From NCBI GenBank assembly GCA_036229005.1, contig JAZAMN010000034.1, positions 21,729 to 85,728 of the forward strand: DNA of 64,000 nucleotides, written 5' to 3'. The stretch is from Myxococcota bacterium (GTDB taxonomy: Bacteria > Myxococcota_A > UBA796 > CAJQPC01). The position numbers and the translations under genes were made by a program. This document shows, piece by piece, positions 1 to 64,000 of this stretch (positions are counted from its first letter, which is position 1; each line of letters begins with the position of its first letter). The notes beneath the pieces are model-generated. The model was not told where the DNA came from and searched no databases. It worked only from the letters and a program-made list of their open reading frames with translations.

Positions 1-849
1 CAGCAGCAGCGCCGTGAGCGTGCTCCCGACCAGGATCTGCTGGGTCGTGGTGGTGAACACCTCCTCCAGAGGCAGCGCCCAGCCCGCAGCGACCAGCTCC
101 AAGGCCCCCGACTCCAGCACCACCTGCAGCCCGGCCGGCCTCAGGAAGGCGCCGACGTAGCCCCCTGCCCCACCCAGCACCCAGGTCCGCAGCGCCAGGT
201 ACAGCGCCGTGCCCGCCGCCAGCCCTCCGAAGGCCCCCAGCGCCTTGCGCGCGCCGTGGCGGTCCCAGAGCACCGCAATCACCAGCGGCAGCGCGGAGAG
301 CATCGTCTCCTTGCTCCCCACCGCCAGCAGCGCGAGCAGCACCGCGAGCACCACGCGCCCTCCGAGAGAGGCCAGCAGCGCGCCCAGGACAAAGGCCGTC
401 CCCAGCATGTCCGGGCTGCGGTCCAGCGCCGGCACCACGTCCATCCCCAGCGGGTGCAGCCCCACCAGCGCGGCCGCGCCCAGGGCCTCCCAGTCCGAGC
501 CCCCCATCTTGCGCGAGAGGCCCCCGACCAGGGTCACGCACAGCAGGTGCAGCCCCAGATCGGCGCCCTGCCAGCCCGCCCCCCAGGTCCCGAAGCCCCC
601 CCGCAGCAGGGAGAACCAGAGCATGGCGATGGGCCGGTAGAAGTTCGCGTTGTCACCAGCCACGCCCTGGGTCAGCGGCGCGAACACCTGTGCACCCAGC
701 TCCCCCAGCGAGGTCACCCTGGCGCCCGCCACGTCCGCCCAGCCATCCACGGAGTTCACCCCCAGCGCCGGGGTGAAGCGGTAGGCCCAGAGCACGGCCA
801 GCAGGAGCAGCGCCCCCGCCACGACCGGCGCCAGCCGCTCCCGACTCAG
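1..849 (-). CDS. Multi-pass membrane GT-C-fold glycosyltransferase-like protein (TMTC/PMT-like), 3'-partial, runs off the window
   Basis: Manual translation of the minus frame 849->1 is open: SRERLAPVVAGALLLLAVLW...NFYRPIAMLWF...GLHLLC...LVGLHP...VGSKET. The YRP, HL, LHP and SKE motifs plus many TM segments are typical of GT-C proteins. Absent from the ORF track because there is no stop in the window. Start uncertain (CTG 849 or GTG 822). Confidence 0.7.
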   Translation of the reverse strand, partial: MSRERLAPVVAGALLLLAVLWAYRFTPALGVNSVDGWADVAGARVTSLGELGAQVFAPLTQGVAGDNANFYRPIAMLWFSLLRGGFGTWGAGWQGADLGLHLLCVTLVGGLSRKMGGSDWEALGAAALVGLHPLGMDVVPALDRSPDMLGTAFVLGALLASLGGRVVLAVLLALLAVGSKETMLSALPLVIAVLWDRHGARKALGAFGGLAAGTALYLALRTWVLGGAGGYVGAFLRPAGLQVVLESGALELVAAGWALPLEEVFTTTTQQILVGSTLTALLL

Positions 850-1892
850 GAGCCGGACACCGGGAGCAGTCCCCGGTCCTGCAGCAGCTCCAGGTTGCCC
901 AGCGCGGCGCCCGCGGCCCCCCGCAGGGTGTTGTGGGCCAGGGCGTAGAACTTGAGCCCCATCACCGGACAGACCTCGACCCGGCCGATGGACACCGCCA
1001 TGCCCTGCCCGCGCTGGATGTCCATGCGCGGCTGGGGCCGGTCCCGCTGCGGGAGCAGGTGGTAGAGCGGGCTGGGGACCGAGGGGAGCTCCAGGCCGTG
1101 GTCGTAGCTGCGCCAGGCCTCCAGGGCCTGCTCCGGGGTGCAGGGCCGCTCGAAGGAGACCTGGGCGGAGATCAGGTGCCCGTCCGCAGTCGGCACCCGC
1201 ACTGCCCTGGCCGAGACCGGGAAAGCCGCAGGAGCGTCCATGCTGCCCAGGATCTTCTGGGGCTCGATGCCCAGCTTCTCCTCCTCGTTGCCGGGGTGCG
1301 GGTGCACGTTGGCGACCATGTCCCAGGCGCTCTCGCCCGGGTAGCCCGCCCCCGAGACCGCCTGCCAGGTGCTCGCGCACACCGCCTTCACGCCGAAGGC
1401 CTCGTGCAGCGGTGCCAGGGCCAGGGCCAGCGGGATCGCGCAGCAGTTGGGGTTGGTCACGATGTAGCCCGCGCCGGGCTGGCGCTGGATGAGGCCCAGG
1501 TGCTCCGGGTTCACCTCGGGGATGACCAGGGGCACGATGGGGTCATCGCGGTAGGCGGAGGCGTTGGACACCACCGCGAACCCCGCCGACCGGAACTCCG
1601 CCTCCACCGCCTTGGCCGGCCGCGAGGGCATCGCGGACAGCGCGACCTTGAGCTGGGGCACCGCCTGGGGCTCGCAGGGCAGCACCGGCATCTCGGCGAT
1701 CCCGGCGGGGATGTCCCCGGGGAGCCGCCAGGTGCAGGCCTCGCCATAGCTGCGCCCCACGGAGCGCTCGGAGGCGCAGAGCGCCCCCACCTTGAACCAG
1801 GGGTGCTCCGCCAGGAGCTGGATCAGGCGCTGGCCGACCATGCCGGTCGCGCCGAGCACGGCGACGGGAATGCGCTGTTGGGGTGCGGGCAT
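846..1892 (-). CDS. asd: Aspartate-semialdehyde dehydrogenase
   Basis: VAVLGATGMVGQ NAD-binding motif, SNASAYR, PLVIPEVNPEH, TNPNC active site, QAVSGAGY, HNTLRGAAG. ATG at 1892 overlaps the xerD stop (TGATG). Confidence 0.93.
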   Translation of the reverse strand: MPAPQQRIPVAVLGATGMVGQRLIQLLAEHPWFKVGALCASERSVGRSYGEACTWRLPGDIPAGIAEMPVLPCEPQAVPQLKVALSAMPSRPAKAVEAEFRSAGFAVVSNASAYRDDPIVPLVIPEVNPEHLGLIQRQPGAGYIVTNPNCCAIPLALALAPLHEAFGVKAVCASTWQAVSGAGYPGESAWDMVANVHPHPGNEEEKLGIEPQKILGSMDAPAAFPVSARAVRVPTADGHLISAQVSFERPCTPEQALEAWRSYDHGLELPSVPSPLYHLLPQRDRPQPRMDIQRGQGMAVSIGRVEVCPVMGLKFYALAHNTLRGAAGAALGNLELLQDRGLLPVSGS

Positions 1893-2785
1893 CACTGTCC
1901 TCGAGGGTGGCTGTCCGCGTGCACCCGGCGAAGTCGCTCGCGGGCCACGTGGGTGTAGATCTGTGTGGTGGAGATGTCGGCGTGGCCCAGCATGGCCTGC
2001 ACCGCGCGCAGGTCCGCGCCATTCTCCAACAGGTGGGTGGCGAAGCTGTGTCGCAGCTTGTGGGGGCTGACGCGCTCGCTGGCGATGCCGCAGAGCGTCG
2101 CGTAGCGCTTGATGCGCACCCAGAACGCCTTGCGGCTGATGTGCCCCCCCCGCGGCGAGGGGAAGACCCAGGGCGAGCGCTGCCGGGGATCCAGCTCCCG
2201 GCGCCCCCCGGACATCCACCCCACCAGGGCCTGCGCGGCCAGCGGCCCCGTGGGGACCAGCCGCTCCTTGTCGCCCTTTCCGGTCACCAGCAGCAGCCCC
2301 CGCTCGAGCTGCAGGTTCCGGGCCTCCAGGCTCACGAGCTCACTCACGCGCAGCCCGCAGCTATAGAGGAGCTGCATCATCGTGGCGTCCCGGTGGCCGA
2401 TCAGGCTGCTGCGATCCGGCGCCGCCAGCAGGGCCTCGACCTCGCGCCTGGAGAGCACCTGGGGCAGCGGGCTCAGGTGCTTGGGGGCCTGCACCAGCAC
2501 GCTGGGGTCCTGCTCCAGCCGCCCCTCGCGCACCAGGAAGCGGAAGAGCTGCCGGAAGGCGCTGCGGTGTCGGGTCGCCGTGCGCTCCCCCCGCCCCGTG
2601 TCCAGGAGGAAGGCCATGTAGGCGCTCAGGTCTTCTCGGCGCACCGCCTCGGGCCGCTCGATGCCCCGCCCCGCCAGAAAGCGCTGCAGCTCAGCGAGGT
2701 CCCGCTGGTAGGCCTGCACCGTGTTGTCCGAGAGCCGCCGCTCCACCCGGGCGAAGCTCAGGTAGCCCTCCAGGGCCGCCTCCAT
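1892..2785 (-). CDS. xerD: Site-specific tyrosine recombinase XerD
   Basis: GLRVSEL, GKGDKER, HKLRHSFATHLL, LGHADISTTQIYTHV catalytic residues, plus N-terminal SAM-like domain. ATG 2785 overlaps the mutS stop. Confidence 0.9.
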   Translation of the reverse strand: MEAALEGYLSFARVERRLSDNTVQAYQRDLAELQRFLAGRGIERPEAVRREDLSAYMAFLLDTGRGERTATRHRSAFRQLFRFLVREGRLEQDPSVLVQAPKHLSPLPQVLSRREVEALLAAPDRSSLIGHRDATMMQLLYSCGLRVSELVSLEARNLQLERGLLLVTGKGDKERLVPTGPLAAQALVGWMSGGRRELDPRQRSPWVFPSPRGGHISRKAFWVRIKRYATLCGIASERVSPHKLRHSFATHLLENGADLRAVQAMLGHADISTTQIYTHVARERLRRVHADSHPRGQ

Positions 2786-5364
2786 CAGCCCAGCTCCTTG
2801 AGCCTGTAGAGCGCGTCCAGCGCCTGCCGCGGGGTGAGCGCGTCCGGATCGATGTCCGCGAGGGCCTCGCGCAGCGAATCGGTGACCTCGCTTGCGGGCG
2901 CAGGTGCCGGGGTTGGATCTGCGGGCGCGCGGCCAAAGAGGGAGAGCTGCGGTCCCGGGTTGGCCCGGTTGTGCTTCTCCAGCTCCACAAGCAGGGTCTT
3001 GGCCCGGTCGACCACCCCCTGCGGCATGCCCGCCAGGCGCGCACACTGGATGCCGTAGCTGCGCGAGGTGCCGCCATCCTTGAGGCGCCGCAAGAAGAGG
3101 ATGCGGTCCCCCCACTCGCTCACCGCCACGGACACGTTCGCGACGTTCGCGCGGGTGTCCGCCAGCTCCAGCAGCTCGTGGTAGTGGGTGGCGAAGAGGG
3201 TGCGGGCGCGGACCTGGTCGTGCAGCGCCTCGGCGACGGACCACGCGATGGCCACGCCGTCGTAGGTGCTGGTCCCGCGGCCGATCTCGTCCAGGATGAC
3301 CAGCGAGCGCTCGGTGGCGTGGTGCAGGATGTTGGCCGTCTCGGACATCTCCACCATGAAGGTGCTGCGGCCCGTCGCCAGGTCGTCGCTGGCGCCCACG
3401 CGGGTGAAGATGCGGTCGCAGATCCCGATCTGCGCGGCGCTGGCGGGCACGAAAGAGCCGAGCTGCGCCATCAGGGCGATCAGCGCGGTCTGCCGCATGA
3501 TGGTGCTCTTGCCGCTCATGTTCGGACCGGTGACCAGCAGGACCTGACGCCCAGCGGGGTCCAGGTGCAGGTCGTTGGGCACGAAAGCTTCGCCCAGGTC
3601 CATCTGCTCGACCACGGGGTGGCGCCCCGCCTCGATGCGCAGCGCCCGCGAGGTGTCGATGACCGGCCGCACATAGTGGTTGTCGCTGGCCAGCTCCGCC
3701 AGCGCCCCGTAGACGTCCAGCTCGGCCAGGCAGCGCGCGACCGCCTGCAGACGCCCAACGTGCTCCCCCAGCGCATCCCGGAGCTCCACGAACAGGCCGT
3801 GCTCCAGGGCCTTGCGGCGCTCGTCGGCGCCCAGGACCTTCTCTTCGAGCTCCTTGAGCTCCGGGGTGATGTAGCGCTCGGCGTTGGTGAGCGTCTGCTT
3901 GCGCAGGTAGTGCTCCGGGACCCGGTGCAGGTTGGCCTTGGAGACCTCGATGAAGTAGCCAAAGACCTTGTTGTACTTGACCTTCAGGCTGCTGATCCCC
4001 GTGACCTCCCGCTCCTCCTGCTCCATCTTCGCGATGATGGACTTCCCTTCTCGGGAGAGGGTCACCAGCTCGTCCAGCTCTGGGTCCACCCCCTGACGGA
4101 ACAGGCCCCCCTCCGTGAGCGCCACAGGAGGCTCATCAACGAGGTCACGCTGGATGCGCGCGGCCACGTCAGACGCCGGATCCCGGGGCACCAGGTGCGC
4201 CAGCGCGGGCTTTGCCGACACCGCCTCGGTCACCTGCGGGAGGGCCAGCAGCGACTCGGCCAGGCGCACCAGATCGCGGGCGTTGGCGGTGCGCTGGGCC
4301 AGCTTGGAGGCCAGGCGCTCGATGTCCGAGACCTGCTTGAGGGCGGCGACCAGGTCGGCCCGGCTCAGGCCGTCATCCACCAGGGACTCGACGGCGTCCA
4401 GGCGCGCCCGGATGCGCTCGGGGTCCAGCAGCGGGTAGCTCAGCCACTCCCGCAGCATGCGCCCGCCCATCGCGGTGGCGCTGCGGTCCATCAGGCCCAG
4501 GAGCGTGCCGCTGCGGCCGCTGCCCATCAGGGGCTTGAAGAGCTCCAGGTTCCGGCGCGTGGCGGCGTCCAGGACCATGAACCCGGAGACGGCGTAGGGA
4601 CGCAGGCCCCGGAGCTGGGGGAGCTCACCGCGCAGGTTGTGCCGGGCGTAGTCGAGCACCGCGACCGCGGCGGCCAGGCTGGGGCCCAGATCCTCGGCGC
4701 CGAAGCCGGACAGGTCCCGGACCTCCAGGCGACGCGCGAGCTCCTGCTGGGCGGCCGGCACGTCGAAGCGGGTGTCGTGGATGGGGTTGAGGGCGACGCC
4801 GCGCAGGGCCTCGACCAGCTCGGCGTCCTCCTGCAGCGAGGCGGGCAGCACCACCTCCCGGGGGGAGATGCGCGCGAGCTCCTCCAGCACCTGATCGCGG
4901 CCCTGGGGCTCGGTCACCCGCAGGTCGCCGGTGGTCACGTCCAGCAGCGCGAGTCCCCAGGTGGGGGTGTGCAGCAGCCCGACCAGCCAGCAGGCCTCGC
5001 GGGGGTTGGCGGACTCGGGGTCCAAGGCCACGCCCGGACTCACCACCCGGACGATGTCCCGGCGCACCAGGCCCTTGGCCTGCTTGGGGTCCTCGACCTG
5101 GTCGGCGATGGCGACCTTGTGGCCGCGCTCCACCAGGGTCTGGATGTAGCCCCGGGCGGCGTGGTGCGGCACCCCGGCCATGGGGATGGGGTCGTCCGCG
5201 CCCTTGTTCCGGGAGGTCAGGGTGAGCTCCAGCTCCTGCGCGGCCAGCTTGGCGTCGTCGAAGAAGAGCTCGTAGAAGTCGCCCATGCGGAAGAAGAGCA
5301 TGGCGTCGGGCACCTGGGCGCGGAGCTCCAGGTACTGGCGGAACATGGGGGTGTCGCGGCTCAT
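2785..5364 (-). CDS. mutS: DNA mismatch repair protein MutS
   Basis: TPMFRQY, FFRMGDFYELF, TGPNMSGKST Walker A, STFMVEM, LDEIGRGTST, FATHYHEL, QLSLF clamp motif. ATGA overlap with rsmB. Confidence 0.97.
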   Translation of the reverse strand: MSRDTPMFRQYLELRAQVPDAMLFFRMGDFYELFFDDAKLAAQELELTLTSRNKGADDPIPMAGVPHHAARGYIQTLVERGHKVAIADQVEDPKQAKGLVRRDIVRVVSPGVALDPESANPREACWLVGLLHTPTWGLALLDVTTGDLRVTEPQGRDQVLEELARISPREVVLPASLQEDAELVEALRGVALNPIHDTRFDVPAAQQELARRLEVRDLSGFGAEDLGPSLAAAVAVLDYARHNLRGELPQLRGLRPYAVSGFMVLDAATRRNLELFKPLMGSGRSGTLLGLMDRSATAMGGRMLREWLSYPLLDPERIRARLDAVESLVDDGLSRADLVAALKQVSDIERLASKLAQRTANARDLVRLAESLLALPQVTEAVSAKPALAHLVPRDPASDVAARIQRDLVDEPPVALTEGGLFRQGVDPELDELVTLSREGKSIIAKMEQEEREVTGISSLKVKYNKVFGYFIEVSKANLHRVPEHYLRKQTLTNAERYITPELKELEEKVLGADERRKALEHGLFVELRDALGEHVGRLQAVARCLAELDVYGALAELASDNHYVRPVIDTSRALRIEAGRHPVVEQMDLGEAFVPNDLHLDPAGRQVLLVTGPNMSGKSTIMRQTALIALMAQLGSFVPASAAQIGICDRIFTRVGASDDLATGRSTFMVEMSETANILHHATERSLVILDEIGRGTSTYDGVAIAWSVAEALHDQVRARTLFATHYHELLELADTRANVANVSVAVSEWGDRILFLRRLKDGGTSRSYGIQCARLAGMPQGVVDRAKTLLVELEKHNRANPGPQLSLFGRAPADPTPAPAPASEVTDSLREALADIDPDALTPRQALDALYRLKELG

Positions 5365-6581
5365 GTCCCCTCCCCGGCCCGCAGCAGGCGCGCGGCGAAG
5401 AAGGCGTCCTCGTGGGCGCTGGGGGGTGCGGTCTCCAGGGTGGCGTCCAGGGTCCACTCGGGGTGGTGGGCCACGAAGTCCTGGACCACCTGGATCCCCT
5501 CCTCCGGCTCCGGCGAGCAGACCGCGTAGACGATGCGGCCGCCGGGGCGCACCCGCTCGGCGACGCGCTCCAGGATCAGGCTCTGGGTGAGGCTGTGCGC
5601 GGCGGGATCCCCGGGCTGGCGGCTCCAGCGGATCTCGGGGTGGCGGCGGGTGGTCCCCAGCCCCGAGCAGGGCGCATCGACCAGCGCGGCGTCGAAGGGG
5701 CCCAGCTCCGGCTGCGCGAGGGTCCAGTCGGCGGCCTGGTACCGGGCCTTGAGCCCCGTGCGGTCCAGGGAGTGCTGGAGGCGCTCCAGACGCTCAGCGC
5801 TGCGGTCGGTGGCGAACACGTTGGCACCCTGAGCGGCCATGCGCAGGGTCTTCCCGCCGGGGGCGGCGCAGGCGTCCAGCACGGACTCACCGGGCTGCAC
5901 CTGGAGCAGGTCGGCGGTGGCGGCGGCGGCGGGGTCCATGACCCACCAGTGGCCCTCGGAGTAGCCCGGCAGCTCCTCGACTTTGCCCTTGGTGTCGACC
6001 CAGCGCAGGCCCGGGACGGCCTGTCCGGCGGTGGACCCAGGTGTGCCGGCGGGACCCAGCCCCTCCTCCCCCTTCATGCAGACGGCCAAGGGGGCGGGCT
6101 CGGACATGCGCGCGCACCACTGGGCGACGGGCTCCTTGCCGTAGCGCTGCTCCCAACGCTCGATGAGCCAGGCGGGGTGGTCCAGGGTGGGGTCGTCCGG
6201 GAGCGTGGCCTTGGCGCCCTTGCGGAGCACCGCGTTGACGAAGCCGCTGGCCCGCCCGACCTTGAGCTTGCGGGAGAGCTGCACGGCCTGATCCACCGCG
6301 GCGTGGGCGGGGGTGCGCATGCACTGGAGCTCGTAGAGGCCGATGCGCAGCACGGTGAGCACCGGCGCGTCCAGCTTCTGCAGAGGCTGCTTGGAGAAGC
6401 CACTGAGCACCGCATCCAGCGCCCCTCGCCGGCGAAGCACGCCAAAGGTGATGGCGCGCGCCAGGGGCATCTCGCTGGAGTCGGGGAGGAGGGACTGGAG
6501 GGTGCTGTCTGCGTGACGGCCCACCTCCACGTCAAGCAGGGCCCGCGCAGCAGCCAGGCGCCCTGGGTTCAAGCGAGGCAT
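5361..6581 (-). CDS. rsmB: 16S rRNA m5C methyltransferase RsmB/Sun (NusB-like N-terminal domain)
   Basis: NusB-like LRIGLYEL and FVNAVLR, LDACAAPGGKT SAM motif, DAPCSGLG, YAVCS. Confidence 0.88.
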   Translation of the reverse strand: MPRLNPGRLAAARALLDVEVGRHADSTLQSLLPDSSEMPLARAITFGVLRRRGALDAVLSGFSKQPLQKLDAPVLTVLRIGLYELQCMRTPAHAAVDQAVQLSRKLKVGRASGFVNAVLRKGAKATLPDDPTLDHPAWLIERWEQRYGKEPVAQWCARMSEPAPLAVCMKGEEGLGPAGTPGSTAGQAVPGLRWVDTKGKVEELPGYSEGHWWVMDPAAAATADLLQVQPGESVLDACAAPGGKTLRMAAQGANVFATDRSAERLERLQHSLDRTGLKARYQAADWTLAQPELGPFDAALVDAPCSGLGTTRRHPEIRWSRQPGDPAAHSLTQSLILERVAERVRPGGRIVYAVCSPEPEEGIQVVQDFVAHHPEWTLDATLETAPPSAHEDAFFAARLLRAGEGT

Positions 6582-7487
6582 TCAGGGGGCCTGTTGCAGG
6601 GCGATGAGCTCGGAGACGATCTGACTCTCGGGCAGCCCCCGCAGTCGCCAGCCATCCAGGAAGAATGCGGGGTCACCGCGCACGCCGGCGCTCTCTGCCG
6701 CCTGCTGGTGGGCCTCGAGCAGCTCGCCCTGGTTGAAGAGGTCACCGCGGAAGCGCCCCATGTCCAGGCCGATCTGCTCGGCCGCCTGGAGCACGACGGT
6801 GCGGTCGACTTCCTGCGAGACGAGCAGCGCCTGGTGCATCTCCTTCCACTTGCCCTGGCTGGCCGCGGCCAATACGCCCCGGGCGGCGACGTCCGACTGC
6901 ACGTGGCGCTCGGGTGCCCAGAACAGCGGCTGGAGGCGCAGGCTGGGGAACTCGGCCTGGAGCTGGATGGCGTGGGCCCAGGACTGCCCGCAGAAGGGGC
7001 TCTCGTAGTCCGTGACCACCAGCAGCACCGGGCCCTCCCCCGTCTCGGCGGGGCCCCCCAGCTCGGGCAGATCCACCCACCCTTCGGTGAAGCGCAGGCT
7101 CTCCAGGACCTCGGCGTCGCTGCTGCCCTGCGCGATCAGGCCGCCCGCATAGCGCGCGACCCGGGTCTGGACGGGGCAGGTGGCCAGGCAGTCGGAGGCG
7201 GAGATACCCTCCAGGATGCAGCTCGCGCAGGCGCCGTAGCTCTGGTTGAGGGCCTGCAGGAGCTTCTGGGCCTGGTCCGGCTCCAACCCCTCGGCCAGCT
7301 CGGCGGGGAGGGTCTGGAGGGTGCCGGGCTTGAGCTGCAGGCGCCCATCGGCCATGCGGTCCTGGTCGACCGCGATGTCCCCGGCGGGGGTGCTGCGCTT
7401 GCTGGCGATGGGCTCGATTGTGGTGGGCGTACCAGGCTCCGAGGGAGCGCTCTGGCAGCCCAGGAGCAGGGCGACGATGAGGGTCAC
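6582..7487 (-). CDS. DsbA/thioredoxin-fold lipoprotein with SxxC site and Cys-rich N-terminal domain
   Basis: Lipobox LLLGC, CASC...C...C segment, VVTDYESPFC, AASQGKWKEMH, GVRGDPAFFLDG (DsbA/Com1-like). Confidence 0.7.
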   Translation of the reverse strand: MTLIVALLLGCQSAPSEPGTPTTIEPIASKRSTPAGDIAVDQDRMADGRLQLKPGTLQTLPAELAEGLEPDQAQKLLQALNQSYGACASCILEGISASDCLATCPVQTRVARYAGGLIAQGSSDAEVLESLRFTEGWVDLPELGGPAETGEGPVLLVVTDYESPFCGQSWAHAIQLQAEFPSLRLQPLFWAPERHVQSDVAARGVLAAASQGKWKEMHQALLVSQEVDRTVVLQAAEQIGLDMGRFRGDLFNQGELLEAHQQAAESAGVRGDPAFFLDGWRLRGLPESQIVSELIALQQAP

Positions 7488-7497
7488 GACAAGGGCC

Positions 7498-7791
7498 TCA
7501 GGTCCAGGGGTCCTGGCTCGCAGAGCTGGGAATGGGGGGCAGATCCGCGGGGCCCCGGCGGCGGAAGAGGGCGCCGAGGATCAGGCCCATCAGCAGGCCC
7601 ACCGCCAGCGTCACGGCCATCAGCACGGGCACGGAGACTGGCTGGGCGAGCTGCGTGGCGAAGAAGCCGAGGTTCAGGGACAGCCCGGTCACCCGGCTGG
7701 CGTTCTGCAGCCAGAAGAGCGCGGTGGGGGTGCCGACGAGCAGCAGCGTGACCGCAGCGAAGATCAGCTTGGCTTTGGTGTTCATGGGCAC
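7498..7791 (-). CDS. lapA: Small two-TM LapA-family membrane protein
   Basis: Two hydrophobic helices around QN...LNLGF. Lies directly downstream of rpsA as in cmk-rpsA-(ihfB)-lapA clusters. AGGAG Shine-Dalgarno upstream. Confidence 0.55.
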   Translation of the reverse strand: MPMNTKAKLIFAAVTLLLVGTPTALFWLQNASRVTGLSLNLGFFATQLAQPVSVPVLMAVTLAVGLLMGLILGALFRRRGPADLPPIPSSASQDPWT

Positions 7792-7867
7792 TCCTCTGAG
7801 AGCGTGCGGGCCTCACCCGCCTGTATCACGACAGCCCGGACGGGCCAGAGGGGGGCCCCCAGAGCAG

Positions 7868-7899
7868 CAACGGCAGCGGGGATGAACCCGCTGCCGTTG
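7868..7899 (-). terminator. Stem-loop after rpsA (terminator or processing/stabilising hairpin)
   Basis: Perfect 13-bp inverted repeat CAACGGCAGCGGG-gatgaa-CCCGCTGCCGTTG, 36 nt after the rpsA stop. Weak U-tract. Confidence 0.6.
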
Positions 7900-7935
7900 A
7901 CTGTTGGTGCGCTCAGGGAGCGCGGCGAACGAGGA

Positions 7936-9657
7936 TCAGCCCTCGTCCTCCTGCACCTTGAGGTCCAGGTGGCCCATCAGGTCGCCCAGACTGGCGCCGG
8001 GGGTGCCCTGCTTGGCGATGTAGTCCTTGACGTCGTTCACCTCGGAGACCTGCTCGTCGGCGCCGGCCTCGGAGAGGCTGATCTTGCGGTCGTGGGAGTC
8101 GATGTTCAGGATGCTCACGGTGAGGGGCTTGCCCACAGCGTAGGTGTCCATCCAGTCGCCCTCGGAGCCGGCCAGCTCGGAGACGTGGACCAGACCCTCG
8201 ACGCCGTCCTCGAGCTCCACGAACACGCCGAAGTCAGCGACGTGGACGATGGGGCCCTGCAGGACCTGACCCAGGAAGTAGCGGCCCTGCACGGACAGCC
8301 AGGGATCCTCGGTGAGCTGCTTGATGCCCAGGGAGAAGCGCTCGCCGTAGCGGTCGATGTTCAGCACGCGAGCCTCGACCTCGTCGCCCTTCTGGAAGCG
8401 ATCGGAGGGGTGACGCAGGCGCTGGCCCCAGGACAGGTCGCTGATGTGCACCAGGCCGTCGATGCCATCCTCGATGCCCACGAAGATGCCGAAGTCGGTG
8501 ATGTTGCGCACCTTGCCCTTGACGATGGTGCCGACGGGGTAGCGCTCCTCGATGCGGTCCCAGGGGTTCTCCTCGAGCTGACGCATGCCGAGAGAGATCC
8601 GCTTGTTCTCCATGTCGATGCCCAGCACCTGAGCCTCGACCACGTCGCCGATGGCGACCAGCTTGGAGGGGTGCTTGACGCGCTTGTTCCAGGTCATCTC
8701 GGAGATGTGGACCAGACCCTCGATGCCGTCCTCGAGCTCGATGAAGGAGCCGTAGTCGGGGATGGACACGACCTTGCCGCGGACGATGGAGCCCACGGGG
8801 TACTTGTAGTCCACCTCGTCCCAGGGGTCGGGACGCATCTGCTTGTAGCCCAGGGAGACGCGCTGGGAGTCAGCGTCGAACTTGAGGACCTTGACCTCGA
8901 TGCTCTGACCGACCTCGAACATCTCGGAGGGGTGGTTGATGCGGCCGTAGGACATGTCGGTGATGTGCAGCAGGCCGTCGATCCCGCCCAGGTCCACGAA
9001 GGCGCCGTAGTCGGTGATGTTCTTGATGACGCCGTTCATGATGGCGCCAACGTGCAGGCGACCCACGGTCTCCATGCGCTTGCTCTCGCGCTCCTCCTCG
9101 AGGAGGACGCGGCGGGACAGCACGATGTTGCCGCGGCGCTTGTTGAACTTGATGATGCGGAAGTCGAAGGCCTCGCCGATCAGCTTGTCCAGGTTCTTGA
9201 CGGGACGCAGGTCCACCTGGGAGCCGGGGAGGAAGGCCTTGACGCCGATGTTCACGGACAGGCCGCCCTTGACGCGGGCGACGATGGTGCCGTTCACGGT
9301 CTCGTTGGCCTCGACCGCCTTGGCGACCTCGTCCCAGGCCTTCATCAGGTCGGCCTTCTCCTTGGAGAGGTGCAGCTCGCCGTCTTCCTCGGACATGTTG
9401 CCCAGGTAGACATCGACCTTGTCACCAGGCTGGATGGTGGCGACGCCGGTCTCATCCTTGAACTGGTGCAGAGGGATGCGGCCCTCGGCCTTGTAGCCCA
9501 CGTCCACCGTGACCCAGTCGCCCTCGATGGCGATCACGGTGCCGGTGACGACCGACTGCTCCTTGATGTTGGAGGTGGACAGGTAGTCGTCGAAGTAGGC
9601 CTTGAAGTCGTCAGAAGCAAGGTCAGCGAGGTTGGCGTCGAGATCGATGGTGCTCAT
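7936..9657 (-). CDS. rpsA: 30S ribosomal protein S1
   Basis: Six S1 repeats (ITDYGAFVDLGGIDGLLHITDMS, EGLVHISEM, DGLVHISDLS). Highly expressed-type codon usage. Confidence 0.97.
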   Translation of the reverse strand: MSTIDLDANLADLASDDFKAYFDDYLSTSNIKEQSVVTGTVIAIEGDWVTVDVGYKAEGRIPLHQFKDETGVATIQPGDKVDVYLGNMSEEDGELHLSKEKADLMKAWDEVAKAVEANETVNGTIVARVKGGLSVNIGVKAFLPGSQVDLRPVKNLDKLIGEAFDFRIIKFNKRRGNIVLSRRVLLEEERESKRMETVGRLHVGAIMNGVIKNITDYGAFVDLGGIDGLLHITDMSYGRINHPSEMFEVGQSIEVKVLKFDADSQRVSLGYKQMRPDPWDEVDYKYPVGSIVRGKVVSIPDYGSFIELEDGIEGLVHISEMTWNKRVKHPSKLVAIGDVVEAQVLGIDMENKRISLGMRQLEENPWDRIEERYPVGTIVKGKVRNITDFGIFVGIEDGIDGLVHISDLSWGQRLRHPSDRFQKGDEVEARVLNIDRYGERFSLGIKQLTEDPWLSVQGRYFLGQVLQGPIVHVADFGVFVELEDGVEGLVHVSELAGSEGDWMDTYAVGKPLTVSILNIDSHDRKISLSEAGADEQVSEVNDVKDYIAKQGTPGASLGDLMGHLDLKVQEDEG

Positions 9658-9803
9658 TCGTTTCCTGCCTCAACCAGGTCGGGATTGACCCGTCGAGGGT
9701 TTGGGTTCTTTTTGGCTGATGCCCACCAGCAGGGGAATTCCGGCCATTTGGGCAGCAGACAGACGAAGCCCCCGGACCCAGGTCCAGGGGGGATTGGACC
9801 GCC

Positions 9804-9832
9804 CTATTATCCGACGAAAAACCGCCCGTCAA
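9804..9832 (-). promoter_or_regulatory. Putative sigma70-type rpsA promoter
   Basis: TTGACG (9832-9827), 17 nt, TAATAG (9809-9804) in a locally AT-rich intergenic region, followed by a ~140-nt structured leader. Confidence 0.55.
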
Positions 9833-9837
9833 GGGGA

Positions 9838-10530
9838 TCAGACACCCCTCTCCCGGGCCAGGCCGATGATGTGGTCGGCGGCTGCTTCGGGGGTCATCCG
9901 GGTGGTGTCCAGGTAGATGGCGTCCTCCGCCTGGGCCAGCGGTGCCGTCTCACGTCCGGCGTCCTGGGCGTCCCTCGCCGCCAGGTCGGCGCGAACCTGG
10001 GACAGCGCCTTCTCGACCCCGCGGCCAGCCAGCTCGGCGTGGCGGCGGTTGGCCCGGACGTCCAGATCGGCGTCCAGGAAGACCTTGAGGGGCGCATCCG
10101 GCAGCACGACGGTCCCGATGTCCCGACCATCCAGCACCACGCCCTGGGTCGCGGCGAGCTCGCGCTGGACGCCCAGCAGCGCCTTGCGGACCAGCGGCAG
10201 CGTAGCGACCTTGGAGGCCCCCTTCCCCACCTGTTCGGTGCGGATGTCGTGGGTGAAGTCCTCGCCGTTCACCGCGACGCGGAAGGCCCCGTCGTCGAAG
10301 CGGAACTGGAAGCGCAGGCCCTCGGCGATGTCCGCGAGCACGAACTCATCCTCCCAGGGCACCTTCTCCCGGAGCGCCGTGAGCGCCACCGAGCGGTACA
10401 TCGATCCGGTGTCCACGTAGGCGAACCCCAGGCGCTGGGCCACCAGGCGCGCGACCGTCCCCTTGCCCGAGCTGGCGGGTCCGTCGATGGCAATGGCGAA
10501 GCCTCGGGGGGCGGACTCAGACGCGGACAC
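9838..10530 (-). CDS. cmk: Cytidylate kinase
   Basis: IAIDGPASSGKGT, DTGSMYR, LDGRDIGTVVLPDA. GTG start at 10530 inside the end of aroA. Confidence 0.95.
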   Translation of the reverse strand: MSASESAPRGFAIAIDGPASSGKGTVARLVAQRLGFAYVDTGSMYRSVALTALREKVPWEDEFVLADIAEGLRFQFRFDDGAFRVAVNGEDFTHDIRTEQVGKGASKVATLPLVRKALLGVQRELAATQGVVLDGRDIGTVVLPDAPLKVFLDADLDVRANRRHAELAGRGVEKALSQVRADLAARDAQDAGRETAPLAQAEDAIYLDTTRMTPEAAADHIIGLARERGV

Positions 10531-11812
10531 GGGCGTGCTCCAGGAGCTTGGGGAAGGTGGGGAAGGAGGTGGAGACGTTCTCGGTGTCGGACACGTGGAC
10601 CTCACCGTCTGCTGCGCAGCCAGCGACGCAGAAGGACATCGCGATGCGGTGGTCCCCAAACGAGGTCACCTGACCGCCAGACAGCCGCCCACCCTGGATG
10701 ATCATCCCGTCGGGGGTCTCCTCGACCTGGCCTCCACAGGCGCGCAGGCCCGCGGCCGTGGCGGCGATGCGGTCGGACTCCTTGACCCGGAGCTCGTGGG
10801 CGTCCGAGATCACGGTCTCACCCTCCGCGAACGCAGCGGCGATCGCCAGCACGGGGACCTCGTCGATGAGTCGAGGGATGAGGTCCCCGGACACCGTGGT
10901 GCCCTGGAGGTGGGCGTGCCGGATCCGGAGATCCCCGATCGGCTCCCCTCCCGACTCCCGCAGATCCAGGACCTCCAGGTCCGCGCCCATGGCCTGCAGC
11001 GCGTCCACGATCCCGGCCCGCGTGGGGTTCAGGCCCACGCCCTCCAGCACAAGGTCAGAGCCCGGCGTGATGGCCGCGGCCACCAGGAAGAAGGCCGCCG
11101 AGGAGATGTCTCCGGGTACCTGCACATCGACCGCCTGTAGCGACTGACCGCCGGGCAGCACCAAGTGGCCCTTGCCGTCCATCTCCAGCTCCGCGCCCAT
11201 CGCCTTGAACAGGCGCTCGGAGTGGTCCCGGGAGAGGCTCGGCTCGCGGTAGTCCAGGGTGCCTGTGGCCCCGAGGCTGGCGAGCATCATGGCGGTCTTG
11301 ACCTGCGCGGAGGCGATCTGGGACTCCATGGGCCCCACGCGGAGGTTGCCCCCCCGGACGCTCAGAGGCGCCCGGTCTCCACCCTGCCGGCCGTCGAAGC
11401 GCGCACCGAGGGCAGACAGCGGCCCGGTCACCCGGCGCATCGGGCGGCGGCGCAGGTGCTGATCCCCGGTGAGCACGGCGTAGAGATCCTGCCCCGCGAG
11501 CAGCCCGCAGAGCAGCCGCATGGAGGTGCCCGAGTTGCCGCAGTCCAGCACCTCGAAGGGCTCAAGGAGCTCGCCCGAGCGCCCCTGGACGACCAGCTCA
11601 CCGGACATGTCCCCAGAGATCGGAACCCCGAGTGCTTCCATGCACTTACGGGTTGACCTCACATCTCCCGCATCAAGGATTCCGGTGACCTTCGCGCGAC
11701 CCTGGGCCACGCCGTTGAAGATCAGGGAGCGGTGGGAGACCGACTTGTCGCCGGGGACCTTGAGGCGCCCCCGCAGAGGCCGCCCCGGAGAGACGCTGAG
11801 GCTCTGACTCAC
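10517..11812 (-). CDS. aroA: 3-phosphoshikimate 1-carboxyvinyltransferase (class II EPSP synthase)
   Basis: PGDKSVSHR, DCGNSGTSMRL, ASAQVK, PGDISSAAF, ELRVKESDRI, DHRIAMS. Confidence 0.96.
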   Translation of the reverse strand: MSQSLSVSPGRPLRGRLKVPGDKSVSHRSLIFNGVAQGRAKVTGILDAGDVRSTRKCMEALGVPISGDMSGELVVQGRSGELLEPFEVLDCGNSGTSMRLLCGLLAGQDLYAVLTGDQHLRRRPMRRVTGPLSALGARFDGRQGGDRAPLSVRGGNLRVGPMESQIASAQVKTAMMLASLGATGTLDYREPSLSRDHSERLFKAMGAELEMDGKGHLVLPGGQSLQAVDVQVPGDISSAAFFLVAAAITPGSDLVLEGVGLNPTRAGIVDALQAMGADLEVLDLRESGGEPIGDLRIRHAHLQGTTVSGDLIPRLIDEVPVLAIAAAFAEGETVISDAHELRVKESDRIAATAAGLRACGGQVEETPDGMIIQGGRLSGGQVTSFGDHRIAMSFCVAGCAADGEVHVSDTENVSTSFPTFPKLLEHARVRV

Positions 11813-12768
11813 GCCAGCTCCTGGTGGGCCCCCAGCTTGCGGAAGCGCTCGTAGCGGTCCTCCTTGAGCTGCTCGCCGTCCATCTCACTGAGCTCGCCGA
11901 GGTGCTTGCGCAGCGCGGCCCCCAAGGCCTCGAAGGTGGCCGCGTGGTCCCGGTGGGCGCCGCCCGCGGGCTCCGGCACGATCTCGTCGGCCACGCCCAG
12001 CTCCAGGCAGTCTGCGGCGGTGATGCGCAGCGCCTCGGCGGCGGTGGGGGCCTCGGCCCGGTCACGCCAGAGGATGGCCGCGCAGCCCTCGGGGGAGATC
12101 ACCGAGTAGACGGCGTTCTCCATCATCAGCACGCGGTTTCCGACGCCCACAGCCAGCGCGCCGCCGGAGCCACCCTCGCCGATGACGACCACGATGATGG
12201 GCACGGTGTAGGTGCTCATCTCCATGATGTTCCGGGCGATGGCCTCGGCCTGCCCGCGGGCCTCCGCGTCGATGCCCGGGAAGGCGCCGGAGGTGTCGAT
12301 GAAGGTGATGATGGGGTTGCCGCGGCGGTTCGCGAGCTCCATCAAGCGCAGGGCCTTTCGGTAGCCCTCGGGGCGGGCCATGCCGAAGTTGTGCTTGAGG
12401 TTCTCCTTGGTGTTGCGGCCCTTCTGGTGGCCCATCACCAGCACGGGCTGGCCGTCGAACCAGGCGCTGCCGCAGACGATGGCCGCGTCCTCGTGGCCGG
12501 CCCGGTCGCCCTTGAGCTCACGGAAGTCCGTGAACAGGGCCTTGATGTAGTCCAGGCTGTAGGGGCGCTTGGGGTGCCGCGAGAGCTGCGTGCGCTGCCA
12601 GCGGGACAGATCGGAGAAGATCTGCTCCTGCAGGCGCGTGGCCTGATCCTCAAGCTGGGCGATGGACGCCGAGAGGTCCAGCCCATCCTCGTCCTGCATC
12701 TTCTGCAGGGTCTGGATGCGCTTGTTGAGCTCGATGAGGGGACGCTCGAACTCCAAGGTCATGTCCAT
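11809..12768 (-). CDS. accA: Acetyl-CoA carboxylase carboxyltransferase alpha
   Basis: LEFERP, RHPKRP, NFGMARPEGYRKA, GEGGSGGALA, YSVISPEGCA. GGAGG SD. Confidence 0.96.
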   Translation of the reverse strand: MDMTLEFERPLIELNKRIQTLQKMQDEDGLDLSASIAQLEDQATRLQEQIFSDLSRWQRTQLSRHPKRPYSLDYIKALFTDFRELKGDRAGHEDAAIVCGSAWFDGQPVLVMGHQKGRNTKENLKHNFGMARPEGYRKALRLMELANRRGNPIITFIDTSGAFPGIDAEARGQAEAIARNIMEMSTYTVPIIVVVIGEGGSGGALAVGVGNRVLMMENAVYSVISPEGCAAILWRDRAEAPTAAEALRITAADCLELGVADEIVPEPAGGAHRDHAATFEALGAALRKHLGELSEMDGEQLKEDRYERFRKLGAHQELA

Positions 12769-12827
12769 GGGGGACCTCCGCTAGGGCCACCGGACCTATC
12801 CGCCGATGCCGGCCCCCGCTACCTCCC

Positions 12828-13241
12828 TCAGATTGTGTCCAGCGCGTAGGCCCCCGCCGCCAGCTCCCGCTCCGGCAGGGTCAGCGTGCCGTCGTCCAGC
12901 TCCACGTTCACCGGAACGCCCGCTGGGATCAGCACCTGCGCGTCCACCGAGCAGGTGTGGGGCACGGCGCAGCGCATGTCCATGGTCAGCACCCCGTCCT
13001 CGACCCGGGTCTCCAGGGCGAAGCCGCCGCTGGGGCCGGAGAGGCTGCGCTCGACCCAGGCGTCCTCGCTGTCGTGCACGCCGAGCTCCAGGTCGCCGTG
13101 CTCCAGGTGGATCTGCACCTGCTCGAAGGGCTCGTCGATGACGAAAGCCTCATCGACGCTGGACTTCTCGCAGGCCACGAGCAGGCCTACGGCGAGCAGG
13201 GCGGCGATCGCGGGGTAGAGGGTGACGCGGGCGAGGGACAT
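12828..13241 (-). CDS. Putative lipoprotein, DUF4097/adhesin-like beta-strand protein
   Basis: Lipobox LLVAC. C...C-SVDAQVLIPAG-VNVEL..G pattern resembles the DUF4097 N-terminal region. Confidence 0.55.
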   Translation of the reverse strand: MSLARVTLYPAIAALLAVGLLVACEKSSVDEAFVIDEPFEQVQIHLEHGDLELGVHDSEDAWVERSLSGPSGGFALETRVEDGVLTMDMRCAVPHTCSVDAQVLIPAGVPVNVELDDGTLTLPERELAAGAYALDTI

Positions 13242-13324
13242 GGGGCTTCCGGGGGCTGATGGGCTTCCCTTGGTCTGACACTGCCTGCGACGGAAAGCGC
13301 TACCCGGACATTCACACCGGCACC

Positions 13325-14203
13325 CTACGGAGAGCCGAAGGCCTGCTCCGCCGCCCGAAGGATGCTGTCCAGATCCCCGCCATCCACGGGCTCGAAGCCC
13401 CCCAGCGACCGGAACATGTTGCGTTGCTTCCGGGAGAAGCGGCGGGTGTCCCGCTGGGTCAGCGCCACGGCCTCACCAAGCTCAACTTCACCTGAAAGGT
13501 GAGCAGCCAACCATTTGTAACCCAAGGACTTCATCGGCTTGATGTCACGCCCCCATCCAGCGGTCAGGAGTCCCCTCACCTCGTCCAGGTAGCCCGCCTC
13601 CATCATCAGCTTCACCCGCAGATCGATGCGCGCGGAGAGGTCCTCGCGGTCCAACATCAGGCGCACGGCCGGGTGCCTGGGACTCGAGAGATCGTGCCGC
13701 GCGTGGATCCTGGAGAGCGGCTCACCCGTCAGGCGGTGGACCTCCAGGCCGCGGATGACCCGCACCCGGTCGTTGGGGTGGAGGCGCCCTGCCAGCTCGG
13801 GATCGACGCGGGCCAGCTCGGCGTGAGGGTCCTCCAGGGTCTCGAGCTCAGCGCGCAGCGCGGGGTCGGCCGGAGGCGCCGGAGCGAGCCCCGTGAGCAG
13901 GGCCCGGATGTAGAAGCCGGTGCCGCCCGCTACCACCACCCGCGCGTTCTCCGCCAGGATGCGGTCGGTGTCCTCCGCGAAGTCCGCCGCGCTGTAGGGC
14001 TGGTCCGGGTCGCGAATGTCCACCAGATGGTGCGGCCAGCGGGTCAGCACCTCGGGCTCGGGCTTGGCGGTGCCGATGTCCATGCCCCGGTAGACCTGCA
14101 TGGCGTCTGCCGAGACGATCTCCGCCCCCCAGCGCCGCGCGATCTCGATGGCGGCGTCGGTCTTGCCCGTCGCGGTGGGCCCTCCCAGCACGAGCAGCTT
14201 CAT
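13325..14203 (-). CDS. miaA: tRNA dimethylallyltransferase
   Basis: GPTATGKT, SADAMQVYRGMDIGTAKP, GGTGFYI, TRRFSRKQ. Canonical mutL-miaA order. Confidence 0.95.
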   Translation of the reverse strand: MKLLVLGGPTATGKTDAAIEIARRWGAEIVSADAMQVYRGMDIGTAKPEPEVLTRWPHHLVDIRDPDQPYSAADFAEDTDRILAENARVVVAGGTGFYIRALLTGLAPAPPADPALRAELETLEDPHAELARVDPELAGRLHPNDRVRVIRGLEVHRLTGEPLSRIHARHDLSSPRHPAVRLMLDREDLSARIDLRVKLMMEAGYLDEVRGLLTAGWGRDIKPMKSLGYKWLAAHLSGEVELGEAVALTQRDTRRFSRKQRNMFRSLGGFEPVDGGDLDSILRAAEQAFGSP

Positions 14204-15954
14204 CGCAGCTTCCGGGCCAGCTCGTCACCGCTCAGGACCCAGGCCAGCGCGTCGGGGCCCAGGCGGGTCAGCTCCTTGACCAGGGCCCGCAGCTCAAAGG
14301 GCGAGAGCTTGGAGATCTCCGCCTCCTGCGCACTGCGGACGATCACGCTGACCATGTCCTCGCCGGCGGCCAGAGCGCGAACCAGGTGGGGGAGGTCCCC
14401 GCGACCCAGAGAGGGGTGGACGGCCATGACGGCGAAGGTCCCCTCCCCGTAGTCCTCGATCCGAACGGTCCCCGGGAGCGCATCCAAGCGACCGCGCAGC
14501 GCCTTGGCCTGCTCGGGGCCCAGATCCACGAGCTCCGGGGTGAGCAGCGGGCGTGCGCTTGCCCGACCTGAGCGCAGCTCCGACTCCAACAAGGCCGACT
14601 GCACCCGCGGGATGTCGAAGAGCAGGAGGTCAGAGGCGCGTTGGCACACCAGGGTGCGGCCGGCCTGCCCCACCAACTGCAGTCCCTGTCCCACACTGGT
14701 GATGCCGCTGGGCGCCTGCGAGGTGCGGCTGGGCACGGGCGCAAATGGGTCTACGTAGGGCCGCGGCGGAGGGGGGGCCTGGGGGCGGTCGGCGCTGGGG
14801 GCCACGGGCGACTGCTGCGAGGCTTCGGGGCTCCGGGGGAGCTCGGGGACCGGTGAACGCGGGGCTGGCGATGTTGGGGCGGCTTGGGGCTCTGCGACGC
14901 TGAATGGCAGGGCGCTCTGGCCAGGGGCCTCGGGGCTGCGCTGGAAGGGTCGCTGGGTCTGGACGCCCTTCTCGTGCAGGCCGGCGCGCAGGCCCTCGCT
15001 GAGGACCTCGAAGAGCTGCTGGCCGTAGCGGAAGCGGACCTCGGTCTTGGCGGGGTGGATGTTGACGTCCACGTCCTCCACCGGGAGGCGCACCTCGAGC
15101 ACCACCACCGGGTAGCGTCCCTTGGGGATGAGGTGGCGGTAGGCCTCGTTCACCGCGCGCCGCAGCAGGGGGTCCCGGACGAAGCGGCCGTTGACGTAGA
15201 GGTACATCGCCCCTGCGGCCCCGGGCTTGTGGACACCGACCGGCGAAAGCAGCGCCTCGACCTCCAGCTCCCCCGCGGAGAAGCTGACCGGGACGAGGCT
15301 GTCCCCGTGGGAGGGCAGCAGATCCATGGCCCGGCGCGCGCGGCCGTCGGCCTGCGGACCCCGGAGGAGCGTGCGGCCTTCGTGCTCGACCTTGAAGTCC
15401 ACGTGGGGACGCACCAGCGCCTCGCGCCGGACGGCCTCCACGCAGTGGTTGAGTTCGGTGGGCACCGTGCGCAGGAAGCCCCGGCGCACGGGGATGTTGA
15501 AGAAGAGGTTGCGCACCGTGATGCGGGTGCCGGGGGCAGCGCCGGTGGGCTCCGGCTTGCGCATGCGCCCGCCCTCGACGACCACCTTGAAGCCGACGTC
15601 GGCGTCCGCGGGCCGCGAGACGATCTCCACGCGAGCGACCGAGGCGATGGACGGCAGGGCCTCTCCGCGGAAGCCCAGGGTGTGGACGCGGCCCAGGTCC
15701 TCCTCCCGGCGGATCTTGGAGGTGCCGTGGCGCTCGATGCACATCAGGACGTCGTCGGGGTCCATGCCGACGCCGTTGTCCTCGATGCGGATGAGCTCCC
15801 GACCGCCGGCGCGCAGGGTGACCACGACCCGGTCCGCCTGGGCGTCCAGGGCGTTCTCCACCAGCTCCTTGACCACCGAAGCGGGCCGCTCCACAACCTC
15901 GCCTGCGGCGATCTGGTTGACCAGGTGGTCCTCCAAGATGCGGATGCGGCCCAT
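14200..15954 (-). CDS. mutL: DNA mismatch repair protein MutL (divergent C-terminal domain)
   Basis: NQIAAGEVVERPASVVKELVENALDA, GFRGEALPSI, VDVNIHPAKTEVRF, Pro-rich linker, C-terminal domain. Confidence 0.95.
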   Translation of the reverse strand: MGRIRILEDHLVNQIAAGEVVERPASVVKELVENALDAQADRVVVTLRAGGRELIRIEDNGVGMDPDDVLMCIERHGTSKIRREEDLGRVHTLGFRGEALPSIASVARVEIVSRPADADVGFKVVVEGGRMRKPEPTGAAPGTRITVRNLFFNIPVRRGFLRTVPTELNHCVEAVRREALVRPHVDFKVEHEGRTLLRGPQADGRARRAMDLLPSHGDSLVPVSFSAGELEVEALLSPVGVHKPGAAGAMYLYVNGRFVRDPLLRRAVNEAYRHLIPKGRYPVVVLEVRLPVEDVDVNIHPAKTEVRFRYGQQLFEVLSEGLRAGLHEKGVQTQRPFQRSPEAPGQSALPFSVAEPQAAPTSPAPRSPVPELPRSPEASQQSPVAPSADRPQAPPPPRPYVDPFAPVPSRTSQAPSGITSVGQGLQLVGQAGRTLVCQRASDLLLFDIPRVQSALLESELRSGRASARPLLTPELVDLGPEQAKALRGRLDALPGTVRIEDYGEGTFAVMAVHPSLGRGDLPHLVRALAAGEDMVSVIVRSAQEAEISKLSPFELRALVKELTRLGPDALAWVLSGDELARKLR

Positions 15955-15958
15955 GGGC

Positions 15959-17347
15959 TCAGACTTCCTCTTCGTAGTCCTCGCCGGGACGCCGCTTCCG
16001 CTTGATGTCGATGCGGATGGGCGTGCCCTCGAAGCCGTAGGCGTCGCGCAGGCGGTTGACCAGGTAGCGCTTGTAGCTCTCCTCTACCCCCTCGGGGGTG
16101 TTGGCGAAGAGCACAAAGGTGGGCGGCCGCACCCGCACCTGGGTCATGTAGTTGAGCTTGACCGGGCGGTTGTGGCGCTGGGGCACGGAGTGGTTCGCCA
16201 CCGCGAGCTGCAGGAAGCGGTTGGTCTCCGAGGTGCTCAGGCGCTTGTTGAACTGCTCGTAGATGCGCTCGATGGTCTCCAGGATGCGGTGCACCCCCTT
16301 GCCGGTGAGCGCGGAGATGTAGAGCACGGGCGCCCACTGGGTGTGGGGAAGCCGGCGGTCCATCTCGTCTTCGACCACGCGCACGTTCCGGTCCGGGTCC
16401 TCGCGGACCAAGTCCCACTTGTTGACCAGGATGACCAGGCAGCGGCCGCGGTCGATGACCCGGCGGGCCAGGCGAGCGTCCTGCTCGGTCACCCCCTCGG
16501 CGCCATCGATCATCAGCAGGGTGACGTGGCAGCGCTCGATGGAGCGGATGGCCTGGGAGACCGCGTAGCCCTCGAAGGCGGCGTCGACCTTGGACTTCCG
16601 GCGCACACCCGCGGTGTCCACGAAGCGCCAGACCCGCTCGCCGTCCGTCCAGACGGAGTCCACGGAGTCCATGGTGGTGCCTGGCATGTCTGCGACGATG
16701 TGGCGGTCCTCTCCGATCATGCGGTTGACCAGGGTGGACTTGCCGATGTTGGGGCGGCCCACGACGGCGATGCGCAGCTCGTCGGTGGTCTCCAGCTCGG
16801 CCTGCTCGGCCTCGAGGTCCCGCTCGGGCGCGGGGGGCAGCAGCTCCAGGACCTCGTCCATGAGCTGGCTGACGCCGGTGCCGTGCTCCGCGGAGATGGT
16901 GAACAGCTCGGGCATCCCCAATGCGTAGAACTCCAGGGCGGCGTCCTCCTGCATGAAGCCCTCGACCTTGTTGCAGACCAGCAGCACGGGCGTATCGGTG
17001 CCGCGCAGGAGCCGAGCGACCTCCTCGTCCATGGGGGTCATGCCGGCGCGCACGTCGACCACGAGCAGCACGACGTCGGCCTCCTGGACCGCGATCAGGG
17101 CCTGCTGGCGCATCGACTTGAACAGGTCACTGTCCGGGCTGGGCTCGAGGCCGCCCGTGTCGATGAACATCAGGTCCCGACCCCAGCGGTCGGTGTCCGC
17201 GTAGTGGCGGTCGCGCGTCACCCCAGGGGTGTCGTGGACGATGGCCGTCCGCTCCCCCAGCAGGCGGTTGAAGAGGGTGGACTTGCCCACGTTCGGGCGT
17301 CCGACCAACGCCACCACGGGCATGGCCTTGGTGTCTTCCTTGCTCAT
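15959..17347 (-). CDS. der: Ribosome biogenesis GTPase Der (EngA)
   Basis: Two G domains (GRPNVGKSTLFNRL/DTGG, GRPNIGKSTL/DTAG/NKWD) and a KH-like tail (YKRYLVNRLR...FEGTPI). Confidence 0.96.
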   Translation of the reverse strand: MSKEDTKAMPVVALVGRPNVGKSTLFNRLLGERTAIVHDTPGVTRDRHYADTDRWGRDLMFIDTGGLEPSPDSDLFKSMRQQALIAVQEADVVLLVVDVRAGMTPMDEEVARLLRGTDTPVLLVCNKVEGFMQEDAALEFYALGMPELFTISAEHGTGVSQLMDEVLELLPPAPERDLEAEQAELETTDELRIAVVGRPNIGKSTLVNRMIGEDRHIVADMPGTTMDSVDSVWTDGERVWRFVDTAGVRRKSKVDAAFEGYAVSQAIRSIERCHVTLLMIDGAEGVTEQDARLARRVIDRGRCLVILVNKWDLVREDPDRNVRVVEDEMDRRLPHTQWAPVLYISALTGKGVHRILETIERIYEQFNKRLSTSETNRFLQLAVANHSVPQRHNRPVKLNYMTQVRVRPPTFVLFANTPEGVEESYKRYLVNRLRDAYGFEGTPIRIDIKRKRRPGEDYEEEV

Positions 17348-18279
17348 TTCTTTCCGTCCAGACCCAGCTCGCGCAGGATTCGGGGGTTCTCACTCCAGCG
17401 CGACTGCACGCTGACGTGAAGCTCCAGGTGCACGCGGCAGCCCAGCAGCTTGATGATGTCCTTGCGGGCCTGGGTCCCGATGCGCTTGAGCATCGACCCG
17501 CCCTTTCCGATGACGATGCCCTTCTGGGAGGAGCGCTCCACCAGGATGCGCGCCATGATGCGGACGCGGGGGCTCTCGTTCTCCCGCTCCTCCTCTTCGA
17601 AGGCCTCGATCTGCACCGCGGTGCTGTAGGGCAGCTCCTGCTCCAGGTTGTGGAAGAGCTTCTCGCGGATGAGCTCGCTCACCACAAAACGCTCCGTCCC
17701 ATCGACGAGCTGATCCTTGGGGAAGAAGGGCGGGCTCTCCCGCATCAGCGCGCCGAGCTGCTCCATGAGCTGCGGGACCCCGTCCCCCTTGAGGGCACTG
17801 AGCGGCACGACCGCCTTGAACTCCCCCTGCCCGCTCCAGGCCTCGATGACCGGCAGCGACCACATGGGGTCCACCACGTCGACCTTGTTCAGGCCCAGGA
17901 CGATGGGGACCTTGGCCTTCTGGCACATCTTGAGCAGGACCTCCTCCCCCTTGGAGAGGATGGGCTTTTCGGCCTGGGCCTGGTGCACCGCCGGGACCAG
18001 ATCCACCAGCAACAGGACGGCGTCGACCTCCTGCAGGGTGGCCTCGACCTCCCGCACGATGGCGCGGTTCAGGGCGCTCTTGGCCTTGTGGTGCCCGGGG
18101 GTGTCCACCAGCACCATCTGCAGTTCGGGCGTGTTGTAGATGCCCACCACCCGGTTTCGGGTGGTCTGGGCCTTGTTCGAGGTGATCGACACCTTCTCGC
18201 CCAGGATCTTGTTCAGCAGGGTGCTCTTGCCGGTGTTGGGCCGGCCGAAGATGCCCACGTAGCCGCTGCGATGAGTCAA
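17344..18279 (-). CDS. era: GTPase Era
   Basis: RSGYVGIFGRPNTGKSTL, QTTRNR, DTPG, NKVD, QKGIVIGKGG. TTG start in a TTGA overlap with rnc. Confidence 0.96.
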   Translation of the reverse strand: MTHRSGYVGIFGRPNTGKSTLLNKILGEKVSITSNKAQTTRNRVVGIYNTPELQMVLVDTPGHHKAKSALNRAIVREVEATLQEVDAVLLLVDLVPAVHQAQAEKPILSKGEEVLLKMCQKAKVPIVLGLNKVDVVDPMWSLPVIEAWSGQGEFKAVVPLSALKGDGVPQLMEQLGALMRESPPFFPKDQLVDGTERFVVSELIREKLFHNLEQELPYSTAVQIEAFEEEERENESPRVRIMARILVERSSQKGIVIGKGGSMLKRIGTQARKDIIKLLGCRVHLELHVSVQSRWSENPRILRELGLDGKK

Positions 18280-18965
18280 TTGTTCTCCTGCGCGAGCGCG
18301 ACCAGAGCGCGCTCCGCCGCTTGGGTCTGGGCGGCCTTGGCCTTTCGGCCGCTCCCGCGAGCGACCTCCTTGCCATCCAGGTCCACCGCCCAGACAAAGG
18401 TCAGATCATGCGGCGGCCCGAACTTCTCTACCTCTCGGTACTTGGGCTCCAGTCGCCACATCTTCACGCAAAGCTCCTGCAGCTCGCTCTTGGGGTGCTT
18501 CTTGAAGGTGCCCGCGTCCGTGATGCTGTCCAGGGCACCCTCAAAGCGGGACGCCACTATTGACTGGCAGGCTTGAAAGCCAGCCTCCAGGAAGACTGCA
18601 CCCAACATCGCCTCGAAGGCGTTGGCGAGCAGGCTGTCCTTATCCCGTCCAGCCGGCTCCTCCCCCTTTCCGAGCACCAGCAGGGCCCCCAGGTTCAGCT
18701 CCCGGGCCAGCTCAGCCAGGAACTCATTGCGGATGAGCTGCGCCCGGATGCGGGACATCGCACCCTCATCCGCGCTGGGGAAGCGCTGGAAGATCTCCGC
18801 CGTGATGGTGGTCTTGAGGACCGCATCCCCCAGGTATTCCAGGCGCTCGTTGTATCCGCTGGCCAGGCCCTCTTCGGCCGCCGAGCGGTGGCACATGGCC
18901 AGCTCAAGGCGCTCGGTGTCCTGGAGGGTGATCCCCAGGGCCGTCTGTAAATCATCCAAGTTCAC
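18276..18965 (-). CDS. rnc: Ribonuclease III
   Basis: NERLEYLGDAVL signature and C-terminal dsRBD (PKSELQE, GPPHD, A..AA..AL). rnc-era synteny. Confidence 0.93.
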   Translation of the reverse strand: MNLDDLQTALGITLQDTERLELAMCHRSAAEEGLASGYNERLEYLGDAVLKTTITAEIFQRFPSADEGAMSRIRAQLIRNEFLAELARELNLGALLVLGKGEEPAGRDKDSLLANAFEAMLGAVFLEAGFQACQSIVASRFEGALDSITDAGTFKKHPKSELQELCVKMWRLEPKYREVEKFGPPHDLTFVWAVDLDGKEVARGSGRKAKAAQTQAAERALVALAQENN

Positions 18966-20023
18966 GCTTCACTCTCCTGCACAGCCCGGCGGATCCATCC
19001 CCCCCCGAGCACGCGTTCGTTTCGGTACAAGACCACGGCCTGACCGGGCGCGACGGCCCAGATCGGCTCTTCAAAGGTGACGGTGACCTTGGGGTCGCCG
19101 TCGTCGATCCAGGCAGCGACCTCGCCCCCGTTGTGCCGGATCCGCGCCACGATGCGCTCCCCGGGCTCCGGACGGTCGAACCAGGTCCACCCCTGGGCGA
19201 TCAGCCCCTGGTGCCAGAGACCGTCCGCCCCCCCGACCACAACCCGCCGCGTATCCGCCTCGATGCGCTCGACGTAGAGGCGCCGGGAGCCGGCCACCCG
19301 CAGGCCCCGCCGCTGCCCGACGGTGTAGCGGAAGTAGCCATCGTGCTGCCCCAGCACCCGCCCCTGGGTGTCCACGATGTCCCCGCTGCCGTCCAGATCA
19401 GGGTTCTGCTCCTGGACGAAGCGCGCGTGGTCGTTGTCCGGGATGAAGCAGATATCCTGGCTCTCCGCCTTCTTGGCGGTCACCAGCCCCAACCGCTCCG
19501 CGTGCGCCCGGACCTGGGGCTTGGTCATGCCCCCCAGCGGGAAGCGGGTCTTGGCCAGGGCCTTCTGGCTCATGGGGAAGAGGAAGTAGGTCTGGTCCTT
19601 GTCCCGGTCCACCGCCCGGAGGAGCTGGCCTCCCTCGATCCGGGCATAGTGTCCGGTGGCGAGGCCATCAGCCCCCAGCGCCAGCGAGCGCTCCAGCAGC
19701 ACCCGGAACTTGAGCACGCCATTGCACTGGATGCAGGGGTTGGGGGTGGCGCCGCGGACGTAGGTCTTGGCCAGGTCCTCCATCACCGCCTTGCGGAAGG
19801 CCGTGCGCAGATCCAGCACGTGGAAGGGGATCCCCAGCCGGTCGGCCACAGCCCGGGCGTCCAGCGCATCATCCAGCCCACAGCAGGCACCCGCCCGGTC
19901 CGGGTCCGGGGCGTCGTGGAGCTTCATGTGGACGCCGATCACCTTGTGACCTTGCTCCTGAAGCAGGGCCGCCACCACCGAGGAGTCCACACCGCCGCTC
20001 ATCGCGGCCACCACCGTCGCCAT
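18962..20023 (-). CDS. mnmA: tRNA 2-thiouridylase MnmA (CxxC type)
   Basis: AMSGGVDSS PP-loop, PNPCIQCN, ATGHYAR, KDQTYFL, ESQDICF, TVGQRRGL, APGQ. Confidence 0.96.
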   Translation of the reverse strand: MATVVAAMSGGVDSSVVAALLQEQGHKVIGVHMKLHDAPDPDRAGACCGLDDALDARAVADRLGIPFHVLDLRTAFRKAVMEDLAKTYVRGATPNPCIQCNGVLKFRVLLERSLALGADGLATGHYARIEGGQLLRAVDRDKDQTYFLFPMSQKALAKTRFPLGGMTKPQVRAHAERLGLVTAKKAESQDICFIPDNDHARFVQEQNPDLDGSGDIVDTQGRVLGQHDGYFRYTVGQRRGLRVAGSRRLYVERIEADTRRVVVGGADGLWHQGLIAQGWTWFDRPEPGERIVARIRHNGGEVAAWIDDGDPKVTVTFEEPIWAVAPGQAVVLYRNERVLGGGWIRRAVQESEA

Positions 20024-20024
20024 C

Positions 20025-21098
20025 TCAGCTCCCCTCCAGGCCGCGCAGGCGCCCTACGACCACTCGCAGCGCCTGGATCGCCCGATCGATGTCCTCCCCC
20101 CGCGTGTTCCAACCCAGCGACAGCCGCAGGGCCGAGTGCTCGATGCCCATGGCCAGCAGTACGGAAGAGGCCGATGCCGCGCCGCTCGCGCACGCCGAGC
20201 CCGCAGACGCACAGACGCCCTCCAGGTCCAGCCCCATCACCAGCATGTCCGATGGGAGACCCTCGAACACGACATTGCAGGTGTTCCAGAGCCGCTCGGC
20301 CCCAGCGCCCGTCACTTGGCCGCCGAGCTCGACCACGGCGGCCTCCAGGCGGTCACGGAGGGCCCGCAACTCGGCGCTGTGGGACAGGGTCGCCACCACA
20401 CCGAGGCTCGCGATGGGCGCGGGGTTGAGGGTGCCTGCCCGTCGGCCGCGCTCCTGCCCCCCGCCAAAGGTCTGCGGAGCGGTCTGGACGCCCCTGCGCA
20501 TGATCAGCGCCCCGGCCCCCTTGAGGCCACCGGCCTTGTGCCCGGTCACCGTGATGAGATCCCAGCGCTCGGGGGCGGCGTGGCGACCGATGAGCTGGGC
20601 GCAGTCCAGATGCAGCAGGCAGCCGTGAGCGGCGCAAAGCTCGGCGATCGGGTCGATGTCCTGCAGTACCCCGGTCTCGTTGTTCGCCGCGATCAGCGAG
20701 AGCAGCGCCGCGCCTTCCTGCAGCGCAGCCTCCAGGGCATCCAGGCGCAGGCGCCCCTGGGCGTCCACCGGGAGCACTGCCCCACCGCGCTCCCGGACGG
20801 CCTCGATGACCGAGGGGTGCTCCACCGCGCTGCACAAGACCCGGCCCGGAGTCCCCAGGACCGCCAGGTTGTTGGCCTCCGTCGCACCCGAGGTCAGCAC
20901 GATGTCCTTGGACCGCGCCCCCGCCCACTCGGCGAGCTGCCCGCGTGCCCGCTCGATGGCGGCGTGCGGCGCCCGGCCCAGGCTGTGCGACGACCCGCTG
21001 TTGCCCCAGTGCTCCGTGATGAGCGGCAGCGCGGCCTCCAACACCGCGGGGTGCGGCGGCGAGGTCGCGTTGTGGTCCAGGTAGATGGGCTGGGTCAT
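20025..21098 (-). CDS. iscS: Cysteine desulfurase (IscS/NifS class I)
   Basis: IYLDHNAT, TSGATEANN, ANNETG, GHK PLP lysine, RAGT, SAGSAC catalytic Cys. Adjacent to mnmA. Confidence 0.85.
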   Translation of the reverse strand: MTQPIYLDHNATSPPHPAVLEAALPLITEHWGNSGSSHSLGRAPHAAIERARGQLAEWAGARSKDIVLTSGATEANNLAVLGTPGRVLCSAVEHPSVIEAVRERGGAVLPVDAQGRLRLDALEAALQEGAALLSLIAANNETGVLQDIDPIAELCAAHGCLLHLDCAQLIGRHAAPERWDLITVTGHKAGGLKGAGALIMRRGVQTAPQTFGGGQERGRRAGTLNPAPIASLGVVATLSHSAELRALRDRLEAAVVELGGQVTGAGAERLWNTCNVVFEGLPSDMLVMGLDLEGVCASAGSACASGAASASSVLLAMGIEHSALRLSLGWNTRGEDIDRAIQALRVVVGRLRGLEGS

Positions 21099-21451
21099 CG
21101 GTCGGAGGTGGGCTGGGGTTCGAAGCCGGCGACGTACACTAAGGGCTCCAGAGCGCGTCTGCGGGCAGGACCGATGCCCTTTACCCGCTCCAGCGATGAA
21201 ACCGAAAGGAAAGGCCCCCGACTATCTCTGTCGGAGACGATGCGCCCGGACAGCGCAGGCCCGATGCCCGGGAGCGCCTCCAGCTCCTTGGCGGACGCAG
21301 CGTTCAGGTCCAGCTTCCCGGCCACCACCAGGTCTCTCGCGAAGCGCGTAGGGACCTCGACCGGCGCCGCCGCCACCGCACCACGATGCTGCAGCCCCAG
21401 CGCCCCGAGCAGGCAGAGGATCCCGATTCCCCCCGGCAGAGAAGGCCTCAC
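21095..21451 (-). CDS. ComEA-like helix-hairpin-helix DNA-binding protein
   Basis: LDLNAASAKELEALPGIGP and LERVKGIGP tandem HhH motifs after a hydrophobic N-terminus. Confidence 0.8.
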   Translation of the reverse strand: MRPSLPGGIGILCLLGALGLQHRGAVAAAPVEVPTRFARDLVVAGKLDLNAASAKELEALPGIGPALSGRIVSDRDSRGPFLSVSSLERVKGIGPARRRALEPLVYVAGFEPQPTSDR

Positions 21452-21891
21452 CCCAACGACTCCAGCAAGCCCTGGGCTCTAGGACCAGTCGCGCTCAAGG
21501 TGGCCCGCCGGCCCTCCCCTTCGTCCTGGAGATGGATCTCCAGGTGGTCGGCAGGCAGCACCTCCGGGAAGCGCTCGGCCCACTCGATGAGCGCCACGCC
21601 CTGCTCCATGTGCTCGTCCAACCCCAGCTCCACCAGCTCCTCCGCATCGCAGAGGCGGTACAGGTCCGCGTGCGCGAGGGTCAGGCGGCCGCTGTGCAGG
21701 GCCAGGATGATGAAGGTCGGCGAGCTCACCCGGCCCTGGACCCCAAGCCCCCGGCCAACCCCTTGGGCGAAGGTGGTCTTGCCCCCACCCAGCTCCCCTC
21801 GGAGCGCCACGACGAGGCCCGGATAGGCCAGCTCGGCCACCCGCTGCCCCAGGGCGACGGTGGCCTCCGCGTTCGGAAGATGTATCTGCAT
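21448..21891 (-). CDS. tsaE: tRNA t6A biosynthesis ATPase TsaE
   Basis: LRGELGGGKTTF, VSSPTF, HADLYRL, IEWAE. nnr-tsaE synteny. Start MQIHL at 21891. Confidence 0.93.
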   Translation of the reverse strand: MQIHLPNAEATVALGQRVAELAYPGLVVALRGELGGGKTTFAQGVGRGLGVQGRVSSPTFIILALHSGRLTLAHADLYRLCDAEELVELGLDEHMEQGVALIEWAERFPEVLPADHLEIHLQDEGEGRRATLSATGPRAQGLLESLG

Positions 21892-22059
21892 GGCCCTTGA
21901 ATGCCTGCCCGCGCTCGAAGGGTCAAGGGGGAGCGGCTGTGGGATCCACCAAAGCCCTGGCCACACCGCCTCCCATCTCGGTCTCCCCCATCCCCGACAA
22001 CCCTCCCCCCAGCGAGGTCACGCGATCCCGATCGCAACCGGAGCGCTCCGGGGTGCCCT

Positions 22060-23496
22060 TCAGAGGAGGCGACGCCAGGGGATCAGCGGTCCCCGCTGCT
22101 GAACCGAGGCCAGCGCCGCGGGCAGCTCCAGGGCCAACTCCGAGGCCCGCAGGCCCACGCCAAGCCGCTCCCCTGCCCAGCCATGCACCCAGGCCGCCGC
22201 CGCCATCGCGTCGCCCGCGTTCAAGCCCCGCGCCAGCAGCGCGCCCACCGCACCGGCCAGCACATCGCCGCTCCCCCCGACCGCCAGCTCCGGCCCCCCG
22301 GGCAGGTTGACCCGCAGCGCCCGGTCCAGCACCAGGGTGTGCCGCCCCTTGAGCAGCACGGGCGCGATGCCGCGGAGGGCGCGCACCGCCTCCAGGCGGG
22401 AGGCCTGCACCTCCTGGGCGCTCCAACCCAGGAGGCCACCGGCCTCGCCCGGGTGGGGCGTGATGACGCGCGGGTGCTTGGACGGCTCGGGGGCCTGTCC
22501 CAGCGCGCGGAGGGCGTCGGCATCAAAGATCGCAGGCTGCCGCAACGTTCGCCACAGCTCCCGCATCTCTGCGTCCCGCTGTCGCCCGACTCCAGGCCCG
22601 ACGACCACAGCGTCGGCGCCGCCCGTGTCCATGTCCAGGCGCAGCATGACCTCTGGTGGGAGCAGCGCTCCCAGGCGAGGGAGCGCGGCGGCGGGGGCGT
22701 GGAGCGTGACCAGGCCGGCGCCCATTCCCAGGGCGCCAAGGCAGGTCAGCACCGCAGCGCCAGCCATCTCCAGGCTCCCAGCGACCACCGCGACGCGACC
22801 GCGGCTGGCTTTGTGCTCAGCCTGTCCTCGCTGCGGGAGCAGTGTGCAGAGATCCTGGGCGTCCAGGATCTGGGCGGTGGGGGCGCTGGGTTCGCAGAGG
22901 CCGATCTCGGCTCCCTCCAGGACCCCGCAGAGCCCGGAGGACTCCAGCAGGTGGCCCACCCGGACCGGGCCGAAGAACACGCTGCGCTGGGCCTTGACGG
23001 CTGGGCCCAGGACCCGCCCATCCTCCCCCTGGACGCCGCTGGGCAGATCGACGGCCAGGACGGGCGCGGGGTGGGCATTGATGGCGGCGACGCGCTCTGC
23101 TGGCGCTCTGCTGATGGGCCGATCCAGGCCGGTTCCGAAGAGCGCATCGACGATGACGCTGCAGTCCCCGAGCTCCTGGACAGTGGGGACCCCGTGGGCG
23201 AGGGCCGCCGCGCGCATGGTCTCGCAGTCAGGGCTGCGCGCCCCCTCCCACTCCCAGACCCGCACCGTGAGGCCCCTGCGGTGGAGGTGCCGGGCGATGA
23301 CCCAGCCGTCCCCGCCGTTGTTGCCCCGACCGCAGACCACCGTGACGCCGCCGCTGCAGTCGAAGTGCTCCAGCAGGCTCGCGGTGGCGGCCAGGCCGGC
23401 CTGCTCCATGAGCGCCAAGGAGGGCACGCCCAGGTCCTGAATGCTGCGGCGATCCAGCTCGCGGATCTGCGTGGCGCTCAGGACCGGGAGGCTCAC
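22060..23496 (-). CDS. nnr: Bifunctional NAD(P)H-hydrate epimerase/dehydratase
   Basis: CGRGNNGGDG, DALFGTGL, VDLPSG, DADAL, TPHPGE, GGSGDVLAG. Confidence 0.92.
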   Translation of the reverse strand: MSLPVLSATQIRELDRRSIQDLGVPSLALMEQAGLAATASLLEHFDCSGGVTVVCGRGNNGGDGWVIARHLHRRGLTVRVWEWEGARSPDCETMRAAALAHGVPTVQELGDCSVIVDALFGTGLDRPISRAPAERVAAINAHPAPVLAVDLPSGVQGEDGRVLGPAVKAQRSVFFGPVRVGHLLESSGLCGVLEGAEIGLCEPSAPTAQILDAQDLCTLLPQRGQAEHKASRGRVAVVAGSLEMAGAAVLTCLGALGMGAGLVTLHAPAAALPRLGALLPPEVMLRLDMDTGGADAVVVGPGVGRQRDAEMRELWRTLRQPAIFDADALRALGQAPEPSKHPRVITPHPGEAGGLLGWSAQEVQASRLEAVRALRGIAPVLLKGRHTLVLDRALRVNLPGGPELAVGGSGDVLAGAVGALLARGLNAGDAMAAAAWVHGWAGERLGVGLRASELALELPAALASVQQRGPLIPWRRLL

Positions 23497-24764
23497 GCCA
23501 TGGCCTCGATCGCGGAGGCGGCGAGCTGGGAGAGGGCCTGGGCGTGCCGATCAGCGTCGGCCTGGCTGCGGGCCTCGACCAGGGTGCGGAGCTTGGGCTC
23601 GGTGCCCGAGTAGCGCAGGAAGACGCGGGTGGCGCCGTCCTGCAGGGCCGCCGACTGGGCCTCCGCCAGCCCGGGGATGGTCTCGAGCGGCGGACGGCTG
23701 GCGACCTTGGCGTTGACCAGCGCGCTGGGGTCCGGCACCCAGTCAGCCAAGGCCTCGTGGAGCATGGGGTCCTTCTCCAGCACGCGGAGCGCGGTGAGCA
23801 GGCCGTCTCCAGTGGGGAAGCCTGAGGGGACCAGGATGTGACCGGACGGCTCCCCGCCCACCTGCCAGCGGCGCTCCAGCATTGCGCTCGAGACCTGGCG
23901 GTCCCCCACCCCGGCCCGGATGAAGGGGATCTTCTCTTCGCCCAGGCGGCGCTCCAGGGCGGCGTTGCTCATGACCGTGCCCACGACCCCCTGGGGGTGC
24001 CGCAGCATCCACAGGATGGCGTCGCCGTCGAGGATGCGGCCGTTTCGGTCGATGAGGACGCAGCGGTCGGCGTCCCCGTCCAGGCAGATGCCCAGATCGC
24101 AGCCCTCGTCCACCACGACCTTCGCGAGCACCTCGGGGTGGACCGCGCCCAGGCCCTCGTTGATGTTCCGGCCATCGGGCTCGATGCCGATGGCGTGGAC
24201 CTTCGCGCCCAGGCGACGAAGCATCTCGGGCGCGCTGCGGAAGGCCGCCCCGTTGGCGCAGTCGACGGCGATCTTGAGGTCGTGCAGCCAGAGCCCGCGG
24301 ACCTCTGACTCGACGATGCGCAGGTAGTCCTCGAGGCCGTCATCGCGGCTGCGGACGCGCAGGGTGGCGCCCCAGCTCCAACTGCTGTCGTCGGTGCCGG
24401 CCTCGATGCGGCGCTCCTGATCCGGGCTGGGCTTGCGCCCGCTGGAGAGCAGGACCTTGACCCCGTTGTCGTGCCAGGGGTTGTGGCTCGCGGTGATCGC
24501 GACGCCGCCCACGCCCTTGCCGTCCGCGAGCATCGCGCTCAGCGCCGGGGTCGGGAGCACGCCGAGGTCCATGACCTCACCACCCAGGCCGTTGGCGAGG
24601 GCCTCCACCAGCTCCGGGCCGCTCTCGCGGGTGTCCCGGACGATGAACACCGCGCCGTCGCCGTAGAAGTTCCGGAGCGAGCCGCCCAGTCCCCGCAGGA
24701 CGCTTGGAGTCAGCGGGGGCTCGCCCACGCGTCCACGGACGCCATCGGTGCCAAAGAGCTTCAT
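23493..24764 (-). CDS. glmM: Phosphoglucosamine mutase
   Basis: LFGTDGVRG, TASHNP phosphoserine, DGDADR metal loop, RYSGTEP. Follows cdaA-cdaR. Confidence 0.9.
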   Translation of the reverse strand: MKLFGTDGVRGRVGEPPLTPSVLRGLGGSLRNFYGDGAVFIVRDTRESGPELVEALANGLGGEVMDLGVLPTPALSAMLADGKGVGGVAITASHNPWHDNGVKVLLSSGRKPSPDQERRIEAGTDDSSWSWGATLRVRSRDDGLEDYLRIVESEVRGLWLHDLKIAVDCANGAAFRSAPEMLRRLGAKVHAIGIEPDGRNINEGLGAVHPEVLAKVVVDEGCDLGICLDGDADRCVLIDRNGRILDGDAILWMLRHPQGVVGTVMSNAALERRLGEEKIPFIRAGVGDRQVSSAMLERRWQVGGEPSGHILVPSGFPTGDGLLTALRVLEKDPMLHEALADWVPDPSALVNAKVASRPPLETIPGLAEAQSAALQDGATRVFLRYSGTEPKLRTLVEARSQADADRHAQALSQLAASAIEAMA

Positions 24765-25726
24765 TGTGACAGGGGCTCCACGTTGATCTTGGGGGGTTCA
24801 AGGGCCGTGACGACCAGGTCTTCGCCGCCGGGATGCACGACCTCCAGCCGCGCGCCGCTGGAGTTCAAGCCGACCTCCAGCGTCTCCCAGGGCTGCTCCG
24901 ATGGCAGGACCACCATCACGGTGAGCGCGTCCAGCTCCAGGGCCTGGAGGTCGGCGACAGGACCCTCCAGGACGACGCTCACCCGCTTGGTCTGGCTCTC
25001 CCAGCCCGGGTCCCTGCAGACTACCGGAACGTCCGTGAAGGTGCGCGTCGAGTTCAGCGCTTCGATGCGAAGCTCCGCGCTCACCGGGCCCGGGTAGGCC
25101 ATCCGGAGAGGATCGGGCAGGTCCAGTGAGACCTTCCGCGTGGCGCCCGCGGTGAGTCCATCCAAGACCAGCGCGCGCGTGACCACGCGGTCCAGCTTCT
25201 CGACCGCGGACTCCGGCCCGACGATCTCGACGCTCGGGGGGTCCAGCACGACCTCGGCCAGGCGGAAGCCCTTGGCGGGGCTGCCGACGACCACCGGCTC
25301 CAGGCGAACGGGCCGACTGGCCTCCGGCTCGAGCTCGACCTGCAGGCTGTTGGGCTTGAGGGCCATCACGGCGATGCCCTCGGGGAGCCCCTGGATGGGC
25401 GTGTCCACGAAGTCCACGCTCTGCTTTCCCGGGCCGAGCTCGGACAGATCCACCGACAACGACAGGTCGCGCCGCTCCAGGGCCCGCGTCAGGTTCTGAG
25501 GGCCGTTGACGGTCACGCGCACGCGCTTGGCGGGGGTCTGCGTGAGCACGAGGCCTTCGGGGAGCTGGTACTCCACCTGAGCCCAGGCCGACGCCGGTAG
25601 CACGCGCTCGCCCTGGATCCAGGTCCAGGCCAGCACCGCCAGCGCGCCGGTGAGCAGCTTCCAGCCCAGGTTCTCCAGGAAGAGGTCCCGGATGAAGCGG
25701 CGCAGGCCCTTGCGATCCCGGCTCAT
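24761..25726 (-). CDS. cdaR: CdaR/YbbR-like diadenylate cyclase regulator
   Basis: NLGWKLL N-terminal TM and repeated YbbR domains (V.V.V.GP; G.PA.GF...P..VEI.GPES). Lies between cdaA and glmM. Confidence 0.85.
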   Translation of the reverse strand: MSRDRKGLRRFIRDLFLENLGWKLLTGALAVLAWTWIQGERVLPASAWAQVEYQLPEGLVLTQTPAKRVRVTVNGPQNLTRALERRDLSLSVDLSELGPGKQSVDFVDTPIQGLPEGIAVMALKPNSLQVELEPEASRPVRLEPVVVGSPAKGFRLAEVVLDPPSVEIVGPESAVEKLDRVVTRALVLDGLTAGATRKVSLDLPDPLRMAYPGPVSAELRIEALNSTRTFTDVPVVCRDPGWESQTKRVSVVLEGPVADLQALELDALTVMVVLPSEQPWETLEVGLNSSGARLEVVHPGGEDLVVTALEPPKINVEPLSQ

Positions 25727-26529
25727 GCGCGCCCCCAGCTCCAGCCCTTGGAGCGCGTCCCGGGCTGGAAGATGCTCTGGAGCTGCTCACGGAGGGCGTT
25801 GGTGTCGGACACAGGCGTGAGGGCGCCCTGATGGACCAGGCTGACGGTTCCGCGCTCTTCGGAGACCACGAGCACGACGGCATCGGTCTCCTCGCTGAGG
25901 CCCAGAGCCGCCCGATGGCGGGTTCCGAAGTAGCGGGCGATGTCCTGGGTGAGGGACAGAGGGAGGAACACCTTTGCTGCGCTCATCCTCCCCTTCTGCA
26001 CCACCAGAGCACCATCGTGCAGGGGCGAGGTGGGGTGGAAGATGCTGACGAGGAGATCCTGGCTCAGCACGGCGTCCAGGCGGTGGCCCGACTGCACCAG
26101 CTCGTCCAGGGAAGCGTCCCGCTCCAGCACCACGAGCGCGCCGATGCGGCGGCTGGCCAGGGCGAACACGGCCTGCACCAGCTCCTCGGAGATCTGGGTC
26201 CCCTCCCCGCCTCCGAAGCCGGAGAAGAAGCCCCCGCCAGCGCGGGCCAGCCCCCGGCGGATGTCGTTCTGGAAGAGGATCAGCACGGCGAGCACGATGT
26301 AGACAAAGAACTTGTCCAGCAGCCAGCCCACCGCGTAGAGCTGCACGCGCTGAGAGAGCGCGTAGAGACCCGCGAGGCCCACAAGGCCGATCAGCGACTG
26401 CAGCGCCCGGGTGCCCTTGAGGATCTTGAAGATCCGGTAGGCGATGAACCAGATGAGCAGGATGTCGATGCCATCCCGCAGGCTGATGTCCCACAGGACG
26501 GTGCCCTGCAGCCACTGGATCAGGCCCAT
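25723..26529 (-). CDS. cdaA: Diadenylate cyclase CdaA
   Basis: Three N-terminal TMs, KGTRA, PLHDGA, GTRHRAALG, VSEERG DAC motifs. Confidence 0.94.
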   Translation of the reverse strand: MGLIQWLQGTVLWDISLRDGIDILLIWFIAYRIFKILKGTRALQSLIGLVGLAGLYALSQRVQLYAVGWLLDKFFVYIVLAVLILFQNDIRRGLARAGGGFFSGFGGGEGTQISEELVQAVFALASRRIGALVVLERDASLDELVQSGHRLDAVLSQDLLVSIFHPTSPLHDGALVVQKGRMSAAKVFLPLSLTQDIARYFGTRHRAALGLSEETDAVVLVVSEERGTVSLVHQGALTPVSDTNALREQLQSIFQPGTRSKGWSWGRA

Positions 26530-27302
26530 GCGCCCGCCTCCAGGACCCGCAGGAGCTGGCGGGTCTGGGCGATGTCGTGCACCCGCAGCACCTGGGCCCC
26601 GGCCTTGTAGGCGAGCGCGGCCGCGGCGAGGGAGCCCCCCAGGCGCTGGTCCGCAGGGCAGTCCCCGGCGATCTCGGCGATGAAGCGCTTGCGGGAGGCT
26701 CCGACATAGAGCGGAACCCCCAGATCCAGCTCTGGCAGGCGCCGGAGCAGCTCCAGGTTGCCCTGGGTCGACTTGCCGAAGCCGATGCCCGGGTCGGCCC
26801 AGATCTCCTGCACCCCTGCGGCCTGCAGCGCCTGGATCGGCGGCCGGAGGAAGTCCCGGACCGCGCCCAGCAGGTCCGCGTAGTCGGTGTCGCGCTGCAT
26901 GGTCTGGGGCTCACCGCGCATGTGCATCACGACCGCCCCCGCGCCGTGCTCCGCCGCCAGCTCCACCATGCGCGGGTCCCGGAAGCCGCTGATGTCGTTG
27001 AGCACCACAGCCCCGGCACGCAGCGCCTCGCTGGCGACCTGATGCCTGCGGGTGTCGATGCTCACCGGGATGCCGGCATCGGTGAGGGCGGCGACCACAG
27101 GCACCACCCGCCGCAGCTCCTCCTCCACCGGGACCGGCTCAGCCCCTGGACGCGTGCTCTCTCCACCCACGTCCACCCAGTCGGCGCCCTCCTCCCGCAG
27201 CTTCAGCCCGCGCGCGATGGCCCGCTGGGGGTCCAGGTAGCGCCCCCCGTCCGAGAAGGAGTCGGGGGTCAGGTTCAGGATGCCGGCCAAGCGGGGGATC
27301 AC
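26520..27302 (-). CDS. folP: Dihydropteroate synthase
   Basis: GILNLTPDSFSDGG, GGESTRPG, DPGIGFGK, SRKRF, RVHD. Confidence 0.96.
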   Translation of the reverse strand: MIPRLAGILNLTPDSFSDGGRYLDPQRAIARGLKLREEGADWVDVGGESTRPGAEPVPVEEELRRVVPVVAALTDAGIPVSIDTRRHQVASEALRAGAVVLNDISGFRDPRMVELAAEHGAGAVVMHMRGEPQTMQRDTDYADLLGAVRDFLRPPIQALQAAGVQEIWADPGIGFGKSTQGNLELLRRLPELDLGVPLYVGASRKRFIAEIAGDCPADQRLGGSLAAAALAYKAGAQVLRVHDIAQTRQLLRVLEAGAWA

Positions 27303-27329
27303 GCCAGGATCCTACCCGCTCAGGCGGGC

Positions 27330-29171
<1,842 letters not shown>

Positions 29172-29197
29172 GCAGAGCGCTCCAAGGTCAACGGATC

Positions 29198-30397
29198 CTA
29201 TAGCGTCCAAAGGTAGGGGCCACCACCGCGCGGCGAAGCCTGCGGGTCGGGCTGTAGACGGACCTGGATCCCCTTCGGATCCTGGCCCTCGAAGGCGAGT
29301 CCCGCCAGCCAGCGCTGGTCGGCGACCTCGACGATCGGGTGGTAGGGCCGCAGACTGACGGGCACGCCGCCCTCCCGCAGCAGGTCCACCACCCGGCGCG
29401 CGCCGATCCGCTCCCCAGGCCGGTAGGGCCGCAGGGTCACCGAGGCGGTGGCGTCCAGGGACCAGAGCCCCCAGCGCCCGCGACGCAGGTCTCTTTGGGT
29501 CGGAGGGGCTGGGAGGCAGCGCAGCAGGCCGTCCCCACCCACGAGCCGCCATCCATCCCCCAACTCCAACACCCCCTTGGTGCCGTCGAGGTGCGTCGTG
29601 GCCGCGTCCAGCCAGGCCGCCGAGACCTCCCGGCTGTGCCCCCGGCTGCGCTCCACCAGCAGGACCAGGGCCCGCCGCTGCAGCGCCGGGTGGGCCTGGG
29701 AGAAGGCCTGAGCGTCGATCCCCTGGGGGCCCAGGAGCTGGGCTGCGAGCCCACTGAGCAGGTCTTCGTCCTGAGCCATCAGGCGGGCGCTGCGCGCGAT
29801 CGCGGCAGCGGCCCCGGGGCGACGCTCGGTCAGCGCGGGCAGCACACGGTGGCGGATGGCGCCGCGGGTGCCCTTGCGGTTGGAGGGGTCTTCCATCCAG
29901 CTCAGACCTTGGGCGCGCGCGAAGGCCAGCAACTCGTCACGACGAACGCCGAGCAGGGGCCGGAGCAGCTTGCCGCGGCGGGCGGGGATGCCGCTGAGAC
30001 CGCGGGTGGAGGCGCCCCGAGCGAGGCGATCGATGACCGTCTCAGCCTGATCATCCAGGTGGTGGGCCAGGAGGACGTGGTCCACGGCCAACGAGTCCCA
30101 GACCGCCAGCCTGGCCTCGCGGGCGCGCTGAGCGAGATTGGGGCCCGCAGGGAGCTTCAAGCACCGACCCGAGAAGGTGAGCCCCAGTGTGGCGGCCTGC
30201 CGAGCGACCTCCTCCCCTTCCCTGGCGGACTCCGGCCGCAGCCCGTGGTCCAGGTGCACCACCAGCGGGTGAAGGCCAGCCTGGGCGCACAGGTGCATCA
30301 GGCAGATCGAGTCGACCCCGCCCGAGACCCCCACCGCCAGGCTCGGGCCGGGCTCAAGCGCCGCGAGGGCGGATTTGAATGTCTCCAGGAGCGCCAC
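29198..30397 (-). CDS. tilS: tRNA(Ile)-lysidine synthetase
   Basis: GVSGGVDS, HLDHGLR, AHHLDDQAET, RPLL, EDPSN. tilS-ftsH synteny. Confidence 0.92.
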   Translation of the reverse strand: MALLETFKSALAALEPGPSLAVGVSGGVDSICLMHLCAQAGLHPLVVHLDHGLRPESAREGEEVARQAATLGLTFSGRCLKLPAGPNLAQRAREARLAVWDSLAVDHVLLAHHLDDQAETVIDRLARGASTRGLSGIPARRGKLLRPLLGVRRDELLAFARAQGLSWMEDPSNRKGTRGAIRHRVLPALTERRPGAAAAIARSARLMAQDEDLLSGLAAQLLGPQGIDAQAFSQAHPALQRRALVLLVERSRGHSREVSAAWLDAATTHLDGTKGVLELGDGWRLVGGDGLLRCLPAPPTQRDLRRGRWGLWSLDATASVTLRPYRPGERIGARRVVDLLREGGVPVSLRPYHPIVEVADQRWLAGLAFEGQDPKGIQVRLQPDPQASPRGGGPYLWTL

Positions 30398-30427
30398 GCA
30401 GAGCAGGTGGGCACCAGCGCCGCGGGG

Positions 30428-30955
30428 TCAAGCCTCCAGGGCGGAGATTCGCGCCAGGGTGGCGTGATCGTCCTCTGGGTGGGCCCGGTTGTTCTGCTCG
30501 TGCCCGCAGAGGCGGCAGCGGTAGCGGATCACCCAGCGGCCCGCCCGCAGCTCCGCGCCGACGGGGGCCAGGATGCCCCGGCAGGTGGCGGCGCGGTCCC
30601 CGGGCACGATGTCCACGTGCAGCGAGCAGAGGCAGTGCGGGCAGTGGTCCCGGACGGGGCGCCCTCCGGGGCTGACCTCGGCGCCGCAGCTCGCGCAGGT
30701 GAACGCCTCGTCCAGGTGCTGGGGGTTCAAGCGCTCCCGCGCCTGGCTCTGGCGGTCCAGCGCCCTCCGGATCAGGCGCTTGGCGGGCCACTCCGCGGCC
30801 TCGTCAGGCAGCTCCACGCCCTGCTTCCGGGCCAGCTCCAGCAGCGCGGACTTGGCGCCCGGCCCCGCGGCATCCAGGGTCTTGGCGTGCTGCTTGAGGG
30901 CCTTGCGCGAGGCGGCCGCTTCATCGAGGAGGGTCTGGAGGCTCAAGGGGTCCAT
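30428..30955 (-). CDS. RNHCP-domain zinc-binding protein
   Basis: FTCASCG...RDHCPHCLCSLHVD..PGDRAA.CRG.L.P...CRLCG...N...ED matches the RNHCP family pattern. Confidence 0.8.
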   Translation of the reverse strand: MDPLSLQTLLDEAAASRKALKQHAKTLDAAGPGAKSALLELARKQGVELPDEAAEWPAKRLIRRALDRQSQARERLNPQHLDEAFTCASCGAEVSPGGRPVRDHCPHCLCSLHVDIVPGDRAATCRGILAPVGAELRAGRWVIRYRCRLCGHEQNNRAHPEDDHATLARISALEA

Positions 30956-30974
30956 GGCGCGCTACGATAGCCCC

Positions 30975-32882
30975 ATGACGACCCTGATGCTCCTGTGTTC
31001 CCTGGCCACCGCTGCGCCGGACGCCGACACCCTCACGACCCTCTGGCAGGTGCAGGCCACCCGCGGCGCCGCGGATCCCGTGCTTCCCCTGCTCTCCAGC
31101 CAGGACGCCGACACCCGCTTCCAGGCGACCCTGACCCTGGCCCGGCTGCGCGATCCTGCGCTGCTCCCCCAGCTCCAGGCGCAGCTCGCCGACCCGGACC
31201 TGCGCGTCCAGCAGGCGGCCGCCTTTGGTCTGGGACTCACCGAGGGGGGTGGCCCGCTGGCCCTGGAGGCCCTCCAGACCGCCCAGGCCCCGGCGCTGCG
31301 GGCCCGCCTCTTCGAGGCGCTGGGCATGCACGCTGAGGTCGCCGGCGTGCCCCTACTGGTCGCCGGACTGAGCGAGGCGCCGGAGGCCGCACAGTCCGCC
31401 GCGGAGGCCCTGGGCCGCATGGGCCTGGCCAAGGTCCCCGAGGTCTCCGTGCCCGCGGTGACCGACGCTCTGGCCGAGCAGCTCGACAAGCGCTGGCTGG
31501 CCCCCCAGGTGCGGGTGGCGGTGGCCTACGCGCTGGCGCGGATCGCCCCGGACAGCCTGTCCTCGCAGGCGGCCGAGATCTTCACAGCGCACGCAGACAC
31601 CGACCCGTCTGCGGCGGTGCGCTCCCTGCTGATGCGGGGGCTGATCCCCTCGACCCCCGACCCCAAGGCGCTGCTGGAGGCCGGGCTGCAGGACGCGGAC
31701 CGAGGGGTGCGTATCGCGACGGCGCGCGCGGCTGCGAAGGCGGGAGAGGACGGGATCCCGGCCCTGGAGATCCTGCTCCACGACCCGGCCTGGGATGTTC
31801 AGCTCGCCGCCGTGGAGGCATCGGGTGCTGTAGCGGGGCTGGACCACGAGGCCCTGCTGACCCCTCTGCTGGAGGAGGCGAATTTGGTGGATCTGCGGGC
31901 TGCTGCGGCCACGGCGCTGGGCAAGACCGGGCACACGGACGCGCTGCGCCCCTACCTGGACCGCCACCAGCCCCTGCCCCTGCGGGTAGCGGTGGTCGGG
32001 ACCCTGGAGGACAGCGCCCAGCTCCTTCGCCTGCTGGAGAAGTCCGCGGACCAGCCGGCCGCCATCCGCTCCAGCATCGCCGCCCGCCTGGCGGAGCTGG
32101 AGGCGGGTCCCGAGATCGCGCTGGCCCTGCTGCAGAACCCCGATCCCGCCGTGGTCGCCGTGGGCCTGTCGATGCTCGGGGAGAGCGAGGATCCCGAGCA
32201 CCTGGGGGCCGTTCTGGAGGCCCTCTCCAGCGCTGAGGATCTGGACGTGTGGCGGGAGGGCCTGGGCGCCCTGGAGTCTCTGCTCGCGCTGCTGCCATCC
32301 CGGGCCCCGGTGCCCGCCGCCGCCGCCGACCGCGTGCAGGAGGCGCTGAACCACCCGGACCTGTCTGTGCGCCAGGCCGCGGCGTCGCTGGGAGAGCGCC
32401 TGGAGCTCCAGGGCAGCCCGCCAGAGCCGACGCTTCCCGACCCCGAAGCGGTGGGCCAGATCCTGGGGGCTCGGGTGATCACCGACGCGGGCGTGCTGAT
32501 GCTCAGCTTCGACACCGAGCTCGCGCCCCTGACCGTCTGGAACTTCGTGACGCTGGCCGAGGCCGACTACTTTGACGGCCAGTCCATGCACCGCGTGGTC
32601 CCGGACTTCGTGGCCCAGACCGGCTGCCCCCGGGGTGACGGCTGGGGCGGCCCCGGGCACAGCATCCCCGACGAGCTGTCCTGGGCGCCCTACTCCGAGG
32701 GCACCGTCGGCATGGCCCTCTCCGGCCCCGACACCGGCGGCTCGCAGTGGTTCGTCACGCTCTCCGATCAGCCCCACCTGGAGGCCGGCTACACGGTGTT
32801 CGGGCAGCTTGTCGGCGGGTCCCCAGGGGCCCTGCACCAGGGTGCGCAGGTGCTGGATGTGGTGATCGAGCGGCGGGAGTAG
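30975..32882 (+). CDS. Exported HEAT-repeat protein with C-terminal cyclophilin-type PPIase
   Basis: Signal peptide, PBS-HEAT repeats (VQQAAAFGLG, LRAAAATALG), APLTVWNF..LA..YFDG..HRVVPDFVAQ.G.P.GDGWGGPG, GGSQWF, PHL..YTVFG. Confidence 0.85.
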   Translation: MTTLMLLCSLATAAPDADTLTTLWQVQATRGAADPVLPLLSSQDADTRFQATLTLARLRDPALLPQLQAQLADPDLRVQQAAAFGLGLTEGGGPLALEALQTAQAPALRARLFEALGMHAEVAGVPLLVAGLSEAPEAAQSAAEALGRMGLAKVPEVSVPAVTDALAEQLDKRWLAPQVRVAVAYALARIAPDSLSSQAAEIFTAHADTDPSAAVRSLLMRGLIPSTPDPKALLEAGLQDADRGVRIATARAAAKAGEDGIPALEILLHDPAWDVQLAAVEASGAVAGLDHEALLTPLLEEANLVDLRAAAATALGKTGHTDALRPYLDRHQPLPLRVAVVGTLEDSAQLLRLLEKSADQPAAIRSSIAARLAELEAGPEIALALLQNPDPAVVAVGLSMLGESEDPEHLGAVLEALSSAEDLDVWREGLGALESLLALLPSRAPVPAAAADRVQEALNHPDLSVRQAAASLGERLELQGSPPEPTLPDPEAVGQILGARVITDAGVLMLSFDTELAPLTVWNFVTLAEADYFDGQSMHRVVPDFVAQTGCPRGDGWGGPGHSIPDELSWAPYSEGTVGMALSGPDTGGSQWFVTLSDQPHLEAGYTVFGQLVGGSPGALHQGAQVLDVVIERRE

Positions 32883-32886
32883 TGGC

Positions 32887-33987
32887 TCAGCGACCGTCCA
32901 CGTAGGGCGCGATCTGGGACTCCATCATGGGGCTGTAGGGGAAGCCCTCCGCGGGGACCTGCACCGACCTTGAGGGCGCCGCCGCCGGGAGGGGCAGGGT
33001 CTGCGGGAAGCCGCTGTCGGCCAGGGCGCGCACCAACGCGTCGGCGAGCAGCTTGTCCGCGGCGGCGTTGGGGTGGACCTCATCCAGGAAGAGGGCTTGG
33101 GCGGACAGCCCACTGGCGCGCAGGACGGGATCCGCCTGGACCAGTGGGACGCTCCATGCCTCCGCGAGGGCCTCCATCAGCACCCCGTAGCCACCCTGCT
33201 TGCCCAGTTCGTAGTCCTCCCGGTTGCTCAAGCGCAGGAAGACCACCCCCACCCCGCGCTCTCGAGCCTCGACGAGCACCCCCTCCAGCTCCCGGAGGTA
33301 GGTCTCGGGCGGAACGCGCGGCGCGCCGAGGGACTGGGGCGTGGGCCAGCCCACCGCTGCGTAGGCGGGCACCCCCTTTGCGCTTGCAATGCCGGCCTTG
33401 AGCGTGCGGAAGAGCGCCAGGTGGGAGAGCAGTCGGTCGAAGCGGACGGTGGGGCTGGCCAGGCGCTCCAGGACCACCTCATCGGGAAAGTCTTCGGGGG
33501 CCATGTCGGAGAACTGATTGCCCACGACGAGGACATCGGGATCCAGGGCCCAGCCGACCTCCTGGAGCAGAAGCCGGGACTGCAGGATGGAGTAGCCGGG
33601 GACGCCTCCGCAGTGGACCTCGGCCGGGAGGCCCTGCTCGTGCAGCGCGCGCTGGAGGGCATCGTGGAGGGTCTCCCCATCAGCCACGCCGTGCCCGAAG
33701 ATGCTGGAGTCGCCCAGGGTCAACACACGCGGGAGCTGGCCCCGAGGCTCGGCGATTCCGGCGCGCAGACCGTCGGCGCCCACCTTGAAGCTGCTGCCGT
33801 AGGCGCTGTGCTGACCGGGCGTGAGGCTCCAGATGCGCGTGGGGTGCGGCTGCATCTCGATGCCGTGGTCGGGGCGCTGCGCGGGCTGGATCAGGCGCAG
33901 GGTGACCTCGACTGCGCCGAGGAGCAGCAGGGTGCTGAGGGCGGACAGCAGGAGCTTGCGGTGTAGACGACCAGCCACGGGGGCCAA
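32887..33987 (-). CDS. SGNH/GDSL hydrolase family membrane-anchored protein
   Basis: N-terminal TM, TLGDSSIFG block I, GVPGY block II, DEVHPN block V. Confidence 0.8.
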   Translation of the reverse strand: MAPVAGRLHRKLLLSALSTLLLLGAVEVTLRLIQPAQRPDHGIEMQPHPTRIWSLTPGQHSAYGSSFKVGADGLRAGIAEPRGQLPRVLTLGDSSIFGHGVADGETLHDALQRALHEQGLPAEVHCGGVPGYSILQSRLLLQEVGWALDPDVLVVGNQFSDMAPEDFPDEVVLERLASPTVRFDRLLSHLALFRTLKAGIASAKGVPAYAAVGWPTPQSLGAPRVPPETYLRELEGVLVEARERGVGVVFLRLSNREDYELGKQGGYGVLMEALAEAWSVPLVQADPVLRASGLSAQALFLDEVHPNAAADKLLADALVRALADSGFPQTLPLPAAAPSRSVQVPAEGFPYSPMMESQIAPYVDGR

Positions 33988-34002
33988 TAACCCGCTCCCC
34001 CC

Positions 34003-35139
34003 TCAGCTCCGGGACTTCCCCCGCCCCAACTCCGCCTGCTCACGGAGCTGCTCGGCTTGCTCTCGCACGGCGGCCCGCTCGCGCTCCAGGAAGTCCAGGA
34101 CGGGGCCCTCCAGCCGAGGGGAGCGCAGCCAGTGGCTGGACCAGGTCAGGGTGGGCTGGAAGCCGCGGGGGTACTTGTGGCCGCCGCCGTGGCCGGGCTC
34201 GAAGACCTCCAGGCCAGAGGCGATGCAGTGCTCGATGGCCTGGTAGTAGCAGACCTCGAAGTGCAGGTAGGGGCGCTCTTGGGAGCAACCCCAGTAGCGG
34301 CCGTAGAGGCGACTCCCCTTCTGGACGTTCAGCGCGCCGGCGATGGGCTCACCGTGGTCGTAGGCCAGCACGAGCTGCAGGCGGTGCCCGAAGCGCTCCA
34401 GCAGGGCGTCCCAGAGCTCGGGGCGGAGGTAGCTGTTGCCGCCGAACTGCCAGCAGGTGTTGCGGTAGAAGTCCTCCATCGCGCGGAGCTGCTCGGGCTG
34501 GATCTCCGCGCCGCTGACGCGCACGAGCTCTACGCCGGTCTCCCGCAGCCGGCGCCGCTCCCGCCGGAACTCGCTGCGCCGCTTGGAGCGGAAGCCGGAC
34601 AGGAAGTCCTCGAAGTCGCTGTAGCCGTGGTTCCGCCAGTGGAACTGGAACTGGAGCCGGCTGGCGCCCCCCTCGGCCTCCAGGCTGCGGGCCTCGCTCT
34701 CGGGGTTGAAGAGGATGTGCAGGCCGGCCGACTCGGTGACCCGGGCGAGCTCCAGCAGCGCGCGGACCAGGACGGGCCGGAGCTCTTCCCGGGCGACGAG
34801 CAGGCGCTGGCCGGTGACGGGCGTGAAGGGCACGCCGACGACGACCTTGGGGTAGTAGCGCTCGCCGAGCTGCCGGGCGGCGTTGGCCCACGACCAGTCG
34901 TAGACGAACTCGCCCATGGAGTGGGTCTTGATGTAGACCGGGCACGCGGCGACGAGCTGGTCCTCCTCCCAGAGGCTGAGGTGCTGGGGGTGCCATCCGG
35001 TCTCGGGGCTGGCGGAGCCGCTGCGCTCGAGCAGAGAGAGCCACGCGTGCTCGAGGAAGGGCGAGCCCTCCCCTACGAGGCGGTCCCATTGGTCCGCGGG
35101 GATGTCGTCGATGTCGGAGTGGACCCGGAGGCTTGGCAT
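34003..35139 (-). CDS. FemAB-like GNAT protein (DUF482 / peptidoglycan biosynthesis-recognition family)
   Basis: PFL.H.WL..LE.SGS, YIKTHSMGEFVYDWSWA, YYPK...VPFTPVTG.RLL, LYGRYWG, LHFEVCYYQ. Confidence 0.88.
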   Translation of the reverse strand: MPSLRVHSDIDDIPADQWDRLVGEGSPFLEHAWLSLLERSGSASPETGWHPQHLSLWEEDQLVAACPVYIKTHSMGEFVYDWSWANAARQLGERYYPKVVVGVPFTPVTGQRLLVAREELRPVLVRALLELARVTESAGLHILFNPESEARSLEAEGGASRLQFQFHWRNHGYSDFEDFLSGFRSKRRSEFRRERRRLRETGVELVRVSGAEIQPEQLRAMEDFYRNTCWQFGGNSYLRPELWDALLERFGHRLQLVLAYDHGEPIAGALNVQKGSRLYGRYWGCSQERPYLHFEVCYYQAIEHCIASGLEVFEPGHGGGHKYPRGFQPTLTWSSHWLRSPRLEGPVLDFLERERAAVREQAEQLREQAELGRGKSRS

Positions 35140-35154
35140 GCCTGCACTGGGACC

Positions 35155-36195
35155 TCACCCCTTTGGACTTGCGGGCCCCTGTTGCGGGAGGCCACGCCGG
35201 ATCTCCCCAGCGAGGTCACGCTCGACGGCTTTCGCGGCCACCAACAAGGCGTTCCGGATGGCGCGCGCGTTGCTGCGGCCGTGGGCCTTGATGACGACCT
35301 GGTCGAAGCCCAGGACCGGCGCGCCCCCGTACTGCTTCCAGTCGGTCATGGTGCGGATCTGCCGCAGGCCCTTGGAGAGCATGGTCAGGCCCATGCGCCA
35401 GAGGAACTTGCGGGCGTAGGCGTCCTTGGCGAGGTCCGCGACGACCTCGGAGACGCCCTCGAGCATCTTGAGCACGACGTTGCCCAAAAAGCCCTCGCAG
35501 ACGATGACGTCCACCGTGCCGCGGGGGATGTCCAGACCCTCGACGTTGCCCACGAACTCGACGCTCTCGAGCTGCTGGAGGCGGGCGTGGGCCTCGACGA
35601 TGGCGGGGGTGCCCTTGGTGGGCTCGGTGCCGTTGGAGAGCAGGGCCACCCGGGGGCGGCCGATGTCCGAGATGATGCGGGAGTAGGCGCTGCCCATCAC
35701 GGCGAAGCTGACCAGGTCCTCGGCGCTGCAGTTCAGGGTGGCGCCGACATCCAGCATCAGCGCGAAGGGGTCCTCGCGGGGGCCGTGGGTACGCTCGGTG
35801 GGGTAGACGGCGGCCAGCGCGGTGCGGCGGACCCCGGGCAGGCGCTCGAAGTTGCGGGCGGCCGCCAAGATGACCGCCCCGGTGTTGCCGGAGCTGACCA
35901 GAGCGTCGGCCTCTCCGCTGGCCACCAGCCGCGCGGCGGTGAGCACCGAGCAGTCCGGCGCCCTGTCCAGGGCCTCGGCGGGCTTGCAGTCCATGGGCAC
36001 GACGCTGCCGCTGTGCACGATGGCCAGCTTGGCGGGGTCGTAGCGCTCCTGCGCCAGGTGCTGCGTGAGCGTGGGCTCGTCCCCGACCAGCAGGACCTGG
36101 AGGTCCCGGTCCTCTCGGGTGAGCTTGGCGGCTCCCTGAACCAGGGGGCCGGGCCCCAGGTCGGAGCCCATTGCGTCCAGTGCGAGGGTCTGCAT
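35155..36195 (-). CDS. plsX: Phosphate acyltransferase PlsX
   Basis: LALDAMGSD.GP, SGNTGA, LDVGA, GTE..KG, GNVEG, GF.GNV.LK, YGGA..LG, IKAHG. Start MQTLAL at 36195. Confidence 0.88.
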   Translation of the reverse strand: MQTLALDAMGSDLGPGPLVQGAAKLTREDRDLQVLLVGDEPTLTQHLAQERYDPAKLAIVHSGSVVPMDCKPAEALDRAPDCSVLTAARLVASGEADALVSSGNTGAVILAAARNFERLPGVRRTALAAVYPTERTHGPREDPFALMLDVGATLNCSAEDLVSFAVMGSAYSRIISDIGRPRVALLSNGTEPTKGTPAIVEAHARLQQLESVEFVGNVEGLDIPRGTVDVIVCEGFLGNVVLKMLEGVSEVVADLAKDAYARKFLWRMGLTMLSKGLRQIRTMTDWKQYGGAPVLGFDQVVIKAHGRSNARAIRNALLVAAKAVERDLAGEIRRGLPQQGPASPKG

Positions 36196-36270
36196 GCCCG
36201 CACGGTAGCAGGGATGCTCCCCGGCCCGAAGCCACACCCCAAAGGGCGCGTCCCCCGGGCCGGGAGGCGG

Positions 36271-36999
36271 CTACTCCTCGTCGGGAGTGGGCAGCAGGAT
36301 GTAGCCGTTGCTGAGGTCACCCAGGAAGGCGCAGGAGTCGGGGCCGCGCATGTCCAGCCAGGCGGCGACGTAGGCGCAGAGGGTGGCGTCCAGCTTGGAC
36401 TCCAGCTCGCCCAGGCGGGAGCCGTTCATCTTGCTCAGGTCGTCGTTGACCAGGTCCTCCAGGGCGTCGGTGTCCTGGAGCTCCGGGTTCATGAAGGGCA
36501 GCTTCCCGTAGATGAGGTCGCGGTAGCGGTTGGCGGCGTCCTTGCGGGCGCCCATGGGGCCGCTCTTGATCCGCATGGGGCGATCCAGCCCAAAGAGCAG
36601 GATCTGCGCGGCCTGCGCGGCGGTCTCGACCACGCGGTCCGCCTGGGACTGCGGGTCCGGGTCGAAGCCCATGCGCATCAGGGCGCGGCCCATGGTGCGG
36701 GGGTGCGAGGCGTTGACCGTGTTCACCTGGTACTCGTCCACCATGTACCGGGAGAAGTGGTGCTCCAGGAGCTCGTCCACCTTGCGACGGCCGCCGGTGT
36801 TCTGGACGATGAGGGGGGCGTTCACGACCAGGATTGCGCCACCCCGGCCGCGGTTCCGTGCCACCCAGCCCAGCACGTCCTCGTGGGCGCGCAGGTGGGA
36901 GGTGGAGGTCAGGCGGATGCCATCCTCGGTGGGCTCCATGACGGCGCCAGCGGAGGAAGAGCGGGGGGCCCAGGCCAGATCGAGGCCGAGATAACGCAT
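36271..36999 (-). CDS. DUF429-family protein (predicted RNase H-fold nuclease)
   Basis: MRYLGLDLAW, APL.V.N.GG.R, LDA.LCAY.A, GD...GYI pattern. Confidence 0.75.
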   Translation of the reverse strand: MRYLGLDLAWAPRSSSAGAVMEPTEDGIRLTSTSHLRAHEDVLGWVARNRGRGGAILVVNAPLIVQNTGGRRKVDELLEHHFSRYMVDEYQVNTVNASHPRTMGRALMRMGFDPDPQSQADRVVETAAQAAQILLFGLDRPMRIKSGPMGARKDAANRYRDLIYGKLPFMNPELQDTDALEDLVNDDLSKMNGSRLGELESKLDATLCAYVAAWLDMRGPDSCAFLGDLSNGYILLPTPDEE

Positions 37000-37032
37000 A
37001 GACAGTGACTCACTCAGAAATGGGGGCTTGCC

Positions 37033-40000
37033 TTAACCGGTTTGTGCCCGCGTCAAGGCCCAGGCCACCCCCGAGCGCCCCCGCAGGCGCTCCCTGGCGG
37101 TCCCCGTCGCGCCCGACAGCAGGCGCTTCACCAGCGGCCGGGCCTCTTTGCGGGCCGGGGGGTCGCCGACGGCCTCCAGGCAGGCCAGGAGCAGAAGGAT
37201 GTCCTGAGCCTTGCGGGCCTCCCCCACGGCCATCCGGAGGACGGCCCGGTCCTCTTCGACCCGCCCCGCCTCCAGCAACAGCCGCGCCAGGGAGCGCCGG
37301 GCCCCCAGCTCATCCAGCTCGCGCACGGCCTCCAGCAGGGGATCCCCCTTCCCCCGGAGCACAGCCTCCATCCCCCGGGCGAAGGCGGAGAGCTCCCGCC
37401 AGCCCGCAACCTCGGTGTCCTCGCGCAGGCGATTGCACGCTGCCAGTGCGGCGGCGTGGTCCCGGTCGGCGAGGCGGACCAGGATGTCCGCGTGACCCCA
37501 GAGCCCCTTGGTCCTCAGCGACACCTGCTCCCCCTCCTGGAGCGCGCAGGACTCCAAGTGCCTGCGGGCCTCCTGAGGGCTAGAGACCGCCAGCGCGAAG
37601 CGGGCCTGGGCCGCAGCGACCTCGACGCGCAGCGGGTAGAGCCCCCCTTCACCGCCCGCCCGGACCGCCGTCCGCAGGGCCACCGTGGCGTCGTCCACCG
37701 AGCCCGCGCGCTGGAGGGCCTCCGCGAGCCCCAGCAGCGAATGCACCAGCCGAGGGGAGCGGACCTTTCGGTGCCACCGAGCAGCGAGCCGCAGGTGCCG
37801 CGCCGCATCGCCGAGCCGGCCGGAGTTCAACAGCAGCTCCCCGACCAGGTTGTGCGCCCGGGCCCCCAGGCTGCCGGTCGCCGCCTCACCCAGCACGTGC
37901 TGACAGGCCCGAGCCGCGTGCATGCGCTGCCCTCGCAGGGCCTCCACCCGCGCCTCCAGCAGCCGCGCTTCCTGCTGACCACGGACGTTGGCGCCGCTGA
38001 GGGCTTGCTGAGCGTGCGCCAGGGCATCATCCAGCGCCCCCCGGTGCAGCGCCAGCTCCCCCCGGACCAGGACAAGGCCAGCCAGCGGGCGGCCGCCGAG
38101 GAGGTTCGACGCGGCCTCCAGCGCCTGCCAGGCCTCGCCGGGCCGGGCCTCCGCGATCAGGCAGCGGGTCCGGGCCAAGGCGACCCGCACCGCGACATCC
38201 GGGGGCAGCGGTTGGGTGAAGCTCGCGCGGAGCAGGATCTCGTGGGCCAGGGGCACGCGACCCCGCCGCACCAGCCGCTCCCCCAGCCGCACCAGGGTCC
38301 CGGCCAGCGCATCCTGGGGGGCTCCGTGGGCGGTACACCAGGCCCGAAGGCTGGCGGCCTGAGGGGGAAAGCCGCGCTCATGCAGCGCCGCCAGGATGCC
38401 CTGGTGGATCGCGCGCTGGCGCTCGCCGCCGATCTCTCGCGTGACCAGGGCGGCCAGGGCAGGCCGAGCGATCTGCAGCGCCTCGTCGGGCCCCAGCTTC
38501 CGCGCGCGCGCCAGGTGTTCTCGGGTGAGGGACCAGCGCGCCAGGGAGTCCTGGGCCAACCCCGTCACCTGCTCAGCGACCCGCACCGGGACCGGCTCCC
38601 GGGCGACGGCGAGGACCTCAAGGAGCGCACGTGCGTCCAGATCCAGCCCCTCCAGGCGCCGCCGATAGAGGCGCTGGAGGCTGTTGTCGCGGCCCATGCG
38701 CACCGACGCCGACATGCGCCAGCGGGGCAGGCCGCCAGGCCCCACGCCCTCCCGCCGCAGAGCCCCGCGCTGGGCGAAGTCCCGCAGGGTCGAGACCACG
38801 GCGCCTGGAAGGCCCCGGGTGAAGGTGGCGAGCTTCTCGGTCTGGCCCGGGGGGATCTGGGGCGTGCCGAGCAGGCCCGTGATCAACTCCTGCACCTCGT
38901 CGACGCGCAGATCCCGCAAGGCGACCCGGCGGCCAGGGATGCCGGGCGGTTCGGAGCTGGTGGTGCACACCCAGATCCCCTCCCCCATCCGCTCCGCGAG
39001 CTGCTTGAGCTCGGCCGCGGAGGCCCGGTGGAGGTCTTCGAGCACGGTGAGCTGCCCGGCCTCCACCCGCTGCAGTTCGCCGTGGCCCGTGCAGCGCGCG
39101 CCCGAGACCCGCAGGCCCCGCTGTCGCCCCATGCGCCAGGCCTCCCGCGCCATGCGGCCCAGCCCCGAGCCCTTCTCGCCCACGAAGGTCACGACGCCGC
39201 TGCCGGCGTCCAGGATGCCCTCCAGCGCCCCCAAGGGCCCCTCGCGCCCCACCAAGGGCGGCTCCTGCAGGCTCCCGCTGCGCTCCCCGACGCCCGTGAG
39301 CTGGGTCAGCGCCAGCGAGGCGGTCTGCGGACGGTGCGCCGGATCCCGCGCCATCAGGGCCTTGATGAGCTCCCGCAGCGCCTGGGGGGTCTGCTCCGGG
39401 AGGGGCCGTCGGGGCTCCGCGCGCAGGTGCTCGTTCAGGTAGGCCGCCGGTCCCCGTGCGCGGTAGGGCCGCAGCCCCGCGAGCGCTTCATAGAGGGTGA
39501 CGCCGAGCGCATAGAGGTCCGTGCGTTGGTCCACCGCCGCGCCCGCGATCTGCTCGGGGGCCATGTAGGCGTAGGTGCCCATGACCCCGCCCGGTCCCCG
39601 CTCCCGGCGGCGGCGCGTGGCCATGCCCAGGTCCAGCAGCAGCACGCGCTCGTCCTGGGTGAAGAAGACGTTGGCGGACTTCACGTCTCGGTGCACCACC
39701 CCGCGCGCGTGGAGCCACGCCAGGGTCTGGAGCAGGCTCTGGGCGACAGGGAGGAGCTCGTCAGGTTGCATGGGGCGGCGCTTGAGGGCCTCCGACATGG
39801 ACTCCCCCTCCAGCAGCTCCAGCACCAGGTAGGGCCGCGGGCCATCGACCACCTCGTAGCAGCGGGGCAGCCCCGGGTGGCGCAGGCCCAGCAGCAGCTC
39901 CCCCTCCTGCAGGAAGCGCCTCAGGCTGGCGGGGGATCGGGCCGGATCCCGCAGGACCTTGAGGGCGACCGTCTGGCCGATCTCCAAGCCTTCAGGCGCG

Positions 40001-40098
40001 CCTTCGGCTTCCACGAGCTCCGCGCGGAAGACGTCTGCGAGGCCGCCGGCCCCGACCTTGGCGTCAACCCGATATTTGTCGAAGCGGACCATGGGCAC
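37033..40098 (-). CDS. Ser/Thr protein kinase with degenerate STAND-type ATPase and TPR-like tail
   Basis: VGAGG, VALK, HRDVKSAN, DLG, GTYAYMAPEQ, TDLYALG. Then LVGRE, GEKGSGLG, LEDLH, TRGLP and helical repeats. Start GTG 40098 or ATG 40092. Confidence 0.85.
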   Translation of the reverse strand: MPMVRFDKYRVDAKVGAGGLADVFRAELVEAEGAPEGLEIGQTVALKVLRDPARSPASLRRFLQEGELLLGLRHPGLPRCYEVVDGPRPYLVLELLEGESMSEALKRRPMQPDELLPVAQSLLQTLAWLHARGVVHRDVKSANVFFTQDERVLLLDLGMATRRRRERGPGGVMGTYAYMAPEQIAGAAVDQRTDLYALGVTLYEALAGLRPYRARGPAAYLNEHLRAEPRRPLPEQTPQALRELIKALMARDPAHRPQTASLALTQLTGVGERSGSLQEPPLVGREGPLGALEGILDAGSGVVTFVGEKGSGLGRMAREAWRMGRQRGLRVSGARCTGHGELQRVEAGQLTVLEDLHRASAAELKQLAERMGEGIWVCTTSSEPPGIPGRRVALRDLRVDEVQELITGLLGTPQIPPGQTEKLATFTRGLPGAVVSTLRDFAQRGALRREGVGPGGLPRWRMSASVRMGRDNSLQRLYRRRLEGLDLDARALLEVLAVAREPVPVRVAEQVTGLAQDSLARWSLTREHLARARKLGPDEALQIARPALAALVTREIGGERQRAIHQGILAALHERGFPPQAASLRAWCTAHGAPQDALAGTLVRLGERLVRRGRVPLAHEILLRASFTQPLPPDVAVRVALARTRCLIAEARPGEAWQALEAASNLLGGRPLAGLVLVRGELALHRGALDDALAHAQQALSGANVRGQQEARLLEARVEALRGQRMHAARACQHVLGEAATGSLGARAHNLVGELLLNSGRLGDAARHLRLAARWHRKVRSPRLVHSLLGLAEALQRAGSVDDATVALRTAVRAGGEGGLYPLRVEVAAAQARFALAVSSPQEARRHLESCALQEGEQVSLRTKGLWGHADILVRLADRDHAAALAACNRLREDTEVAGWRELSAFARGMEAVLRGKGDPLLEAVRELDELGARRSLARLLLEAGRVEEDRAVLRMAVGEARKAQDILLLLACLEAVGDPPARKEARPLVKRLLSGATGTARERLRGRSGVAWALTRAQTG

Positions 40099-40130
40099 CG
40101 AGTCTACCTGCCCAGTCCCTTGGAGATTAG

Positions 40131-40730
40131 ATGGCTGAGCTGTACTCGCTGCTCCGGCGCGCCCACGAGGGCCCCGAGGCGTTGATCCTGACCAAGCGGC
40201 CCCTGGCCCTGTCCGACCGCCTCGGCGACCGGATCCGGAAGGTGGAGGGACCGATCCTCCTGGTCAGCCCCGACATGGAGGACCCGCTGCCCGCTTGGGC
40301 CGAGACCCGGCAGGGGCGCAAGAACGTGGAGCGCACGACCTGGCGCAGCCTGTCCTCGTTTGCGGCCGGGAGTGCAGAGATCCAGGGCGCGGCGAGCGCC
40401 CTGCGCACGGTCCTGCCCCGAGAGGTGGTGGAGCGCTCTGCTCGACTGGGCCCGGTCCTCCCCCTCCTGCTGGAAGCGCTGGGAGACCACAAGGCGAACC
40501 CGCAGAGCTGGATCTTCCGCACCGACGGCGCTCTGGACGCCAAGCTGGAGGGCCTGAACACGGGCACCGACGAGGCCTTCCGCCTCAAGCTCGCGCCCGA
40601 GGGGCTGACCCGCTGGCCGAGGCTGGACCCGGGCAACCTGCCCTTCGAGGCCCAGTTCGCCAAGCACGCGCAGGTCCTGATCATCCCCTCGGCCGAGGTC
40701 GAGGCCTTCGTGGCCCACCTCAAGGGCTGA
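40131..40730 (+). CDS. Hypothetical protein
   Basis: 199-aa ORF with GGAG SD and gene-like codon pattern, filling the gap between the kinase and the hydrolase. No recognised motif. Confidence 0.6.
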   Translation: MAELYSLLRRAHEGPEALILTKRPLALSDRLGDRIRKVEGPILLVSPDMEDPLPAWAETRQGRKNVERTTWRSLSSFAAGSAEIQGAASALRTVLPREVVERSARLGPVLPLLLEALGDHKANPQSWIFRTDGALDAKLEGLNTGTDEAFRLKLAPEGLTRWPRLDPGNLPFEAQFAKHAQVLIIPSAEVEAFVAHLKG

Positions 40731-40733
40731 GCG

Positions 40734-41342
40734 CTACTCCAGCGACCCCCGGTCCAGGAAGCGCACGGCGAGCTTCTGGGCCTGGGCGTTGGCGATGATG
40801 AAGGTGTGGTTGACGTCGATCACGCGGTGGTGGGCCCCCTCCAGGTGGGTCTCCGCCACGCGCACGGTCCGGTCGTTGTCGCCATCCAGGTACGCCACGT
40901 GCCCCCCATCGTGGCCGACGCCGCCCGCGATGACGGCGATCTCGGCGGGCCCCTGGGGGAGCTCTCGGGGGACGCCGGGCAGCATGGGGGCCAGAGGGTC
41001 CCAGCCCAAGCGGTGGATGGGCAGGAGGTTGCGGAAGATCTCCGCCTTCTGGGCGCCCTGGTTGGGGGGTGCCAGCATCACGACCCGCCGGATGGCCGCC
41101 TTGGGGAGGGTCGCGCGCGCCAGCAGGCCACCGAAGGAGTGGGTCACCAGGTCCACGGGGCCTTGCTGCTCGTGGATCAAGGCGGCGAGCCGGTCCGAGG
41201 CCGCCTCCAGCCCCTCGGTCTGATAGATGAACGTGGGGCTCAGCGTGCGCCGCCCCGTCGCCCGGATCGCGCGCGCCAGGGGCAGCATGGCCAGCCCGGT
41301 GCGCAGGAATCCGTGCAGGAGGATGACGGGGGGTGGACTCAC
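40734..41342 (-). CDS. Alpha/beta hydrolase (lipase/esterase-like)
   Basis: ILLHGF, VTHSFGGLL nucleophile elbow, LAPPNQG, NDRTV, HTF. Confidence 0.85.
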   Translation of the reverse strand: MSPPPVILLHGFLRTGLAMLPLARAIRATGRRTLSPTFIYQTEGLEAASDRLAALIHEQQGPVDLVTHSFGGLLARATLPKAAIRRVVMLAPPNQGAQKAEIFRNLLPIHRLGWDPLAPMLPGVPRELPQGPAEIAVIAGGVGHDGGHVAYLDGDNDRTVRVAETHLEGAHHRVIDVNHTFIIANAQAQKLAVRFLDRGSLE

Positions 41343-43120
41343 AGGGTGCTGAGGACCTCGGCCTTGCCTTCGCCCTCAACCCTGAGCACCAGGATCTGCT
41401 CGGTCAAGGTGGTGGCGAGCAGGGTCACGGCGTCGCCCTTGATGCCGATGATACGGAGGGTCTCGATGTCGTGGTCCGCGACGTTGAACACCTCGGTCGG
41501 GGGCAGGTGCGGCTGAGCCAGGTCCTGCGCCCACACGCCGCAAGCGCCGCCGCGATCGGGGTCCTCCCGGAGCACGAAGGCCCGGGGCTCGCCCTCCACA
41601 AAGGCCAGATCCACCGCGAGCACGACGTCCTTTCGCATGGCGACCCGCTCCTCGGGGCGCTCTCCCGGGTGCAGATGCGCGAAGGTCAGGCCCTTCTTTC
41701 CGCGAGGCAGCCAGGACAGGAGCAGCTCGTCCCCGTGGCACGCCGCGCTGGCCCCCCGAAGGCCGAAGTCGGCGGGCGCCTGATAGGGAGCGCCCAGGCC
41801 GCTGTCGCTGATCTGGTGGATCGCCCCACCGCGGGTGAGCAGCACGGGCTGCAGCCCACCGAGCAGGCCCCTGGCGGTGGTGACCTTGAGCGTGAGCACC
41901 GGGACGATGCCCTGCTCAGGATCCACGTCCAGGATGTGCAGGCTGGGGCCGCGCCGGCCGATCCCGACGATGCGCAGGCGCTCGCCGCCCAGGAACATGG
42001 GCCGAACAGCGGGCTCGAAGCCCAGCGGCATGCTCTGGCCCACCCGCGCCCCGTCCGCGCCGACCCAGGTCACGTGCAGCTCCACGCCGGTCGTGCGCTC
42101 CAGGAGCACCACGGCGGCGAAGCCCTCGCCCAGGTCCACGACCTCACGGGCCAGGCTGAACTCCGCGGGCGCTCCAAGCGCGGGTGCTTCTCCCTCGAAG
42201 GCCTCACCCTCGCCCATCACGACCATGCGGTTGGCCAGGGTGTTGGCGTCCTCCTCGTTCTCCCAGAGCAGCGCGACCTTGCCGCTGTTGACGGCGCCGC
42301 GCAGGTCCTCGACCACGATCTGCAGCGGGGCGTCCGGGAGCTCGCGAACCTGCTCCTCCGGGACCTCCACGCCAGCGTCCGTGCGGGCGCCGTGCAGATC
42401 GGCGTCCTCCAGCCGGCAGCCCTCATGGGTGGCCTCGGTCAGGTCCGCCTCGCGGAAGCTCGCCCCTGCCACCTGGGCGTGATCCAGGGCGGCAGCGGTG
42501 AGATCCGCCTTGGACAGGTCCGCCCCCGTCAGCTTGGAGCGCGTGAAGCTCACGTTCGCCGCCCGCGCTTGCGTGAAGCGGGCGTTCTCCAGGCTGCAGT
42601 TCTCCATCGCCGCGCCGGTCAGCGTGGCCTCGGTGAAGTCCGCGTTCTCCAGGTAGCTGCCCGAGAAGTCCGCGTTCTCCAGCTTTGCCTCCAGAAAGCG
42701 CGCGCCGGTGAGCTTGCACTCCTTGAGCTCCGCCTGACGCAGCTTGGCGCGATCGAACACGGCCCCAGGTCCGTCGCTCTTGGTCAGCACGGCCTCGCTC
42801 AGGTTCGCTCCCGAGAAGTCCGCGCCGTCCAGGTCGGCCTCGTCGATGTAGGCCCCCCGCAACCGGGCCTGGACCAGCACCGCCTTCTGGAGCTTGCACT
42901 CGGTCATGTCCGCCCCGTCCAGGCGGGCCCGCGCCAGGTTCACCCCGCGTAGATCCGTCTCGCAGAGGTCGGCCTTCTCAAGGTTCGCTCCGTTGAGATC
43001 CGCCCCCCGCAGGTCCAGCCCGGACAGGTCCGCGGCGAACAGATCGGGCGCGTTGTGCACACCCCGGGTGTTGTTGAACTCCTCGATCTTTCCGGCCTGC
43101 AGCAGCTCAAGCAAGGACAC
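41339..43120 (-). CDS. Pentapeptide-repeat protein with an uncharacterised C-terminal domain
   Basis: A(D/N)(L/F)xx repeats over the first ~240 aa, then ~340 aa of beta-rich sequence. AGGAG SD. Confidence 0.85.
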   Translation of the reverse strand: MSLLELLQAGKIEEFNNTRGVHNAPDLFAADLSGLDLRGADLNGANLEKADLCETDLRGVNLARARLDGADMTECKLQKAVLVQARLRGAYIDEADLDGADFSGANLSEAVLTKSDGPGAVFDRAKLRQAELKECKLTGARFLEAKLENADFSGSYLENADFTEATLTGAAMENCSLENARFTQARAANVSFTRSKLTGADLSKADLTAAALDHAQVAGASFREADLTEATHEGCRLEDADLHGARTDAGVEVPEEQVRELPDAPLQIVVEDLRGAVNSGKVALLWENEEDANTLANRMVVMGEGEAFEGEAPALGAPAEFSLAREVVDLGEGFAAVVLLERTTGVELHVTWVGADGARVGQSMPLGFEPAVRPMFLGGERLRIVGIGRRGPSLHILDVDPEQGIVPVLTLKVTTARGLLGGLQPVLLTRGGAIHQISDSGLGAPYQAPADFGLRGASAACHGDELLLSWLPRGKKGLTFAHLHPGERPEERVAMRKDVVLAVDLAFVEGEPRAFVLREDPDRGGACGVWAQDLAQPHLPPTEVFNVADHDIETLRIIGIKGDAVTLLATTLTEQILVLRVEGEGKAEVLSTL

Positions 43121-43277
43121 AGGGGCACTCCTGGTGCGGTGCGATGGGAAAAGGGCCCCCGCTACTAATGGCCCCCCAGCCGCCGCGGCAACCCTGCCTT
43201 GGCCCCCATCGTTGGTCAGCCGGGTGCCGCCGCGCTAGGGCTTAGTCCCCTGTCCGAGACACGACCCTGGAGGCTGT

Positions 43278-44270
43278 GTGAGTGAGTTGCCCAAGGAGAG
43301 CGGACTTCCCCCTCTCGACGCCGACGTCATGCGCAAGCTGTATCGGGAGATGCTCCTGATCCGCCGCGTGGAAGAGCTGGCCGCCAAGGCCTACACGATG
43401 CGCAAGATCCTCGGCTTCTGCCACCTCTACATCGGCCAGGAGTCGGTGGCTGTGGGTGCGGCCGCCGCGAGCGGCTCAGACTACTGGATCACCGCCTACC
43501 GTGAGCATGGCCACGCACTCGCCAAGGGCATGTCCGCACGCGAGGTCATGGCGGAGCTCTTCGGCAAGGCCACCGGTGGCTCCCGCGGCCTGGGTGGCTC
43601 CATGCACCTCTTCGACCCCGAGGCCGACTTCATGGGCGGCTACGGCATCGTCGGCGCCCACCCCGCCCTGGCAAACGGCGTGGGCTGGGCCATCAAGCAG
43701 CGCAAGGAGAACCGCGTCTGCGTGACCTTCTTCGGTGACGGCGCCGCCAACCAGGGCGTCTTCTTCGAGGCGCTGGCCCTGGCGCAGCTCTACAAGCTCC
43801 CCGTGGTGTTCATCTGCGAGAACAACGCCTACGCCATGGGCACCAGCATCGAGCGCAGCTCCTACCTCACCGACATGAGCCGCCGCGCCGACGGCGTGGG
43901 CATGATGCGGGACCAGCTCTCCGGCTTCGACGTGGTCGAGGTCCGGGAGCGCGTCGGCCGCGCCGTCCGCTACGCCCGCGAGGGCAACGGTCCCGTGCTG
44001 ATGGAGATCGCGACCTACCGCTACCGCGGGCACTCCATGTCCGACCCCGCCAAGTACCGCTCCAAGGACGAGGTCAAGGACATCAAGGACAACAGCGACT
44101 GCCTGCTGCTGGCCGAGCGCCGCCTGCGCGATGAGTTCGGCGTCGGTGACGAGGAGATCGCCGCCATCCGCGCCTCCGTCGACGAGGAAGCGCAGGACGC
44201 CTGGGACTTCGCCGAGGAGAGCCCCGAGCCCTCCCTCGACACCCTCTACGACCACGTCTACGCCCCCTAG
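43278..44270 (+). CDS. pdhA: Pyruvate dehydrogenase E1 alpha
   Basis: GFCHLYIGQE, YREHG, GGSMH, GDGA...ENN TPP motif, YRYRGHSMSDP. Confidence 0.96.
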   Translation: MSELPKESGLPPLDADVMRKLYREMLLIRRVEELAAKAYTMRKILGFCHLYIGQESVAVGAAAASGSDYWITAYREHGHALAKGMSAREVMAELFGKATGGSRGLGGSMHLFDPEADFMGGYGIVGAHPALANGVGWAIKQRKENRVCVTFFGDGAANQGVFFEALALAQLYKLPVVFICENNAYAMGTSIERSSYLTDMSRRADGVGMMRDQLSGFDVVEVRERVGRAVRYAREGNGPVLMEIATYRYRGHSMSDPAKYRSKDEVKDIKDNSDCLLLAERRLRDEFGVGDEEIAAIRASVDEEAQDAWDFAEESPEPSLDTLYDHVYAP

Positions 44271-44279
44271 GAGCCCCCA

Positions 44280-45260
44280 ATGGCAATGCTTCAGATCCGC
44301 GAGGCCCTCCGCCGGGCCATGAGCGAAGAGATGCGCCGCGACGAGAGCATCTTCCTGATGGGCGAAGAGGTCGCCCAGTACAACGGCGCCTACAAGGTCA
44401 GCCAGGGCATGCTCGAAGAGTTCGGCCCCGACCGCGTCGTCGACACCCCCATCTCCGAGGGCGGCTTCGCGGGCCTCGGCATCGGCGCGGCGATGGTGGG
44501 CATGCGCCCCATCATCGAGTTCATGACCTGGAACTTCTCGCTGGTCGCCTATGACCAGCTCATCAACCACGCCGCCAAGATCTACCAGATGAGCGCCGGC
44601 CGCTACCAGGTGCCCATCGTCTTCCGCGGAGCCAACGGCGCCGCCGAGAACCTGGCCGCCCAGCACAGCACCAGCGTCGACAGCCTCTACGCCCACTTCC
44701 CGGGCCTCAAGGTCGTCACCTACGCCACCGCCCACGACGCCTACGGCCTGCTCAAGAGCGCCATCCGCGACAACAACCCCGTCATCTTCCTGGAGAGCGA
44801 GATGACCTACGGGGTCAAGGGCGAGGTCCCGGACGAAGAGTTCGTCATCCCCCTGGGCAAGGCCGACGTCAAGAAGGTCGGCTCCGACGTCTCGATCATC
44901 ACCTGGGGCAAGCAGGTCTTCAACTGCCAGACCGCCATCGAAGAGCTCGAGTCCCAGGGCATCTCCTGCGAGCTGGTGGATCTGCGCTCCCTGCGTCCGC
45001 TGGACCACGAGACCCTCTTCACCTCCGCCGCCAAGACCGGCCGCGTCGTCGTCGTCCAGGAAGGCCACGTCTACGCGGGCGTCGGCGCCGAGATCGCCGC
45101 CCGGGTGCAGGAGCACTGCTTTGACTACCTGGACGCCCCCGTCATGCGCGTGACCAACCGCGACGTCCCCCAGCCCTACGCCACCGTGCTGGAGCGAGAG
45201 GTCGTCCCCAACCCCAAGCGCATCGCCGACGCCGTGCGCCAGATCATGGGCAGGAGCTGA
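44280..45260 (+). CDS. pdhB: Pyruvate dehydrogenase E1 beta
   Basis: GEEVAQYNGAYKVS, DTPISE, EFMTWNF, AAQHS, DLRSLRPLD. Confidence 0.96.
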   Translation: MAMLQIREALRRAMSEEMRRDESIFLMGEEVAQYNGAYKVSQGMLEEFGPDRVVDTPISEGGFAGLGIGAAMVGMRPIIEFMTWNFSLVAYDQLINHAAKIYQMSAGRYQVPIVFRGANGAAENLAAQHSTSVDSLYAHFPGLKVVTYATAHDAYGLLKSAIRDNNPVIFLESEMTYGVKGEVPDEEFVIPLGKADVKKVGSDVSIITWGKQVFNCQTAIEELESQGISCELVDLRSLRPLDHETLFTSAAKTGRVVVVQEGHVYAGVGAEIAARVQEHCFDYLDAPVMRVTNRDVPQPYATVLEREVVPNPKRIADAVRQIMGRS

Positions 45261-45263
45261 GAC

Positions 45264-46603
45264 ATGGCTGAGTTTCTCGAGATGCCCCAGGCCACACCGA
45301 CCATGGAGGTCGGGACCCTGGCCGAGTGGAAGGTCACCGAGGGCACCGCCCTCAACCCCCAGGACGTCATCGCCGTCGTGGAGACCGACAAGGCCGCCAT
45401 GGACGTCGAGGTCTTCGACAAGGTCGTCCTGCTCAAGCTCCTCTGCGAAGAGGGCGACGAGGTCGCCGCCGGCTTCCCCATCGCGATCATCGGTCAACAG
45501 GGGGAGGACATCAGCGCCCTGCTGGATCAGTTCTCCACCATGAAGGCCTCTGGGCCCGCCCCCTCCTCTGCACCCGCCCCCGCAAACGAGGACACACCGG
45601 CGCCCGCCAAGCCCGCTGCCGCTCCGGCCAAGGCCCCCGCCCCCAAGCCCGCCGCCGCCCCCGTGCAGGCCGGCTGGACCGGCCCCACCTACGCCGGGAA
45701 GGACCTGGACTCCAGCCTCATGGAGACCTGGGGCAGCTTCCACGTCGAGGGTCCCCGCGTCCGCATCAGCCCCCTGGCCCGCAAGCTCGCGGAGTCCAAG
45801 GGCATCGACCCCGCGACCATCCAGGGCTCCGGCCCCAACGGCCGCATCGTCAAGGCCGACGTGGAATCCCACAAGGCGCCCGCCGCGGCCAGCGTCGGGC
45901 TCCCCGCCCCGCGCGCCGACGAGAAGGTCCGCAACTCCAAGATGCGCAAGGTCATCGCCGAGCGCCTCAAGGAGTCCTACCTGGACGCGCCGGTCTTCTT
46001 CCTGACCGCCAACCTGGACTGCGATCGGCTCGTCGCCTTCCGCAAGGACCTGAACGCCCAGCTCGCCGACTCCGGGGTCAAGGTCTCCTACAACGACCTC
46101 ACCGTCGCCGCCGTGGCCAAGGCCCTGCGCGATGTCCCCGCGGTCAACGCCACCTGGGGCGAAGACGCCATCACCCGCCTCGGCTCCGTGGACGTAGGCG
46201 TCGCCGTCGCTCTGCCTGACGGCCTCATCACCCCCGTGATCCGCCAGGCCGACCGCAAGTCCCTGCCCCAGCTCGCCGCCGAGACCCGCGATCTGGTGTC
46301 CCGGGCCCGCGAGCGCAAGCTGGACGCCAGCGAGTACAGCGGCGCGAGCTTCTCCGTGTCCAACCTGGGCATGATGCAGATCGAGTCCTTCACCGCCATC
46401 ATCAACCCGCCGGGCTCCGGCATCCTGGCCGTCGGCGCCCTCCAGCAGGAGCCCGTGGTGAAGGACGGCCAGCTCGCCGTCGGGTGGCGCATGCGCGTGA
46501 CCATGACCTGCGACCACCGCGTCATCGACGGCGCCCTGGGCGCGGAGTTCCTGCAGGCCGTGCGCGGCTACATCGAGAACCCCCTGCGCATCACGGTGCT
46601 CTG

Positions 46604-46604
<1 letters not shown>
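45264..46604 (+). CDS. pdhC: Pyruvate dehydrogenase E2 dihydrolipoamide acetyltransferase
   Basis: VETDKA lipoyl lysine, Ala/Pro linker, SPLARKLA...GSGPNGRI PSBD, DHRVIDG catalytic motif. Confidence 0.94.
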
Positions 46605-47966
<1,362 letters not shown>

Positions 47967-47986
<20 letters not shown>

Positions 47987-48434
47987 GGGCCAGCCATCTG
48001 GGTCCCAGCCCTCCGGAGCCCCCTTCACGCACCGCCTGCAGGTGTGCTTCGGAGACTGTGACCCGGCGGGCATCGCCTTCTACCCCAGCTACTTCCGCTG
48101 GTTCGACGCCGCGATGAACGCCCTGATGTTCAAGACCTTCGGGAGCTTCCAGGGGGTGCGTGAGCGCCTGGACACCATCGGCACCGGCCTGATGGAGGCC
48201 GGCGCCCGCTTCCACTCCCCCGTCGAGCCCGGCGACTGGCTGGAGCTGCAGCTCCGCATCACCGACATCCAGCGCCGCAGCTTCCGCGCCGAGTACCTGG
48301 GCACCTGCGATGGCCGCAAGGTGGTCACCGGCTTCGAGGTGCGGGGCGTCTTCCGACGCGAGGGCGGCCGGGTGCGCGCCGGGAGCACGGACACCCTGGC
48401 CCAGGCATTCCGCGAGGCGGGCCTCTACGCCTGA
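47967..48434 (+). CDS. Hot-dog fold acyl-CoA thioesterase (4-HBA-CoA/YbgC family)
   Basis: FGDCDPAGIAFYPSYFRWFD, F.SP...GD.L. Start uncertain. Confidence 0.8.
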
Positions 48435-48460
48435 GCCTTCAAGGTCCACAAGTCCCGGGC

Positions 48461-49702
48461 CTACTCCTCGTCCACCACCAGAACCCGCCGCGTGTCCGTC
48501 CAGGACTGCCCGTCCAGGCTCGCGCTGACCCGCAGGATCAGCTCCTGCCCAACGACCTCGCTCGGCGCCTCAATATCCATCACGACGCGGTCTCCCAGGC
48601 GTATCCAGCCCTCCTCGGCCTCCAGGACGTTCCCTCCCACCAGCGTCGCCTGGGTCACGAAGCTCAGCAGCTCGCCCTCCGTGTCGACCGCGTCGTAGAC
48701 GAGCTGGACCCCATCGGGACCGAAGCCGTCGAACCACAGCGCAGTGTCCACGTGCCACCCACCCTGCGGGCCCGCCACCAGCTCGACGGTGTCACCCTCT
48801 TCCAGCGGCGCCCAGCTCTCGGTCCCCGTACCGAGGCTCACCTGGGGCTCACCGAATACGCCTGCGGAGTCACCGGGCCGCTGCGCGAGCGGCTCTCCCA
48901 AGAAGAAGTCCGCCGAAGAGTCATCGCTGTCCTGCCAGACGCCGTCCAACTGCAGCCGATGCAGCGAGGTGCCACTGTACGGCCCATCGGCCCAGGCTGC
49001 CCCCCGGTCCACGCTGTCCGGCAGCCGCTTGAAGGCCAGCGAGTCCCCGTCCATCACGGTGTCCACGCCATCCCAGACCCCGTCGGTGGCAACGCTGGGC
49101 AGCACCCCGTAGGGCGTGTCCGGGAAGTCCTCCAGCGGCGTGTCGGCGTCCAGGAGCACCACGCTGGGCCCAAACACGGTCATCAGCCAGTCGTAGCCTC
49201 CGTTGTAGACCAGCGAATCCAGGTTCTCGACCGTCGGCGAGTCCTGATCTTGAGGGGAGTCTGCGACGAAGGCCTCAAAGTCCGCGCCGGACAGGTCCAC
49301 CGCCGAGAAGGGGCGGTGGTTGGCGCCATCCTGGGCGATCACCAGGGTCTCTCCGGGGGCCAGCTCGGCGAAGGGGATCTCCCAGACCGAGAGCAGCACC
49401 ACCTGATCCGGGTGGCTCTCGCGGTAGCTGTCCGGCGTCATCCCGGCGTTGATCGCCCCCGCCGCGCCGAACACATCCGCGATGCGCAGCCCCTCCAGCT
49501 CCAGGGTGTCCTCGCTGGCGTTCACCAGCTCGATGAACTGGTCGGAGTAGTAGTGATCTGCGCCGCCGGCCTCGGGGGCGCCCGTTGTGTAGAGCTGCGC
49601 GACCAGCAGGTCCCCCTCCTCTGCAGGACGGGGAGGGCCAGCGGTCTCTTGGGCAGGCTCGGAGCAGGCGCTCAGCGCGAACACGGAAGCGATCAAGACC
49701 AC
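48461..49702 (-). CDS. Acidic lipoprotein with lamin-tail/DUF4876-like domain
   Basis: AGGAGG SD before GTG 49702, lipobox FALSAC, DQFIELVN, LAPGE..VIA, KRLPDSVD.G, DSDDSSADF. Confidence 0.65.
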   Translation of the reverse strand: MVLIASVFALSACSEPAQETAGPPRPAEEGDLLVAQLYTTGAPEAGGADHYYSDQFIELVNASEDTLELEGLRIADVFGAAGAINAGMTPDSYRESHPDQVVLLSVWEIPFAELAPGETLVIAQDGANHRPFSAVDLSGADFEAFVADSPQDQDSPTVENLDSLVYNGGYDWLMTVFGPSVVLLDADTPLEDFPDTPYGVLPSVATDGVWDGVDTVMDGDSLAFKRLPDSVDRGAAWADGPYSGTSLHRLQLDGVWQDSDDSSADFFLGEPLAQRPGDSAGVFGEPQVSLGTGTESWAPLEEGDTVELVAGPQGGWHVDTALWFDGFGPDGVQLVYDAVDTEGELLSFVTQATLVGGNVLEAEEGWIRLGDRVVMDIEAPSEVVGQELILRVSASLDGQSWTDTRRVLVVDEE

Positions 49703-49788
49703 AGCGGCCTCCTGGGCAGGCAAAGTCCGTGCGCCGACTAATCCCTCAGCCCATTATCGCAACCCAGTCTCATCTAAGAAGAACGAGA

Positions 49789-50478
49789 TCAGCCCACCCG
49801 CAGGCTCAGCTCCCCAACTCCCAAAATCCCGGCCCGCACGCGCCCACCCTCCGGGATGGGCCCGACCCCACTGGGCGTCCCGGTGAGAACGAGGTCACCC
49901 GCCCGCAGGGTCACATAGGTGGACAGCTCGGCCAGCAGCTCCGGCACGCTCCAGATCTGGTCGGCCAGGTCGCCCTCCTGCCGCAGCTCCCCGTCCACCT
50001 CCAGCCAGATCCGGCCGGCGCTGGGGTGCCCGATCTGGTCGACCGGGTGCAGCAGACCCACCGGCGCCGACAGGTCAAAGCCCTTGGCCATGTCCCAAGG
50101 GCGCCGCCGCTCCTTGGCTACCCGCTGCAGGTCCCGGCGGGTGAGATCCAGGGCCACCCCGTAGCCGAAGATCATGCCGGTGAACTCGCCGGCGTACAGG
50201 TCGCTGCCCCCTGCCCGCAGGGCGACGGCCAGCTCGACCTCGTGGTGCAGGTCCCCAGTCCGGACGGGGAAAGGCATCTCCCCCTCCCCCTCCACAGACC
50301 AGGCTGCGTCCGCCGGCTTGGTGAAGAACATCGGCGGCTCGCGGCTGGGATCTCCGCCCATCTCGCGGGCGTGCGCGGCGTAGTTGCGGCCCACACAGAA
50401 CACGCGTCGGACGGGGAAGCGGCCCCCGCCAGACACGGCCAGGGTGGGGATCTCGGGCGCAGGGATGACGAGGGACAT
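49789..50478 (-). CDS. Fumarylacetoacetate hydrolase family protein
   Basis: VFCVGRNYAAHAREMG, FFTKP, LHHEVEL, LDLTRRDLQ, KGFD.SAP, GDL..TGTP.GVG. Confidence 0.9.
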   Translation of the reverse strand: MSLVIPAPEIPTLAVSGGGRFPVRRVFCVGRNYAAHAREMGGDPSREPPMFFTKPADAAWSVEGEGEMPFPVRTGDLHHEVELAVALRAGGSDLYAGEFTGMIFGYGVALDLTRRDLQRVAKERRRPWDMAKGFDLSAPVGLLHPVDQIGHPSAGRIWLEVDGELRQEGDLADQIWSVPELLAELSTYVTLRAGDLVLTGTPSGVGPIPEGGRVRAGILGVGELSLRVG

Positions 50479-50480
50479 GT

Positions 50481-51752
50481 TCAGCTCCGCTCAGGGGTCA
50501 AGAAGCGCTCGCCGGCCTCGACGCCGAGGCCGTGTCCGACCGAGGTGAAGGCGTCGCGCTCGAGCAGGCGACCGGGGAAGCGCTGCTCAAAGATGCCCCG
50601 GACCGCAGGGACCAGGGACGTACCGCCGGTCAGGAACACCGCGCCGACCTGGTCGGGCGTCACATCGCAGTCCTGCAGCAGCTTGTCCAGGCAGGCCCCC
50701 ATCTTGCCCAGCAGTGGGTCGATGGCGGCGTCGAAGTCCCGGCGCAGCACCGGCTCCTCCAGCACAAAGCCGGGGGCGCGGAAGCTCAGGATGCCCTCGG
50801 GGCCCTTCGAGAGCTCGATCTTGCAGCGCTCCACCGCCTGGAAGAGCTGGAAGCCCAGGTTCTCGACCAGCAGGGTGTGGAGGCGCTCCAGGCCGACCTT
50901 GTCGTCTGCGCTGCGCATCCAGGACTCCAGGGTCTCCAGGGTGTCCGGGGTGTTCGCGAAACTCAGGCTGTGCCAGTTGCACAGCGCCAGGTGCAGGTGG
51001 TTGGGGATGGGGACGGGCTTGAGCAGCGGGCTCCAGCGCGCGCCGTGTCCCATGCGCGGCCAGACCACGAGCTGCACCAGGGCGGCGTCCAGATCGTTGC
51101 CCGCCACGTTGACGCCGGAGCTGCCCAGCACGTCCTCGCGGCGGTCCTGCCGGCCGACCTTGTCGGGGCCCAGGCGCATCAGGGTGAAGTCGGTTGTGCC
51201 GCCGCCCAGGTCCCCCACCAGGCAGAGCACCTCGGCGTCCAGGCTGGCCTCGAAGGCGCGCGCCGCGGCGATGGGCTCGTACTGGAAGGCGATATCCTGG
51301 AACCCGGCCATGGACGCGGCGATCTCCAGCCTGCGCTCGGCCAGGGCGTCGCGCTCGGGGTCGTCGTGGAACACCGCCGGGCGCCCCATCAGCACGGCCT
51401 CGACCTCCTCACCGGCCTCCTCGCTGGCCTGCACGCGCAGCGACTCCAAAAAGCCCGCGATGAGCTCCGAGAGATCCATGGCGCGGCCATGCACGAAGGT
51501 CGTCGTGAAGGTCTTGGAGGGCAGGTAGCGCTTGATCGACTGCACCAGGCGCCCGTCCATCTCCTGCGCCACGTAGGCGTCGATGGCCGGCGTGCCGTGG
51601 TACTCCCGCTTGTCGTTGCCGAAGTACAGCAGCGTGGGGCGGGTCTGGGGCGGGTGGTGCCCCGGCTCCAGCAGCAGCGCCCGGACGCCCTCCGGCCCGG
51701 CCAGGGACAGAGTGGTGTTCGAGGTGCCGAAGTCCAGACCGCAGGCGTGCAT
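50481..51752 (-). CDS. Hsp70-family ATPase (YegD-like, no substrate-binding domain)
   Basis: GLDFGTSN, GRP..F, EPIAAA, DLGGGTTDF, AGNDLD, LTGGTS.VP, FTSV..GL. Confidence 0.85.
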   Translation of the reverse strand: MHACGLDFGTSNTTLSLAGPEGVRALLLEPGHHPPQTRPTLLYFGNDKREYHGTPAIDAYVAQEMDGRLVQSIKRYLPSKTFTTTFVHGRAMDLSELIAGFLESLRVQASEEAGEEVEAVLMGRPAVFHDDPERDALAERRLEIAASMAGFQDIAFQYEPIAAARAFEASLDAEVLCLVGDLGGGTTDFTLMRLGPDKVGRQDRREDVLGSSGVNVAGNDLDAALVQLVVWPRMGHGARWSPLLKPVPIPNHLHLALCNWHSLSFANTPDTLETLESWMRSADDKVGLERLHTLLVENLGFQLFQAVERCKIELSKGPEGILSFRAPGFVLEEPVLRRDFDAAIDPLLGKMGACLDKLLQDCDVTPDQVGAVFLTGGTSLVPAVRGIFEQRFPGRLLERDAFTSVGHGLGVEAGERFLTPERS

Positions 51753-51785
51753 GAGGGCTCCAAAGCGAGCCCCAGCCCTAACGAC

Positions 51786-52259
51786 TCAGAACCAGTAGTG
51801 CGCGCCCAGGCTCGCGCCCGACCCCAGGGTCTGCAGGCCAACGCCCGCGCTGGAGAAGTCCACCTGCACGCCCCACTGCAGGGTGAAGCCCAGGTTCTCC
51901 AGCCCGAACAGGAAGAACTCCGCGCCCATCACCGGCTCCAGCCTGAAGGTCGGCGTGCCCGCGTTGTTCAGGTAGCCGGCGCCCACGCCGAGCTGGAAGT
52001 TCATGTTGTCTTCCGCCGCGACGCCGTAGAGCCCGCGCACCCCAACGAACGCGCTGTTGGCTGCGCTGGGGTCCAGGTCCGTCCCCACGATGAGCTGCCC
52101 CTGCGCGTTGAGCTGGGGCTTGGCGGTCGGGAAGCTGTACTTGGCCGAGAGCGCCCCCATGCCGGAGAGCTGCTGCTCGAAGCCCACCCCCACGCGGCCG
52201 CGCAGGTCCTTGGCCTCAGCGGTGGAGACCATGCTCAGGAGCAGCGCGATTGGGGTCAT
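51786..52259 (-). CDS. Small outer-membrane beta-barrel protein
   Basis: Signal peptide ending AEA, alternating aromatic/Gly strands, GAEFFL..L.NLGF, C-terminal HYWF beta-signal. Confidence 0.7.
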   Translation of the reverse strand: MTPIALLLSMVSTAEAKDLRGRVGVGFEQQLSGMGALSAKYSFPTAKPQLNAQGQLIVGTDLDPSAANSAFVGVRGLYGVAAEDNMNFQLGVGAGYLNNAGTPTFRLEPVMGAEFFLFGLENLGFTLQWGVQVDFSSAGVGLQTLGSGASLGAHYWF

Positions 52260-52282
52260 CTTCAGCCTCGGTTGACGCAAGC

Positions 52283-52312
52283 AAGCTATCCATCGGGCTC
52301 TTGCCCTGTCAA
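52283..52312 (-). promoter_or_regulatory. Putative sigma70-type promoter of the small OMP
   Basis: TTGACA (52312-52307), 18 nt, TAGCTT (52288-52283). Confidence 0.55.
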
Positions 52313-52368
52313 GACCTCGGGCCGCCCCCCGACGGACGCGGTACCTTTGGCGCCAGCCCAGGTACTCC

Positions 52369-55300
52369 ATGCTGCCCCTGCTCTCGCTGCTGACCGCCCC
52401 CAGCGCCGTCCACGCCGCCGCCTACGACCCGGCCCTCGAGTGGCGGACCCTGCGCACCGAGCACTTCGAGATCACCTTCCACCAGGGCGAAGAGCAGCTC
52501 GCCAACGAGCTCGGCCACAGCGCCGAGGCCATCTACGCCGAGCTCACCGCCGACATGGACTGGACCCCCAAGGCGCCCACCCGCATCGTGCTCGTCGACC
52601 ACACCGACGTCGCCAACGGCTACGCCACTACGGTCCCCTACAACGCCATCGTCATCTTCGTGACCGCCCCCGAAGCCGCCTCCGGCCTGTCCCTCTACGA
52701 GGACTGGTCGAGCATGATCTTCACCCACGAGTACGCCCACATCCTGCACCTGGACAACGTCCAGGGCGGCCCCGCGCTGCTCCGCCACGTCCTCGGCCGC
52801 ATCATCTCGGTCAACCAGCTCTCCCCTTGGTGGATCGTCGAGGGCTCGGCCACCTACCAGGAGTCCCGCCACAGCACCGGCGGCCGCGGCTACCTGGACA
52901 ACCCCAACTCGGACATGGTCATCCGGACCGCGCTGCTGGAGGGCACCTTCCCCAGCCTGGACCAGATGGACGGCTTCATGTCCGGGCCCCCCGGCGGCAA
53001 CACCCGCTACGTCTTCGGCCAGTCCTTCCTCAGCTACGTCGCGGACAACAGCTCCGACGACGCCATCACCCGCTGGAACAGCTCCTACGGCGGCTGGTGG
53101 CTCCCCTACCTGCTCCCCGCCGAGCGCGTCTTCGGCCAGAGCTGGACCGCCCTCTACGACGGCTGGGTCGCCGAGCTCAGCGCCCGCTACGCCGAGCAGC
53201 AGGCCCAGGTCCAAGCCGGCCCCCAAGGCCTCCAGGGCACCCCAATCACCCAGGTCGACGGTAGCTGCTACGGCGCCACCTTCTCCCCCGACGGCGAGAA
53301 GCTCCTCTACGCCTGCAGCGAGCGCACCGTCGGCTCCAACATCTTCCTCGCCAAGGCCGACGGCTCCGACCCGCAGATCGAGGTCCCCGAGGGCTTCGCC
53401 AAGACCTTCACCTGGCGCCCCGACTCCCAGGCCTTCGCCTGGTCCGCCAACCACGTCGTCGACGACTTCAACCTCTACAACGACGTCTACTTCCACGCCC
53501 TGGACACCGAGAGCACCACCCGCCTCACCGACGGCCAGCGCGCCCGCGACCCCGCGTTCTCCCCCGACGGCTCCCAGCTCCTCCTGGTCAAGAACCAGGC
53601 CCAGAACAACAACCTGGGCCGCATGCACATCGACCAGTCGGTCACCCAGCTCACCGACTACAGCGACCACACCCAGCTCGGCACCCCGCGCTGGTCCCCC
53701 GACGGCCGCTTCATCGCCCTCAGCGTCTGGCAGGACGGCCAGCGCGACCTGTGGATCTTCGATGCCCTGGGTCAGCCCTACCGCCGCGTCACCGCCGACA
53801 TCCACACCGACCGCGACCCCGCCTGGTCCGCAGACGGCCGCACCCTCTACTTCGCCTCCGACCGCAGCGGCATCTCCAACCTCTACGCCATCGACCTGGA
53901 GAGCGAGCGCCTCTACCAGCTCACCAACGTCCTCAGCGGCGCCTTCCAGCCCGAGCCCCACCCCGACGGCACCCAGCTCATCTGGCAACAGTTCCACGCC
54001 CAGGGCTACCAGCTCGTCCTCGCCGACCTGGACCGCGACGCCTGGGTGGACCGCGGACTGCTCCCCCTCGACCTCGACCACGCCGGGGACCTCTCCGAAA
54101 TCGTGCGTCCCCAGGGAGGAGGTGAGGACCCGCAGCCCCCCCAGATCCCGGCCCACCTCCCCAGCACCGACAGCGGCTTCACCGGTGCCTCAACCGCCCC
54201 CCCCAGCGAGGTCACCGGTTCCCTGTCCAACCCCGCGCCGTCCAGACACGCAGTGGGCAGCGACCAGCCCACCCGCGGGGCCGACCAGGACGACTTCACC
54301 CGCGTCCGAGACGACAAGGGCGAGCAGGACCGCGACTACCCCTTCGACTTCCCCGTCCAGGACTACCGGCCCGGGTCCACGCTCTTCCCTCCCCGCTACC
54401 TGATGCCCTCGCTCTACAGCACCGGCATCGGCGTCGCCGGCTCCCTGAGCACCGCCGGCCGTGACCAGCTCAACCGCCACATCTGGGGCGCCTCCCTCAG
54501 CTATCGCAGCGACGCCAACTTCATCGGCGGTGGGGCCACCTACATCTACAACCGCTGGCGCCCGGTCATCTCCCTGAGCGCCAGCCACAGCGCCGTCCCC
54601 TACGGCGCCATCTACCGCCTGCCCGACGGCGACGCCGGCGTCGGCATCCCCACCGTCGAGCCCACCGACCAGCGCTACTGGGACAAGCGCACCCGCTTCG
54701 GCGCCGGCGTCACCTACAGCCGGCGTCAGCGCACGAACCTCTACCTCCGCTACAGCGGCGTCCTGCGGCGCCCCCTGGAGACCCTCCCCAGCGGAGTCTA
54801 CGAGCCCTTCCTGCCCACCCGCGGCTTCCTCTCCACCGTCTCGGGCGGCTGGCGCTACTACCGCGGCCGCGCCTACAGCTACTCCATCTCCCCCGAGGAC
54901 TCCCGCTACCTCGCCCTGGACGCCAACTTCACCACCAGCCTGCTGGGCTCCTTCACCTACGAGGACGGCAAGACCTCCCCCTTCAACCGCGTCCAGCTCA
55001 TGGGCGAAGCCCGCGAGTACGTCGCCCTCCCCTGGGCCGACAACCACGTCCTCGCCCTGCGCGCTGCCGGCGGCATCGCAATCGGCGACCAGCTCAACCA
55101 GGGCAGCTTCATCCTGGGCGGCAGCTTCGGCGAGAGCCCTTGGGTGGCCACCCCTGCCGAGTGGCAGGCCCTGCGCGGCTACGCCCTCGGGGCCGATCGC
55201 GGCGACGGCTACTACCTGGGCTCCCTGGAGTACCGCGCCCCCCTCTGGCGCATCGACCGCGGCTGGCGCACCGCCCCCATCTTCCTGCGCACCCTCCACG

Positions 55301-55518
55301 GCGCCGCCTTCGTCGACGTCGGCGACGCCTTCTACACCGCCGACACCCTCGAGGTCCCCCGGGTCGGCGTCGGCGCCGAACTCCGCCTGGGCATGCTCGC
55401 CGGCTGGGGCCTGGGCTTCAACAGCCGCGTCGGGTACGCCGTCGGCCTGACCGGCACCGGCGCCTTCGGCCCGGTGGACGCGGGCAGCGTGTACTTCCGC
55501 CTCGGCACCTCATTCTGA
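52369..55518 (+). CDS. Zn-peptidase (HExxH) + TolB-like PD40 propeller + Omp85/TamA barrel fusion
   Basis: Signal peptide, THEYAH...PWWIVEG.A, repeated P.(F/W)SPDG, LRGY, SLEYR.PL, FVDVG, GVGAELR, terminal YFRLGTSF. Confidence 0.8.
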   Translation: MLPLLSLLTAPSAVHAAAYDPALEWRTLRTEHFEITFHQGEEQLANELGHSAEAIYAELTADMDWTPKAPTRIVLVDHTDVANGYATTVPYNAIVIFVTAPEAASGLSLYEDWSSMIFTHEYAHILHLDNVQGGPALLRHVLGRIISVNQLSPWWIVEGSATYQESRHSTGGRGYLDNPNSDMVIRTALLEGTFPSLDQMDGFMSGPPGGNTRYVFGQSFLSYVADNSSDDAITRWNSSYGGWWLPYLLPAERVFGQSWTALYDGWVAELSARYAEQQAQVQAGPQGLQGTPITQVDGSCYGATFSPDGEKLLYACSERTVGSNIFLAKADGSDPQIEVPEGFAKTFTWRPDSQAFAWSANHVVDDFNLYNDVYFHALDTESTTRLTDGQRARDPAFSPDGSQLLLVKNQAQNNNLGRMHIDQSVTQLTDYSDHTQLGTPRWSPDGRFIALSVWQDGQRDLWIFDALGQPYRRVTADIHTDRDPAWSADGRTLYFASDRSGISNLYAIDLESERLYQLTNVLSGAFQPEPHPDGTQLIWQQFHAQGYQLVLADLDRDAWVDRGLLPLDLDHAGDLSEIVRPQGGGEDPQPPQIPAHLPSTDSGFTGASTAPPSEVTGSLSNPAPSRHAVGSDQPTRGADQDDFTRVRDDKGEQDRDYPFDFPVQDYRPGSTLFPPRYLMPSLYSTGIGVAGSLSTAGRDQLNRHIWGASLSYRSDANFIGGGATYIYNRWRPVISLSASHSAVPYGAIYRLPDGDAGVGIPTVEPTDQRYWDKRTRFGAGVTYSRRQRTNLYLRYSGVLRRPLETLPSGVYEPFLPTRGFLSTVSGGWRYYRGRAYSYSISPEDSRYLALDANFTTSLLGSFTYEDGKTSPFNRVQLMGEAREYVALPWADNHVLALRAAGGIAIGDQLNQGSFILGGSFGESPWVATPAEWQALRGYALGADRGDGYYLGSLEYRAPLWRIDRGWRTAPIFLRTLHGAAFVDVGDAFYTADTLEVPRVGVGAELRLGMLAGWGLGFNSRVGYAVGLTGTGAFGPVDAGSVYFRLGTSF

Positions 55519-55530
55519 AACGTCCCAAGC

Positions 55531-55819
55531 GGCTACGCCCTCCGAATGAGCGCTCCGCCGAAGCTACGGCCTCTGAGTGAGCGGTCCTCCGAGGCTACGC
55601 CCCACCGGTGAGCGCTTTCCCCACCGATCAGCCCCCGATTCGCTCCCAAAGGGCCCATTTCAGCCCAAAATACCCCCAAATCAGGCGCCCATGCCCGCCT
55701 CAGCGCTCACCGAGTCCCCGTAGCCTCGGGCGAGCGCTCACTGAGCCCCCGTAGCCACAGGTCACCGCTCACTCGCCCCCCGTAGCCACAGGCCACCGCT
55801 CACTCACCCCCCGTAGCCA
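55531..55819. repeat. Inverted pair of 31-bp-periodic repeat arrays (3 + 4 units)
   Basis: GCTACG-N9-TGAGCG at 55532, 55563 and 55594. Reverse complement CGCTCA-N9-CGTAGC at 55704, 55735, 55766 and 55797. Confidence 0.9.
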
Positions 55820-55941
55820 CGCCCGCAGGCAAGCGACCCGCGCCCGCATCGGAATCCCCGGCCCACTCCCCGGGTCCAGAGGACCCGTACGCCTCCAGAT
55901 CCTCCCTTTGCTCTTGCCACGTCAACAGATACCCTCCCCCC

Positions 55942-57978
55942 ATGCTCCTGCTCCTCGCCTCCCTCGCCGCCGCCGCCCTCCCTGCTGACGCCCAGGTCGC
56001 CCTCCGACGGGGGGACTGCCGCACGGCGATGCCGATCCTGGAGCCCCTGGACGGCCTCGACGCCGCCGTGGCCCGTGCCCGCTGCGGGAGCCCCGAGGGC
56101 CTGGAGTCCCACCTCGACCCCAGCTCCCCCCTGGATCCCTACGCCCGGCTGCTCCTCGCTCGGGCCCTGCTGGAGACCGACCCCGCCAAGGTGGAGTCCC
56201 TGCTCCAGGGGGTGAGCCTCGATGGCGAGCTGGGCCTTGAGCTCCGCCTCATCCGGGGCCGGGCCCTCATCCAACAGGAGCGCAGCCTGGAGGCCCGCGA
56301 CGACCTCCGCGCGCTCCTGAACACCTCCGCCCGCAGCGAGGCCCTCTACTGGCTGGCCTACGGCGCCGAGCAGCGGGGGGACGACTTCGCCGCCGCCGAC
56401 GCCTACCGCACCATGTGGACCCAGGAGGTCGCCTCCCCCTTCTCCGCCCTCGCCGGCGAGCGCCTCCAGGGCCTGGGCTACACCGTCCCCGACTACGAGA
56501 CCGAGGCCGGCCGGGAGCTCGTCCTCACCCGCGCCCGCAACCTCGCCAAGGAGAAGCGCCCCGAGGAGGCCGCCCCCCTCTTCCAGGCCCTGGACCCCCA
56601 CATGGACGGCGCGCGCTGGGATCGAGAGCTCGCCATGGCCCTGTTCAAGGCCCGGGACTACCCCGCCTCCATGGAGGCCATGGGCCGCCTGAACCCCACC
56701 CAACCCGGCGTCGTCGGGGGCGCGGAGACCCTCTTCCACTACGCCCTGGGGACCTCCCGCAACGGCGACTACGAGAAGGCCGCCGAGTACTACACCGCCC
56801 TCTTCACGCAGTACCCCAGCACCAAGCGCGCGGACACCGCCTCCTTCAAGCTCGGCTACCTGCGCTTCGACGCCGGCGACCTGCAGGCCGGCATCCCCCT
56901 CTTCGAGGCCCACCTGCAGCGCTACCCCAGCTCCGCCCACGCCGACGAGGCCATGTGGTTCATCGGCTGGTCCCACTACCAGCTCGGCCAGCTCGACCCC
57001 GCCAAGGCCGCCTTCGACAAGCTGCTGACCCGCACCCCCAAATCCTCGCTCGCCCCCGCGGCCCTCTACTGGAAGGCCCGCATCCTCGGCCGCAAGGGGG
57101 ATGCCCAGGGGGAGGAGGAGGCCCTGAGCTCCCTCATCGATCGCTACCCCACCTCCGGACATGCCTGGTTCGCCGCAGAGCGCCTGGGGAGGACCTTCCA
57201 AGGCATCGGCGAGGTCACCGTTCCGCCGCTCCCCCAGGACTTCATCGACCAGACTCCGGCCGCCCGGGATGGCCTCGCCCTGCTCGAGGCCGGCCAGGTC
57301 GACTGGGCCCGCGCTCGCTTGCTGGAGGGCACCTCAGCCGCCAGGGCCAAAGGCCGCAGTGTTGCCCTCTCCTACGCCCACCTGCTCATCAAAGCCGGCG
57401 CCTACCGCGAGGCCAAGTCCCTCGCCAGCCCCTGGTGCCCCGGAGTCACCCGCGCCGCCAACGACCCGCTGGCCGCCTCCGCCTGCACCCCGCGCCCGGA
57501 GCACGACGTCGTCCAGGAGGCCGCCGCCAAGGCCGGCCTCAACCCCAACCTGCCCTACGCCATCATGACCGCCGAGTCCGCCCTCCAGCCCCAGGTCAGC
57601 TCCTGGGCAGGCGCCCGAGGCCTCATGCAGCTCATGCCCTCGCTGGGAGACGAGCTCCACGCCGAGCTGCAAGAGGGCATCCCCTACGACCCCGACCGCC
57701 TCTTCATCGCCGGCTACAACGCGTGGCTGGGCACCACCGAGCTCGGCCGCCTCGACACCCGCTTCCGGGACGCCGGCATCTCCCCCGCGCTCCCCCTCAC
57801 CATCGCCGGCTACAACGGCGGCGCCGAGGCCGTCGCCCGCTGGGTCGAGGCCGCCGAGAGCCCCGACGGCGACTGGTTCGCCGAGAACATCGGCTACACC
57901 GAGACCCGCCGCTACTGCCGCCGCGTTTTGGGCTTCTTGATGATGTACCGCTGGGTCTACGGCGACGACCCCGCCTGA
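55942..57978 (+). CDS. TPR-containing soluble lytic transglycosylase (Slt70-like)
   Basis: Signal peptide, TPR helices, AIMTAES catalytic Glu, GARGLMQLMP, AGYNGG, ETRRY. Confidence 0.9.
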   Translation: MLLLLASLAAAALPADAQVALRRGDCRTAMPILEPLDGLDAAVARARCGSPEGLESHLDPSSPLDPYARLLLARALLETDPAKVESLLQGVSLDGELGLELRLIRGRALIQQERSLEARDDLRALLNTSARSEALYWLAYGAEQRGDDFAAADAYRTMWTQEVASPFSALAGERLQGLGYTVPDYETEAGRELVLTRARNLAKEKRPEEAAPLFQALDPHMDGARWDRELAMALFKARDYPASMEAMGRLNPTQPGVVGGAETLFHYALGTSRNGDYEKAAEYYTALFTQYPSTKRADTASFKLGYLRFDAGDLQAGIPLFEAHLQRYPSSAHADEAMWFIGWSHYQLGQLDPAKAAFDKLLTRTPKSSLAPAALYWKARILGRKGDAQGEEEALSSLIDRYPTSGHAWFAAERLGRTFQGIGEVTVPPLPQDFIDQTPAARDGLALLEAGQVDWARARLLEGTSAARAKGRSVALSYAHLLIKAGAYREAKSLASPWCPGVTRAANDPLAASACTPRPEHDVVQEAAAKAGLNPNLPYAIMTAESALQPQVSSWAGARGLMQLMPSLGDELHAELQEGIPYDPDRLFIAGYNAWLGTTELGRLDTRFRDAGISPALPLTIAGYNGGAEAVARWVEAAESPDGDWFAENIGYTETRRYCRRVLGFLMMYRWVYGDDPA

Positions 57979-57981
57979 GCC

Positions 57982-59649
57982 CTAGCTCAGCTCGACCTCC
58001 ACCGGCATCACAGCCAGCGCCTGTCCCGGAGCCTCCAGCAGCAGCTCTGCGGCCGGCGGCAGCCGCAGCATCGGCGCCAGGCGCCCCACCGGCCCCAGCA
58101 TCTGCACAAGCCCCGCCGGGAGCAGCCGTCGCAGCAGGTTCGCTGGCGGCCGGACCGCGAGATCCACCCGCTTGTAGGGCCCGGCCATCTGCGCCAGCTC
58201 CCGCGCCATGTTCACCGCCTGGGTCAGCCCGCCCAGACCATCCACGAGCCCCCGCTCCAAGGCGTCCCGGCCCGCCCAGACCCGCCCCTGGGCCACCGGC
58301 TCGATCTCCTCCACCGGGCGCCCGCGCCCCTGACTGACGCGCTCCAAGAAGCCCTTGTAAGCGTGGGCCAGCCGCTCCTTGAAGCGCTGCCGCTGCTCCG
58401 GAGTGAAGGGCTCATCCGGCCGGTACATGCCCAGGTGGGGGCCTCCGCCGACCGCCTCCGAGAACACCCCCAGCCGCGAGGCCGCCTCCCCCGTCACCAG
58501 CTTGCCGCCGACCACCCCGATCGAGCCCGTCACCGTGCCCGGGCTCGCGTAGATCTTCCGCGCCGGCGCAGAGATGTAGTAGCCGCCGCTCGCCGACACA
58601 TCACCGAAGCAGGCCACCACCGGCTTGACCTCGTTGAGCTCGGCCACTTCCTTCCAGATCAGGTCCGAGGCCAGCACGCTGCCGCCCGGTGAGTTCACCG
58701 CCAGCACGACCGACCGGACCTCCTCGTCCTCCTTGAGCTCCCGCAGCACCGGGATGACCTCGCCCGGCGCGATCCGCTGCCTGCCCTGCGGCTCATGCCC
58801 CATGGTGATGTTCCCCGCCAGGTGGAGCACTGCCACGCTCGGCAGCCTCTGGCTGTAGCGACTCAGCCGCCGCACCCAGCCCAGCGCCCGCGAGATCTGC
58901 CCCAGCTTCACCCGCTCGACGTCGCCCTCCTGGATCCCCAGCAGGCCCGCCAGGTGCCCATCGAGCTCCCCGTCGTAGGCGAGCCCGTCGATAAGGCCGA
59001 GGTCGGTGGCCTCCTGAGGCGACATGGGTCCCTTCACCATCACCGCATCCAGGTCCTCCCGCGACAGCTTGCGGGACTCCCCGATGCAAGCGAGGAGCTC
59101 CTCGTTCAGACCGTCCACCAGCGCCTGGGTGGCCTCCCGGTTCTCGGGGCTGGCCACCCGCCGCGTGAACGCCTCCCCCATCGACTTGTAGGCCCCCGCG
59201 GACACCACATCGAAGCGCAGGCCCAGGCTCTCCAGCGCCGGCCCGAAGAAGCGCAGGCTCCCCCCGACCCCGGTCAGGGACACCTCGCCCATAGGAGGCA
59301 CCAGCACCCGATCCGCGACCGACGCCAGGTAGAGCGAGCCATTGGACAGCCCCTCAGCGAGCACCACGACCTGCACACCGCTCGCGCGCACCCGCTCGAG
59401 CCCATCCCGCCACTCCTTGAGCGAAGCCCAGCCCCAGCCCAACCCGCCCAGGTGGATCAGCAGCCCTCGGATCTCCGGGAGCCTACAGGCCGCCTCCACG
59501 GTGGACAGCAGAAGCAGCGGCTCCTGGCTCTCCGCCCCAAGCTCCAGCTCCAGCACGCGGTCCACTCCGAGCCACCCCTGAAGCAGCCCGGCACCGAGCC
59601 ACGAGAGCCCTCCAGCGATGGGGCGCGTCAAGCTCTGCACAACCGACAT
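57982..59649 (-). CDS. sppA: Signal peptide peptidase SppA (two-domain S49)
   Basis: YLASVAD, GAYKS, VNSPGGS, ASGGYY, TGSIGV, AQGRVW.G..A...GLVD.LGG. Confidence 0.9.
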   Translation of the reverse strand: MSVVQSLTRPIAGGLSWLGAGLLQGWLGVDRVLELELGAESQEPLLLLSTVEAACRLPEIRGLLIHLGGLGWGWASLKEWRDGLERVRASGVQVVVLAEGLSNGSLYLASVADRVLVPPMGEVSLTGVGGSLRFFGPALESLGLRFDVVSAGAYKSMGEAFTRRVASPENREATQALVDGLNEELLACIGESRKLSREDLDAVMVKGPMSPQEATDLGLIDGLAYDGELDGHLAGLLGIQEGDVERVKLGQISRALGWVRRLSRYSQRLPSVAVLHLAGNITMGHEPQGRQRIAPGEVIPVLRELKEDEEVRSVVLAVNSPGGSVLASDLIWKEVAELNEVKPVVACFGDVSASGGYYISAPARKIYASPGTVTGSIGVVGGKLVTGEAASRLGVFSEAVGGGPHLGMYRPDEPFTPEQRQRFKERLAHAYKGFLERVSQGRGRPVEEIEPVAQGRVWAGRDALERGLVDGLGGLTQAVNMARELAQMAGPYKRVDLAVRPPANLLRRLLPAGLVQMLGPVGRLAPMLRLPPAAELLLEAPGQALAVMPVEVELS

Positions 59650-59753
59650 GTGAACTCCTGCTTGGAACAGAACGGCGTCGCGGGTATCTAAACAACACGG
59701 CTAATCACCCTGGGACGCCCGGCATGGGGTCCCTCCAGAATGCAGGAGCCTGC

Positions 59754-60146
59754 GTGCCCTTTGTGCTCAGTGACCAGGAACACCAGATGATGGCCTTCGT
59801 GAGCGAGTCGGATCTGGTCGATCTCGCCGTGGAGCTCGACTACGTGCCCGAGGCCCAGATCGACCGGGTCGCCCTCCTCAACGCCCTCATCCCCCGCATC
59901 CTGGACCTCGCCGAGCGGGAGGGCCTGCCCTTCTCCAAGTACGACGCCGACGACATCGCCGAGCTCCCCCAGCACCACCGCGCCGCCCTGGCCAATCGCA
60001 TGGGCTGGCCCGCCGACCCCAGCGGCATGCTCAAGCAGGGCGAGAAGGTCTACAAGCGCTACCGGAAGCGCCGCAACAGCCAGGTCGCAGTGATGCTCCC
60101 GATGCTGATCTCCGCCGTCGCCCGCTGCGCCCACGAGGGCCACTGA
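59754..60146 (+). CDS. Hypothetical protein
   Basis: ORF with AGGAG SD before GTG 59754 and gene-like C/G-ending codons. No recognised motif. Confidence 0.65.
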   Translation: MPFVLSDQEHQMMAFVSESDLVDLAVELDYVPEAQIDRVALLNALIPRILDLAEREGLPFSKYDADDIAELPQHHRAALANRMGWPADPSGMLKQGEKVYKRYRKRRNSQVAVMLPMLISAVARCAHEGH

Positions 60147-60193
60147 ATCGGCATTCAGTCCGCAAAGGACACGACAACAAGCCTCTTCACAGG

Positions 60194-60222
60194 TTGACAT
60201 TCAGGGGCGGCCGTCGTACCTC
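60194..60222 (+). promoter_or_regulatory. Putative sigma70-type promoter for the zinc-ribbon gene and mreB
   Basis: TTGACA (60194-60199), 17 nt, TACCTC (60217-60222). Confidence 0.5.
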
Positions 60223-60254
60223 TGCCCTTCGATTGGGCCCCCTTCGGAGACCGC

Positions 60255-60752
60255 ATGTCCACCAAGACCTGCCCCAGCTGCCAGGAAGAAGTCCCCGCTG
60301 CAGCACCGCGCTGCAAGCACTGCTTCCACGACTTCACGGAGGCCCCTCCCAAGAAGAGCGGTGGCCCCATCGCTCTGCTCGGGATGCTGGCTGTCATGGC
60401 CCTCATCGCCGCCGGTGTGTTCTACCTCAAGGGCCAGCGCCCTGGAGCGGAGAGCGTGCTGGTGGACGCCGAGACCGCCTCCGTCATCTTCACCACCAAG
60501 TACAAGGACCGGACGGAGACCGACCGCGTCAACTTCGACCAGGTGGCGAACGTGGAGATGGTGACCGGCGGCAAGGGCGCGCGCTACCAGATCGTCCTCG
60601 TGACCCTCAGCGGCGACCGCTACGTGCTGGAGTCCTCCGACTCCAAGCCCCTCTCCGGGCAGGCCGAGCACTACGCCGCCGTCATCGACAAGCCTCTGGT
60701 CGAGAAGAACGAGGCCCGCGGCTTCGGAGACCTCGGGACCGGCGGCCAGTAG
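60255..60752 (+). CDS. Zinc-ribbon single-pass membrane protein
   Basis: CPSC-x10-CKHC at the N-terminus, one TM helix, beta-rich C-terminal domain. GGAG SD. Confidence 0.75.
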   Translation: MSTKTCPSCQEEVPAAAPRCKHCFHDFTEAPPKKSGGPIALLGMLAVMALIAAGVFYLKGQRPGAESVLVDAETASVIFTTKYKDRTETDRVNFDQVANVEMVTGGKGARYQIVLVTLSGDRYVLESSDSKPLSGQAEHYAAVIDKPLVEKNEARGFGDLGTGGQ

Positions 60753-60755
60753 GCC

Positions 60756-61787
60756 GTGTCCGCCTTCAAGAAGCGGCTCAGCCGCGATCTGGCCATCGAT
60801 CTGGGGACAGCCAACACCCTGGTCTGGGCTGAGGGCAAAGGGATCGTGCTGGAGGAGCCCAGCGTCGTCGCCGTGCACCGCTCCGAGTCTGGAGCCTACG
60901 GCGACGTGCTCGCTGTGGGCGCCGAGGCCAAGGAGATGCTCGGCCGAACGCCGGGGTCCATCGTCGCCGTCCGTCCCCTCAAGGACGGCGTCATCGCTGA
61001 CTTCCACGTGACCGAGGAGATGCTCCGCGCCTTCATCCGGCGCGCCATCGGCCGCTCTCCCATGGTCAAGCCCCTCGTGCTCGTCTGCATCCCCTTCGGC
61101 CTGACCGAGGTCGAGAAGCGCGCAGTCTACGAGTCCGCCCGCTCCGCAGGTGCCCGCGAGGTCCAGCTCATCTCCGAGCCCATGGCCGCCGCCCTCGGCG
61201 CCGGGATGCCCGTGCTGGAGCCCGTCGGCAACCTGGTGGTCGACATCGGCGGCGGCACCAGCGAGATCGCGGTCCTCTCCCTGGGGGGCGCGGTCCAGAG
61301 CAAGAGCCTGCGCGTGGCCGGCGACCACCTCAACAGCGCCATCGCCACGGTCGTACAGAACGAGCACGGCATCTACATCGGCGAGCGCACGGCCGAGGCC
61401 CTCAAGCTTGATGTCGGCACCGCGCTCCCCCAGCGTCCTCCGCTGGTCACCGTGGTCAAGGGGCGAGACCGGGTCTCCGGGATCCCCCGCCAGGTGCACG
61501 TCAGCTCCGAGGAGATCCGCCACGCCATCCAGCCCCTGCTTCGCAAGCTGGTCGAGGCCATCCGCGAAGTCCTGGAGTCCACCCCGCCCGAACTCGCCGG
61601 CGACATCCTCCAGCGGGGCATGGTCCTCTGTGGCGGTGGTGCGCTGCTCCGGGGGCTGGATCAATACCTCGCCGACGAGACCGGCCTGCCCGTCGTACTC
61701 GCCGATGACCCGCTGCGCTCCGTCGTCAAGGGTGCGGGGCGTGCGCTGGAAGATGCGTCGCTGTCCGAACGGGTCGTCCTTCGCTGA
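60756..61787 (+). CDS. mreB: MreB-family actin-like protein
   Basis: AIDLGTANT, EPSVVA, RPLKDGVIADF, TEVEKRAV, EPMAAALGAG, VDIGGGT, IGERTAE.LK, TPPELA.DI, GGGALL. Confidence 0.92.
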   Translation: MSAFKKRLSRDLAIDLGTANTLVWAEGKGIVLEEPSVVAVHRSESGAYGDVLAVGAEAKEMLGRTPGSIVAVRPLKDGVIADFHVTEEMLRAFIRRAIGRSPMVKPLVLVCIPFGLTEVEKRAVYESARSAGAREVQLISEPMAAALGAGMPVLEPVGNLVVDIGGGTSEIAVLSLGGAVQSKSLRVAGDHLNSAIATVVQNEHGIYIGERTAEALKLDVGTALPQRPPLVTVVKGRDRVSGIPRQVHVSSEEIRHAIQPLLRKLVEAIREVLESTPPELAGDILQRGMVLCGGGALLRGLDQYLADETGLPVVLADDPLRSVVKGAGRALEDASLSERVVLR

Positions 61788-62466
61788 GCGTGCACAGCGA
61801 CACCCCGCTCTCGTCCGCCACTGCCAGCGTCCGGTGCCCGCACAGGTCACCCAGGTTCAGCAGCCAGCCACCGCTCAGCGGGAAGAGCCCCGGTGTGTGG
61901 CTGTGGCCCATGACCACCAGCCTGCAGTCCGCTCCGAGCTGCGCCTGCGCCCAGAGCTTCTGCGCCTCCAGCACCCTGCTGTTGCCCTCGCCGGTGAGCC
62001 GATCTCCTGCCAGGTGGAGTCCCAGCCTCCGACGCTGAGCGGTGGGCAATCCAGCCATCAGCGCCGCAAAGCCCCTCCCCCGAAGCACCCTGCGCGTCAC
62101 CCGATAGCCCAAGCTCCGGTCAGCCTCGTCTCCGTGAAACATGCGACAGGGCAGGCCAACGAGGTGGGTCTGTATCGAGCTGGCCACCCTCACCCCCAGG
62201 CTGGGGATGGCCTCCCCCACCGCAAAGTCATGATTCCCCGGAACGAGGTGAACCGTGGTGCCCGCTGATACACATTGCTCCAGCACCTGCAGCGTCTGTT
62301 GATACACCGGATCCACGCGCTGCCCCCGGCCCCACCAGAAGTGGAACACATCGCCCAGCAGGAACACGCGCTCCCAGCTCTGCTCCAGCAACAGCACGCG
62401 CAGCTCGCCGACCAAGGGGTCCTGGTCACCCAGCAAGTGCAGATCGGAGAGCAGCAAGTCCGCCAT
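61726..62466 (-). CDS. lpxH: UDP-2,3-diacylglucosamine diphosphatase-like metallophosphoesterase
   Basis: SDLHL, LLGDVF.FW, GNHDF, HGD, GHSH, NLGD. Confidence 0.75.
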   Translation of the reverse strand: MADLLLSDLHLLGDQDPLVGELRVLLLEQSWERVFLLGDVFHFWWGRGQRVDPVYQQTLQVLEQCVSAGTTVHLVPGNHDFAVGEAIPSLGVRVASSIQTHLVGLPCRMFHGDEADRSLGYRVTRRVLRGRGFAALMAGLPTAQRRRLGLHLAGDRLTGEGNSRVLEAQKLWAQAQLGADCRLVVMGHSHTPGLFPLSGGWLLNLGDLCGHRTLAVADESGVSLCTLSEGRPVRTATHLPAHAPHP

Positions 62467-62496
62467 GCGGAAGCCTATCGCGGTTAGGGAGCACGC

Positions 62497-63774
62497 ATGC
62501 AGCGTCCCCTACCTGAGCGAATGCGGCCCCAGAACCTGGACGAGGTTGTGGGCCAAGAGCACGTCCTGTCCCAAGACTCGCCCTTTCGGCGGGCGCTGGA
62601 CCGCGGCACTGTGCGGTCCATCCTGCTCGTGGGGCCCCCCGGCTGTGGCAAGACCACCCTGGCTCGGCTGGTCGCTCAGGAGGCCAAGGCGCGCTTTGAG
62701 ACCCTCTCGGCCGTGCTTGATGGCAAGGCGGAGCTCCGCGACGCCCTCAAGCGGGCTCGCGCGGCGCAGACCGGACTCACTCCCCAGGGCACCGTGCTGT
62801 TCGTGGACGAGATCCACCGCTGGAACAAGGCCCAGCAGGACGCGCTGCTCCCCCATGTGGAGGACGGCACTCTGGTGCTCATCGGCGCGACCACCGAGCA
62901 CCCGGGCTTTGCGCTCCGACGCACCCTGCTCTCCAGGATGGAGACCATCCGCCTGCAGCCCCTGGATCGCAGCGAGATCGTCGGCCTGCTGGAGCGCGCT
63001 CTGTCCGAGAATCGGGGCCTGGCGGAGCAGAACCTGGACGCAGACCTGGATGCGCTGGACCGCATCGCACAGCTCGCCGACGGAGACGCGCGCTACGCGC
63101 TCAACCTGTTGGAGCGCGCGACCGACGCCCTGAACTCAGGGGGGACCCTCACCCTCGAGGTGGTCGAGGCCCGCCTGGACAAGACCCTCACATCGGTCGC
63201 CCTGGACGAGGAGGCCCACTACGACCTGGCCTCGGCCCTCATCAAGTCGATGCGCGGGAGCGACCCCAATGGGGCGGTGTACTGGTCGGCGCGGCTCCTG
63301 GAAGCCGGGGAGGACCCCGCCTTTCTCGCCCGCCGCCTCGTGATCTTCGCAAGCGAGGACGTCGGCAACGCCGACCCTCGAGCTCTCACCCTGGCGGTCG
63401 CCTGCCAACAGGGTGTGGAGCGCATCGGAATGCCAGAGGCGCGACTCTTGATGGGCCAGGCCGTGACCTACCTGGCCACGGCCCCCAAGAGCAATGCAGC
63501 TTACATGGCCATCAATCAAGCCCTGCAGGAGGTGCAGGCCTCTGGGGCACTGCCTGTCCCGATGCACCTTCGGAATGCTGCGACCAAGGTCCACAAATCC
63601 GAGGGCGCCGGCAAGGGCTATCTGTACCCGCACGACGCTCCATTCGCCGTGGTGAAGCAGGACTACCTGCCCGAGCGGCTCAAGAACAAGGCCTTCTACA
63701 AGCCCAAGGCCTGGGGGAATGAGAAGCTGATCGCCGAGCGCCTGGCCTGGTGGGCGAGCAAGCGGCAGGGGTGA
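62497..63774 (+). CDS. rarA: Replication-associated recombination protein A (MgsA/RarA)
   Basis: PL.ERMRP..L.EVVGQ.H, GPPGCGKTT, FVDEIHR.NKAQQD.LLP, GATTE, KSMRGSD, SEDVGNADP, YLYPHD. Confidence 0.95.
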   Translation: MQRPLPERMRPQNLDEVVGQEHVLSQDSPFRRALDRGTVRSILLVGPPGCGKTTLARLVAQEAKARFETLSAVLDGKAELRDALKRARAAQTGLTPQGTVLFVDEIHRWNKAQQDALLPHVEDGTLVLIGATTEHPGFALRRTLLSRMETIRLQPLDRSEIVGLLERALSENRGLAEQNLDADLDALDRIAQLADGDARYALNLLERATDALNSGGTLTLEVVEARLDKTLTSVALDEEAHYDLASALIKSMRGSDPNGAVYWSARLLEAGEDPAFLARRLVIFASEDVGNADPRALTLAVACQQGVERIGMPEARLLMGQAVTYLATAPKSNAAYMAINQALQEVQASGALPVPMHLRNAATKVHKSEGAGKGYLYPHDAPFAVVKQDYLPERLKNKAFYKPKAWGNEKLIAERLAWWASKRQG

Positions 63775-63858
63775 GCTCCACCTGGGTTCTGGGGGCACCC
63801 AGTCCGGTTCACTGGCCAGCCTGTTTCACTGGCAGGTGTGAGAGGAAGCAAGGAACGC

Positions 63859-63904
63859 AAAAAACCGCCCCGGGAGTGCAGCAGGCACTCAACCGGGACG
63901 GTTT
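63859..63904 (-). terminator. Intrinsic terminator of the rRNA operon
   Basis: Minus strand AAACCGTCCCGG-tt-GAGTGC-loop-GCACTC-CCGGGGCGG-TTTTTT immediately after the 5S gene. Confidence 0.8.
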
Positions 63905-63912
63905 GATGTGAA

Positions 63913-64000
63913 GGGCGGCGACAACCTACTCTCCCACAGCGTGACCGCTGCAGTACCATCGGCTTCTTGAGGCTTAACTTCCGTGTTCGGAATGGGAACG
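63913..64000 (-). rRNA. rrf: 5S rRNA (3' part; 5' end outside the window)
   Basis: Reverse complement reads CCCATTCCGAACACGGAAGTTAAGC...GCCGATGGTACTGC...GTGGGAGAGTAGG..GTCGCCG, the conserved 5S core. Confidence 0.96.

Follow-up and report, generated by a model that had tools for sequence, protein, structure and literature searches.

The repeats at positions 55,531 to 55,819 of the window, by which we mean the whole stretch of 64,000 nucleotides that was analyzed, are one copy of a dispersed family of inverted double arrays, and our best reading of the system behind them is a hairpin-free analogue of REP/REPIN systems, putatively mobilized by enzymes similar to those of TnpA-Y1 subclass 2.1. 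More specifically, comparative sequence data suggest that the members of this family (family A) are bound, copied, and reshaped on double-stranded DNA by a RAYT-like enzyme encoded on contig C27 of the host genome, a proposal to which we give a probability of about 0.68.

The original prediction described seven units of GCTACG-N9-TGAGCG arranged in two opposed arms, and all seven lie at the expected positions and on the expected strands (Table 1), while 100 dinucleotide shuffles gave an expectation of 0. The 31-bp period, the 89-nt center, and both 11-bp complementarities between the innermost units are likewise present in the sequence. The flanking genes had been labeled Omp85-peptidase and SLT; the second label holds for the TPR-SLT protein downstream, but the first is not confirmed in its peptidase part, as no peptidase hit passed upstream. 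The stop codon of the upstream gene lies 13 bp before the first box. Most family-A centers are bounded by the inverted motif CCACCGAT, whose inverted partner is present in most family-A copies and degenerate in the window copy. In another strain, the element occupies the identical site, and the differences fall mostly in variable positions.

Table 1. Coordinates of the element in the window, of its neighbors, and of related features in the host genome (G000; C numbers denote contigs).
Feature	Position	Strand	Description
Left arm, three units with a 31-bp period	55532..55614	+	Box 1 GCTACG, N9, box 2 TGAGCG at 55532, 55563, and 55594
Center, 89 bp	55615..55703	none	A/T tracts at intervals of about 10.5 bp
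Family-A inner motif CCACCGAT	55621..55628	+	Within the center
Right arm, four inverted units	55704..55817	-	Starts at 55704, 55735, 55766, and 55797; box 2 toward the center
Upstream host gene, outside the element	52369..55518	+	TolB-like propeller, weak BamA-type C-terminus
Downstream host gene, outside the element	55942..57978	+	TPR and SLT lytic transglycosylase
Family-A gene	G000:C27:37209-37985		At a contig end; array beside it cut by IS110
IS110-like left ends	C22:84039, C29:34401, C58:6636, C71:243264		Contig ends, G000
IS110-like right ends	C15:118, C27:38167, C29:120, C48:68235, C50:106812		Contig ends, G000

The host is a marine bacterium with a 6.4 Mb genome (70% GC, 74 contigs). 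A genome-wide search with the same pattern gave 199 exact matches at a spacer of 9 and at most 10 at any other spacer from 0 to 29. These matches group into 45 elements, each with two inward-facing arms. With the other motif families there are five in all (A, 45 elements; B, 14; C, 32; D, 12; E, 20), for a total of 123 inward-facing double arrays, 122 of which are two-armed. All 123 are intergenic, none of them lying within a gene called by our own gene caller. The exact family-A pattern was absent from 40 relatives searched, a looser pattern found a variant in one of 21 family members (G002), and family-A patterns had no match in viral contigs or in JGI metagenome contigs, collections from which entries close to the host genome may have been withheld. 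Other kinds of long repeated hairpin-like sequence were observed at the ends of contigs C65 and C70.

The spacing of these elements is regular. Steps within arms are 31 bp in 541 of 550 cases, and the distances between arms take the values 37, 47, 58, 68, 79, 89, 99, 110, and 121 bp, a series with an R of 0.95 at 10.4 bp over 122 elements. About 10.4 bp is the helical repeat of B-DNA. All three phase classes modulo 31 are filled, and thus unit gain alone does not explain the ladder of center lengths. Of 44 family-A centers, 42 have a length of 88, 89, or 99 bp, and the A/T content has a periodicity of about 10.5 bp in 43 of the 44 (p ≤ 0.01). Since arm spacing and A/T tracts share the 10.4-bp phase, they point to double-stranded recognition. 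One family-A element (G000:C57:83702-83986) carries an additional unit inside its center and is possibly an intermediate of unit insertion.

The route to the partner enzyme was a 247-residue open reading frame with RAYT-like motifs located immediately upstream of one array in G002. The host genome encodes five paralogues that are 50 to 61% identical to it, and each of them is adjoined by its own double-array family. In contigs of another strain, from two studies, the region upstream of the family-A gene runs into family-A units without IS110. The protein matches TnpA-REP 4ER8 in a profile search (E 1.6e-7), and its structure model (pLDDT 97) aligns with 4ER8 over residues 1 to 151 (Z 11.3) and with DnaA domain IV over residues 167 to 242 (Z 4.9, rmsd 2.1, 76 aligned), although the latter score can also be reached by a common helical arrangement. 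HTH_23 was detected in 23 of 111 protein-family members at E ≤ 0.05, and the HxH motif and the tyrosine are intact at 66 of 66 loci. The curated RAYT model NF047646 gave 36.5 bits (E 4e-9), which is below its cut-off of 80, and Pfam Y1_Tnp found nothing in the host genome or in three congeners. By these profiles and models, the enzymes are divergent RAYT/TnpA-REP-like HUH proteins with a predicted DnaA-like C-terminal helix-turn-helix. A 270-residue look-alike at G000:C57:36552-37364 (weak profile match, probability 14%) has neither the HxH motif nor an adjoining array.

The association of gene and array extends beyond the host. A single query found homologues in 27 of the 61 genomes searched, including the host, and none in the other 34, and the named homologues are mostly labeled Myxococcota or Deltaproteobacteria. 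After the removal of duplicate and partial loci, an inverted double array was found within 750 bp of the gene at 64 of 87 unique full-length homologue loci versus 0 of 76 control genes; no array with a period of 31 or 32 bp passed at the other 23. When periods of 26 to 36 were tested, the 64 arrays had a period of 31 in 53 cases and of 32 in 11; the longer period was seen, for instance, at L035, L061, and L148 (G001 and G002) and at L047, L070, L179, and L180. The array lies downstream of the gene in 36 cases and upstream in 28, and the motifs vary between loci. Two motifs from beside homologues proved to be dispersed within the genomes they came from. One was matched 35 times in G021 but not at all in four other genomes; the other was matched 7 times in G001 and 14 times in G002, with one of the clusters adjoining a homologue fragment. 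In motif-free scans, 240 kb of the host yielded 5 arrays, whereas samples of 200 kb yielded 1 array in G021, which has 19 homologues, and none in G008, which has 10; the last two figures imply that high copy number is not general. A scan of 443 kb from three homologue-free genomes gave no real array and one poly-G artefact, these samples being too small to establish absence. The enzyme gene of G002 also has short tandem repeats of about 12 to 13 bp and of 8 to 10 bp on its flanks (L012:1207-1428, 2587-2650, and 2700-2860), which have no relation to the 31-bp array.

Variation among 66 loci, computed after removing overall protein similarity, suggests how an enzyme might recognize its own array. 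Box 2 co-varies with residues 220 to 226, the predicted recognition helix (partial r 0.40, permutation maximum 0.23), and box 1 with residues 58 to 67 of the HUH domain (partial r 0.24, permutation maximum 0.17). Arg220 accompanies an AC-type tail of box 2 (22/30 versus 9/35), Pro220 a CG tail (9/14 versus 7/51), and Ser61-Gly62 the sequence AT[GC] in box 1 (16/18 versus 3/47); the cross tests were not significant. In family A, the enzyme carries Pro220 and box 2 has a terminal CG. Phylogeny-aware pairs, from a tree that excluded L079, which has no helix-turn-helix, gave 4.7 pairs in the same direction and 0.0 in the opposite one for Pro220 with a CG tail, of 8 pairs. Independent-pair tests went in the predicted direction, with median p values of 0.06 to 0.38; they are underpowered, and the traits were picked after viewing the data. 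From these associations, we infer that the C-terminal helix-turn-helix reads box 2 and that HUH helix 58-67 reads box 1.

The enzyme genes may also share a mode of induction. A box that we take from its consensus to be of the sigma54 type lies upstream of 39 of 84 homologues, in most cases at a constant spacing from the gene, and precedes 47 of 5425 host genes. The combination of TGTC-N8-GACA followed by such a box occurs upstream of 12 host genes, namely the five paralogues, comEC, radC, an integrase, the weak look-alike on C57, and three others. A tyrosine integrase with this combination is located at G000:C23:5873-6643. The strict pattern was not found before dprA, and partial matches precede comM and ssb.

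Several observations bear on mobility. The gene gaps that hold family-A elements are convergent in 20 cases, tandem in 18, and divergent in 1 (n = 39), versus 348, 1700, and 773 in the background (n = 2821), which amounts to an excess of convergent gaps, and over the five families the element starts at a median of 14.5 bp from a stop codon as placed by our own gene caller. Some whole elements or centers are 82 to 92% identical at unlinked loci, and the median center identity is 43%. In G007 and G008, the two orthologous genes are separated by about 22 bp with no array between them. Three related family-A copies (G000 C16:69369, C54:61000, and C60:1585) have about 55 bp of flank in common on one side, which suggests that flanking DNA can travel along with the element. 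There was no sign of target-site duplication, the longest flanking direct repeat averaging 5.0 versus 4.6 in shuffled pairs (n 45), and no conserved outer end or cut-site motif was found beyond the outer units; on these two grounds, we rejected a MITE dependent on a DDE transposase.

The arrays are themselves a target of an IS110-like element, whose insertions, seen at contig ends of the host genome, split box 2 of family A at GCT|CAC. At the left end of the IS, a small stem is flanked by GAAGCGCT and GTGAGTGAG, which match the sequences to either side of the target in the way expected of bridge-RNA target guides; a comparison case is that of IS621 and REP (PMC11208160). Two of the right ends adjoin box-like sites without arrays, and another strain lacks the insertion next to the family-A gene.

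According to our best reading, the C27 enzyme would bind one unit per three turns of double-stranded DNA and would copy and reshape the family-A element, much as has been proposed for TnpA-REP and its REPs. The phasing suggests that protomers would line one face of each arm and that the innermost ones would meet head to head, a contact that short centers would permit directly, while long centers would bend out by whole turns with the aid of the phased A/T tracts. Judging from the chemistry of the family, the HUH domain would nick a locally unpaired or incoming single strand and rejoin it via a phosphotyrosine. Exchange between sites one unit apart could lead to the gain or loss of 31-bp units, and exchange with a distant site to a new copy without target duplication. 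The promoter pattern in common suggests that this activity would take place during competence, with single-stranded DNA present. The double-stranded part of the proposal is without direct precedent because the characterized TnpA-REP enzymes cut single-stranded hairpins, at least in the available text of Corneloup et al. (PMC8266576). Of the three readings offered by the original prediction, that of a RAYT-associated non-autonomous repeat fits best, with a RAYT-like gene beside a family-A array elsewhere in the genome, but the GTAG argument used for it is weak, since the tetranucleotide is nearly confined to families A and B (90% of A, 97% of B, and 2 to 3% of C, D, and E units sampled) and is followed by no hairpin. 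The reading as a cooperative protein-binding site survives insofar as a phased platform is concerned, but the likely binder is a transposase and not an iteron, ParB, or nucleoid protein.

It could also be that the host has domesticated the arrays, keeping pairs of gene and array as a means of tuning natural transformation or the local topology of its DNA, with copying as a rare side effect. Single strands entering the cell might, for instance, be cut close to arrays, in the manner of SsnA at NTS repeats (PMC11893778). Relics are nearly absent, as the five families together have 5 stray units, of which IS110 interrupts 3, and this scarcity would be odd for a purely selfish element. Furthermore, the boxes and their phase have been kept while the centers have diverged, the promoter pattern is common to comEC and radC, and G001 and G002 have orthologous gene-array loci in matching context. 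On the other hand, family A is missing from the 40 relatives, more than half of the genomes searched gave no homologue with the one query used, and the presence of several paralogues with private motifs in a genome looks like the turnover of replicators. We regard domestication as an unlikely account of the arrays, albeit one that is compatible with the best explanation rather than exclusive of it.

A less probable alternative is that the substrate is the folded-back single strand, in which paired boxes would offer duplexes to the helix-turn-helix and mismatched spacers would offer bubbles to the HUH domain, much as a bulge in the E. coli REP is required for activity (PMC8266576). Single units form no hairpins and thus lack the palindrome of 20 to 50 nt that characterizes REPs (with 60 units taken from every family, the five mean folding z values ranged from -0.28 to +0.13). 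A possible within-unit stem, CTCAG/CTGAG, was rejected, as it had no covariation. The whole element in the window can nevertheless fold back on itself (z -9.5). In each of the five families, pairing at variable positions is lower inside an element than across different elements (0.36 versus 0.46 in family A), a deficit below chance that could be selected. Part of this deficit follows local strand skew, and skew in the elements partly tracks that of the local genome, just as in other gaps (rho 0.27 versus 0.26); the skew has no tie to the direction of the flanking genes. Moreover, neither the 10.4-bp ladder of center lengths nor the phasing of the A/T tracts would be accounted for by a single-stranded loop, and we consider a folded substrate quite improbable.

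Phased boxes and a bendable center do resemble partition and origin sites, but 123 scattered copies, 122 of them two-armed, in five motif families that are each tied to a transposase-like gene make an iteron, a centromere, a nucleoid-organizing site for a host protein, or a decayed minisatellite very improbable. Least credible of all is a structured non-coding RNA or 3′-UTR hairpin, the class to which the RNA hairpin proposed at the outset belongs, because, although most elements lie near stop codons and would fold if transcribed, the pairing deficit just described leaves no arm-to-arm covariation, Rfam had no match over the element (two weak hits fell outside it), and helical phasing is a property of DNA; the elements may still affect mRNA ends secondarily, as REPs are known to do.

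More broadly, we offer the tentative proposal, whose odds we place somewhat below even, that a competence-induced HUH-HTH clade builds helix-phased nucleoprotein arrays on hairpin-free double-stranded DNA via a two-domain code, mainly in Myxococcota-like bacteria, and that double-stranded synapsis would license the cutting and capture of single-stranded DNA. If this were true, a genome would contain several pairs of enzyme and target that are orthogonal to one another, and Y1 transposition would have a mode licensed by double-stranded synapsis and not by single-stranded hairpins. Dozens of natural enzyme-target pairs come with residue-level predictions, and thus the role of the helix-turn-helix and the way in which REP-like repeats spread are directly testable. 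The promoter in common with competence genes is a concrete candidate for the trigger, and orthogonal, re-targetable HUH enzymes might be of use in joining single-stranded DNA.

Among known proteins, the closest in domain content are those of TnpA-Y1 subclass 2.1.2, which have a C-terminus of the DnaA or HTH type according to Quentin et al. 2018 (PMC6006769). The parts of their paper available to us describe subclass 2.1 as the second largest, report no REP-like sequences near its genes in automatic or manual searches, and doubt that its HTH reads DNA targets. Subclass 2.1 (2.1.2) corresponds to RAYT group 1 of Bertels et al. 2017 (PMC5581495), for which the accessible text gives a modest abundance of flanking repeats. 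Our enzymes have in common with subclass 2.1.2 the HUH/Tyr core, the DnaA-like or HTH_23-type C-terminal domain, and a conserved serine motif (WPWS) after the tyrosine. Unlike the subclass 2.1 genes described in that text, they have cognate arrays at most homologue loci, and the clade, whose likeness to the subclass is one of domain content, is divergent, as seen from the lack of a Pfam Y1_Tnp hit in the host genome and the score below the NCBIfam cut-off. TIRYTs, as presented in the available text of Di Nocera et al. 2013 (PMC3733652), are also RAYT-like genes associated with repeats other than REPs, and some of these repeats form dispersed families in dimers or clusters. In TIRtrons, however, the repeats bracket the gene, while here a complete two-armed, helix-phased element lies on one side. 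We rejected a TIRtron arrangement, as an exact inverted repeat of at least 14 bp across the gene was found in only 2 of 81 homologues. The motif GGGGWSAS occurred near homologues at background level.

Helix-phased double arrays with a 31-bp period had no description in the mainly open-access full texts that we searched. In the SsnA/NTS system of Neisseria, a GIY-YIG single-strand nuclease acts on hairpin repeats and a function in transformation has been shown, as far as the accessible text goes (PMC11893778). It resembles the present system in having a dispersed repeat that flanks its own single-strand enzyme and a link to transformation, which here is only inferred, but its protein fold is unrelated and our repeats have no hairpins. 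The REP/BIME/REPIN systems, in the portions of the two sources at hand (PMC8266576; bioRxiv 10.1101/2021.07.10.451892), also offer parallels. Groups 2 and 3 are described in PMC8266576 as depending on hairpins for single-strand cutting. Here the units form no hairpin, GTAG is common in the sampled units of two families, the period is a strict 31 bp with a 10.4-bp ladder of center lengths, and the enzyme has an additional HTH domain, variation in which follows that of one box. In common are a dedicated enzyme for each family, a repeat adjoining the gene, intergenic copies after stop codons, an inverted doublet layout, and targeting by IS110. Thus, the system described here falls outside both the REP hairpin test and the TIRtron test, yet it probably works like a REP/RAYT system.
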